Made by a program: the position numbers and the translations under genes. Of a stretch of DNA of 64,000 bases, positions 1-64,000 are shown one piece after another. Position 1 is the first letter of the stretch; every line of letters starts with the position of its first letter. Source of the stretch: Mobula hypostoma (Eukaryota); assembly GCF_963921235.1 (NCBI RefSeq), contig NC_086097.1, positions 143,160,001 to 143,224,000 on the forward strand. Reading direction: 5' to 3'. Below the pieces are notes generated by a model. It was not told the DNA's origin. It did no database searches and saw only the letters and a program-made list of their open reading frames with translations.

Positions 1-89
1 AGTGCAATTTGAAATCAGTAATAAATGTTGGCCTTAGCTGGTGTCAACTATGAATAAGAAATTTGTGTACAAAGACAAATTTAGATTTA

Positions 90-171
90 GTGAAAATGTA
101 ATGAATCTGTTCTCCTTACACTTGAACCCAATATGGTCAAGTGTAAGGAGAACAGATTCTCACATCTTCAC
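90..171 (-). other. Long hairpin (pre-miRNA-like) in NBEAL2 intron 1
   Basis: Perfect 23-bp inverted repeat (103-125 / 137-159) extended by 12 more pairs, two of them G.U on the minus strand. Confidence 0.5.
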
Positions 172-934
172 ACAAATAGACATTCATGCTATTATTTTAG
201 TAAAAGCTTAAGTGGGCACCAATGTCAGCATGGACTGTTTGGGCTGAATTGCCTGAATATATGATGTATTGCTCCATGACCTCATAACTCTGCACCTCCC
301 TAAAGCCTTGGGATTCTTCAAAAATTATGACATCCTGAGCTGAAAGCAATTCTACAGCTGAGGCAATTAGTGCCTTACATTTTAAAATATTACTTTACAC
401 CTTGTGTTGAGAATTGTATGGTACTGTTTATAAAGCTTAGAAATGTCTACCTTTATTTTAAAAAAGAAAGCTTTTCAAATGGCCCTGCCACATTGAAAGC
501 ATTCCACATGAAAGCCATGAAGCCTCTCGGTTCCTATCTCCCTTTAAAATGGAACCGTGTAGATTGTAAATTGCTGCCACTATTTCTTCTTAACAAATTG
601 CATCAGTTTGTACATTTCACTTTCTATCCAAACATATATTTAACCAGTGCCACGGCCTCCAAAATCTGTTACCATTGTCCTCATTGTTTATAACAGTTCT
701 GAGTTAAGTGTCATCTACAAACTTTGAGATTACTCTCTGTTTACCAAAGTCAAGGTCATTCACGCACACTAACAAGAATTGCCCTAGTACTTGCATACTT
801 CCTTCTTCTGAGAAAGTTTCATTTACGACAATCTTCTGCTTTCTGTAATAACCTCATTTTTTTCATCCACTCTCCCTTTAATGACAAGCCTTTAAACTCT
901 GTCAATTGCTGTCTTCTGTGGGTATTCTGGAAAT

Positions 935-3060
935 CTAGAACTAAAACACAAAATGTAAAAAATAAACTTGGGTCAGGCAGCAATCACGGAAAGGGAAACA
1001 GTTAACATTTCAGGTCTGAAGCTTTTCACCAGAAATATTTTTTTTAAAAATTACTCTCAGTAACAGAAGAGAAGGGATAGGGCGAAGTGTGAAACCAGGG
1101 GCTTTTCTCAAATGGAATGAATATTGGGCCAGTTATGCTAAGGTTAAGCTTCATTTGAGTAAATGTATTGCTAACGTTGTACTGTACAGTTTCAGTATTG
1201 TGGAGCAGTTGCACAGTTTAAATGTGAAAAAAAGAGGAGACAAAAGAAAAAAAGATTGCAGGCTAAATGGGCAGTTGTCGTGAAAACAGAAAGAGCAAGC
1301 TAGCTAAAGTTCAAAAATTCAATATCGCGTCCTACGGGCTGCAAGGTGCCCTGATGGAAGGCAAGGTGTTACTCCTTAAACTTGCCTAGGACCTACGTTG
1401 TCACAGTGTCAAAAATCACAGCTAAAAAGTTGGAGTGGGATGGTGAATCAAAGCTCAGGATTGTTCCTAAGAATGGAGGACAGGCACTCCGCAAAATAAT
1501 CACTGAGTTGCATTCAATTTCTCAAATGCAAAGCAGAGCACATTTTGAACACTAAATAGAATATATTTGCAAGAACTGCAAGTAAATTGCTGCCTCATCT
1601 AGGAAAACATTTTGGGTGCCCGAATGAAGGGGAGGGGAAATCGGAGAAAGGACAGGTGTAGCACCTCCCAGTGAAGTGCCAAAGGATGAGTAGATGAGAT
1701 GAGTGCAGGCAGTTATCAAAGAACCAATTTCTTCTAAATGCTTAAAGGGAAGGAGAAGAAAATACATATCTGGTGGTGGAATCTAATTGGACCTAGTGGA
1801 AGTTGCAAAGACTGATCAGTTGAGTGCAGAGACTTAGACAAACTTCTATAATGTACTGTATATTGACTTGTTGAATCATGGCATGGTATGGAAACACCAA
1901 TGCCCTTGCATGGGAAACCCAACAAGTAGTAGTGATTATAGCCCAGTGCAACATGGGTAAATCCCTCCCTACCATTGAGTATATCCACATAGAGCATTGT
2001 TGAAAGAAAGCAGCATCCATCATCAAGGATTCCCACCATCCATGCCATGCTTTTCTCACTACTGCCATCAGGAAAAAGGTATAGGAGCCTCAGGACTCAC
2101 ACTGCTAGGTCCAGGAATGGCCATTACTCCTCATCCATCAGGCTCTTGAATCAGAGGGGACAACTTCATTTGCCCCATCACTGAACAGTTCTCAAAACCT
2201 ATGGAATCACTTTCCAAGTCTCCATCTCATGTTCTTGATATTTATTGATTGTTTATTTATTGTTATTATTTTCTCCCTCTTTCTTTTTGTATTTGCAGTT
2301 TGTTGCCTTTTGCATATTGGTTGTTTGTCCGTCCTGTTGGGTGTGGTCTTTCATTGGTTCCCTTTACTGTGAATGCCCAAAAGAAAATGAATCTTCAGGT
2401 TGTAAATGGTGACATACATTGTATGTATTTTGATAATAAATTTACTTTGGTGTGGTGGCAGGACCAGTTCTGTTCTTGCTCTGTTCAGGAGTTGAAGAGA
2501 TGTGAAAAATAAATGCGTTCAATGGCTCTATACACTGTGGTAGGGAGGAAGCCATAATTCAGCAAGAAGGAAAGCATTCCCATGTGGAGTATTTCTTCAG
2601 AGCAACTGTGACTGAGATGGAGAAACTGCAGAAGTTAAATGAGTTACTCCATTCACTTTGCCTTCTGATAGAAGGCATGGTGGGTGGAAGCACAATCAAG
2701 GTAGCTATAGGAGTTGTGGGCTTATAGTGGGGGTTGCTCTCACCCACAAAAAGGCTCCAGAAAGGAGGAGTCAGAAATGGACAATGTAAAAGTGAGACTT
2801 GCACCTGAGTGGAGAAAGCTGTATCAAAACAGTCTTTGATATACCAGAGAAAAACAGTTGATGATGTCGGCCCAGATGGACTGAAAGGAAAGCTGTTCCA
2901 CATATCCCACAGAAAATCAGGAATGGATGGGGACCTTACAAGTGCCCATAGCCATATAATTGAACTGGAAAAAGAGTGGCGGAGGAGAAGTTGTTTATGT
3001 GAGGGTGAGTTCAGCCAGGTGAATGCATGTGATTAATGAAAGGAACAGCTTGATCCTTTA
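935..3060 (-). mobile_element. Old, degraded Penelope-like element interrupted by a Rex1-type fragment
   Basis: 1310-1500 resembles the reverse complement of the GIY-YIG C-terminal coding region at 37200-37340; 935-1035 resembles the family's 3' tail; similarity appears to resume after 2450. Confidence 0.5.
1830..2448 (+). mobile_element. Rex1/Babar-type LINE 3' fragment
   Basis: Degenerate NFY.CTV..IL..I.AWYGN and AASIIKD.HHP.HA.FSLLPSG motifs; ends in GATAATAAATTTACTTT like other copies in the window. Confidence 0.75.
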
Positions 3061-4039
3061 TTAATGACACTTTGCCAACTGTTTCACCCTCATTAATCCT
3101 CTCAGTTATTTCAGCAAAGACCCAGATCAGTTTGTCAGACTGTTCTTGTTTTAATGCTCCTGTTGTTTATTATCTAAGTTTATCTCTACATCTGACAATG
3201 GACCTTTAATCTGCAATGTTAACTCTGTTTCTCTTTCCATGGTTGCTGCCTGATCTGCTGAGTTTTTCCAGCATTTTCAGTATTTCTTTAAGGTTTCCAG
3301 TATCTGAAGCTTTTCTTTTGACTATCCAAAGGGTTTGACAAATTGATTCCAGGGATGAAGGTCTTTGGATATGTGGACAGACTGGAGAATCTGGGATTGT
3401 TCTCCTTGGGACAGACAAGACTGTGAGGAACTAAATGGTCTCCTTCCATTGTAACCATTCTGTGATATTATACATAAACGTTTCAAAGATTACTTCTGAG
3501 ACCATAATGGAACCCATAGACTTTTCTACAAAGAGTGGGAAATTTTGAGATGCTGTGAAACTTCTGTTTACACAGGGCTTCTGTATGCTTCTGGTACATG
3601 GACTTCAGCTCTCCACACCATCGTCCTTCTCTAGGAGAGGACATCATGAATGACAAGGCATTACTGAACAGAGAGACCAGAGACACAAGTACAGTTTCTC
3701 GAAAATTGCAACACAAGTTGTCACAACCGCTGACACTGTTGCAGAGTCTAAGTGCCATCACAGGCAAGCAACTAGAAGGTGGCAGCAATCACGTGGATAA
3801 GAACGTACGTTCTAGCCAGTTAGGGTTTCTTTGCAATTTTATTTAACTCCCTTTCTTTCGTTTCAGTCTTGTCAAGTCTTGACCGAAGCACAGTGATGAC
3901 AACACTCCCTGCTTACCTCCATCCACATCCTGAAAAAGAAGATTATTAATTTAGTATGAGGTTGCTGCTTTAGTGCAGCAGTGATGGCATTAGCTTTTAA
4001 GTTTGGGAGTTTTCAGTTGGTGGTCCTCTTAGCTGAGCG

Positions 4040-4795
4040 TTTATTACTTTTATTGTTCTGAACTGTTCCAATGTACTGTCAACGAACTGCCTTAAGGTGC
4101 TGAGGAGGGCATGTGGCATGCTTTCCTTCATCAGCCGTGGCAATAAGTAAGAGTCAGACTGTCATAAAACAGTCCTACAAAACACTAGTGATGCTGTACT
4201 TGGAGCATGTTGCACAGTTCTAGTTGCTGTGTTGTAGGAAAGATGATATTACACTGGAGAAGGCACAGATACACGTGGATGTTACCAGGACTGGAGAGTT
4301 TTAATCATCAGGAGAGAATGGATAGGTCAAGTCTGTTTTCCAAGAAGCAAAGGAGGCCAAGAGGTGATATGATAAATATATAAAATTATGACAACCATAG
4401 GTAGGGAAAATAATCATTGTTCATTTCCCATGGTGGCAGTGTCCAAAACTAGACAGCGAAAGTTTAATGTGAGAGGGAGATTTAAAGGAGATACAAGAGA
4501 GGGGAGGCTTAAAGGAGATAGAAGAGGGAGCAGATTTGAAGGAGATACAAGAGGGAGGAAGTTTCAAGAAGACAGAAGGGATAAATATTTCATGCAAAGA
4601 ACAGTCAGTAACAGGATTGAGCTGCCGGGAGAGGGAACGGTAACAATTAGGAAGCATCTATACAGGTATTTGAATGAGCAGAGCATGGAGGGCTATGGAA
4701 CTAATACAGGCAAGTGGGATTCATATAGTTAGGCATGATGGTCAGCATTGACGTGGTGAGAAGAAGGGTTTGCTTCCATACTGAATAATTTGGTG
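4040..4795 (+). mobile_element. CR1-type LINE 3' fragment with an internal ~27-bp tandem amplification
   Basis: CR1 ORF2 C-terminal motifs (KTR...F.VRG.RFKGD.RG..F.QR.V); the RG.FKGD.R unit recurs four times at ~4470-4580. Confidence 0.7.
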
Positions 4796-4799
4796 ACTC

Positions 4800-5110
4800 T
4801 ATTTTGAGTGTAACAGGTAAGAAATTCCCAAGAGTTAGGAGGTATGTTGTATTCTTTCAGCAAGGTAATTTTGAGAACATCCTCGAATGATTCCCTCTGT
4901 CCATCTGCTAATCCCAGCTCATGACAGAATTCAGAATAGAGTTCCTGTGTTGTGAGTCTGACGTCAGGCAATGTGAACAATGTGGCCCATCCGGAGGATG
5001 AATGTTGGTTGAATGTAATTAAAGCATCATTACTGATAATGTTGGGTTGGGAATGGTCACTCATGCCAGTTCACTTAGCCTTCCAATAAACTTGGAAGAT
5101 TTTTCAGAGA
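4800..5110 (-). mobile_element. RTE-type LINE 3' fragment
   Basis: ORF 4729-5064 contains PDVRL..QELYSE...G....GQRESFEDVLK..L....IP.NSWE, the RTE ORF C-terminal pattern. Confidence 0.7.
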
Positions 5111-5364
5111 ATACTAGTAATAACCTTCAAATGTACCATTCTTCCTTTGACTATAAATGTTAACGAATTTTTTGTTGCTTAATAGCGAAACCTCAGCAAC
5201 AGGAAAAAAAAGCAAGAGCGATAAGTGCTTAGTAAATCTACCAACAATCTATTCTCTTACCCTCTCTTTACTCAATGTAGCCTTTTCATAAAGAGGCATC
5301 TCACTTAGATTTCTGTATTCCTTTCTTGTTACGAATCCAAGAATTATCCTATCAATCTGGACAA

Positions 5365-5690
5365 TAATGTGATTAACTGGATCGGCAAATTTACGGATGA
5401 TACCAGGATTGGGGAGGGTAGTGGACAGTGAAGAAAGCTATCACAGCTTGCAGAGGGATCTGGATTAGTTGGAGAAATGGGCTGAAAAATGGCAGATGGA
5501 ATTTAATGGAGACAAGTGTGAGGTTTTGAACTTTAGTAGGACCAACCCAGGTGGGTCTTATACAGTGAATGGTAGGGCACTGAGGAATGCTGTAGAACAA
5601 AGGGATCCGGGAATTCAGGTTCATAATTCATTGAAACTGGTGTCACAGACAGATAAGGTCATAAAGAAAGCTTTTGGAACATTGTCCTTT
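5365..5690 (+). mobile_element. CR1-type LINE RT fragment
   Basis: KFTDDT (FADD-equivalent) and WAEKWQMEFN.DKCEVL motifs. Confidence 0.85.
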
Positions 5691-6529
5691 GAAAAGGAGG
5701 TCAATGTATCTGTTATTAACACTTTTTTGTAGAATACTAACGATACTCAGCAGTGAGACCCCAGTACTGTGGGAGAGCTTTCATTGGAAAAATTTGTTTT
5801 TGCTTCTCCGTGTCAAAATGGGCCGATAAATAGGGATGGGTGAAAGCATGGCTAGTAAATTAAACCTGGCTTTCGGTGTCCTCAAAAACTGAAAGTTTGT
5901 GACATTCAAAAGTATTTAAAATACAGAATTAGTAAAACATTTTAAAATATTTTTAAACCTAATATATTGATCCTTGAAATGACAAAACACTTTAGATTTA
6001 ATCTGACCCATGTACTTTAAGCAGATTCCCAGATAAGTGCTCAGTAATTACTTCAACATCATGTGACTACACCAGACACAGTTCCCAGGCACAGTTGGGA
6101 AATAGGTGAATGGTTTCCAAGAAATTCTGGGCTTCCAAGTTCATGCAGGTGTGCACAGAACCTCTGTATCAGCTGGACAGACAAAACAGCCAGCATTTGC
6201 CATCTGAAGCACGTTGGGGAAAAAATGTTATCAGTGGTAATGCAACTTCATGGCAAGACAAGATGTTTGTTGATGACTCTGCTTCCTTATCTGAGAAGTT
6301 GCAAATGAAACATCCTGCAAGACCTGAACAGAGAGTCACACACAGAGACACAGATCATTGTCAAGTATCACACATGCCACATCTACCAGGAAATAACAGA
6401 CTCCAGCAAAATGACGTATAACGATCAAAACTTGACATTTAATTTCATTACAATTGTAGAATTGCTCACTGTAAATATCAAACAGCTTATTATTAACCTG
6501 AAACTTTGGTGGTCCAGATATCTAAAGAC

Positions 6530-7000
6530 AGATCAGATTAGAAACTTGATATTCTGCAGCAGGTGCCTAATCTATTAACACCATTTACAGGGTGTTTCAA
6601 GAGAATGATGGAACACCACATATTTGTCTGGATGAGCCCAGCTGCTGTAATACTCAACATCATCCTAGTCAAAGTACCTTTACTGGCACCCTGAACACTC
6701 ATTCCCTTCACTTGGAGCACAGGGCAACAGTGCAGACCATTAACAAAATGCACTGAGGCGACTTGCAAAGACTTCTTCAGCAGCACTTCCCAAACAGTAA
6801 CCTCTACCGTGCACAAGATAGCGTAGAAAGAACCAAGATCTGAAAGATCAACCAGACTTGGAAATATATACTGATCTTTCAAAACTGCTGGGTCATAATC
6901 CTGGATGCCCAACAGTACTGTGCAAATAACTTTGACAAGAGAATAGCAGTTCAGGAAAGCACCTTGATCTGCTATTTTCTCAAAGGCAGTTAGTAATGAG
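6530..7000 (+). mobile_element. Degraded non-LTR retrotransposon 3' fragment (CR1/L2 group); a related copy lies on the minus strand at ~19330-19720
   Basis: 6720-6960 resembles the reverse complement of 19340-19650; remnant WMS.A...L..I..K motif. Confidence 0.5.
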
Positions 7001-7400
7001 GCTCACAAGTGATTTTCACCCCATGCACCAAGGGGAGCATCACACATGGCTGCAGTTGCAGACAACACGAATGGCTAATCAATGGTTCTAAAACACATGT
7101 TCCCTAGCTGAGTGCACATCTGCACTTTCTGGACAGATCAGATCAGAGTGTTAACATCTAATCTTCAGTTCATTCTGTACAATTTGTACTTCTGCACTCC
7201 ACAGCAGGGTTCAATGTTCAAACAGTAAGGTAGAGAAACTGCATTCCTATTTCAGCAAATGCAAGAGCACTGACTCAATACCACTGAGAGCCAGTTTACA
7301 CTTCATATCGGCTCATCAGTGTCACAGGAGCCGTATCTGGTGAAGTTGAATGAGACTGACAACCCACACTGAAATGTTAAATGGAGGCAAGTTGTTTCTT

Positions 7401-7938
7401 GGGAGGAGGAGGGGGGGGGGGGGAGGGGGAGGAGGAAGGGGGGGAGGAGGAAGAGGGGGGAGGAGGAAGAGGGGGGAGGAGGAAGAGGGGGAGGAGGAAG
7501 AGGGGGGAGGAGGAAGAGGGGGGAGGAGGAAGAGGGGGAGGAGGAAGGGGGAGGAGGGGGGGAGGAGGAGGGGGGAGGAGGAAGAGGGGGGAGGAGGAAG
7601 AGGGGGAGGAGGAAGAGGGGGGAGGAGGAAGAGGGGGGAGGAGGAAGAGGGGGGAGGAGGAAGAGGGGGGAGGAGGAAGAGGGGGAGGAGGAAGAGGGGG
7701 AGGAGGAAGAGGGGGAGGAGGAAGGGGGAGGAGGAAGGGGGAGAGGAAGGGGGGAGAGGAAGGGGGGAGAGGAAGGGGGGAGAGGAAGGGGGGAGAGGAA
7801 GGGGGGAGAGGAAGGGGGGAGAGGAGGGGGGGAGAGGAAGGGGGGAGAGGAGGGGGGGAGAGGAGGGGGGGAGAGGAGGGGGGAGAGGAGGGGGGAGAGG
7901 AGGGGGGAGGAGGAAGAGGGGGGGAGGAAGAGAAGAAA
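7401..7938 (+). repeat. Pure polypurine (GGA/GGGGGA) low-complexity tandem array
   Basis: About 540 nt containing only G and A; units such as GGGGGAGGAGGAAGA, changing to GGGGGAGAGGAA. Confidence 0.95.
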
Positions 7939-9281
7939 GATGTTATAAGTAGTTACAAGGAGCAACAAGGATACAAGGGATTAGGGACAACACCCTCTCT
8001 GAGGGCGATGGAAGAATAGATGGGGGGGGGAATTTTTATCAAATTTGTTCAAAGCAGATGTTGGGCCTATGGATGAATGGTCAATGACATTGGGGTGAAG
8101 GTTGTGAATTTGTGTTGAAATCACACACACACACAATTGTAATAATGGAGGAACGCTAAAGAGAGGGAATGGAAAAACGGAGAGAAAATGGGAATTTAAC
8201 TAAAGAAAGGGGAATAAAACTTGAATGTTAGGTGAGCTGCGAGACAGTGTCGATTACCTGCAGCAACGGTGGTGGTACATGAGCGAAGGAAACAGACAGC
8301 AGTGTTTTAGGCGAGCTCAAGTCAGCAGGAAGGACTACATTTTGTTTTTCCCTTTTCTCTCTCATTCCGGATGTGGCTAACGGCAATGAAGTGATAAGAC
8401 TGATTGCAACAGGCAGCAGTAATTAAAGAGTTTAGTTACTAAATGCAAAAGAGGAACAAGAGAAAAAAAAAACACAGCTACTGTGAGTTGAAATGGAATT
8501 CACATCTTACAGCACCGTTAGTTCCAAAAAGTTTAAATGCCCCTGAACCAAATGGAAGGGGGGGGGGCCCAAAAAGGGAGAAATTAGAATAATTTAATTG
8601 CATTGTACCCCGTACTGACTATCTGGAGTACTGGTTTTGGCACTACACCAAATATAATTGGAGGAGGTGCAGCACGAATTCCCAGGGTCAATAGAGAGCA
8701 GAGAGAGCTATATTACAAGGTTAGCTTTCAGACATTTAGTTTTTAATCCCACATTCAGATTTTTTGGGGAGATTCTATATCAAAGTGCTTACAATGATAA
8801 AGGTATTAATCAGATACAGAGACTGTTTTCCTCAATCAAAACTTCTAGAATGAAAGATGCATTTTGAACAGGGCTATTCAAGAGCAATTTAAATGGCAGA
8901 AAGTCAGAGATCATTTATATCTGTAGGCAAATAGTGCAATATGTAACTCTTCATCTGGAGAACTAGACAGTGGATCAATTGCAATTTTTAGAAGTAATGT
9001 TATAACTATTTGCTCGGTCATTGTTATCGAGTTAGTAAAGGGCATACAGAACACTAAATACTAACATCAAATAGCAAGAGTGAATGACATGAATTCTGGA
9101 TCATACAATGTAAAGTATAGATGCACACATTACTATCAACAAATGTGTGAGGAGTGGAGAAGGGCCAGCTTTAAGGTGTAAATATTAAATTATGCTCTGT
9201 GTTGGAATTCTTGCAGTTTTGTGTATAGGAATAATGTTCTCCAGTAGTAGTGAAGCACCAGCTGGTTTCATACAGACTCAA

Positions 9282-9411
9282 GAGATTCTGCAGATATTGG
9301 AAATCCAGAACAACACAAATAAAATGCTAGAGGGACTCAGTAGATCAGGCAGGATCTATGGATGAAAATAAACAGGCAACGTTTCAGGCCGAGACCCTTC
9401 CTCAGGATTGG
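9282..9411 (-). mobile_element. Penelope-like 3' tail fragment with hammerhead core (stem I damaged)
   Basis: Minus strand reads CCTGAGGA AGGGTCTCGGCCT GAAAC GTT, followed by the family tail. Confidence 0.75.
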
Positions 9412-11021
9412 TTTCATACAGTACTGATGAGCCATGAACATTGGGCTGGTATTAACCTAGTTTATGCTGAAAGAATTGAAGTGCAATTTGCACAGTCTAA
9501 GGCAGAAAAGAAAGTTCTAATACTGCATAAAATCTAAAGAGCCTGATATCTGGGTTTTAAACAGGGATTGGTCATCTGAAGGATCTACAGGGCTTCCAAA
9601 AACCAAGGAATCTTCTCCACTGCACGAGCAAACATTTTGTGAAGGATGAAAATAAACAGGTATTTTCATTTCTTGTTCCATCTCGGAATCAGAATCAGGT
9701 TTAATATCACTGGCATATGTCATGAAATCTGTAAGCCCTCCTGCAGGGAATAGGCTTTAGGTCTGAGTCTAAGCCAGAAGACTTTCAACTTTGCCTGTTA
9801 CCTCTCTTTCTCCGCTCAAAAAACCACATGTTAATAGTTGCAAAATTTCTGTTTGCAAAGAGAAGCACAAGTAGTTACAAAACTTCCTTGCAGGTTTTTC
9901 CTTTACATAACCTCAGAAAACGAGGGCAGCAAACACTGTGCGACCATGCCACAGAAGAATGACTGTTAATCTGGATCCACTATGCAACTAAAACCAGTCA
10001 CTGATAATTCCATATTTTTACTCTCTCAGTCTACGATATCTCTTGTTCAAATTCCATTGACTGTCTGCAAGGGATTATGCAACCATTTTTCACATGCAAG
10101 CTGAGCCAAAGGGAATTACCCAAGGCTCTGCAGCTCAGTCCAAAATCTTTCCTCACTCAACTTCATATCAAGAATCATCAGGTGAAACTCCAGATTTTAG
10201 TGGCACTGCCCCACAATAATAAATACACATGATCCTGTAAAGGAAGTTATTACAAGCAATAACTTACATTGTCTTCAATATTCTATATCCTGCATGTTTT
10301 TATTTTGTGCTCCCTTTATATATGAAATAATCTCTCTGGATGCCATGGAAACAAAAGCTTTTCTCTGTATCTCAATGCAGGTAACAATATTAAACCAAAT
10401 AACCAAGCAACATGGCAAAATGTCCAATAGTATTTTGGATGTATCAATATCTAATGCCAATAATGATGTAGTTTGAATTGGTGCATAGACTTACTGTTTT
10501 CAAATGAGTACAGTATATAAAAGATTGTCACCCACCACAATTAACGGTGTGATTGCCTAAAACAAAAACATTCTTCAAAATTGTGAGACTCTGGAATGTG
10601 GTTTCATCACTGCAAGATGGAAAGAGGCATTAAGTTTCCTTAGACTACATTTAGGGAAATACAACATGCTTAATTCACCTTAGCAATTCTGTTTTGCAAT
10701 CTGTCAAGTTATAATGTTAAATTTCACAGCAAACCCAATGCATCTTACCTTAAGAATTTACCACTCCTTATGTACTATCACCTATTTACTAGTTTTGTAT
10801 TCTTTGCTTCCTTTATCAGAAACTATTATTTACCTGATTTACTCTGCTCTTGGACTGTTTGTCCTACTCCCATCAGGGAAGAGGCTTGTAGTATCCATGC
10901 CAGGACCACCAGACTCAAAACGTTACTTTCCCCAAGATTGTAAGGCTGATCAACTCCTCCACCCACTAACCCATCCCTCCACAACCCCCAACCATCACTA
11001 CTTTACGACTTCCTGTCAGTC

Positions 11022-12836
11022 ACAAGATCACAAGACAAAGGAGCAGAAGTAGGCCATTCGGCCCATCGAGTCTGCTCCACCACTCCACCATGAGCTAAAC
11101 TAGTCTCCCTTCCAGTTCCAATTTCTGGCTTTTTCCCCATATCCCTTCATACCCTGACTAATTAGATACCCATCAATCTCCTCCTTAAACACCCTCAATG
11201 ATTGGGCCTCCATAGCTGTATGTGGCAACGAACTCCATAAATCCACGACCCTCTGGCTAAAAAAATGTCCCCTCATCTCTGTTTTAAATGGGTACCCTCT
11301 AATTCTAAGACTGTGGCCTCTTGTCCTGGATTCACCCACCAAGGGAAACAGCCTTTCCACATCTTCTCTGTCTAACCCTTTCAACATTTGAAATGTTTCT
11401 ATGAGATCCCCTCTCATTCTTCTATTCTCTAATGAATACAGTCCAAGTGCCGACAAACGCTCCTCATATGTTAGCCCCTGCCTTCCAGGAATCATCCTCG
11501 TAAATCTTCTCTGAACTCTGTCCAACATCAGAGCATCCCTTCTAAGATAGGGGGGCCCAAAACTGCACACAGTATTCCAAATGAGGTCTCACCAGTGCCC
11601 CATACAGCCTCATCAACACCTCCTTACTCTTAGACAATATTCCTCTTGAAATGAATGCCGACATTCACTTTCCTTACTGCCAATCCAACCTAGTGGTTAA
11701 CCTTTAGGGTATCCTGCACGGAAGTCCCTTTGCACTTCCGATTTTTGAATTTTCTCCCCATCTAAATAATAATCTGCCCGATTATTTCTTCTTCCAAATG
11801 TACAACCGTACATTTGTCAACATTGTATCTCATCTGCCATTTCTTTGCCTACTCTCCTAAACCAACCAAGTCTCTCTGCAACCTTTCCGTTTCTTCAACA
11901 TTTCCTGCTCCTCCACCTATCTTGGTGTCATCTGCAAATTTAGCCACAAAACCATTTAATCCATAATCTAAATCATCGATATACATTGTAAAAAGAAGCA
12001 GCCCCAACACCTACCCCTGTGGAACCCCACTAGTAACCAGCAACCAATCAGAATAGGATCCCTTTATACCCACCCTTTGCTTTCTGCCTATCAGCCAATG
12101 CTCCACCCATTCCAATATCTTTCCTGTAATTCCATGGGCTCTCATCTTATTAAGCAGCCTCTTATGCGGCACCTTATCGAAGGCCTTTTGAAAATCCAAA
12201 TACACAACGTCCACAGCCTCTCCCTTATCAATCTTATTTGAGATTACCTCAAAAAATTCCAATAGGTTGGTGAGGCAGGATCTTCCTTTTATGAAACTAT
12301 GCTGGCTTGGGCCTATTTTGTCATGTACCTCAAGATATTTCATAACCTCATCCTTGAGGATCGACTCCAATAACTTTCCAACTACCGATGTCAGACTAAT
12401 AGGTCTGTAATTTTCTTTTTGCTGCTTCCCTCCTTTCTTAAACAGCAGAACTATATTTGTGACTTTCCAGTCCTCCGGAACCATGCCAGAGTCTATTGAT
12501 TCCTGGAAGATCATTTCCAATGCCTCCACAATCTCCAAAGCCACCTCCTTCAGAACCCGTGGGTGCATCTTATCCAGTCTGGGAGACTTATCTATTCTTA
12601 GTCCATTTGGCTTCCCAAGCACTTTCTCTCTAGTAATCTTGACTGTACCTAATTCTATTCCCTGATACCTCTGGCTATCAGGTATATTGCTTATGTCTTC
12701 CACTGTGAAGACTGATGCAAAATACTCATTCAGTTCCTCCGCCATCTCTTTGTCACCCATTATAATTTCTCCAGCGTCATTTTCTATCGGTCCTATATCT
12801 ACCCGTGTCACTCTTTTACTCTTCATATATTTAAAA
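11022..12836 (-). mobile_element. Relatively young 5'-truncated CR1 LINE (RT region plus 3' end), inserted in a Rex1-type 3' fragment (~10840-13050)
   Basis: ORF 12011-12913 has NYRPISLTSVVGKLLE, VDVVYLDFQKAFDKVPH and SGVPQG; ORF 11100-11570 is the CR1 C-terminus; (TCTTGTGA)n tail at 11022-11036; stops and frameshifts present. Confidence 0.95.
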
Positions 12837-13383
12837 TGAGTCAAATTATGTATAGACACTCCTGTGTCTAGCGTCACTTTATGGACATACGATCGATGTA
12901 TATCTATAAGCAATCATATGTATTTATATCTATTGTGATTTTTATTATTATTGTGTTCTTTATCTTTTGTGCTACATCAGATCTGGAGTAACAATGACCT
13001 AGTTCTCCTCGACACTTGTGTACAGGAAATGACATGTAACAATCCTGAATCTACAGCAAGCGCTTCCTCAAGGTCTTTTGAATTGTGTATCATTCACTTG
13101 AATGTACACTTTGAATACTCTTATCAAAGGCCCTGGCAAGGACCAACAATTACAGTTAGTACTCAGCACCCTTAATGTGGCAAAGGTGCTTTACAGCAGT
13201 GTTAGCACAAGGTGACCTTGTCCTCGACGACAAACAGTTTGGTTAATCAGGTAGCTTTTAAGCAATGTGGAAGTTTAAAAGTTGAAAGTAAATTTATTAT
13301 CAAAGTACATATATGTCACCAAATACTACCCCGAGCTTCATTCACAAAAGAACAAAGAAATAAAACTCAACGAGTAAAGCACT

Positions 13384-13585
13384 AAGGAGTCTCTGTCCGT
13401 GCTCCCCATGGAATGCATGGGTTTTCCCTGGGTTCTCCGATTTCCTCCCACAGTCAAAAGACGTACCGGGTGGGATCAGCGGTCATTGTAAATTGTCCCA
13501 TGTCGGGATTGTCGAGGGTTGCAGCGGCAGTGTGGCTCAAAGGGTCAGGAGGCCCTACTCCGTGTTTTATTGCCAAATAAATAAA
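13384..13585 (+). mobile_element. V-SINE-type SINE (partial)
   Basis: V-domain-like core TGGGTTTTCCCTGGGTTCTCCGATTTCCTCCCACAGTC; (AAAT)n tail. Confidence 0.75.
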
Positions 13586-13859
13586 ACAGATTTAAACCTT
13601 TGTTGAAATGTGGAGAAAATGTCGGGAAGCAGGAATATTCCTGGAAACGACAGTGTGGAATGAGCTGCCTGAGCAAGTGGTGGATGCCATTTCGATTTCA
13701 ATGTTTAAGAGAAGTTTGGTTGGTACATGGATGGGAGAGATGGATGGCTATGGTCCGGGTGCAGGTTGATGGGACAAGGCAGTTTAAATGGTTCAGCATG
13801 GACTAGATGGGCCGAAGGGCCTGTTTCTGTGCTGTCGCTTTCTGCGATTCTCTGACCAG

Positions 13860-14470
13860 TAAGTCTCACTACAAACAAAGACTGACAAGCAACCAATGTG
13901 CGAAAGATGACAAATTGTGGAAACACAAAACAAACAAATGAATAAATAAATAAATAAGTAATACTGGGAACATGAGTTGTCGAGTCCTCCAAAGTGAGTC
14001 CACAGGTACTGTTCTGTGATAATTTCAGAGTTGAGGTGAGTGAAGTTGTCCATGCTGGTTCAGGAGCCTGACGGTGTTCCTGAACCTGGTGGTGTGGGAT
14101 CTAAGGCTCCCAAACCTCCTTCCTGATAGTAGCTGCAAGGAGAGAGCGTGACCTGGCTGGTGGAGATCCCTGATGATGGATGCTGCCTTCTTGTGGCAGC
14201 ACTCTTTGTAGATGTACTCAATGGTGGGGAGGGTTTTTCCTGTGATGAACTGGGCTGCATCCACCATTTTTGTAGGTTTTTCTGTTCTTGGGCACTGGCT
14301 GTAATGCAACCAGTCCACTGTGCACCTATAGAATTTTGTCAGAGTTTTAGGTAACATGCTGAATCTGCAAATTTCTTCGAAATTAGAGGTGCTGCCGTGC
14401 TTTCTTTGAAATGGCACACACCTGCAAGTCTCAGCACAGATCCTTGATATGATAACACCCAGGATTTTAA
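13860..14470 (-). mobile_element. Rex1/Babar-type LINE 3' fragment
   Basis: ORF 14025-14417: KTLTKFYRCTV...AQFITGKTLPTIE.IY..CC.KKAASIIRD. Confidence 0.85.
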
Positions 14471-16045
14471 AAAGGGAGAAAGTTCTATAGCTTGGATCTT
14501 GGCAGCTGAAGGCACAACTGCCCTTGATGGAGTGATGATATTCACAATTAGAGTAGTGGAAGCTCTAGAAATGAAGGACATAAAGATATTGTGGGAGAGG
14601 GGTCAAAGGCAGCAAAGATTAGCGTGTCCTCAAGTTTAAAGAGCATAGAACAAGGCAGGTTAGCTGGAATGAGTTGGGACAGCCACACAGATAGAATAAA
14701 ATGGGATTAGAAAAATGGTTGTTTGATATCTGGCACAAACTTTATGAGTTGAAAGGTTTGTTCCTGTGCTGTATGAATCTATGACTTCAAAGTTAACATT
14801 GCATAGGTTTCAACAAAAGATGAGCTGAGGCAGAACCAGTCAGGTAATGCTGTGAAGGTTAACGCCAACATTATTGGAATTGCAGATAGCTTTTTCTGAA
14901 ACACATTTCATGGTCAAATATCAGCAGCTAGTCAGCCAAAAGAATTTTCTCTGCAGGGTTAGATCAAAGCTGCTTAATTGGAACAAGTTCCACTGGCAAT
15001 TAGTATTGGATTCCTATCGTCTCTTTGATAAGTTATTTACTTTACACCTTAGATCCCATGAACGTTCAATGATTTTCAATGGTGTATGTCTTCACATTGG
15101 TCATCAGAACTTTTTCAACCAAGATATAAAGGGTTGACCTTCTTAGCTGTGGCTGGCAGTTCTGAAGGGAAGTGCTAGCAATCAGCCAATTGAATAAAAA
15201 TGAATGTTGGACTTTCATGAAATTATTTTAGTTCTGGGGCTTATGCTCCAATACAGGTCTCCACATGCAGCCCAGCTGACTGCAAAAAGATACTCCCCAG
15301 CTGGCACTCAGACTTTACATTGCGTTGGAGATCCCATATCATTTTAGATACTTGGGCTGAAAAAATGAGGAAGGCTAGTTGCATTCACAGTAGAACTTCA
15401 ATTTTATATGTTTAATTATTTTGTAGAATTTGTGTTTAATAAACCTTTTGTTTTGAATCTAGAAGATTTTTAAAAAAATTATTTATATTAATGTTACTAG
15501 TTTACATACGTCTCTGATTGTCACAGACGTTTAGAAACAGTAACAGACGTAGCAGTCAGCAGTCCTTCCCCCACCTGCACACCCTGCCAGGCATAGTGCA
15601 TGGTTGGGCTTCAGAACACTGGCACTTGGAGCCCCTTCTGTCAGGAAATTATCCCCTGACACCAGGCACGGAAACCCAGTGAAACCAACTCTCCACCTCG
15701 AGCTAAGTGGATGGAAACCTGGGGCTGGGTCCAAAACGTTCAGCCCATGAATTATGACTAATAGAAATAAATCCCTCAAGACCAACAAATATTCCTTTTT
15801 AACTGGATTTCATGTCAACCTACTCATATGCAACCAGTCGTTTACTCCAGGTACCCAAGTAGACCTAATTGCCTTCTGCCCGAACTCACTCCTTCTCATT
15901 TACGTCATAATTTGCAAGTCCATTAGGAAATTTTAAAAATGCTTTGTCATCCATGCAGTAGAATGAAATCATTCAGCTCCCTGGCTAGCTGAAGTTCTTT
16001 CCTTAAGCATCTTCAACACTGTTGGTTTCTATATATCTACCATAC

Positions 16046-16124
16046 CAGGGGTTCCCAGCCTGGGGTCTATAGAACCCTTGCTTAATGGTATTGGTCCGTA
16101 GCATAAAAAAAGTTGGGAACCCTG
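16046..16124. mobile_element. ~80-bp hAT-type MITE (copy A)
   Basis: Termini CAGGGGTTCCCA...TGGGAACCCTG; internal sequence shared with copies at 27260 and 37927. Confidence 0.75.
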
Positions 16125-17189
16125 CACTACACCAATTGGACAACATAGAGACACAGGGTTACAGCAGACATTGCAGTCTGGTATAACAAGCAATCTGCTG
16201 GATGAAACTCAGTGCATTGAGGAGCATTTGTGGGGATAAAGGAACCATTAATGTTTTTGGTTCAAGTGCTGTATCGGGACTAGGAGTGGAGAGGAGAAAT
16301 GGCCGGTGTAAAGAGAACAGAGGAAGTGGCGAGACGGATATTTTGACATGTGCACTTAGCAGATGGGGATAAGAGGAGATGGATGGAGGAGCCATTTTCA
16401 CCAACCTGGTTTGTCCTCACTAGGATTTCCTTTCACATGACCCAACTTCCTATAAAATTGTCTCAGCATGTTATTCCCATCTACCTAAATTTAAGGGTGG
16501 GAAAGCAAATGAATAAACCTATGAATTGACAGCAGTTACAAGGTAGAAATACACATAAAGCCATATAGTAATTTCAAAATACAAGGCTCTTGGATGTGCT
16601 CAGCGGATGCGGGGGTGGGGGAGGGGGGAGAGCTAAGAATAAAAAATCCAGCTGTATTTATAAATTCCTTCATTGAAAAACTTCAAATGAAGAGGGGTGT
16701 ACTATCAGAGCCTGCGTAAGTCTCCCTACATCATCGATCTATTGCTCTTGCTCTCAATTTGTCTTCACACTCACAACCTATGTTGCAACCAACAGATGAC
16801 ATCATCCAACCTACTGCCACAAGAAAAAGACAGAACAAATCTGTATCCTGTTCTAGCAGTACTTCCACTATCCTGTTTACACAACCAACACAAATAAACA
16901 TGAGTCACTTATAACAATGTGTGCACAGTAGAGTAGAAGGTACAAAAGAATACTGATCCATACTCAGTCAAAGCTCAGCTGGGTATTTCATCATAGAGCT
17001 TACAAAACAGTAACAGCTACTTTGCCCCATCAAACACACTCCTTTCACAGATCACATACACTCCACCTGTCAAAGGCTATACCTGCCCTTTTAGGCAAAG
17101 TTCAGGGACAAGACTTCCTTCTAAAGCAGCCCTTTGGGATTGGGGATATTTTAATTCCGATTTTATGGGTTCCAAGACCAACTTGGGAG

Positions 17190-17700
17190 GCCAAATTTGG
17201 GAACCGCAGATGGGGCAGGTGTGTAGGCCACAGATGCTGTGCCTCTGTGCTTTCCTGATGCATGGCTTTCAGGTTTTCAGCAGCACCTTGAATGCTCCTT
17301 TGTCACTTGGAATGGACATCCAGTGATTTTCAGTGGGGATGTTGAATTTCTGCAAGAAGGCATTGAACAACACATCCTCGATTTTCTCTTCGTCTGTCTG
17401 GCAGGTCATCCCTTGCACGATAGAGGTTAGTAAGGAGTGTCCCCATTGACGTCTGGTGTCAGGTATCCACGCAACATGGCCTGCCTAGTTCAATCAACAG
17501 AATCAATGAAAAACTACACACAAATAACCAATGTAGGGGTGTTGTCTTGGGGAACAATATTGGGAATCATTTGCCTTCCAGTCACTTTGAAGGATTGTCG
17601 AGTGCATTGATGGTGTTTGCTATCGGTAGCCCTGGTTTTAGAAACAAATAGGAGGGCACAGATCACCCTTGCCCAGTTTTCCAGGGCTTTGGCTCAATCA
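17190..17700 (-). mobile_element. Degraded RTE-type LINE fragment; related pieces at ~19720-20420 (-) and ~51190-52810 (+)
   Basis: Resembles 4800-5110. ORF 51397-51810 keeps a decayed G.K...G....SA.RK.I.R.LLN..LP....L....QYGF RT-entry pattern. Confidence 0.55.
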
Positions 17701-18549
17701 CCAGGTCTTGTATACTCCATCTAATACATAGTATACCTATCTACTTAAACAATTTCACCGATGTATAAGTACGCAAACTTTATCTGTTTGGGAACCATAC
17801 CAATGAACAAGTCAATTTCACTGTGTACAGTGTACCTCATTCCAGAATCTTTGTAATTCCTTGATCCACTATTGATCCCATACCAACTATTCAAGCAGCT
17901 ATCAAAATTGGCTGAAGTTTCATGGAAATAGTTAAAAGGGTATAAAAAAAAGAAAATACTGTTTAACTGAGTAACAAGTTATGTTTGTAATTAACAAACC
18001 ATCATTGACAAACTCTACTCCCTGTGAAAGGTTAACCCTCACTCTTGTGTACAAATGTAGGTTCTGTCACCCTGTATTTTCTGGCAGATGACGATGACGG
18101 GTGTAATGAAGATGGCCTATAATTTAGTCCAGTAGGATAATTTTTTTTCAGCTACTGTCAAATCTTTTTGTGGCATCTTCGCAAGGGTCTGAATTTTTTA
18201 AAGTCACAATAAAAAATAAAGATCAAAAATCACTGCTTTTTGAATTGGGGGTCCATCGGCCCAAATGGACAACATAACACAAGCATACTCAACTGATGCA
18301 ATTTATAAACTGTTCACTCTTAACTCAGTGTAGTTTTTAAATGGCCACACAAGTACACATGATTGATGCTAGTTTGAAACTGTTCAGCAATGTTCTCCCG
18401 TCCCAGTAAAAGCAGTACTGCATCTTAAATAAATGAAGGAGATCCTGTCTATTTTTCAATTTGTTTTTGTTCTTTCAGACTTGTCCTAAATAAGTGGATG
18501 CCCCAATTAACCAACAGCCCAATTAACGAGAATCCACTGTATTCCCACT

Positions 18550-19200
18550 CAAAGTTCAAAGTAAAGTTACTGTCAAAGTATATATGTCACGATATGTACC
18601 CTAAGATTCGTTTTCTTGCATTCACAGTAGAACAAAGAAATACAATAGAATCAATGAAAAGCTACAAACAAAAACTGATAAACAACCAATGTGCAAAAGA
18701 AGACAAACTGTGCAAATACATGAATAAGCGAATATTAAACACTGAGAACAGGAGTTGTATGCTCAATGGTAGGGAGGGCTTTGCCTGTGATGGACTGGGC
18801 TGAATCCACCACTTTCTGTAGGTTTTTGTGTTCGTGGACATTGGTGTTTGTATAACAGGCTGTGATGCAACCAGTCAGGATAGTCTACACTGTGCATCTA
18901 TAGAAGTTTGTAAAGTTTCAGATGACGTACTAAATCTGTGAAAACATCCAATAAACTAGAGGCACTCTTACATCTTTGTAATAGCTGATCACAGGCCCAA
19001 TTCTCTGATACTATTAAGGAATTTAAAGTTACTGATTCTGTCCACCTCCAATCTCCTAATGAGGACTGGCTCATGGACCTCTGGTTTCTTCCTCCTGTAG
19101 TCAATAATCAGCTCTTTGATTTTGCTGACGTTGAGTGAAAGGTTGCTGTTGTGGAACCATTCAACTAGATTTTCAATCTCCCGCCTTCCAACCCCTCCGA
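18550..19200 (-). mobile_element. Rex1/Babar-type LINE 3' fragment
   Basis: Same tail (AAAGTTCAAAGTAAA...) and body as other Rex1-type copies. Confidence 0.75.
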
Positions 19201-21349
19201 TATGAATTTAACAATATCCATTTAGTTTCACACCACAGATGCCTGAAAATTGCCGTGGAGAAAATACAGCATATTGTAATTAGATGCAGGTGTATTTTTC
19301 TATTCTTTCAAGGAAAGTGACCTTAGCAGGCTGAGTTTGTCCCTGGTTACCTTTGAGAAGGTGGTGGTGATCTACTTTCCTGAACCAGTGCAATCCTTGA
19401 TGTGCAGATATGCCCAAAATTTGTGAGGGACAGGGCTTCAGGACTTTGACCCAGTGACTGAGGGGGAACAATGAAACACTTCCAAGTCAGGATGGTGTGT
19501 AGCTTGGAACACAACCTCCAGGTGGTGTTTCCAACCACGCCTTGTCCTTTGGGTTGGTAGCGGTTGTGAGACTGGAATGCGCTGTCTAAAGGAAACTTGG
19601 CAAGTTGCTGCAACACACCATGTACATGGTACAAAGAGCTGCTGTGCATTGGCAATGGAGTGAGTAAATAAATGGTTGTAGATCGGATACTTACCAAGTG
19701 GACCACTGGGTCCTGTATTACAGCGCTCTTATGCTAGAGATTCCCAAGAGAGAGTGAGGATATTTTACTTTCTCCAAGGTGTCTTTCAGAACATTTCCCT
19801 TTGTCCTCCAGGTACTGTCTTGCCCTGTGAGAACTCACAGTGCATTGCCTGTTACAAGGGTTTGATGCTGGGCATATGCAGATAATGCGGCCAAGTCATT
19901 AAAACTGGCTGCATGTAGTTACAGACAGAACTGTTGACTTGGGAGAGGAGGCCGACTTTCATTTACTTGTTTGATCTAGATCTGCAGATTCATGCAACAT
20001 AGCATTGCTGGTGTATCTTCAGTGCCAGTAGTAGGTTCTCTGTGTCTTTGAAACATATAGCAGGGTAGGAACCTTTGCTGTCTAGCAGACTATGAGCTTT
20101 GTGCTGTGTTTGAGGCTTTGGTTTTTGAATACTCTTTTCCTCAGATGATCAAGGGTGGTGTTGATAAACTGGAGGTGAGTACCTCGTTCATTGCTGATAA
20201 TTATCTTTGCTGAGAAGTGTTCCTTAATATATGAAACTTTACATATTCCTTTGACCCTACCTCCAAGTTATTTTTGTCATGGGTCTTTAGCAGAGGACTA
20301 TTAACTATTCAGAATTGCACTCATTTTTGCCATTCTGTGCAGAAAAGATTTGTGTTTCTCCCTCAGCCCCAAGAAAGATAGTCAACACCTTGCTTTTCAG
20401 TTGTGCCTACGGACATAGAATGATGGCAAACCATTCAATCATGGGGAGGTATTTATACAATTCATAGCAGGAGATAATGTTGAACAATTGCCAGTGTGGT
20501 TCTTCATTTCTACAGCCTGAAAAAGGGTGAAAGAGGCAACAACATTCACCATATTTAATGCTCCCTTGGATGAACAGTTATGTCAGAATCCACAAGGCAG
20601 TGGAGCAAGAACTGTTAAACCTGATTTGTAGTTTTCATATCAGCACGGATTAAAATGGTCATAATAGCCCCTTCCTGCACTGCATGTTTCTATAATTTTA
20701 TAATCAATTACAATTCCCTAACCATGCTCTTACCTAGAAATGCATTCTTTTCACATAACCAACTCCATTTAAAGTTATGTTACTGCCTGTGCCTCAATAA
20801 CCATTTATGGTTAATTAATGAACATGCTTTTCTGATATGTGCTTGGGTTTAAAAAAAAGTCACTTCTTGTGCAGTTGCTCAAAAAAAGATGGGCACCGTG
20901 GATCCATTTTTGAGTTAAAGATGATTTTTGTCTTCCTCTAATAGCAAGATCTGGCCACAAAATGGTTCAAGTTCAAGCTCAATTGTCATTCAACCATACA
21001 CGAATACCCGTGAATACAGCTGAACAAAAGTCCTCTGGGGCCAAGATGCAAAACACAGCACCAACAGCCATACACAGCACGGCTCATATAGCACATATAC
21101 GACAGCAGTAAACATACAGTCACACAAAAAAATATATATAATATGGCCCAAGTCCCTGAGTCCACGGATGTTGTCAGCAAGAACAAGGTTACAACAGTCT
21201 GCAGATGAACACAATCCATCTTGTCTTCCACCAAGCGAAGACTGCAGGGCAGCACTATTGCGACTCAATCCAGCATGGACACCGCGTCGCACTGCCGCTA
21301 GCATTGCTTCCCTCTGAAGAATGTTTCTACAGTCCTTTTCCCGATATGA

Positions 21350-21655
21350 ACAGCGTTACAGTGGCGTGGTGGTTAGCACTGCGTCATTATAGCTCGGTGT
21401 GTTCCAGAGTTCAGAGTTCAGAGTTCCATATTGGCAGCATTCTATAAGGAGCCTCCCTGTGCAATGCATGGGTTACCCCCAGGTCTCCAGTTTCCTCCCA
21501 CAGTCCAAAGGTGTGCCAGGTAGATTAACTGGTCAGTGTAGATTGTCCCGTGATTAAATTAGCATTAATCAGGATTGCGGGGTAGCTGGGGTGACATAGC
21601 TCAAAGGATCAGAAAATCCTACTCTGCACAGCATCGCTAAAAAAAATAAATAAAT
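21350..21655 (+). mobile_element. V-SINE-type SINE, near full length
   Basis: tRNA-like head (GTGGCGTGGTGGTTAGC ... GAGTTC), V-core GGTCTCCAGTTTCCTCCCACAGTCCAAAG, (AAAT)n tail. Confidence 0.8.
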
Positions 21656-23719
21656 ATTTCGTTTTGTCTGTGTGCTTTTGTATTTAAAACAAAGTGTATA
21701 TTCATCTGCTGGCCATAGGAAATTCAAAGAATCTCAGTAATACAAGAGCAGTTATTCATATAGACAGCTGGAGTCCTCACAGTAATTATTAAAGTTCAAA
21801 AAGAAAATAAAGTAAACTCAATCAAAATATAATTCATCTTTAGAGCTGAAAAAAGAGGTAAATGAAAGTAATTACAATCTACTTTGTGCAATACTAGCCA
21901 TGCCTTTCTGATCACTCATCAGTTTTACTGGCTTTGTGACAAAATTGTCTTGTTACATTTAGACTTCTTGTGACAGGGTACTCTCAGAGTTTATTTCCTT
22001 CATTACACTTTCACACATTTAATGACATTCTCCGATCCTTTCTTCTAATAAATATTTTAGAACAATTTGCCAAGCAGTCACTGACTTCTGCACCCTAAAA
22101 TCCAGATTAGCTTTGATTAGCCCATCTTTCCCTTCACAAACTGCCTACCTTCCTAACATTACAAATCTGCTTGCTAATATTATCTTTCCAAAACTACTCT
22201 AGGTGTCACTGTGGCTCAGTAGAAGTACTCTTACCTCCAAAAGGCCATTCAAATCCTACTCCATGAATTTAAGCACAAGGAGGTAGCACTAGAAAGGTGG
22301 AGGCAGGAGGCAAATTAGAAATTACTGACTTATTATGACATAGGAGACCACTGGGCTCAGCTGGACCATGGAATTCTTTAAGTATTATTCCCCATCCCAA
22401 TTCCTTTAACATCCCAGTATCTCTACGACATATTCTCTTTGACAATAGATTCTTTGATTCTTTTAGACAATAACCTGCCCTGAGTGGAAGTTACAGAAGC
22501 TTAATTTAGCACATCTTTAAGACGTGAAAGGAACCTAGAGGGCCTGGAGATAACACACAAGGAGCAAACAGAGAGTGTCCAAAATCAGGAGGCAGCTACA
22601 CTAAGTGCTGTGCCACCGTTAACGGAGAGAAACTGAACGAAGACATTTGGTCTCAGGCTGACATAACGAAACCTTAACATACAAGATTCACTTTGACAGG
22701 AAGAGAGAACACACTGAAACCTCTGCAGGAGCAGAAATAGAAGAATTCTGCAGCAGCATTTCAAACAGACAGGATGATTCCATGATGTCATTTATTCCAC
22801 CATTAACATTAGCATACCAGCTTTTTTGATCATTACGTCTTGGCCATCTGTACGGCCTTTCAAGCTGGCCACTGTACCTCCTCCATTAAACAAACCATGT
22901 GAGTTCAGTATAACTTCAAAAGTTGTGAAGTCTTTTGAGAGATGAAAGGCACTTAGGTAGATGGGATAGAAGTTTGTCCTTAGTTACACATCCCAAGTAC
23001 ACAATATGGTAGCACAAAAGAATATTGTTCTTCGCTTGCAAAATTCAGTTTCAAAGAAGTCAGATCAGAAACAGAGGAAAGCACATTTATGTTTTGTGTA
23101 AACATCAGGCAGACACATTTCTACCCAAGCTCAATGGCTTTCCCTTTAATCAATTCCTCCAAAGACATTTGCTTGACCTTCATCCACCATAGCCTCTCCC
23201 CATGCATCTATTTTTTTGTTTTTATTTCCACTTTTATGATTTTTTTTTATTAAAACATTAAGTTTAGATGCTAACAAAACTGTTTCATGCTACTCTTTAC
23301 AACACAGCACACTTTTAGAAGAGAAAGTCTTTTTTTTTAAACTGTTCAGTTTCTATGACAAACCACCATTCCTGTTCTTTTCTCCTTTCTGGCAGCCAGT
23401 TTTCACCAGATTAATCAAAAACTTGCTCATTCTTGTTATGAATCTGTTCTACAAACATTTGTTAACTAATCTATGCTCTTGGATGAATCCCACGCCTTAA
23501 AAGGGAGGTTGCTCAATTGCCAATTGCATCATAGCCCATCTTTTGCCAGTATCATTCTATAGGGAAAGATACATTAGGAAAGGCAATGGTATATTAAAAA
23601 CCACAGAAAAAGTGCATGATTAATTAAAAAATGAATCACTAAAGGGGAATTTAATAAATCCGATAGATTCTGGACTAGAGCCAGAAAAATTACTAAAGCC
23701 TTAAAATTCAACAAATACA

Positions 23720-24400
23720 CTGATGTGAAGGAATTCTTAAACTTCAAAGGTGTCCTATAAGACTCTTAAAAAAAATCTATCTCCTCCTTAAAAATAGTTA
23801 GTGACTGCTTCCACCCCTTTCTGAGGTAGAGAGTTCAAATGACTCAGCCCTTTAAGAGAAAAAAAACGTATTGTTCCTTCTATCATTCATTCTGTGAGGT
23901 TTCTTGTTTCTTGGTTGTCTGTGAAGAGTAAGAATTCCAGGTGGTATACTGTAGATATTTTCTGCTATTAAATTGAACCATTTGAACTAAACCTTTTAAA
24001 AGGGCGGTCCATTTTAAAACAGTGATTTCTCATTCTAGATTCTCCCTTTAAGAAGCATCCTCTCCACATTTCCTCTGTCAAGTTCCTCGGGGACTTATTG
24101 TGATTTAATCAAGTCACTTCTACACTTATGAACTCCAGTGACAGAATCTTAGTCTGTCCAATCTATTCCTCACAAGGCAACCCACCCATCCAGGTATGAG
24201 ACTAGTAAACCTCTCTGATCTGTTTTGAATGCAATAACATCCTTCCCTAAGAGACTAGTACAATATATAACAATCCAGATGTGGTTTCATCATTTATATA
24301 TCCTTTTATATAAATGAAGCCTGACTATTTTACTCTTGAACTCAATTCCTTCAGCAATGAATGTCAACATTGTTAGTGTTCCTAACTACTCACTATACAG
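23720..24400 (-). mobile_element. Old CR1-type LINE 3' fragment
   Basis: Decayed similarity to the CR1 at 11180-11700. Confidence 0.55.
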
Positions 24401-25593
24401 ACCAGACCATCCAATTTAGTGCTATTCAACTCAGTTTTCCCTTGGCATTCTGTACAATTTTTGTAGGCGCTTGGATTTTAATGAAATAAATTAGGACAAT
24501 CAAATTTTTTAATTATCCTGCATAAATATTTTAGATACTGTGTGGCTGAAAATGCTGTACCCTTACCTAAAATACCACTATTTTTAATCTGCAGCTGAGG
24601 TATCTATTAGAATTTGATTTTAGTATGTTTTATTTATGGGAAGTGTTGCCTAATGAGATGCCTGTTCATACTTAGCAGGATGTCTTATTTTGACAGTACC
24701 CTCTACCTCCATATCTCTACTTAATTAGAACAACATAGGGATGCAACTGTGGTGCTAAAATTGGCCTCAAGTCTCCTTGGGATAATAAAAGACAATTCTG
24801 ATGCTATTCTCATGGACATGTATGAAACTGTGATCTCTTCCTCATTTGGAGAAATTGAAGATGCTTAGTTTCCAAAAAGCACATGTAGAGGGTAGTTGAA
24901 GCCATGAACTGTATTCTGGCAAGAAATAATGTTTTCAGCAAGAAGGTGAGAAGGTCAATGAATTGTTTGTGGGACTAGAAATGTGAGCTTTCCTTTCCAA
25001 TGTTAAGTCCAAAAAACAATTATGTTTCCTTAATAGAATGTAAGCCAATTGTTCAGTCAATTAAACTCAATACAGGGAACAAATTAATCTAAGCTATAAT
25101 GCAAGGGCTTAAATGGTGCAAGGATGGTTTGGTTGAATGTTTGGCTTGTATCTTTAGATAGACATCCAAAAGGAAGAGCTGCTCTTCTGAGGAAAACAGG
25201 TTAGACATTTACACAGTGGCATGCACTTAAAAAGGTGATCTCAAAAGGCATTATCCATCACAGCTCATGTTGATGCATACATCCTTTTTTCTTCCCTCTT
25301 ACTTGAAAGCAAAACACCATAGTGACTTGAACATAAACTTAGAAACCACAAGATCACTGACCTACTTCACTAGCCAACTTGGTTTATAGAGCACATTTGA
25401 TCTAATTTAAAAAAAAGACTTCACTGGAGGCAAAAAGGACTGAGTCAATACAGAAAAACGTTGACTATATGACCAATTTCTTAGTCAGGGAGTCACTTTA
25501 AGAAAAAAAAAGAGTGGACATATCCAAAATGGACTATAAACAAAAAATATTCTGCACTCAGACCATTGAGATTTCTGATTGTCTGATTCTATT

Positions 25594-26191
25594 AACACAC
25601 ATCAAAGTTGCTGGTGAACGCAGCAGGCCAGGCAGCATCTCTAGGAAGAAGTACAGTCGACGTTTCGGGCCAAGACCCTTCGTCAGGACTATCTGAAGGA
25701 AGAGCTAGTAAGAGATTTGAAAGTGGGAGGGGGAGGGGAGATCCAAAATGATAGGAGAAGACAGGAGGAGGAGGGATGGAGCCAACAGCTGGACAGGTGA
25801 TTGGTAAAAGGGATATGAGAGGATCATGGGACAGGAGGTCTAGGGAGAAAGAAAAGAGGGAGGGGTGAAAAAACCCAGAGGATGAGGAAAGGGTATAGTG
25901 AGAGGGACAGACAGAGAAAGAGAGAGAAAGAAAAAGAATGTGTATATATAAATAAATAACGGATGGGGTACGAGGGGGAGGTGGGGCATTAGCGGAAGTT
26001 TGAGAAGTCAATGTTCATGCCATCAGGTTGGAGGCTACTCAGATGGAATATAAGGTGTTGTTCCTCCAACCTGAGTGTGGCTTCATCTTTACAGTAGAGG
26101 AGGCTGTGGAAAGACATGTCAGAATGGGAATGGGACGTGGAATTAAAATGTGTGGCCACTGGGAGATCCTGCCTTCTCTGGTGGACAGAGC
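25594..26191 (-). mobile_element. Young Penelope-like element 3' fragment (end of GIY-YIG ORF plus tail)
   Basis: Reverse complement closely matches 37140-37735; encodes QDLPVATHFNSTSHSHSD...LEEQHLIFHL.SLQPDGMNIDFSNFR. Confidence 0.92.
25653..25692 (-). ncRNA. Minimal type I hammerhead ribozyme (intact core)
   Basis: AUAGUC-CUGACGA-A-GGGU(CUUG)GCCC-GAAA-C-GUC^GACUGU: stem I, CUGANGA and GAAA boxes, stem II, GUC cleavage triplet and palindromic ACGU stem III. Confidence 0.75.
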
Positions 26192-27259
26192 TGATTCTAT
26201 TAACTGATTTTCACATTTTGAGAAGAAACAATTTTATTGAATCCGGTCATTATTTTCTAACTAAATGGGGTACTGTATGGCTTTATACTAGACTTTCTGG
26301 TTTGCTAACACATCCCAAAGATGTGTTAATAGGCTGCTGTAATTTACCCTTTAGGTAGGGAGGTGGCACGAACAAAATCAGAGGATACTTTATGGATATG
26401 TAGGAAAGAGCATAAGTTGTAGGGCTAAAGGTAAATAAGGCACACATGTAATAGGCTGAATTGCCACCTTCAGTGTCATAAGTACATAAACATTGACAAA
26501 TGTAGATGAGCAATATTTTCTACATTACAATACTACTGCAATTTAAACACTATTTCATTGGTTGTAGTGTGCTTTGAGGCATCTTGATATTGTGAAAAGC
26601 ACCAGTTAAATATAAGCTGTTGTTCTTGCAATGCACTAACACTTTCTACACAAGCTATGCGAGATTCCGTTTGCTCGTTGTCACATGAGTTTACAGAGTA
26701 CAAAGCATGTATGCACATGCTCTACTTGGCCTCTCCACAGAACTGCTCTCATCCACTCATTGTCGACCATTTACTCAGCTCTAACAGCAGCCAAATGCCA
26801 AGTCTGGAGATTCTGAAATTAACTCTTTCACCAACACTTGCTCTTTAGAGAACATTGTCCATAGAACAATAAGAATGAACTTGTGCTCTGCACCCATGTC
26901 TTGCATTTGGCCAATAGTCCCCCACCCCCTCAATGTCGCACATTTTACTTGTCCCAAAATTCACTTTATGTTGAATCCTTAAAACCAGCAAGAAAACAGA
27001 TTTAATCTCTAGGGCCTGCAAAGACCCTAGGGATAAAAATATAAACTTCAATATGTTAATACATCATGTAAACTCTTTAAAAAATGCTTAAATCTGAAAG
27101 CACAGTTATTATACAGTCAGTCCTCAACACAAGAAAACTGATTAATCAGGTAGCATAAACACAGGAGATTTTGCAGATGCTGGAAATTCAGAGCAACAAA
27201 ATCAAAATGCCAAGAGGGTCTCGGCACAAAATGTCAACAGTTTATTTCTCTCCATTGAT

Positions 27260-27338
27260 CAGAGGTTCCCAACCCAGGGTCCGTGGGCCCCTTGTTTAAT
27301 GGTTGGGGTCCAAGGCATAGAAATATTGGGAACCCCCG
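27260..27338. mobile_element. hAT-type MITE (copy B) inserted into a fold-back Penelope-like tail (~27157-27390)
   Basis: CAGAGGTTCCCA...TGGGAACCCCCG; the flanks CCATTGAT and ACATAGGT both resemble the CCATAGAT site of the host tail (decayed 8-bp TSD). Confidence 0.7.
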
Positions 27339-28852
27339 ACATAGGTGTTGCCTGATTGGCTAAGTTCCTCCTGGATTTTGTTTGTTGTTTAATCGTGTGT
27401 GTAGGATTAATCCTGTAAGTAAAATTCATTGTTTTCCCACTCATGATTGACAAATCATGGAGCAAGATAAAATTTATTGTCAATGCCTCAAAGCTTATTA
27501 AACGAAAATGTCTGTCCGGCTCTCAACCTCTTGGTGACTGTGTAAGGCCATGTTGGGTGGTTTAGATGCCTCACAAAGCCAAGTAACCACCAATAATCAA
27601 TCCATCTTTTGTTCATAGTGGTAGAACACTTCCCTGGTTGAGATATTTGAAAACCGGCCAGTATACCAGTGCCTGAATGAAGCAGGAAGTTTCAGACAGG
27701 AAGAAAGAGTTGAGGCCTGCACCTGCGTTATATCAGAAGCTCAGCTAACCGTACAGGCTGATGATGGGTGCAGGGTAAGAAATGAAACAGCGGAAAGCAA
27801 AGCCAGTCTGATGTCCCGAATTTTACATTACAAAGTACCGATGTGATGCTCATGAATGAGTGGGTTTGGGGCGTTGAACCCCACCCGAGTTTACACGACC
27901 AGAAGCTGATTGTCCAGGAGTGAAACAATACATTTAACACAACAAACCCCTGACACAGAAACCAGGCCAATTGAATCTTCTTGCATACCTTACCGCCAAG
28001 ATTACTGTTTCTGGCACAATGCACATGTAACATCTCACCCGAACTACATCAAACCTATCGCTAAAAATATTCTACTACAACAGAAAAATCACACGAATAC
28101 AAAATAGTTAAGAGATACAACTTAAAACTTTGAGCAGCCTGATTTAGAGATCACATGTCACAAACCAATTTAGATCGTCAATGAATTAGACAAGTTGGTG
28201 CCATTTCGGTTACGTTGACTCTCGCCCTGACACAAGTACCAAGTCATTTACATTCTATCAGTAAACGCACCTTGGCAGAGTGAAATAATACTGTATTTAG
28301 ACAGCGTATCTGTCCGTAACACGTTCTCCCACTTCTCATTTGAAGAGCTCTCCGATTTATTTAAAAATCTTTATTAAACATTAAACTGGCCAAACACAAA
28401 ACACACCGCAATCTGCCCGAAATAGATCGCTTTAGTCAAGTAGAATTGAATTGTAATTTAGAAATTGTATATCATAAATTGTCGAGGGAAAATTAAGCAG
28501 TATCTATAACTTCCTTACCATCAAACAAAATAAACAAGGGGCCAAGAAACATGTCGTAAGTCAGTGAAAAGCGAGGTGTCAACCTGCACCATCAGGCGAC
28601 AATATCACCAAAAGATAATCGTATGTATAATTTTTAAAGGACGACATTAAAATACAGCTTGTATCAAGCACGGTATTTCAAACTCAGCATCGCAAGAGGT
28701 ACACGCCACATACAAAACTCTATCACTGTCATTGCGCACTGACTGTCGATATATATTGGTATTTTTTTGCAAGCGAAAGTAGGAAGAGCAGGCGGTAAGA
28801 GTGTGACGGGACGGGAGGCCCGGCGCCGTGTTACAGGTGTGCCTCCGCTCAC

Positions 28853-28903
28853 CTTGGTGAAGTACAACATCCACAGCTCGTACAGTCTCTCCTTCGAAGC
28901 CAT
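28853..28903 (-). CDS. NBEAL2: Neurobeachin-like 2, first coding exon (17 codons); the rest of the gene lies beyond the left edge of the window
   Basis: Translation MASKERLYELWMLYFTK resembles the NBEAL1/NBEAL2 N-terminus. It ends at a phase-0 donor AAG|GTGAGC (GT at 28852-28851) in CpG-rich sequence. The head-to-head position with CCDC12 favours NBEAL2 over NBEAL1. Confidence 0.9.
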
Positions 28904-29319
28904 TCCTCGACTGGCAATAAACCGTGCGTTCTTCCTATTATTAACTCCCCTCTCTCACACAGACAGCTTTTTCCTTGCCACTCTTCATCTTTGCTTTCCT
29001 CTCCTCCCCCGTTGTTGTCAAAGAGGGACGTGAAATTATTCACTTGTTGCAATAAAAAAAAGTTGCTTAAAATTGAGCATCAGTGAAGATCTTCTCCACT
29101 TATTTTCTTCCTAGCAAGTTGAATTCTTTATTTGGTATTGTGGAATAAAACCTTTCAAGTTAAAAGTTGCTCCGGCTTCAGTATCTCTCTGTCCCTTTCA
29201 CACACTGAGCTCTTCCGCCATCTCGGTTCCAGGCTCTGTTTCTTTGATGTTGTGGCTTCAGTTGATTATTTTGGGGGGCAAACTCAGTGCTTGCTCCTCT
29301 GTGACTCAATGCACGCGTA

Positions 29320-29500
29320 CTGCAGGCGAGCCCTCTGCCGGAGGCGTGCCTCTCGTCGCAGCGCCTGTATTACGGGAGTGGGGTTTAAAGCATCTACTCG
29401 CAGGCTGCACAACTGTAAGAAATGCTGGAAATCCGCCTCCCTACCAATCAAATGCTCGCTTCCGTTCCCTACTCGCAATACGTGCCCGCGCTTTAGCAAA
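29320..29500 (-). promoter_or_regulatory. Probable NBEAL2 promoter (CpG-rich, GC box, CCAAT, ETS core)
   Basis: Local CpG enrichment; TCCGCCTCCC at 29432-29441, CCAAT at 29444-29448 and CTTCCG at 29459-29464, about 0.5 kb upstream of the ATG. TSS not determined. Confidence 0.55.
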
Positions 29501-29599
29501 CTGAACACAAGGACATCAGATGAGATGAGATCCGCAGCTAGGTGTGCAGAGGTTGAAAGACAAAGGGAGGAGCCAGGTGTGTGCGTGTGTGACCGGGAT

Positions 29600-29830
29600 T
29601 GAGAGAGAGAGGAAAGAGAGAGAGAGAGCGAGAGAGAACAACAGCAAGAGATACAGACAAAAGAGACAAAGGGAGACAGACAAGAGATAGAGAGAGACTG
29701 ATGGGAAAGAAAGAGAGACAGACGGAGAAAAAGGGAGACAGGTGAGCGAGGCAGACGAGAAAGGGACAAATGGAAGAGATGGACAGATGAGAGAGAAAGA
29801 GACGGAGACAGAGAGGTGGAGTGGGGGTGG
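29600..29830 (+). repeat. GA-rich low-complexity tract upstream of the NBEAL2 promoter
   Basis: (GA)n and GACA-rich purine tract. Confidence 0.85.
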
Positions 29831-31127
29831 AACTGAAGACTTACGTGAGGGTTCCGGATTTCACTGAACAATTGCAGGTCACGATGAAACAACAGGGTGG
29901 AAAATGAAGTAAGCTGTGCTCCATGTTGGTACCTAAACACAGGTGGAGGGAGCAGTTTTGGAAGGCTTTTGATAAGGACCTACACAGAAGGAGATGAACA
30001 AAGATCGAGCATGGGGAAGCTATGCAGGAATGAGTCACATTAAAGATGCAAAGAGGCTTTAATGAAATAGAGGCACAATTCAAAGTAAATTTATTTTCAA
30101 AGTATATGTATGTCACCATATATACTGAGATCAATTTTCTCGTGGGCATTCACAGTAAATACAAAGAAACACAATAGAATCAATGAAATCCCACATTTAT
30201 GAGACTTATAAATGGGCAGAAACAGGACAAATGGTGCATAACTTGGAAATACACAGCTTACCCACTCTAGCAGAGAAAGCAGAACTATTGACTTACTTTT
30301 AAATAGTGGAGATTGGGAGTATCGATATTCAAAGGTTACCTGGATGTTTTCTCAAAGTTGATTTTGCGGGTGGAGTTGGTCACTAGGAGGGCGAGAAGGT
30401 TTGAGTACAAGAGTAAAGGCATTTTACTGAACTGTGCATTGTGTGCAGTGCTGTTTTTACATACAGAACATATCTGCTAAAAAGGGAGTGCAGTGAAGAG
30501 CCATCAGATTTGTGACACGAGGGATTGCAGATGTTGGAGCAACTCAGTGGGTCAGGCCGCATCTGTGGAAGGAAATGGGCACAATGTTCTGAGTTGAGAT
30601 ATTTCATCAGTCCTGATATATTGCATGAACTTAATAATTCTCTTCGGACTGTCTGGTCATACAGCATAGCATGATACAGCTTGGAAACAGCCCCTTGGCC
30701 CAGCAATCTCCCTTTTACTGACCTTACTCACACCCATTTTTCTCCCCATATTCATATTAATTCCACACCTTGGATTCTAGTGATCAATGTATTGTGGCTA
30801 CTCAACTTATCATCCTGATTTACTTCTTGATGTGGGAGGACACCGAAGCACCCATGAGTTACAAGCAACACTGGAGATCACACTTAATCTTTGACTGCTG
30901 AAACTCTGAGGCAGCAGCACCATCGTGCTGCCCAGGCCAACATTCATCCTTCAGCTAATGTCATCGGAAACAGTCTATGTACCATGACAATCTGAGTTGC
31001 TTCCCAGTATTGCATATTTCCACAAGTAGGATCATGGCCTGGGGTGTTTCTTGTTAGATTGATTTGCATTTTTGGGCCATTCAGAAGATAACTGTATAAC
31101 ATATTACTGGAGACAGATGCAAGCAAA

Positions 31128-31700
31128 ATCAGAATCAGGTTTAATATCACTGACATATGTCATGAAATTTGTTGTTTTGTGGCAGCAGTACATTGCAATA
31201 CATAGAAATGAAAACTATAAATTACAATAGGTATATATAAAAACAAATTCGGTAAGTTGAGCTGAAAGGGGGAAAAGTACTGAATTAATGTTCATGGGTT
31301 CATTATCCTTTCAGAAATCTAATGGCAGAGGGGAAGAAACTGCTTCTGAATTGTTGAGTCAGTATCTTCAGGCTCACGTACATCCTCCATGATGGTAGCA
31401 ATGAAAACAGGCCGTGTACTGGGTGATGAGGGTCCTTAATGATGGATGCCGCTGTTTTGAGGCATAGCCTTTTGAAGGTGTCCTCAATACTGGGGTGGCC
31501 AGTGGCCATGATGGAGCTGGCTGAGTATAAAACTTACTATATCCTTTTCTGATTCTGTACAGTGGCCCCTCCATACCAGAAGGCGATGCAACCAGTTAGA
31601 ATGCTCTTCACGGTACAGCTAGAGAAATGTGTGAATGTCTTTCTGACGGACCAATTCTCCTCAATCTCCTAATGAAATGTTGGGAGTAACATTGCTTTTC
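31128..31700 (-). mobile_element. Rex1/Babar-type LINE 3' fragment
   Basis: ORF 31303-31509 AASIIKDPHHP.HGLFSLLPS...FRSSFFPSAIRFL; AATCAGAATCAGGTTT tail. Confidence 0.85.
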
Positions 31701-31789
31701 TGACTTGCACTTTCCATTTCCTGTTGTAATTTGTAGCCCATATCTTTGCTCCTGTTCGGAGCCCTGCCTACTTTTCATGATCATTATTC

Positions 31790-34346
31790 CCAACATCCTG
31801 AGAAAATAATCATGAAAAGTAGGCAGGGCTCTGAACAGTAGCAAGATGTGGGCTAGAAATTACAATGAGTTAGAAAGTGCATGTCAAAAAGGCAAAGTTA
31901 TGATAGCCACAAGCGATTTCAATATGGAGGTAGATTGGGAAGATCAGGTTGGTGCTGGATCCCAAGAAGAGGAATTTCTATAATGCCTACGAGATGATTT
32001 TTTGGAGCAGCACAGTTGAGTCCATGAAGAACTCAACTATTCTGGATTGAGTGTTGTGCAATGAAACGGAATTGATTAGAGAGCTTAAGGTAAAGGAACC
32101 TTTAGGAGTCAGTGATCATAATATGGTAGAATTCACCCTGCAATTTGAGAAGGGGTAAACTAAAGTCAGATGTATCAGAATTATAGTGGAGTAAAGAGGA
32201 TTATGGAGGCATGAGAGAGGAGCTGGCCAACATTGATTGGAAGGATACACTAGCAGGGATGAAGGCAGAGCAGAAATGGCTAGAGTTTCTGGGAGCAATT
32301 TGGAAGGTGCAGGATATATACATACCAAAGAAGAAGAAGTATTCTAAAGGCAGGATGATACAACTGTGGCTGACAAGAGAAGTCAAAGCCAACAAAAAAA
32401 GCTAAAGTGAGGACATATAATAGAACAAAAATTAGTGGGAAGTTAGAGCATTGAAAAGCTTTTAAAAACAGACAGAAGGCAACTAAAAAAGTCGTAAAGA
32501 AGGAAAAGATGGAACAGGAAGATAAGCTAGCCAATAATATTAAAGGGGATACCAAAAGTTTCTTCAGATATATAAAGTGTAAAAGAGAGGCGAGAGTGGA
32601 TATTGGACTGCTGGAAAATGATGCTGGAGAGGTGGTAATGGGGGACAAGGAAATGGCAGATGAACTGAATAAGTATTTTGCATCATTCTTCACTGTGGAA
32701 GACACTAGCAGTGTGCTGGAAATTCAAGAGTGTCAGGGAGCAGAAGTGTGTGAAGTTGCCATTACCAGGGAAAAGGTTCTTGGAAAACTGAAAGGTCTGA
32801 AAGTAGATAAGTCACTTGGACCAGATGGTCTACACCCCAGGGTTCTTAAAGAGGTGGCTGAAGAGATTGCGGAGGCATGAGTAATCATCTTTCTGGAGTG
32901 CTGGTGGACTGGAAAATTGTAAATGTCACTCCACTGTTCAAGGGACAGAGGCAGAAGAAAGGAAATTATAGACCAGTTAATCTGGGCTCAATGGTTGGGA
33001 AGATATTGGAGTGGATTGTGAAGGATGTGGTTTTGGAGTACTTAGAGGCACATGATAAAATAAGGCAAAGTCAGCATGTTAAATCTTGCCTGAAAAACCT
33101 GTTGGAATTTTTTTGAAGAATTAACCAGCAGGATAGACAAAGAAGAATCAATTGTTGCTGTGTACTTGTATTTTCAGAAGGAATTTGACAAGGTGCCACA
33201 CATGAGGCTGCTTAACAGGTTAAGAGCGCATGGTATTACAGGAAAGATACTAGCTTGGATAGAGCATTGCCTAATTGGTAGGAATGGGAATAAAGGGAGC
33301 CTTTTCTGGTTGGCTGTCAGCGACTAGTGGTGTTCCACAGGGGTCTGTATTGGGACCACCCCTTTTTATGTTATATATCAATAATTTAATAATGGAATTA
33401 ACAGCTTTGTGGTTAAGTCTGTGGACAAGACAAGGATAGGTGGAGGGGCAGGTCGTTTGAGAAAGCAGAGGGGCTACAAAAGGACAGACAGAGTAGAAGA
33501 ATGGGCAAAGAAGTGACAGAAGTGCAGGGAAGTGTCTGGTCATGCACTTCGGTAGAAGAAATGTAAGTGTAGACTGTTTCCTAAATGGAGAGAAAATTTT
33601 TTAAAAATCTGAAGCGCAAAGTGACTTGGGAATCTTCATACAGGAATTAGGGAATCCGAAAGGTTAATTTGCAGGTTGAGTTGGTGGTGAGGAAGGCAAA
33701 TGCGATATTAGCATTCATTTTTGAGAGAACTAGAATATAAAAGCAAGAATATAATGTTGGAGCTTTATAAAGCACAGGTGAGGCCCCACTTGGAGTATTG
33801 TGAGCAGTTTTGGGAGGGCCCTTGTTCAAAGAAACAATATGCTGACATTAGAGAGGGATCAAAGGAGGGCCACCAAAATTATTCTAGGATTGAAAGGCTT
33901 GTCATATGAGAAGTGTTTGATGGCTGTGGGCCTCTACTCACTAGAATTCAGCAGAATGAGGGGTGACCACATTGAAACTTATCGTATGTTGAAAGGCTTT
34001 GATAGTGTGGATGTGGAGAGAATGCTTCCTATGGTGGGAGAGTCCAATACCAGAGGACACAGCCTCAGAATACACAGAAGTCCTTTTAGAATGGAGATGA
34101 GGAGAAATTTCTTTAGCCAGAGGGGCGAATCTGTGGAATTTGTTGCCACTAATGGCTGTGGAAGCTAAGTCCTCATGTATGTTTAAGTCAGAACATGATA
34201 GATTGTTGATTAGTCAGGGCATGAGGGATATGGGGAGAAGGCAGGAAATTGAGGCTGAGAGGAAAATTGGATCAGCCGTGATGAAATGATGCAACAGACT
34301 TGATGGACCAAATGGCCTAATTCTGCTCCTATATCTTCAGGTCTTA
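31790..34346 (+). mobile_element. CR1 LINE, ~2.5 kb, from the late APE region through RT to the 3' end, lying between the two promoters
   Basis: LG.SDHNMVEF, KSLGPDGLHPRVLKEVA, NYRPVNL.S.VGKILE and [10 protein letters not shown] motifs in broken frames; same family as 11022-12836. Confidence 0.93.
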
Positions 34347-34869
34347 TACAGAATTCTTTTGTTTGATACTGTTCCACTAGGGAAAACTGTGCCTTTTTAA
34401 GGATCTTACATATTTCAATAAGATCACTCCACATTTTTCTAAACTTCAAAAAATCGCAGGTCTGACACAGATGATACATCAACCAGATCGTCCCATAAAT
34501 TCACTGTGTGATTCTCTTCTGAACATATCGGAGTATATCCTTCGGAAAAATTAGATTGAAACTGTACACATTACCGTAGGAGTGCCTCACCTATATATAA
34601 TTGTAACAATAAGTTTATAGTTTAACATTCTAACCTGTAGCAATAAAAGTTAACATATCTCATGCTTTCTTCATTACTTACTACCCGCTGGTTTCAAATG
34701 TTTATATTTCAGATTTTGAGCATTTGCAGTCTTTGGCCTTTTGATGCGAGTAAAAAATGTTAACTTTACAATTGAAGTCGCTATTATTAGATAACGTTAT
34801 GTGTAGTGATGACCCACTTCGCTTCTCTACTTTCTCTTCTGCTTCAAGGCTTTAATTTTCTTTGTCTGC

Positions 34870-35030
34870 TTGTTCCGACCGTTCAGAGCTTCCGTGACGT
34901 CATTGGATGAATCAATCTGCTCGGAGAATGCGCCTTGGTTCTGCTCGATTGCTCCGTGAGCCCTTGGCTATGTCTGCCGTGAGGGCTGTCGGGATTTGGA
35001 GTATTCAATAGTTTTCGGGAAGATGGCGGA
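34870..35030 (+). promoter_or_regulatory. Probable CCDC12 promoter (ETS core, CRE, inverted CCAAT, YY1)
   Basis: CTTCCG directly followed by the palindrome TGACGTCA (34895-34902) and ATTGG (34902-34906); YY1-type AAGATGGCGG overlaps the start codon; CpG-rich. Confidence 0.65.
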
Positions 35031-35106
35031 AGAGGCCGGGAGGCTGCAGGAGGAGGCACTGAAGAGGAGGGAACGGCTCCGGGCACTGAGGGAGCGGCAG
35101 CTGCAG
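35023..35106 (+). CDS. CCDC12: Coiled-coil domain-containing 12 (Cwf18-like spliceosomal protein), first coding exon (28 codons)
   Basis: MAEEAGRLQEEALKRRERLRALRERQLQ resembles the CCDC12 N-terminus (GRLEEEALRRKERLKALREK). Strong Kozak context aagATGG; phase-0 donor CAG|GTAAGG at 35107. Confidence 0.92.
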
Positions 35107-35379
35107 GTAAGGAAGCCGGAGGGGCTCCATGCTTCGCCCCCTCCTCGTCATTCCTGGGCTCGAAGAATTCCACACAATATAATTTGTGAATACTTAATTC
35201 TGGAGGAACGCTTGATGGTCTAGAGAAGTGGTGGGGGGGGGGAGCAGATGATGGTGGGTAGAGTGTGACTGGAGGAGTGGAAGGACCGAGGCAGTGCACG
35301 GGATGGGGATGGAGAGTATGAACGGGTGACCGGGGGGGGGGGCGGGGAATGGGGATGGAGAGTGTGACTGGGGGAGTAG

Positions 35380-35820
35380 GGGGTAGAGTGACCGGTGGAG
35401 TGGGGGAATTAGAGGAATTGGAGGAGGTAGAGTGACCGGTGGAGTGGGGGAATTTGAGTGGGTAGAGTGACCGGTGGAGTGGGGGAATTAGAGGGGGAGG
35501 TAGAGTGACCGGTGGAATGAGGGAATTGGAAGGGGAGGTAGAGTGACCGGTGGAATGAGGGAATTGGAAGGGGAGGTAGAGTGACCGGTGGAATGGGGGA
35601 ATTGGAAGGGGAGGTAGAGTGACCGGTGGAATGGGGGAATTGGAAGGGGAGGTAGAGTGACCGGTGGAGTGGGGGAATTAGAGGGGGAAGTAGAGTGATC
35701 GGTGGAGTGAGGGAATTGGAAGGGGAGGTAGAGTGACCGGTGGAGTGGGGGAATTGGAAGGGGGTAGAGTGACTGGTGGAGTAGGAGGGGGGAGTGATGG
35801 GGGAGGGGGAGAGTGACCAG
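35380..35820 (+). repeat. G-rich 38-bp minisatellite (~11 units) at the start of CCDC12 intron 1
   Basis: Unit GAGGTAGAGTGACCGGTGGA(A/G)TGGGGGAATTGGAAGGG; GTGACCGG starts at 35543, 35581, 35619 and 35657 (period 38). Confidence 0.95.
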
Positions 35821-36720
35821 GGAATCAAGTGATTTTCCTTAAGCTTGCTCTGGGTCTCATTGTAACTTGGTTTCTCTTTCCATAGATGTGTCCTGATTTG
35901 CTGAGTATTTCCAGCATTTTCTGTTTACACTTATTACCTTTCCCAGTGTTCTTGGATAGAAATGATGAAGCTGAGGACAGTTAAGTATCAATCACATCAT
36001 CGTGCGAGACTGGAGTAAAGCATAACCCTGGCTAGTCAGGACATTGCTCTTTTGCCAGCTGAATTTTATGTCAACCCATCAGGTTTGCGATCATGTGAGT
36101 TTTATGTGTAAGCTGTTTTTAAAAAAAACTCTTAAATTCAGATTACCGTTGCTGCAATTTATGCTCACTTTCTTTGGAACTTTGGTAGAAAAGTGTAAGG
36201 AAAACCCCAGAAAAACAAAAAAATGCTGGAAAAACTCGGCACGCACGTCAAGCACCATCTGTAGAAAGAGACACAAAGTTGTCATGTTTGTTGAGCTTCC
36301 CAGCTCTTATACAACCTGGAAGGGCTGATTACTTGAAACTTGCATTCATTGTTAAGTTCTGTGGACTGTCCAGAGTCAGTTCAGAAAGTGATGCACTAAT
36401 CCTTGACCATGCATTAAGGTTTCATTGGAACAGTGTTAGATGCCAAAGCTATAGAAGTCTAAGTGAGAATGTGATGGCGAATTAATCCAGCAGGTAGCTG
36501 GGAAATCACGGTTCACTGTTTAATGCGTGGAGGTGTTTTGCAAAGCAGTCAACTGTCCTAAGAACAGGATCAGTCCTTCAGCCCATGATGTGCTGATTAC
36601 TCCTGATTAATATTGTTCTCTTTTGTGTACATTGATCAAATCCCTCCCTTCATATGCCTATTGAATGCTCCTATGCTATCTGGCAAAGCATTCCAGGCCC
36701 CCACCAATCAGTGTTTATAG

Positions 36721-37768
36721 TTCCTCCCGCCACCCCACTAGGAATAGGGTTCCCCTGGTCCTCACCTACCACCCCACCAGCCTCTGGGTCCAACATATTA
36801 TTCTCCGTAACTTCCGCCACCTCCAACGGGATCGCACCACTAAGCCTGCATTCCGCAGGGATCGCTCCCTACACAACTCCCTTGTCCATTTGTCCCCCCC
36901 ATCCCTCCCCACTGATCTCCCTCCTGGCACTTATCCGTGTAAGCGGAACAAGTGCTACACATGCCCTTACACTTCCTCCCTTACCACCATTCAGGGCCCC
37001 AAACAGTCCTTCCAGGTGAGGCAACACTTCACCTGTGAGTCGACTGGGGTGATATACTGCGTCCGGTGCTCCCGATGTGGCCTTTTATATATTGGCGAGA
37101 CCCGACGCAGACTGGGAGACCGTTTTGCTGAACATCTACGCTCTGTCCGCCAGAGAAAGCAGGATCTCCCAGTGGCCACATATTTTAATTCTACAACCCA
37201 TTCCCATTCTGACATGTCCATCCACGGCCTCCTCTACTGTAAAGATGAAGCCACACTCAGGTTGGAGGAACAACACCTTATATTCCGTCTGGGTAGCCTC
37301 CAACCTGATGGCATGAACATCGACTTCTCTAACTTCCGCTAAGGCCCCACCTCCCCCTCGTACCCCATCTGTTACTCATTTTTATGCACACATTCTTTCT
37401 CTCACTCTCCTTTTTCTCCCTCTGTCCCTCTGAATATACCTCTTGCCCATCCTCTGGGTCCCCCCCCCTGTCTTTCTTCCCGTACCTCCTGTCCCATGAT
37501 CCTCTCGTATCCCCTTTTGCCTATCACCTGTCCAGCTCTTGGCTCTATCCCTCCCCCTCCTGTCTTCTCCTATCATTTTGGATCTCCCCCTCCCCCTCCC
37601 ACTTTCAAATCCCTTACTCACTCTTCCTTCAGTTAGTCCTGACGAAGGGTCTCGGCCTGAAACGTCGACTGCACCTCTTCCTACAGATGCTGCCTGGCCT
37701 GCTGTGTTCACCAGCAGCTTTGATGTGTGTTGCTTGAATTTCCAGCATCTGCAGAATTCCTGTTGTTG
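36721..37768 (+). mobile_element. Penelope-like retroelement (Neptune-like), 5'-truncated: Cys-rich linker, GIY-YIG endonuclease and tail
   Basis: Open frame to the stop at 37342 with CKRNKCYTC, GVIYCVRCSRCGLLYIGET, RFAEH and LEEQHLIFRLGSLQPDGMN; flanked by GTGTTTATAG (36711-36720) and GTATTTATAG (37769-37778), a probable TSD. Confidence 0.93.
37634..37671 (+). ncRNA. Minimal type I hammerhead ribozyme (intact core)
   Basis: UAGUC-CUGACGA-AGGGUCUCGGCCU-GAAA-C-GUC^GACUG; predicted cleavage after 37666. Confidence 0.75.
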
Positions 37769-37926
37769 GTATTTATAGAAATTGTTTTGTTTTGCACATC
37801 TCCCTTGTACTTTTCTCCTCTCACCTTTAAATTAATCCACACCAGTAACAGACATTTCAATCCTGAGCTGTTTATCTTTGTCTCACAATTTTATGAACTC
37901 CTCCCTCAGCCTCAGTTGCTCTTGAG

Positions 37927-38003
37927 TAGTTCCCAACCTGGGGCCCACGGACCACTTGCTTCATAGTATTGGTCCACAGCATTAAAAAGGTTGTGAACCT
38001 TTG
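37927..38003. mobile_element. hAT-type MITE (copy C)
   Basis: Same internal sequence as copies A and B; 8-bp flanks CTCTTGAG (37919-37926) and CTCTGGAG (38004-38011). Confidence 0.75.
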
Positions 38004-39289
38004 CTCTGGAGAAAATGTTCGGAGCTTGTTTTCACAGCATGTCTTCCAAACCAAGCGCCAGCCTTTCCAAAGCTACCACATCCTTCCTATAACGAGATAA
38101 CCAGAATTTAACAAAATACTAAAAATGTGGCCTAACCAGAGCCTTACAAAGCTGTAACATAACTTCCTGCCTTTTGAACTCAGTATCTCTACTAAAGTAT
38201 GCCTTACACATTCTTTACCACAGTATCCAACTTTGTGGCCACTTATACAGAGCCATTTACCTGGATCCTAAGATCCCTCTGTTTATCAGCATTGCTAAAG
38301 TTTTTACCGTTAACAGTGTGCTCTCAATTTGTGTCGGATCTGCTATGGTGCAGCACTTCACACTTGTCTGATTTTAAACTCCGTCTGCCACTTCTCGGCC
38401 CATACCTGTATCCTGCTGGATCCTTTGGCATTCTTTTATGCAATCCATACTGCCACCAATCTTCGTGCCATCTGCAAACTTACCCTTACCCATACTATTA
38501 TATTTTCATCCAAATTATCTGTACATGACAAACAATGAAAGTCCCAGTACTGATCCCTTCATTGCTAGTTAGAGTCCTTCCTCCAAAATAAAACCCGTCC
38601 ACCACTACCTATTGTTTTCTGTGGGCAAGCCAATTTTGAATCCAATCAGCCAAGTCACATGGATCCCAGTTTATCCAAATTTTTTGGATGAGCTTACCAC
38701 ATGGGACCTCATTGAATGTTTTACTAAAATTCATGTATACACCATACACTGCTTTAGCTTCATCAAATACCTTTGTTAACTCCTCGAAACTCAATCAGAT
38801 CAGTTGGACATGACCTGCCCTGCTCAAAACCATGGTTACTGTCCCTAATTAGAACACCTTTTCCAAATGCTTATACATCCTATCCCTAAGATCCTCCGTT
38901 AGTTTCCTTACTGCTGACATGAGACTATAGTTTCCAGGATTATCCCTATTTTCCTCCTTGAATAAAGGAACAACATTAGCTACCTGCCAGTCCTCTAGCA
39001 CCACACTGGTGGCTATTGAGAATCAAAGATTTTGGTCAACACACCATCAGTCACATTTCTCACCTCTCTTAATTACCTGGCATATATCTCATCAGGCCCA
39101 GTGGATTTATCTACTCTTAATGTTTTTCAAGACACCTCACATTACCCCCTTCGTAATCTGGAAATGCCCTCACATCTTGCCATGCTCCACTCTGATCTCA
39201 CTATCTTCTACATCCTTCTTGCTAAAGTTCTTATTTAGGATCTCACCCACACACCTTCAAGAACAAGTTCCTTCCTTTATTCTCCATCG

Positions 39290-41712
39290 TTCAAAATTCA
39301 AAATAAAATTTATTATCAGAGTACATACATGTCACCACATACAACGCTGAGATTCTTTTTCCTTGGGCACACTAAGCAAATCTACGGAACAGTAACTGTA
39401 AACATCAGGAGCTGTTATCTGTAAACAAACTGTGCAATGCAGATATAAATAAAGAGCAATAAATAACAAGCATGAAATAACAATACGAGTCCTTTAATAA
39501 GAGTAACTATCCCCTTTTGTTCAAGAGCCTGATGGTTGAGGGGTAGCAACTGTTCTTGAACCTGGTGGTGTGAGTCCTGATGCACCTGTACCTTTGAACT
39601 GATGGGAGCAGCAAGAAATGAGCATGGCCTGGGGGTGGTGAGGATCTAGATGATCAATGCTGTTTTTCTATGGCAATGTTTCATGTAGATGTGTCCAGTG
39701 GTTGGGAGGGCTTTGTCTGATGTAATGGGCTGAATCCACTACCTTTTATAGGATTTTCTGCTCAAAGGCATCAATGTTCCCATACCAGGCCATAAAGCAG
39801 CCAGTCAGCACACTTTCCTCCACACTTTGATAGGAGTTTGCCAAGGATATCAATTACATGCCGAACCTCCTTAGATTCCTGAGGAAGTAGAGGCATTATT
39901 GTGCTTCCTTCACAATTATACTTATGATGGATCCAGGGCAGGTCTCCTAAGATAGTGACACCCAGGAATTTAAAGTTCCTGATCCTCTCCACCTCTGATC
40001 CTCCGATGGGTACTGGCTCGAGGACCTCTGGGTTTCCTCTCCTGAAGTCCACAATCAGTTCCTCGATCTTATTGGCATCAAGTGAGAGGTTGTTGTTGTG
40101 ACACCGCTAAGTCAAGTTGTGAATCTCCTTCCTGTAGGCTGATTTGTCACCTCTTTTGATCCAGCCTACAACAGTGGTATCATCAGCAAACTTCTATATA
40201 GTGTTAGAGTTGTACTTAGTCACACGGTCATAAGTGTAAAGCCCGAACGTCATCATCAGATACTGAGACCAAAGCATTGGGAGACATTGGGATGCATGAT
40301 GGTTCCTCCCTGTCCTGGTGGCCAAAGCAAGCATAGAAGGTGTTGAGCTCAACTGGAAGCAAAGCTCTGTTGTACCCTATGTCACTCGATTTAACTTTGT
40401 AAGAGGTTATGGTATTCAAACCCTGCCACAGCTATCAAGCATCCCTTGTTGATTCCAGTCCAGTCCAGAATCTCCACTTAACCCGAAAGATGGCTTACAG
40501 GAAATCCTACCGATACCTCTTGTGGTATTCTTGATCTCCAGACTTGAATGCTTCCGATCTGGTTCTGTGAGCATTCCATATTTCATTGTTATTCCAGGAC
40601 TTCTGATTGGGGGGAAAACACTCCACAATTTTGTATGGACATCTTCATCCACAGCTGTTTTAATAAAGTCTGTAATGACCCTTATGGTCCTCGGATAAGT
40701 TCTTGAACACTGCCGAGTCCACTCGGAGGCAATCCTGTAATTGTTCCTCAGCCTCTTAGTTGTCGTAATCTCTGGAGCCTTGCTGTTTAGGCTCTGTCTA
40801 TTTGCAGGTAGCAGGAGTACAGCCAAATGACCCGACTTGCCAAAATACAGTCTTGAGAAGGAATGATAGGCATTCCTGCAGCAGTGGTCTAGTGTGTTGG
40901 GACCTCTGGTGCAATAGGTTGCATGCTGATGATAATTAGGCAGAGTTTTCTTCAAATAGGCCTGTTTAAAGTTATCGACTATAATTTGAAATATGTTGGG
41001 ATGAGCCATTTCTTGTTTACATACAGCATCGCGCAGTTTCATCAGTGCTTGCTTAAAATCGGCCACTGGTGGTATGTAAATTGCAGTCAGGATCAGGGAT
41101 AAGAGCTCCAGAGGCAAGTAGAATGGTCTACATTTAATTGTTGTTCTAAATCAGAGGAAGAAGAAGTTGACATAATGCCAATGTCTGTGCACCAACTAGA
41201 ATTAACTAAAAAGCATCCTCCGCCACCTTTTTCCTTACCAGAGTTTGAGGTTTGATCCATTCTGAAAATCAAAAAACCTGGTCGGATAGCTGGGTCTGGC
41301 ATGTTCGCTGTTAACCAAAGTCTCAATGCACCAAACAGTTGAGATCTGACTCTGATACGGCAGCCTTGCCCTGAGATTGTCAATCCAAGTGACTGTACAT
41401 TTGCCAACAAGAGGCTCAGCAGAGGAGGCCTCATCCCCCTGCACTTCAGCCTGATTCGACCCTCGCCCCTCCTGCCGTGTTTTTGGCCTTGGCGTTGACC
41501 CTTAAAGGTCCCATGCTTAACTGCTCCGCATTTAACCATCCAACGTGAGATCGGACGATCATTGATGTTATTTCATAGGCTATTGTTAAGAGGAAATTTG
41601 TATGCTGTAGATTGCAGCGGAAGTTGTTCGAAAGGAGTATATTTAAGAGGAAAACTGGTACTATTTTCTACAGCTCGTAGAGAGTTGCCAGTGTATGACG
41701 GCACCATCTTGG
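39290..41712 (-). mobile_element. Rex1/Babar LINE retaining both ends, with most of the RT deleted
   Basis: 5' end CAAGATGGTGCC; APE motifs (LLANVQSL, GGG.CFLVNSSWC, AIYIPP, TRGPNTLDHC); abrupt junction near 40245 to the post-RT region (FKFLGVTI); 3' tail at 39290. Confidence 0.85.
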
Positions 41713-42494
41713 GAAATGGTCCTGCTCTCTTCCTAATTACCCTCTTGCCCTTGAAATATGTGTATAATGCCTTGATTTTTTAAAAAAATCCTACTCTCCA
41801 GTAAATTTCATGACAATTTTAGCTCTCCTAATTCTCTTCTTTGGTTCCCTTTGGGCTCTTTTATAGTCCTCTAGCACCTTGATTCTAGCTTCCTGAACCT
41901 TGTGTATGCTTCCCCTTCCCTCTTGACTAAATTAACTGCCCTTCTCATCATCCAAGGTTCCTGTATCTTGCCAAACTTGACCTTCCCTCTTTCTGGAATG
42001 AATTGGTCTTAAACTCTGTGTAATTTGTCTTTAACCTCCACATGTCAGATATAGATTTGCTTGGAAACATCTTTTCCTAATTAATTCCCCCTAGCTCCCA
42101 TCTTATGCCCAAGTAATCGGCCCTGCCTTAATTTAACACTTCCTTGCAAGTTCCACTCTTATCCTTATTCATGGTTATCTTAAAGCTTCAGGAATTATGA
42201 TCACTGTTTCTCTAGTGTTGACCCACTAAAGGTCTGTCACCTGGCTTGTTCATTTCCCATTAAGAGGTCTAGTATACCCTCCCCTCTAGTTGGATTAACC
42301 ACTTACTGCTTCAAGAAACCTCTCGGACATGGCTAACAAATGCTATCCATTAAATCTTTTGCACTAAAGAGTTCTCAGTCCATGTTGGGAATGTTGAAAT
42401 CTCCTACTTTAATAACTTTGTTGGTTTTGCTCCTTTTCACAATCTGCCTGCGTATCTGCTCCTCAGTCTCTACGGCTATTTTGGGGTCTACAGT

Positions 42495-42957
42495 TGTTCG
42501 TCCATCGTTGACGTCGATGAGGACCTCGACACCATAATGATGGTGTCGAGACTAGCGCGTGATTTGGATTTAAGTGAGGGAGAGTTGCGCAGCGTCAGCC
42601 TCACTCTGTCTTCCCAATTCCCATCTGGATCCGGTGACAAGACAGAGTCTAGACGGCTGGAGATGGGACTAGGCACAGTGGATGACCAGGACGTCTTCTG
42701 TGTCTTGTCCTGCTCTACATGTTCCACGACGCTTGCAGAGACCGCCTTCTTGACCGTTGGACCTTCCATTGGTCTCGTCCACTCAATCCGCCGGAGTCTG
42801 GCTTCACATGCTGGGATAGACAACTCCCTATCTCACCGAGGGTTTGAGACCCGTCGGCTACCCTCACCTGGTTTAGCCGGCTTGTCAAAGCTGTTGCCCG
42901 GGGTGTGGCCGCTGTCGCATGCAAACAGCTACGGGGAGCCACAGGTGAGAGCTGAGA
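42495..42957 (-). mobile_element. Young ~460-bp non-autonomous retroelement (possibly Ingi/Vingi- or RTE-related) with a perfect 9-bp TSD
   Basis: GTCTACAGT at 42486-42494 and 42958-42966; CpG-rich relative to its flanks; 3' stem-loops; no credible ORF; superfamily assignment is inference. Confidence 0.85.
42861..42951 (-). ncRNA. HDV-like ribozyme fold (5' strand of P1 missing in this copy)
   Basis: P2 CUCACCUG/CAGGUGAG; P3 GGC/GCC; L3 starts UCCCCG; P1 3' strand ACACCCC; then GGGCAACA as in genomic HDV; P4 GCUU(UGAC)AAGC; J4/2 GGCUAA with the putative catalytic C at 42876. Confidence 0.65.
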
Positions 42958-43274
42958 GTCTACAGTATAAATCCATCAGACTGATGGCCCCTTTTCATAT
43001 TTTTGAGTTCTAACTATATAGACACAATTGACGAGCCCTCCATTTTGTTCCTCTGTGTGCAGCTGTAAATTGTCCCTGATGAATTGTGTACCCCTTCCCT
43101 CTCTTTTATCTCCTTCTCCTTCTGTTCTAAACATCGAAGTTTAAGTTAAACTGTCTCAATACTTCAAAGAGTTAGGAACTACAAAGGATTTGTATCGACA
43201 ATCATCTTTAATACTACAATGAAAATCAAGATTTTGAGGATGCGGCGCTGATTTTGTTCATTTATAGTTAATCA

Positions 43275-44500
43275 AAGGAACATGGTAGCATATACTCAGC
43301 TCTGACATGGATTCCAAGTAGATGTTTGTTTGTGTGCGACAGTGGCCACTCCCTGGCATGCTGTTGTTACAGGCATGCTAAATCATGTGAGGGCAGTCAT
43401 CAGGCTTTTACCCAGTGAGTTTAGGGTGTTACGTACCCCGTAACTGGGTTGCCAAACCAGCAGAAATGGATCACTCAGTTGGAGTCTGGATTACTAGAAC
43501 TAAAAGTTTTATTAAAGAAACAAGCAACACAGTACTCTAATCAAAAGGATAATGAATGCAACAGTTCAACAATGATAAACATACATGTACACAGAATTAA
43601 GATAACAGGATCAATCAAGCTCTGTCGTTGTCTACGGGTAAATGACCAGTTTCAAAGTGACGCAAAGTTCAGTTCAATTTAGTTCAGTTCAGTTCGCAGT
43701 AATCGCTGCCGTGGGAGATGGACAGTGTGGGGGAAGGAGAGAGAGAGCAAAACGAATGAATATTCAAGGCTTCCAGACACAGACCTTCGCAGTCAGCTTT
43801 CGGGCGAGTCCTTTGTGATGTCATCTGAGGTCACCGACCGTGACCCCCTCCGTTGCCAGATACGATCGTTTCTCTGCGGTGAACCTGGCACCCAGGCAGT
43901 GTTGGACACACACCAGGTTCCCGCCGATCGTGCCTTTCAAAACTTCCCACCAACTTGTGAGAGACGCACCGCTTCCAGGGTCTCGTTACCTCGGGTGTCG
44001 TGTGTGTCCTGCCTTAGCGAACCTGTCCCTTTTTATCCCCCTGCTGGGGTATCGCCTGTCCATCAATTCAAACAGTTCAGGGTTCAAAGGGGGAGCCGCT
44101 CTTGACAGTTCCCTCCTTCTGTTACTCTCTCTCCCCCGTCCCTTCATTACACATCTCCAAATGCTGCTCTATTGTTTTCCTTATCTCTCTCTCTCCTGAA
44201 GACAGGTGGCAGACCAACTGCTGATCCCACTGGTGCCAGCACAGGACAGCTGCATCTTAATCTATGTGTATTCTTGTCACAAGGGGCATGCCTGTCCGAG
44301 CATGCAAAGTCAGCTCTGGCGGGCTGGGTGGGTGAGATCCAATGGCCTGGGAGGCGGTTCTGCATACATAATGAGGCACAGAAGACCTCATGGTCAACCA
44401 CTGGAACCAAGGAAGAGCTCAGTTGTGAAGACATTTGTTCCACTGGACCCAGACTTCCAAGGTCGAAAGAGTAGAGGTTTCCTGTCAGCGGCAGATACAA
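43275..44500 (+). mobile_element. Older copy of the same non-autonomous family, split by a solo LTR
   Basis: 43295-43426 joined to 44286-44480 aligns by eye with the reverse complement of 42600-42957. Confidence 0.7.
43427..44281 (-). mobile_element. Solo LTR (Gypsy- or ERV-type), 855 bp
   Basis: TGTTAC...GTCACA termini; 4-bp TSD AGGG (43423-43426 / 44282-44285); on the minus strand a TATA-like GATAAAAG (~44030) precedes AATAAA (~43510). Confidence 0.88.
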
Positions 44501-45524
44501 CTGATAACTACCAATCCAACTATTAGGAACTAATAGTTTTATAGTACTGTAGTGTTATTTATAGTTTTGTAATTTGTTTGGTATTTCATTGTGTACTTGT
44601 GTTACTCAGTTAAATGGTAGTTTGCCTTTTTTTCACAATTTCCAAGCAATGTTGGCTAATTGGGCCCAAATGTTCTGGTCTTGATGTGTCCCAATTAGCT
44701 GGAATCCACTGTAGTGTTTTTCAAAAACACAAGATGTGGTTAAATATGAGGTGGAATTGTGGACCTGTACAGTCTTTGGAAAGATTAATGTATCGTTGTT
44801 GGGCAGAGGTAAGTGGCATCATTGGCTTGAAGCAAAGACAATCACAACAGGGTTTGTACTGTTACAACAGGATGCTTTCCTTTTTCCTTAATATTATTCT
44901 AGGGCTACTAAATTATGGTGTTTTCATTTTTGCTGTGTCTAATCAAGTTGCAATATCTGTATGTTTATTTCAGTACATAACTTCGCACCACACTTGAGAG
45001 TTACTAACTCTGGAAGTGCAACATTTTCTCTTCAGTGCTGCGCAGTCATGTCAGCCAACATCAAAATCTGAAGTATTGTTTTGCAGAAATCCACCGTTCG
45101 CTGACTGAGAGTACTACCAAATGAAGCAAGGCGAAAGTATGATAATTCAGTTAACAGCTTCTCCAGAAGCATGGGTGGAAAGGAAATTGTTATTGTGTTG
45201 CTGCTGCTTGTGATAAGATTGATTTTGGACTGAGGTTAAATGTAGAAGTTGTTATGCATCTTCGCTGTAGTGAATTCAGACCCATTCTCATCTGACATGT
45301 AGAGTTATTTTTTTAAAAAGTCCGAAGTATTTGCAATAGTATAGTTCAAGAGAATTGATTTGGAAATGTAGATTCTTAATTATAGATGTTTAAAAACTGT
45401 AGCAGAAAATGTAAAAATCATGTAAAAAAAAAACCAGTTTGGATCCATTACTGCCCTTGTGAAGCAGACATAGCAAGGAGACTGTTAAGTCCAAATCAAC
45501 ACGTATACACCCCCAGAAGACATA

Positions 45525-46055
45525 GGAACACACACAAAATGCTGGAGGAACTCAACAGGCCAGGCATCTACAAAAAAAGAGTAAACAGTTGATGTTTTGC
45601 ACTGAGACCCTTTATCGAGACTGGAGGGAAAAAAATGAGCCAGAACAAGGTGGGGGAGGGGAAGAAGCAACACAAGGTGATAGGTGAAACCAGAAGGGGT
45701 GAAGTAAAGAGCTGAGAAGTTGATTGGTGAAAGAGATAAGGGCCTGGAGAAGGGGGAATCTGATAATGCTCCCCCCTTCACCATTCCTCACTCTCATTTC
45801 CTTCTTTCACCTCATCTCCTTACCTGCTCTCCCCCGCCCCCCCCCCGGCCTCTGGTTTCACCTATCACCTTATGTTTCTTCCTCTGCTCCCACCACCTTC
45901 TTTAACTCTTCATCTTTCTTGATCCAGTCCTGATGAAGGGTCTCGGTCCAAAATGTTAACTGTGTTCTTTTCCACCGCCGGTCCTGCTGAGTTCCTCTAG
46001 CATTTTGTGTATGTTGCTTGGATTTCCAGCATCTGCAGATGTTCTTGTGTTTGTG
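45525..46055. mobile_element. Fold-back (inverted) pair of Penelope-like tails with decayed hammerheads
   Basis: Minus-oriented tail 45525-45765 followed by plus-oriented tail to ~46055, containing CAGTC CTGATGA AGGGTCTCGGTCC AAAAT GTT AACTG. Confidence 0.8.
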
Positions 46056-46964
46056 AGAGGACATAGAAGTTTAGTAACTGCAGTGCTTTAGTGTTGATTG
46101 CCATGGTTACTTTCCTATGAATTTTTTTGTTCTCTATATGTTGGTCCTGGGGAGATTCTCTGGGATCATGTATAGTCTGAAATTTTATCCTTTGCTCCAA
46201 GTGATAGCCATGGATCAGCTTTAAGAAGGTTATATTGAGAGATTTCCCAAAACATTGATCACTGAGTATGAGTTAAATTAAGAGCACTTTTAGGCTGCAG
46301 AATGTCACTAGAAAGTGGTGACACAGCACTTGGATGGGTCTTTCTTTCAAGAGCAGCATTCTTTAACCTTGAAGAAGTGGACACTTGCACTCCTTTGGGT
46401 GAATGTACTTGCACAATGCCATTAATTTGGTGTTTCAAAGTTTTGATCCAAAACTTCCTAACTAGGGTGATGGGTGACTTTGAGGGAAGCCTGTTGCTCA
46501 TTTCCTTAATGGCAAAGACACTTTAGAAGTTGCTTAGGCAAGTACAGCGGTACATTTTGTAGAAGGGCTAAACAAAAAATATGATAAAAATGCTGAAGAA
46601 AGTCGCAGAGCACATTGAGTTTGTACCCACTTACAAATGCTGCATTAATATCATTTTTTAAATTCTCCACACATTCCCATCAATTCCCTTGATGTACCTC
46701 TGGCCTACGTACAAGGGACAATTTCTTCTGGGCAGTTGATCTACCAACCCCTCTGTTTTGGGTTGTGGGAGGGAGTTGAGACGCATAGCAGAAACTCAGG
46801 TAGTCACATGGGGACTATACAATTTCCACACAGCTGCTGGTTGAATCTGGTTGGCTGGAGGCAGCCACACTACCAGCTTGCCTTTGTTCTATGGGTGGTA
46901 ATAGTGAAATAATAGCTTTGTATTCTTAAAAAAACTGGTTAAAGTTTAAGTAGGACCTCTGGTG

Positions 46965-47485
46965 ATTAGATTATGAGAACACTCAGTCCTCTTTTATTGT
47001 CATTTAGAAATGCATACATACATTAAGAAATGATGCAATGTTTCTCCGAGTGATATCACAGAAAACAGGGACAGACCAAAGACTAACACTGACAGAACCA
47101 CATAATTATAACATATTGTTACAGCAGTACAAGACAATACCATAACTTGATGAAGAACAGATCATAGGCACAGTTAAAAAAAGTCTCAAAGTCCGAGTCG
47201 ATCGACTCCTGAGTCCCCGATAGCAGGCGGCAAAAGGGAGAAACTCCCTGCTATAAACCTCCAGGCACCATCAACTTGCCGATACCTTGGAAGCAGCTGA
47301 CCCTGAGTCCATCCGTCCGAAAACTCCGAGCTTCCGAGCAGCCTCTCCAATACAGCCTCCCGAGCGCCTTCGGCCTCTCCCAGGCCGCTGAAACACGTAA
47401 GGCCGAGGATTTCGAGGCCTTCAGCTTCAGAAATTCCAGTTACCACACAGTAGCAGCGGTAGCAAAGCAGACATTTCAGAAGTTT
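46965..47485 (-). mobile_element. CpG-rich non-coding retroelement 3' fragment (Rex1-like tail type); similar type at ~20965-21300
   Basis: Microsatellite-like tail (GATTA)n followed by TTTATTGTCATT, as in the Rex1-type tails; family not resolved. Confidence 0.45.
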
Positions 47486-48074
47486 AAAAGGTTAAGATTA
47501 AAAATGCAAGTCTAGTTGTGGAGGACAAAGGCATGATAGAGATGGTAAATATTTTAACTGGTTTATGTGCTGTTGGGAACAATGGACCAGCACCAGAGGA
47601 ATACCTGATGGAGCTGTATATAGAACAGGTTATGGAAATGCTTGCAGTAGTTTTATAGTATGGAGGGCTATTGAGGACTTAAATAGGTTAATAGAATGGG
47701 TAGATGTGATAGGTTCTGCATATAGGAGGAAAATGAGAGCCTAGAAGATTTGTGTACAAGCCAGAGGAATCAAATACATAATGTCCACATAGATATTGTC
47801 ATAAAGGACTAGAGAATCTTGAACAGAAAGTTATGAACCTAGCGTGTGCATATATATAAATACTACATTTTGAATTCTGTGAAGCATTTTAAGGCTTCCC
47901 ATTAGTTTAAGAATACAATTTTTAATTCTTTGAGAAAGTAGTTTATATTTACCGAGGTTTTCTGGGATGGGGAATCTTTGGCTAAGAGAGGAGATGAGAT
48001 TATTGGAATCGTCAAAACTGAATAGATTTAAGAGATTTTTGATGCTGTTAAGAGCTCTCATTTTAAGTTGTGTA

Positions 48075-48330
48075 GCAGGTAGCATGATGCTAATAGTTAA
48101 ATTCCGGCACTGTTCTGTAAGGAGTCTCTGTATGTCCTCCCTGTGGAATGTGTGTTTTCCATGGGTACTCCTGTTTCCTCCCACTGACCAAAAATGTACT
48201 GGATAGGTTAATCGGTCATTGTAAATTGTTCTGTGATAGCTTAGGGTTTGTCAGGGTTGCTGGGGAAGCATGGCTTGAAGGGCCAGAAGGGCCTCCTCTG
48301 CACTGTATTACTAAAATAAAAATTAACAAA
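48075..48330 (+). mobile_element. V-SINE-type SINE; further copies at ~30660-30932 (-), ~46620-46885 (-), ~58440-58698 (-) and ~61090-61320 (+)
   Basis: V-core GGGTACTCCTGTTTCCTCCCAC and a shared GGTCATTGTAAATTG segment. Confidence 0.7.
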
Positions 48331-49706
48331 TGATGAATGATTGTGACTTGTGGTCAAACTGAAGCTGAAAACAACCTGGAATTTGCAGTGGATGGAATAT
48401 GTGAGGTTGTTGGGATAGTCATTGGACAAAGTTTTACTTTAGTGTTTTAACTGATGGCTCGTTGATCATTTTGTATAGGTTGTTAAATTAATTTGCACAA
48501 GTGATTTCTAGATGCAAAGGACTACAGTGTAACAGTCAATTTTTACCATGCACATGTTGGGATGGAATGCTTCTGATACTTGTAGTAAATATTGGGATGG
48601 TGGACAAGGAAATTTGTCCTTTTTTCGCATGTGATAAATGCCTGATGTAAAATTAGCAGTAATATTCCTTGTTTTATGAAATTTGCTCCATTGGAACTGA
48701 GGATTGAATTCTGATCACCACTCCCAATTTATAGTGTAGTGGATATAAATATAATTTATGGAGCTGCAAGCAATTCTGACGGCATAGGACAAACACTGCA
48801 GAACAGGAGCAGGGCCTTTGGACCACAATGTCTGTGATGAGCATGAAACCAAATTTTACTCATCCATTCTGCCTGTACATGATCCATATCCCTTCATTCC
48901 CTGAAAGCTCAAAGTCGTTTGAAGTACGAGGGATAAAGTGAAGTCGGCACTATAAAGTGAAGTCCAGGCATCTATCATTCTGTGTCAAAAAAAAAAATTG
49001 CCATGCATATCTCCTTTAAACTTTCCTCCTTTCATTTTGACGCATGATGAATGAAAGCCAAAGGACCAGAGATAGATTCAAAGTTAATTTGTGTTTTACT
49101 TCGGAATTCAAGCAAATTCTGCCCATTAAATCATTTTTTACATTAAGCAGTAAAGCAGCATACTGTGTGGCATTTGTAAACATGAGATTCTGCAGATGTT
49201 GGAAATCTGGAGCAATACACCAAAAATGCTAGAGGAACTCAGAAGATCAGGTAGCATCTCTGGAAATGAGCAAACAGTCAGTGTTTTGGGCTAAGACCCT
49301 TAATCAGGACTGGAAAAGAAGGGGAAGATGCTAGAATAAGGAGGTGGGGTAGAATTCTTCGGTCTATAGATAGCAATTTTGTGTTATTGATTTAATTCGC
49401 ACTTTGGGCTTAATATCTGCAACTCTTCTCGTTTCCACCTTTCACCATGTCATCTAATGAACTACTGTATCTGAATAGATGAAAGAGTTTGTATAACACA
49501 TGTAATGTAGAACAGTCACTGAACCAAAGGGAGAACTTGTAAGGATAGTCAGTAATACAGACTATTCTGAGGGTAAGTAATGAAGCCATACAGAGCATGG
49601 CATGTACAGGGCCGAATAAAAAGGCCTGGAACTTATGAAAGAACTGGGAGTCTGGAATTGAGTTTTTAAGGGATTGGTTTCAGTGTGCATTTTCTTCCTG
49701 TCTTGA

Positions 49707-50434
49707 GGCTAATTTATACTTGTGCGTCAAATCAATGCCGTAGGTACGGTGTAGTCACGTACCCTATGCTGTAGCCTGACGCGCACCTCCCCAAAAATGT
49801 AACTATGCGTCGCGGCGATGCAGGCCGCACAACTGTGATTGGCCTGCTTGGTAGCATTGCATTTCCTCCTACGCTGCAGTAGCTTTCCATTGGGTGACTA
49901 AAGGGCAGGGAAGGAACTCTGGCTGCAATGCTTTCCATAAAGCTTTATAGACCTCCGAAATTATGGAGGACCCTGTGCTTGATGCCAGTTTGTAGCTAGT
50001 TGCTACAGCCTGTTGACTTCCACCTGAAGCTAAAACTCGAATGGTGATTGCCAGTCTCTGAGTATACTGTGTGTACACTGATGCGAAATAAATGGTTGGA
50101 GATGATGAACCAAATTGTCAAATCTACCTGCCGACATCCGAAAATATTTGAAATGCATTTCTTCGTCCATGTCTCTCAGTGGCCGGACAAGTACAGAAAA
50201 TTCACCCTCCTTCAGTTTCAGTCGCCATTGTTTGAAGTTTGAGTTTCTTCGTGTTGAGTTTCAACGCGAAGAAACTCAACACAGTGGCATAGAAACCCCA
50301 ACACCAACTAGCGTTTTGGTGGTGAATTGCAGAGTGACGCAGACACACCTATGCACAAGTATAAATGCTCACAACGACGTAGCCCACTTACGTAGGCTAC
50401 AGTGTAAGCTAGTACGCACAAGTATAAATCAGCC
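49707..50434 (-). mobile_element. Internally deleted PIF/Harbinger DNA transposon
   Basis: 21-bp TIRs GGCT(A/G)ATTTATACTTGTGCGT; flanks TGA and TAA (TWA-type TSD); minus-strand transposase remnants [23 protein letters not shown] and [13 protein letters not shown]...A..Y....ST.S.IISEV.KALW. Confidence 0.9.
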
Positions 50435-50439
50435 TAACA

Positions 50440-50880
50440 GATGAACACACAGCAACAGAAAGGCTGTCAAGCACCCTAGTAGAAACAGCCTTGAAAGTGA
50501 GTCCATAGGTTGCGGGAACATTTCAGTAATAGGGTGTGAAGTTATTTCCTTTGGTTCAAGAGCCTGATGGTTGATGGATAATAATTGTTCCTGAACCTGA
50601 TGGTGTGAGTTCTACCACGTTCCTGATAGCAGCCATGAGAAGGAAACATGACCTGGGTGGTGGGATCCCTGATGATGGATGTTGCTTTCTTGTGACAGTG
50701 CTCTGCATAGATATGCTCAATGGTGGGGAGGGCTTTACCTGTGATGGACTGGGCCGTATTCACTACTTTTTGTAGGATTTCCATTCAAGAGTGTGGTGTT
50801 TCCATACCAAGCTGTGATGCACCCAATCGTTGTATTATCCAATACACATCTGCAGAAGTTTGTCAAAGCTTTAGATGCTA
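50440..50880 (-). mobile_element. Rex1/Babar-type LINE 3' fragment
   Basis: LQKVVNTAQSITGKALPTIEHIY...KKATSIIRDP (ORF 50542-50784). Confidence 0.85.
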
Positions 50881-53431
50881 TGTTTTTACATGTCATGTAA
50901 TTTACCTGTTGTATCCAGGCTACAGTATTTACAGTTGCTAATGAGCCTCTCTGTGTGTCTTTCGGATATGGGAGGAATCTGGAGTTGCCGGTGGAGAAGA
51001 ACTTCATGGTCACAGGGATAACATTTAGATCAGTCAGGATCTGCTATGGGTCATTGGAACTGTGCAGCATTAACTGTTGCAGCATTGTGTTTCCCTCAAG
51101 TGCCCTTTGCACCATCCTACAGCAATGTAACTCAGTTCAGCCTTGTTGCCTTTCCAGACTCTCTGAAAATTCAAAAGTCAGAGTTGCACAAGCATGGAAG
51201 TGATCTCTTGGGTCCACTGAGTTCATGCTGTCCATCAAGACATAATTTGGCTGAACAAATATGGTCTCTGGGGCAGGCTATCCTTGCAAGTTCGAAAGCT
51301 TGACAATAAAAGGATTCATTCATGAATCTGCAATCTTATTTCCACGTTTGGTATGAGGAAGGTGTATCAAGGCATTTGAAAATTCCACAGTCATGATTGT
51401 CTTTAAGAAGAGGGAAAAGTTCAGTGGGGGAATTAGAGATGTTTTCTGCCATAAGAAAGGCCATTCCTAGGACTCTTCTCAACCATGACCTCCCAGTAGG
51501 TAAACAGCTGTTCTGCATATTGCAGTATGGATTCTATCTGTCTAGTGACCTAGCAAGACATAATCTTCACCGTGACAACTTAAAAAAAATACAAGCCTTT
51601 CTCCATGGTCTTGAAGGTTGCTATTCTTTGGCTCCAATTGGAGGCAACAGGGAAAATCCGTTCCAAATTCAGTCAAACACAAATTCATTTTATATTGGCT
51701 TCATGATGATCAATGATCTTAATGAATGGATCTACTGCAGAGCCAATGGTAATACTCCAGTTAAACACGGCTATTTCATTGTCAATGACACTTTTAATCT
51801 TTCACTATAACACTGTACCTTGCTGCCAGCAAATTTCCAATGGGGTCGGAAGTTGATCAGTCAATGGTGAGTACACTTGAGAGCCTCAGTGGTTAAACTA
51901 CTGTATGCAGATGAGGGTTGCATTTGTGCTCATTCATTGAAACACAAGAGTGGGTCTTCTGCTCAATGTCCATGAGACAAAACTGTAGTAACTTGCTTTT
52001 GTTGCACAACACTGCCCTCTAACAATTTGGGTTTATGATAAGACCCTAGAGAATAGAGATCACTCCCAATATTTTAGCAGCCAACTGTCAAAGGCAGATA
52101 CTGATGAAGGTGCTGTTGAATTTCACCAATGCATCAGAATAGCAATGAAGACTTAAGAACTAGTACTAAATTCCTGGACTTATTGAGGATAATGAGCCTT
52201 AGGTTGCCTGCAGCAGGCATCTCAAATCATTTAAAAGATGCCATCATTGCTATTTCTGAAAAACCATAAAGCCACTGGAATAAGGGAACGAATGTTGCTA
52301 TCCCAGTTCCAAAGTCCAAATTTCACCCAAAGTTTTTGACTGCTTCTCTTTCCACAGTTGCTGCCTGATACAATGAGTGTTTGCAACTTTTATTTTTATT
52401 CCAAATTATATTCAGTTGGCTCTATTAGACAATGTAAATTGCATCCCTTGGGCACAAGACTTCCAAAGTGGACATTCAACTCTGAGTTCTGTTTTGAGAA
52501 ATCACCAAATGGCCAGATGAAATGATTTAATGTATTCATGGAATTCCTGGCCGATGACTGCTCAAAACAGAGGGAACATTCAGGATGGTATTGAAAGCCC
52601 TCAGCCCTTGTATTGGGAGCATGCAGAAGCCCTGCACAAAAGCAGAATGAGTGCACCACCTCAAGCTACACTTATGCCACATTGAGCACCCCTGTCCCAA
52701 TGTGTGGAAGAATCTCTGGTTCCCACCTGGCCTCAGTCACTTCAGAGCCCACAAAACTGGAGCAGAAGCAAATTATCCTTTGTTTTGGTGAATTGCCAAT
52801 GAAGAATGAGATTAAAGACATGAGCAAGTTTACTCTAAATCAGAATTTCAAAGCTGTCTATATTTGCTTGGGGCAGCATTTGGATAGAGGGTGATATGCT
52901 TCCAAGGTTATTCATAAAATACTGTAGATGCACTGCTAAAACTTGTTGATGTGACACTTGAAGACAATATTGTGTTTGGTATGCTGAACATAATTTTAAC
53001 TATGCTTTCCTGTCAAACTTAACTTGATGAATTTTCAAATTTAAATTCATCTTTTGTGAGCAAATCTTTTCCAAACAATCACATTTTTCAATGATGTGCT
53101 CTTGAGGTCTGTCATGTGAAGCATGTTCTCTCTTCTTTGCTGGGCTTATGTCTGCCATTATTTTAGCACAGATAAACAGGAGTAGGCCTTTCAACTCTGC
53201 AGTTCTTCAAGCCTGCTTTCCCCTTTTGAGTTAGATTAATTTAGTGGATTATGACTAATTTGCAAGTTCACTCCATTTACCTGTAATGACTCTAAGTTAC
53301 TTAGTATGCCTTGTTAGTAAGAATAATGCCATTGTTTTGAGTTGGCTTTTTTCCCTCAGTAGTTTTCATTTAATAAAGGGAGTTCAAAGTTTTCACTGTC
53401 CTTTTCTTTAGATAAATGCTTCCTGACATCA

Positions 53432-53768
53432 CAAACAAGAGAAAATCTGCAGATGCTGGAAATCCAAACAACACACAAAATGCTGGAGGAACTCAACAGG
53501 TCAGGCAGCATTTGCGGCAAAGAGTATAGTCCACGTTTTGGGTGAGACCTTTCATCAAGCCTGGAGAAAAAAGATGTGGAGTTGGAAGGTGGGGGAAGGG
53601 GTGGAAAAAATACCTTCACCAATCACCTTGTTTCTTTTTGCTCTCCCCTCACCTTATAAATCTGACTCATCATCTTTTTTTTCTAGACCTGATGAAAAGT
53701 CTCAGCCCGAAACATTGACTGTACTCTTTGCTATAGATGCTGCCTGGCCAGCATTTTGTGTGTTCTCT
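53432..53768. mobile_element. Fold-back Penelope-like tail insertion with a 12-bp TSD
   Basis: TTCCTGACATCA at 53420-53431 and 53769-53780; inverted tail followed by direct tail. Confidence 0.88.
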
Positions 53769-55934
53769 TTCCTGACATCAGTCTGGTGATGTAGCTTTAA
53801 TTTTATAGGTATATTTTGTTATTCTTTGTTACCAAAGTAAGATCTATTTAGCTGTGATGTTTTAATCATTTAAAAAAAACTTTTGATCGCATCTCCCTTT
53901 TTTATACTTGAGGGAATGCAACTTAGTCTGGACACTTGTTCTTGTTATTTAACTCAACTCTCAGAGAGCAGTGCTGCTTGTCTCCATGCAAACAATACTT
54001 GTAAATGTTTCTTTTCCCCATGGGACATCAGTTTATAATGTAGGTTTTGATCTTTGTTTTCGTGTGAGTTTGATCTAGTTTGTATCAGTTTGGTTTGGAA
54101 GTAAGAAGCAGCAAATTTGTGTCATGAGCCTGTCATTGTTCAGACTATCATCTGGTGAACTCTTTGTCAGGTTGGAAGTCCCCAGAAAAATATGAACATT
54201 AGCTAATTTCTGATATTCACAGTTGGATACTTTCAGCACAGAATTTTGTGTGTCCAGAAATCGTTAAGAGTCGCAGCAATATAACACGGAAACAGGCCCT
54301 TCAGTGCAACCAATTCATGCCAACCTCTGTGCCAGGGCTCCAGTAATCTCTTCTCGTTTCCCATGGTAACTTGAAATAAATCTCATTCTTTTGTGGGGAA
54401 GTAACCCTCCATTCCATTTTTGATCACAGAATGCCCCTGACACTTAAAAGCATCGAGTAATGCAACATGGACACAGGCTCTTTGGCCCGTTGACTCCATG
54501 CCAACCCCGTTCGTCCCAATTTCCTGTGTTTGGCCCATATTCATTTAATGCTAATCCCTGCCTCTGTTACGTCATCTGGTAGCTCATTCCATATGCTCTC
54601 AACTTTCTGGGTGGAAAAAGTTGCACCCCGGGCCCCCTTTTAAACCTCACCATGTACCTGTGCCTCCTAGTTTGTTACGCCTCTACCCTGGGAGGACGCA
54701 AGTTACTATCCACCTCATTTATGCCTCTCATAATTTTAAACACTACTATAAAGTTGCCCACGTTTTCCTATGTTCTAAGCCCACTGTCTCAAAACTGAGT
54801 GGTTGTTGAGCCAATTCAGAGGACAGTTAACTATGTTTAGTGTGCTTGGTCCTTGTTATAGATCAGGATGGCTAGAAGTTGGGTGGGAGCACTGTGTTCT
54901 TGCTGTAAGTGTTAAAGAATCCTTTATGAGAATTGTGGGAATTATTTTTATGTGAGTGTTTGGGTCATATTTCTTCCAGTAGTATCTTGTATCGAGGTTA
55001 AATGATTGTCAGAGTCCAATTGAGCTTGTATTTGGGCTGATACCATTTAGTAATGATGCTGAATTGAGGCAGTTGTCAGATCTGACTTAATCTATGATCA
55101 CTATTCGAGTCATCCTGGGGCTATTTGAGTGGAAGTAGAATTTTATTCTAGTTTTTATGGGAATCATTATCCCTCAACCAAATCCATCTCAATGCTTTTA
55201 GTACATTTTACACGTTGGGGCAAGTGTTCAGCTTTAAGAATATTCATAGTATCGAACTTAAGTGATTTTTAAAATTTTAAACAAATCCCTTTGCATTTAC
55301 ATTTAAACATTTTTTATGTTAAGAGAAACTATATATCTGACTTTAAATAGTATTCCTTTCAAAAAACTATGTTTCTGAGGGGCAATATTGCAAGTCATAG
55401 TATAATGCAAGAAGGTTCTGCTATATAGGGTATGAGGAGGAAGTGTGGTTTCAGCGTCAAGTCAGTGTTTTGAGTGATCTAAAATATCTGTTAACAATGT
55501 AAGAAAATGTTCGCTTTTGCTTATCATTTAAACACCCTAATGCACCATTTTGTTTTCATTATCTTGTATAAGCTTAACTCCTTTTTTTTTGATGGTGGCA
55601 GGAAGGCTATTATTTTTATTCCCAGTTAATTCCGAACTTTCTGAATATTGAAGCTTTAAGATGCCTTTTTGTACTCTGGTATTTTGAGAATATTTAAAAG
55701 GCACAACTTCAAGACACACAAGCAAGTAGAGCAACAACTTGTATTTATAGTTTGCTTAAATGTAGCAGCACCTCGAGGTATGACATGAACATTGTAACTT
55801 TAAGGAGGAATTTGGAGAAGGAAAAAGGAAGAGATGGAAAAGTTTGGGGAGAAAATTCTAGAGCACAATTTGCAACCGAAAGCAAAGCTGTTAATGGTGG
55901 AGTGAATAAAATCAGTGATGTTCAAGAGACAAAT

Positions 55935-57085
55935 TGGAACACTCCAGATATAGATGATACTCCATTGATCCCAACGGAAATCACAGCGTCACAGTAGCAT
56001 TACTAGTGCTCAGATATACAAATATAAAGATGTTAGAAGAGAGGTAAGAAATAATAAAAAATAAGTTGCCTTAAACAGTCAAACGGGGGCGGGGGGGGGG
56101 GTCATCACATTCCTGGCTATAGGTTGACTCCATATTATACAGTCTAATGGCAGAGGGTAAAAGTTACCTCATATAGCGCTCTTTGGAGCAGCTGCAGTTA
56201 TCTTAGTCTATTACTGAAAGTGCTCCTCTGTTCAGCCAAGGTGGCATGCAGAGGGTGAGAAACATTGTCCAGAGTAGCCAGGATTTTCCGTAAGATCCTT
56301 TGTTCTACCACAGCCTCCAGTGTGTCCAGTTTGACTCCTTTAGTAGAGTTGGGCTTTCTCATCAGTTTATTGAACCTGTTGGCATCACCTGTGTTGATGC
56401 CATTTCCCCAACACACCACTACATAGAAGATTCTACTGATGACAACAGACTGGTAGAACATGAGAAGGAGAGGCCTGCATACTCTAAAGAACCTTAGTCT
56501 CCTCAGGAAGTAGAAACAACTGTGACCCTTCTTGTACCCGGCCTCTGTTGGTGCTGCGCTCAAGTCTGTCATCCAGGTGCACCTTAAGTACTATGGAAAA
56601 AAAAGTATAGTCACCATTTCGGGTAGAAACCCTTTATCCTGCTGAAGGGTCTTGGCCCGAAATGTCGACTGTACTTTTATCTATAGATGCTGCCTGGCCT
56701 GCTGAGTTTCTCCAGCATTTTGTGTGTGTGTGTGTGTGTGTGTGTTTTTTGCTTGGATTTGCAGCATTTGCAGATTTTCTCTTTTTTATGATCCTCTCAG
56801 TGCTACATGTTTATGCAAGGGGAGTAGGCTTTGTTCAGCAGGTAGATGACGACATCATTAACTCCAATGTGCTCCTGGTAGGCAAACTGCAGGGGATTGA
56901 GGGCTGATTTGACCAGGGGCAGAGGTGAGCCAGGACCAGGTTTCACATGTGAGTTCAGGGCCATTGGACAGTAATCATTCAAGGCTTTCATTTGGCCCTT
57001 CTTGGCCACACATGATGCTTTTCACACAGTCTGGACACTTTGTAGGTTGAAACTCAGATTGAAAATGTGCTGGAGAACTTCACAC
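55935..57085 (-). mobile_element. Rex1/Babar LINE fragment with a nested fold-back Penelope-like tail (~56590-56790)
   Basis: LNDYCPMAL, LNPLQFAYQ..GVND.VIYLL and YFLRRLR.F.V.RPLL.MFYQSV motifs. Confidence 0.85.
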
Positions 57086-57569
57086 ACACGTAGCAGAAAT
57101 GTGGACTGCAGGCAAAGGGTGGTGGAATTGAAGTTGTGAAAATGAATGTGAGAACTTCAGTCAAGACTTGGCATAATAGGGGCAGATGTAAATTGAATAA
57201 ACGTGCTGAAGAGGGGCGAAAGGGACCTGTGCAAGTTAAAACAATTTCAGAATAATTCTGGATTATTTTCCATGTATGGAGAGTGAAATGACAACCTGGC
57301 TTCTAGTGTATTTGTGAACATAAATCATGAGGGTCCTCTCCAGTATAGGGGGCCAGCAAAAATAAATTTTTAATCTCTCAGTTTACAGAAATGAGTGATG
57401 AATGGAAAATTAAATAATTTAACCCTGTTGCAATGGAAATACATCTGAATGAACAATATGTGAATTTGTCTGTTCCAATTACAGAAGTGACCCATACATT
57501 TAATAGTTGAAGCAACAATCTTGAAGTAATTGAAAAGCTAGCTGAATGTAATATTGGTTGGGGTGATGT

Positions 57570-58295
57570 TCTAATTTATACTTTATTGTCGCCAAGCAAT
57601 TGCTACTAGAATGTACAATCATCACAGCGATATTTGATTCTGCGCTTCCCGCTCCCTGGATTACAAATCGATAGTAAATATTAAAAAATTTAAATTATAA
57701 ATCATAAATAGAAAAATGGAAAGTAAGGTAGTGCAAAAAAACCGAGGGGCAGGTCTGGATATTTGGAGGGTACGGCCCATATCCGGGTCAGGATCTGTTC
57801 AGCAGTCTTATCACAGTTGGAAAGAAGCTGTCCCCAAACCCCGATTGAAGAAGTTCAGCATGAGCCCCCGCAAATCCTCAAGATCTTCTACAGAGACACC
57901 ATTAAGAACATCCTGACTGGCTGTATCACCGCGTCTTATGGGAACTGCACCAATCTTGATCGCTGGGCACTGCAGAGAGTGGTAGAGACAGCCCAGCATA
58001 TCTGTGGATGTGAACTTCCCTCCTTTTGAGGACATTTATAGCAGTGGTGCAGAAAGAAGGCCTGGAAGATCATCGGGGAAACCAGTTAGCCCAACTATAA
58101 ACTGCTTCAGCTGCTTCCATCTGGCAAACGGTACCGCGGCATTAAAGCCAGGACCTACAGGCTATGGGACAGCTTCTTTCTACAAGCCATTAGATTTTTA
58201 AATTCATATGTCTGTACATTGCAAAAGAGTCATAGTGCAAAGATTTTTTACTCCCTCATGTTGTGGGATGGATGTAAGATTTAAACAAATTCTAC
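57570..58295. mobile_element. Two abutting Rex1-type 3' fragments in opposite orientation (junction ~57840)
   Basis: Plus part: ILKIFYRDTIKNILTGCITASYGNC..LDR.ALQRVV.TAQ.I.G; the left part is a minus-strand tail. Confidence 0.7.
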
Positions 58296-59510
58296 ATTAA
58301 ATTGCCTCAGGGCTATATGGATGGCACAGTCCTAAAAGGGTCCAGCACCAGAGGGATTTGAGTGTACAGGTATGCAAACTCTTGACTGGTAGATTATCTT
58401 TGTTTGTCAGTTGTAGGCCCTTCAAAATTTACTTTTTGAGATACAGTGCTGAATAGGCCCTTCTGTCCCTTTGAGTCGCGCCGTTTAGCAATCCCCTGGA
58501 TTTAATCTGAGTTTAATCACAGGACAATTTACAATGGCCAATTACAACGGCCTGTAGGAAGAAACCAGAGCACGCAGAGGAACCCCACACGGTCACAGGG
58601 AGAACATACAAACTCCTTACAGGCTGAGGGTGGAATTGAACCCAGCGTCACATGAACTGTAAAGCGTTATGCTCGCCTCTGTGCTACTGTGTCACCCCAG
58701 CTATTGGCATCATGTCAGCATTGCAATCTAGAGAGAATTCCTGCTGACTGATTTAAACTGCCTGAATACCAGGTTCTTGTATTCCTTGAGAACTAAAGCA
58801 GCAAGGTTGTGGCCAGGCCGATTCTGAATTGGTGTTCAATTCTGGTCATCACACTTCAGAAAGTGAAGTTTGTAGAGAGTCAAAGAGATACACTAGAATA
58901 GTTCCAGTCATGAGGGGTTTTATCAACAGTCAGACCAGAGAAGCTGAGATTGTTTTCCATGGAGGAAAGATTGAGGAAAAAAATCTGATAGTTATACAAG
59001 ATCATGAGTGATGGGCAAATTGAAGGGAGTATTTTTTAAATGGTTTAAGAACCAAGAGGCCATGATGTCTTTCAGTCAGAGGGTACAGGGGTTTTGATGA
59101 TTAAACTTAGTATATTCAGGAGTATTAACAATTATGATTAACTGCCTGTAAAATGCTGGAAGCATTTCGTTTTTGCCTTGTGAAAACAAAATTGGTTTAT
59201 TACTGTCACGTATACTGATAGTGAAAAGCCTTTGTTTTGCGCACCATCCAGGTGGATTGGGCCCAGCATAATTACATGAGCTTGTAGAAAGAAAAGAAAA
59301 CAAAATATTTTTGTAGCTACTGAGTGCAACGCAGGTAGACAAACTGCAAAGTGGGAGATCAAGAACATCTATCAGAATTGTCACAATTTAATGGTTTGGC
59401 TAATTCATTTAGTCTTTCCAAGTGATGGTTAGACAGGGTAAAGGATGTGGGAATAGAAATGATGTAAATACTGGCATAAGGAGGTTGGGTTGAATGTCAT
59501 GTTTGTTGTT

Positions 59511-59824
59511 ACCCCCCCCCCCCCGTCTTTCTTCCCGGACCTCCTGTCCCATGATCCTCTCGTATCCCCTTTTGCCTATCACCTGTCCAGCTCTCGGCTC
59601 CATCCCTCCCCCTCCTGTCTTCTCCTATCATTTTGCATCTCCCCCTCCCCCTCCAGCTTTCAAATCCCTTACTCACTCTTCCTTCAGTTAGTCCTGACGA
59701 AGGGTCTCGGCCTGAAACGTCGACTGCACCTCTTCCTATAGATGCTGCTTGGCCCGCTGTGTTCACCAGCAACTTTGATGTGTGTTGCTTGAATTTCCAG
59801 CATCTGCAGAATTCCTGTTGTTTG
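59511..59824 (+). mobile_element. Young Penelope-like tail, near-identical to 37460-37768
   Basis: Visible alignment over ~310 nt with few differences. Confidence 0.92.
59689..59726 (+). ncRNA. Minimal type I hammerhead ribozyme (intact core)
   Basis: Identical to 37634-37671; predicted cleavage after 59721. Confidence 0.75.
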
Positions 59825-61666
59825 TTATAATTTATATCGGTTTCCATGTTAGTTCACTCCACAGACTGGGTGCTAGTGTGGTTACAGTTAATGGTGGAAA
59901 TGTATTTTAACATCCGTAATCTAACCAAAATAGGCTTTGAATTCAATCAGTTGTTGCTTTCTGGATTCGTTATTTCTGATAAGCTCTTTAGATTTTCACT
60001 TTGACAGTATATATATATATATATGTCAAAGTTCACTTTGTTTTTATATTTTTAGAGGGACCGAGATGGGAGTGTTTCTCTGTTGAATTTACAGAAAAGA
60101 TGAACTTATTTAATTTCCACTAATTCTTCAAAGACATTTCACTGTATTTCAGGGAATTTACTTAACTAATGTCAGCAGTAGACCCTAATAAAATAAGGCT
60201 GCCTTGTTTACTAAAACTAGTTCACTTTTTTATTGGAAAATGTTGAAACCTGGTATGGTGTCAGGCTGCACTGACTTTAGTGGTTTTCCAATTAGTGATT
60301 GAAACAGGGAGACACTGCAGGGATATGGAAAATAAATTCCAGGTTAAAGTTACCGAGCATCCGTTGCCTTTGCTGAGCTAATTTTGGATTGAAAGATTTT
60401 TTAAAAAATTAATGACTATCTACTCTATATAAGGCTTTATCTTTCTGTTCAGCCAACACTTAAAAGAGGATTAAGTGAGATTGACCGTTGAGGAAGAAGT
60501 TGGATAAGCCATGATATTGAAGAGCAGAGCAGGTTAAAGGTGTTGATTGGCCTGCGTCTGCTCCTGCTTCTTTGAGATTTGGATCAGAAGTGTTGTACAT
60601 TTATACCCCTCTATTCACCGCAGAATCAACTTTTGGATTGGACAGCCAAAATATGTAAAGTTGTTTGAAATTACTACAAGTCACTATAGCAAATTTTTTT
60701 TATTAGCCATTTACATTGTTAATGAAATGGAATTAAAATACTGGGCAACCATGATTTGAATGAATCATGAGATGGTTCAAGATATCACAATTGAATGGTA
60801 TAATATGGCCATCAAGAATAAAATTGTAGGTGTTAGTCATTTGAAATAAAATCAAATGTTCAAAATACTTAGTAGGTCAGGCCGCATCTTTGAGCCGTAC
60901 TCTGGATTTTACTTGTCTTTAACTCCATGGTCACATAGCTTTACTGTCATAGACATCATAACACTCTACCCCACCTCCCTGTAGCACAACAAGCATCTTT
61001 TTCCTTTTCAATTCTGACAAAGGGTTTTCAGCCTGAAGCACTGACTTTGAAGTGTACGTTGGATATATAATTTTGTGAATTTCTGAAGAGATGGCATAGT
61101 CGCAGAGCACAACAGTGTACAGTACAGGCGACCTGGGTTCAATTCTGTCGCTGCCTGTAAGGAGGTTGTATGTTTTCCCATGATTGTGTGGCTTTCCTAT
61201 AGGCGCTGTAATTTCCTCGCATCGCCCAAAGACTACTGGTTGTTAGTCTGGGGGTTTGCTGGACAGTGCGCCTTAAAGGGCTGGAACGACCTACTCCTCG
61301 TGATCCTCAATCAATAAATGAAGAATTATACAGCTGTAGAAGTTTGATATATACTAGGACCATTTAGCTGATTGCATGGATGTTGATTTGAAAAAGTTTG
61401 CCAGACAAAACTCATTTTCCTGCTTTTGGCTTGTGGTCTTGCCAACAGCACATAAGCTCTGTATTCTTGTCACCAGCTCAGAGTACAATGTATCATTCAA
61501 ATACTGTTTTGTGTTGAAAAACAACAAAAAAAAACTCCTTTGCTTTATTCACCTACGCTGTTGCTATTTGCTTCAAGTCTTCTGTCTGCAATCCCAGTAG
61601 TTGACTTTAGCAGGGAGGTGTAATTGGCTTCATCGTTTAACTATATTACAATTAGTCTGTGAGTTA

Positions 61667-63892
61667 TATAACGTCTGTGCCCCCAACTGACTCCCGTTGC
61701 CTAGGGTGAATAGCCGTCAACCCCGACAAGCAGTGCAAATGCTCTGGTGCGGATACGGTGTGAGGCACCCAAATATCAGCCACGACACAAATACAGGTTT
61801 CCCCCGCCATCCAAAGGTAGAGCATTCCTATGAAATGGTTCGTAAGCTGGAATGTCGTAAAGCGAAGAAGCAATTACCATTTATTTATATGGGAAAAATT
61901 TGTGAGGGTTCGCAGACCCAAAAATAACCTACCAAATCATGCCAAATAACACACAAAACCTAAAGTAATAGTAACATATCGTAAAAGCAGGAATGATATG
62001 ATAAATACATAGCCTATATAAAGTAGAAATACTTCTCTACCTTCATTGCTGCACTGTTCTCCGTAGCGAAAATCTCATGCAAGGGCTCTCGGCAGAAACA
62101 CTCTCTCCAGTAACCTTTAAGCTATGAAGCCGCCAGATCATACCAAATAACACATAAAAATACACAGCCTATATAAAGTAGAAATAATGTATGTACAGTA
62201 GTATCGCTTACCGGAATTGGGAAGACAGTAATGAGCACACTGATGATGGTGCATTAGGCTGAGTCGTCGGAGGTTGGGGTGGTGCAGTGGCCCCCACCCT
62301 CCGGGCAGCGAACCGATACCGATCAGCGAAACATGCAGGGACACAGCGGTGGCTGGGACTCACCCAACACATCTTTAAGAAAAAAGTCGAAATAAACAAG
62401 CTAATTAATTACGTGCTGGGTGGCACCTAATTAATTACCTTGTTTACTTCAGCTTTTTTCTTAAAGATGTGCTGGGTGCGTCCCGGCTACCGCTGCATTC
62501 TCCGCGGCAATGTATTGGTCCGTGGCCCGGGGATTGGAGTGGTGGGACACTGGGGTGTCATCTCCTCGTCGATCAGGGCAGGCAGGTCATCTTCTTCTAT
62601 GTCTGCCTGACTCGATGTGGAAGGTCGAGGTTCGTCGTTTGCTGTGGCTGATTGGAAGGCTTGCTTGACTGCTTAGCTTCGTGCATTTTCTATCATACAG
62701 TTCTCTGTAAGCACTCAAACCATCCTGCAAATATGTCCTAAACCGACGTACCCTTTCAAAATCAAAGTCGTCCGTTTCTGCAGTCATTGCAGCGAAAATC
62801 TCACGCAGTTGCTTCACGTTCAGTTCCTGGACGACTTCACTTTCAGTCTGTTCACTACTGCATTCGGTTTCGATTATTATCCTTTCTTCTTCCAATTGCA
62901 TCAGCCCTTCATCTGTCAGTTCTTGGTCATGGGATGCCATAACCCCTTCAACATCATCTTCGTCAACTTCCACAAGCCAAACTCACTTTGTCCTTGCTTC
63001 GTTCACCACGATTGAAACACTTAATTATGTCTAGTTTTACGCTAAGTGTAACACCCTTACGAGCTCTTTTAGGCTTTCCCGATATCTTAGAACTCATCTT
63101 GCTAACGGCTGCTCACAGACACGTGTTTAAGCAATGCTGGCTAGAATGCAGTTCCGAATCTGGGGGAAGAGCGGCTGCTTGGGGCGCGAGCTGCTTTTTT
63201 TGTAACAATGAAAACACCTTCTGTTAGTGAAAACAGGTAACTAATGTAGGTCTTTCGTAACAGTGAGGTTTCGTAAAGCGAACGTTCGAAAACCAGGGGA
63301 CATCTGTATCAAACAATATACAAAGTGTGAGTAAAGAAATATACTTTATAGTAATTCTTGGTGATGGGTTCATAGAAACAACTAAAAGAAAAGGTGCCAC
63401 ATAAGTAAACTTAGCAGTCTTGTGCACATGATACTTCAATACGTTGGAGCTCATGCCTCCGATTCCATCCACAACGTCCTTCTGAGACTTCAGCCACCAC
63501 CTGAACCGCCGAGGCCCGGTATCTGCCGCCCTGAAACCGCTGTCTGTTCCCCACACATCCGTCCTCTCCACTCGCCTCCCGAAAAAGCCCGCGAGCCCCA
63601 GCTCGGCACACACATACAAGATAGCGTAACATAACTTCCACTGGTTAGTTCCTCCATTATCTATAACTATAACCCAAATATTTTAGCTACAGAGAACATT
63701 ACCTCATAGTTGCCATTACTAAGAAGCCATTTCATTATAACACTTCAGAGAAGCCATTTTATAATAAACAGTTAACAGTCTGGTTAATATTACTGAGAAC
63801 CCTACAATTATCAAACAAAACTATACACTGTTGGAGTGTTTTATTCGGCCCACCTTATCTATGAAAGAATTACCTGCTTAGGCTTGTACACC
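61667..63892. mobile_element. Possible decayed LTR-like element hosting the Tigger insertion
   Basis: CpG-rich non-coding sequence on both sides of the Tigger; clear termini and TSD not found. Confidence 0.3.
61794..63306 (-). mobile_element. Tc1/mariner Tigger-type non-autonomous DNA transposon
   Basis: TA|CAGGTTTCCCC...GGGGACATCTG|TA; subterminal TCGTAA repeats; acidic remnant EVDEDDVE.VMASHDQELTDE.LMQLEEE typical of Tigger transposase C-termini. Confidence 0.85.
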
Positions 63893-64000
63893 TATAAAAA
63901 TAGTTTCCATTTGTATGCTATTATTTTGTTTCTACTGCTAATGCAAGTTAGATTTTTATGTTCAGGACCCATTTTTAAATAAATCCTCACCCCACTCACC

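Follow-up and report, generated by a model that had tools for sequence, protein, structure and literature searches.

A truncated copy of a short LINE-derived element in Mobula hypostoma whose intact heads are predicted HDV-like ribozymes with a hairpin in L3

HDV-like ribozymes have been described at the exact 5′ end of several groups of non-LTR elements, namely RTE, R2, R4, Ingi/L1Tc, and LOA, where they are predicted to release the element from its co-transcript (PMC5786205, PMC6765202, PMC3774820), and the element considered here likewise carries such a fold at its very start. In these retrotransposon ribozymes P1.1, P3, and L3 together make up 15 conserved nucleotides (PMC3774820), whereas in the present locus L3 alone has 28. 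L3 is generally seen as a short and unvarying component of the HDV active site, so that searches capped at 7–8 nt would miss a form of it that holds a hairpin. Among the described ribozymes, drz-Agam-2 (Webb et al. 2016, PMC4908430) shares the nested double pseudoknot, a P1.2 with short linkers, and an extended P2 (12 bp there, 11 bp here), and its P1.2 and extended P2 accelerate cleavage. Short elements in which the two ends of a LINE are joined by an internal deletion and the ribozyme head is kept are also known, i.e., the R2 SIDEs (PMC3414825) and RTE-N/RTESINE, NARTc, and RIME (PMC5786205), and the present element is built in the same way.

The DNA analyzed, hereafter the window, is one stretch of 64,000 nucleotides of the Mobula hypostoma genome, and all the features of the element given below lie on its minus strand. 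Our main reading, to which we give a probability of roughly 0.68, is that the window holds a truncated and likely inactive copy of a short LINE-derived element, that the intact heads of this element are HDV-like and predicted to cut themselves at G1, and that the loop of the L3 hairpin likely pairs with a downstream hexamer. The element is of a known kind, and the structural variant of the HDV fold at its head is one for which no description was found in the literature searched.

The window copy spans 42493–42956, corresponds to nt 99–562 of an element here named family A, and has 9 differences from the family majority. It is flanked by a 9-bp target-site duplication, ACTGTAGAC, whose 5′ copy (42958–42966) is separated from the element by a single extra T (42957), and whose 3′ copy (42486–42494) shares the last AC of the tail. 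As the earlier note had claimed, the stretch from 42952 to 42860 reads in the order of the HDV double pseudoknot, namely P2, P3, a 28-nt L3, P3′, ACACCCC, GG, P4, J4/2, and P2′; of the finer details of that reading, P4 had to be revised and P2 proved longer. The 5′ strand (42942–42952) and 3′ strand (42860–42870) of P2 form an 8-bp core, or 11 bp with its extension, and the strands of P3 are GGC (42938–42940) and GCC (42907–42909). L3 (42937–42910) begins with the core UCCCCG (42932–42937), which we take to supply the equivalents of U20, C21–C22, and G25 in HDV numbering, and directly after the last of these, on the 3′ side of the loop, comes an inserted hairpin (42911–42929) with a stem of 5–6 bp. 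The hexamer GCAUGC in the loop of this hairpin (42917–42922) is the predicted 5′ strand of a third pseudoknot. The L3 core has the U/G signature as in PMC3386971, and in the antigenomic ribozyme the base after the G of this U-G pair is bulged and flexible (PMC3386971).

Beyond P3 lie the 3′ strand of P1, ACACCCC (42900–42906), the GG of P1.1 (42898–42899), the P4 hairpin (42878–42893), and J4/2 (42871–42877), with the predicted catalytic C at 42876. The family form of P4 is GGCUU-CGAC-AAGCC with a closing C-G pair, from which the window copy departs by G>A at 42892, breaking one pair, and by C>T at 42887. Downstream of the core two more hairpins are predicted, P6 (42836–42857) and P7 (42813–42828), the latter ending one base before the hexamer GCAUGU (42806–42811), the predicted partner, or receptor, of the L3-hairpin loop; in element numbering the loop is nt 133–138 and the receptor nt 244–249. 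The copy then runs through an 11-bp hairpin at a deletion junction (42525–42550), whose left arm comes from the 5′ UTR of a parent LINE and whose right arm comes from its 3′ UTR, to a 3′ end derived from the 3′ UTR of the same LINE (42493–42535) with an AAC tail at the terminus. At the other end, the start at 42956 leaves out element nt 1–98, and with them J1/2 and the 5′ strand of P1 (nt 1–7), whose absence the earlier note had recognized. Since this strand is missing and the nearest upstream G run, at 42991–42988, would allow only 4 pairs, the window copy is probably inactive; a P1 of 4 nt is functional in one R2 ribozyme (PMC3774820). Apart from the element, the window contains an inverted repeat of 73 nt at 62344–62495 (88% complementary, 6-nt spacer) and a tandem array with a period of 38 nt at 35385–35839.

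The order of stems alone is little proof of the fold, because a loose HDV descriptor matches random sequence freely, with 442 matches in 30 random 64-kb windows, 38 of them with P1, and at least 18 in the real window. A descriptor search had been suggested in the earlier note, and its strict form, written after the site was seen and asking for UCCNNG, a Watson-Crick P3 and 8-bp P2, GG, a P4 hairpin, and CNRA, had its sole match in the window at 42952–42860 and no match in any of 300 random windows. Plain folding is unremarkable (z = −0.76 for 97 nt of the window copy and −1.23 for the 198-nt head of copy L024), as is expected of a structure that is a pseudoknot. The Rfam HDV-type models gave no match, and this miss is not specific to the L3 insert, since the models also passed over L349 and L486, canonical heads from families D and F of the same genome.

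Full-length family A elements are 562 nt long, are non-coding, and end in an AAC-repeat tail; they have no RT-like frame, the longest open frame being about 110 codons. A 511-nt query against the 3.5-Gb genome gave 3,486 first-look candidates, the best 40 of which are 96–100% identical over the same 464 nt. A 30-nt word across L3 and its hairpin has 1,001 exact matches in the genome, and its reversed control none; a looser core pattern has 1,695, and the copy number is put at a minimum of 1,001. Full-length copies open with GGGGUGU-AU-GGGGUGU, 98 nt upstream of the start of the window copy, and the GGGGUGU start that had been predicted for them is thus seen. The 5′ ends were sampled in 69 copies, made up of 29 top-scoring matches and 40 regions picked by genomic order among the matches of the looser pattern, for which two rows already sampled were skipped and two neighbors merged, and of which 3 turned out to be family E. 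Alignments start at nt 1–3 in 50 of the 69, at nt 8–10 in 6, and elsewhere in 13, and a flanking repeat of at least 7 bp is present in 47, in some by chance. A minority of copies (e.g., L003, L006, L013, and L024) start with GGGGUAU, which mismatches P1′ at pair 6 and equals the P1 strand of family F. One locus, L410 (G000:C1:21776100-21777560), has two family A cores on the same strand, 576 nt apart, likely a tandem insertion. A suspected GAAGCUG subfamily dissolved into 12 scattered mutants.

Among 54 loci from genome contigs there was no homologue, the viral contigs gave none in two scans, and a pattern scan of metagenomes gave at least two homologues among the 120 matched loci listed. One further locus, L120, fits the descriptor and was set aside as a chance match, as it lies within a bacterial-type ORF. 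The matches in sequencing runs are all in assembled contigs and the RNA labels of X15–X17 are guesses, so these matches say nothing on expression or 5′ ends; the sole raw-read run, X21, gave no reads.

The L3 hairpin, which had been noted as an unusual structural variant, is a fixed trait of family A and is common to its sister families, being present in five families of this genome and in two metagenome contigs. A search that excluded the L3 letters of family A gave 535 matches in which this hairpin accompanies UCCAAG; they were sorted into families B and C, and family E and the contigs L140 and L189 are further carriers. The core of family A stripped of its hairpin has no match in the genome. 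By their majorities, these heads share the nested double pseudoknot of P2, a 3-bp P3, a 2-bp P1.1, and P4, together with U20 and G25 in L3 and the catalytic C and A in J4/2, the L3 letters being partly fixed by the search patterns. An L3 of 7–8 nt is found in D and F (7 nt) and not in A, B1, B2, C, E, L140, and L189 (26–28 nt), and for this reason the hairpin-bearing heads are classed as an HDV-like variant, not as canonical HDV-like members. Family F (L475–L504), which accounts for most of 66 pattern matches, comprises a short element and a LINE and has an L3 of canonical length with the unusual letters UCCAAGC.

Covariation was assessed on 13 natural copies, with rows and structure picked by hand, a setting in which related sequences can beat shuffles of this kind. 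The named structure has 92% of its cells paired, and 13 pairs are changed on both sides, compared with 6.8 ± 1.8 after shuffling; these changes fall in P4 (3 of its 6 pairs), P6, P7, P1, and P1.2. Within P1, pair 5 goes from U-A to G-C in L189 (outer register, 6 of 7 pairs kept from the first base) and pair 6 from G-C to A-U in family F, whose P1 and P2 both covary against family A. The covariation that the earlier note looked for in P2, P3, and P4 is therefore present in part: P4, and with it P1, covaries among the hairpin families, P2 does so only when set against D and F, the two canonical families; no variation is seen in P3 or in the stem of the L3 hairpin, which is uninformative for or against either. 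The lone both-sided change in the hairpin stem, in L382, was obtained with a search in which G was excluded at that position.

The loop of the L3 hairpin, GCAUGC, is complementary to the GCAUGU that lies 59 nt beyond the P2 core, and in every one of the seven hairpin groups the receptor lies at a distance of 126–137 nt from P3. The majority letters of loop and receptor are GCAUGC/GCAUGU in A, B1, L140, and L189, where in L189 the helix extends to 9 bp, GCAUGC/GCAUGC in E, and GCACGC/GCGUGU in C. The change in family C is two-sided, with C in the loop of all 6 parsed copies and G in the receptor of 5 of them, in a family that differs from A at 39 of 268 sites. It is the only both-sided change in this helix and consists of CpG-type transitions on both sides, and this pair is broken in 3 of the 13 rows. 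When the 75 nt after P2 are shuffled, 5% (A) and 14% (C) of the shuffled sequences contain a complementary hexamer by chance. From these comparisons of sequence, the predicted third pseudoknot, i.e., the loop on its receptor, is moderately supported.

Family D adds a different view of the same pair. Its head is canonical, with a 7-nt L3, and is 78.5% like that of family F, and its LINE protein is 56–67% identical to that of A. The loop GCACGC (12 of 13 parsed loci, 15 examined) and the receptor GCGUGU (11 of 13) occur in it as well, with the loop on a different hairpin, 52 nt upstream of the receptor and outside the ribozyme; such a hairpin appears in 3.3% of shuffled sequences. Both parts are absent from family F. 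The sole C-type LINE copy, L337, is 36–50% identical to A, farther than D, and yet keeps the L3 hairpin, so the exchange of heads seems to have taken place in D. A profile built from the hairpin families detected no homology in the downstream hairpin region of D, whose hairpin may thus be convergent; the same profile gave no support to the notion that it is a decayed old ribozyme core. In three of the 15 D loci (L338, L350, and L354, in the last at 877–1008) an OTUD5-like coding stretch (PDB 3pfy, E = 2.5e-4) is fused at a CAG in P4, and intact D heads have a pyrimidine run and CAG at the fusion site, which looks like a host exon that was spliced onto the LINE and then amplified. Six further D loci (L339, L341, L352, and L355–L357) have a related GC-rich 5′ piece.

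An alternative that accepts the ribozyme as real would see the L3 hairpin as an insert tolerated at a flexible site and the hexamer match as a coincidence aided by parallel CpG decay. The single both-sided change, CpG-type on both sides, and the chance rates of 5–14% fit this view, and so do families D and F, which manage without an L3 insert; it has more difficulty with the one-sided changes that preserve pairing (in E and B2 a G-U becomes G-C, in L189 a C-G and an A-U are added), with the steady distance of the receptor in all seven groups, and with the recurrence of the pair in another context in D and the lack of both parts in F. We consider this explanation unlikely, and retain the pairing of loop and receptor as the preferred reading.

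Regarding the catalytic core, P1 has 7 of 7 Watson-Crick pairs in the majorities of families A and C, and both copies of GGGGUGU could form it perfectly in these two families; the outer P1 of family E has, by eye, apparently two mismatches and that of L189 one terminal mismatch. Among 37 sampled A copies, 11 are without full alignment over P1, and P1 is unbroken in 19 of the other 26; P1, P2, P3, P1.1, and the four signature bases are all intact in 11 of the 37. The inner GGGGUGU is predicted to pair with nt 92–101 and so to close a structured J1/2 of about 90–95 nt; this J1/2 domain, the second GGGGUGU in its stem, and the likely loop-receptor pairing are features beyond those in the earlier note. 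A fold in which P1 and the core strands are kept single-stranded has an energy of −79.3 kcal/mol (MFE −86.5) and contains P1.2, P2, P3, P4, and the L3 hairpin; P1 as a free duplex would add −11.8 kcal/mol.

The fold might instead be a dead relic, or be impaired by its insert, with the uniform 5′ ends set by an internal promoter or by an RT stop at a stable structure, either of which can also yield precise ends. Families B and C do deviate from the consensus, with UCCAAG in place of UCCNCG, and no published L3 insert was found in the text searched; however, 34 of the 37 sampled A copies have U118, G123, C179, and A182 (U118 and G123 being fixed by the search pattern), as do the majorities of the hairpin families, with a deletion in L140 that shortens the P4-J4/2 region, the first P1 base is where the 5′ ends concentrate, and P1 and P4 covary. 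These observations make a relic quite improbable, and HDV-type cleavage by the intact heads is likely, as predicted from their sequence.

Two other roles for the loop are very improbable. Dimerization of two element RNAs through the palindromic GCAUGC, comparable to a retroviral kissing loop or to the L3 of CPEB3, which dimerizes in crystals (bioRxiv 10.1101/2022.09.22.508989), has in its favor a self-duplex of −8.0 kcal/mol, near the −7.6 of loop and receptor, but the GCACGC loops of C and D are not palindromic (−2.7) and their receptors have changed in step. An off-switch, in which the receptor would invade the stem of the hairpin, over up to 9 bp, so that the core comes undone after co-transcriptional cleavage, could draw on a duplex that is extendable into the 5′ arm of the stem in A, B, E, and L189 and is used in the MFE folds of B1 and E, but an A-G mismatch interrupts the extension in C and L140 and the pairing in D involves no part of the ribozyme.

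Under the preferred reading, host transcription would read into an intact copy, whose head would fold and cut 5′ of G1. The outer GGGGUGU would serve as P1 and the inner copy would close the ~90-nt J1/2 domain, and this domain and the 11-bp P2 would between them hold P1 and P2 close, in the manner of drz-Agam-2. Cleavage at G1 would be Mg2+-dependent, with C179 as the general acid, and would free the element RNA from the read-through transcript; the protein of the parent LINE would then copy it from the shared 3′ end, early stops giving truncated copies like the one in the window. The hairpin would bud from the flexible position after G25 and leave the active site intact, and, once the receptor is transcribed, it would dock there as a third pseudoknot. 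Its main job may be to shape the cleaved 5′ UTR, whether for translation, for the binding of a protein, or to protect the end, and it may additionally brace the core; a main role in the cleaved RNA is more likely than one in catalysis, because in the sister LINE D the pair lies outside the ribozyme. In R2 templates, stable HDV folds act as a cap-like protection (PMC13708176), and a role resembling that of an IRES has also been suggested (PMC6765202).

The origin of the short element is apparent from a 4-kb APE-RT LINE of the same genome, which was reached through the continuation of contig L140 to LINE copies with a family A head, and which has in common with the element its first ~520 nt and its last ~45 nt. 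The LINE copy L358 is 96.5% identical to the family A head over 522 nt and continues into an endonuclease-RT frame, and the 3′ ends of L358–L362 are matched by the final ~45 nt of the short element. The parent has the domains RVT_1 and Exo_endo_phos and a C-terminal Cys2-His2 motif, in copies that are broken. It is 28% identical to a LINE bearing DUF6451 and matches a cluster named "craniofacial development protein 2-like", two labels that presumably mark RTE. Its single APE-RT ORF, short 3′ UTR, and short-repeat tail agree with the RTE feature list (PMC8501958), and we call it RTE-like, an assignment made from anatomy, not from an RT tree. With LINE ends shared, no ORF of its own, and target duplications, family A has the features of a bipartite non-autonomous LINE and is, judged by its sequence, an internal-deletion derivative of the RTE-like LINE; the AAC tail, the target duplications, and a parent with endonuclease and RT also support the ribozyme-headed non-autonomous retroelement that the earlier note had proposed. 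A tRNA-derived SINE was rejected, as ARAGORN found no genes on L029 and the head is the parent LINE's own 5′ end.

The first autonomous candidates (L031–L100, from DUF6451 matches and endonuclease relatives, L051 among them) have no DNA in common with family A and no descriptor match. The regions upstream of 40 further endonuclease matches and 23 earlier loci showed no family A head or receptor motif, and only family F emerged from them. L051 (2260–5313, minus strand) has a near-intact APE-RT frame of 1018 aa and a GAA tail, in DNA unrelated to family A with no HDV head found, and the L453 group (25 loci) is an RTE-like family whose majority starts with GGGGTGTATGGGGTG and in which no HDV core is visible by eye.

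At the deletion junction the two arms of the 11-bp hairpin, one from each UTR of the parent, suggest how the deletion may have arisen. In seven LINE copies of three families (L358–L364 and L337 among the loci used), the best duplex between the 5′ UTR and the 3′ end falls at the junction position of the 5′ UTR in five and elsewhere in two; its letters are unrelated between the three families, and its 3′ partner is the first bases of the 3′ UTR. By score the duplex is weak, with 6–108 of 200 shuffles as high for the five copies and 6–137 of 200 over all seven. That a conserved end-to-end pairing brought the deletion points together is a lead, and the 5′-3′ UTR complementarity offers a testable cause of the bipartite build common in RTE-derived short elements. 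A wider reading, which we offer tentatively, would make this a triple-pseudoknot HDV ribozyme, whose loop-receptor pair is a so far unrecognized, conserved RTE 5′-UTR module that outlasts ribozyme swaps and couples cleavage to protein loading or cap-free translation, while the 5′-3′ UTR pairing circularizes the LINE RNA and sets the birthplace of short bipartite elements.

A natural, high-copy L3-hairpin variant widens the HDV family and provides a new attachment place for a switch or contact. Moreover, one genome holds a comparison series, with the insert present (A, B, C, and E), absent (F), or matched by a hairpin outside the ribozyme (D), which makes roles of ribozyme heads beyond cutting directly testable for a retrotransposon.

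In the running text of the papers searched, no HDV-like ribozyme with an L3 hairpin or a third pseudoknot was found, and the available parts of PMC4035085, PMC4870747, PMC10879173, and PMC8501958 contain nothing on L3 inserts. The CPEB3 ribozyme (bioRxiv 10.1101/2022.09.22.508989) likewise engages L3 nucleotides in an extra base-pairing contact, but there a 7-nt L3 pairs between molecules and P1.1 is lost, whereas here the loop of a separate hairpin is predicted to pair within one molecule. Compared with the bipartite elements cited at the outset, as far as the available text on them goes, the junction here lies at an 11-bp complementarity of the parent's 5′ and 3′ UTR, and two further LINE families show a complementarity at the corresponding place, in different letters. 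Finally, in contrast to drz-Agam-2, in the accessible text of which inserts are mentioned only in J1/2 (PMC4908430), the heads described here combine an L3 of 26–28 nt that contains a hairpin with a predicted third pseudoknot and a doubled P1 strand.
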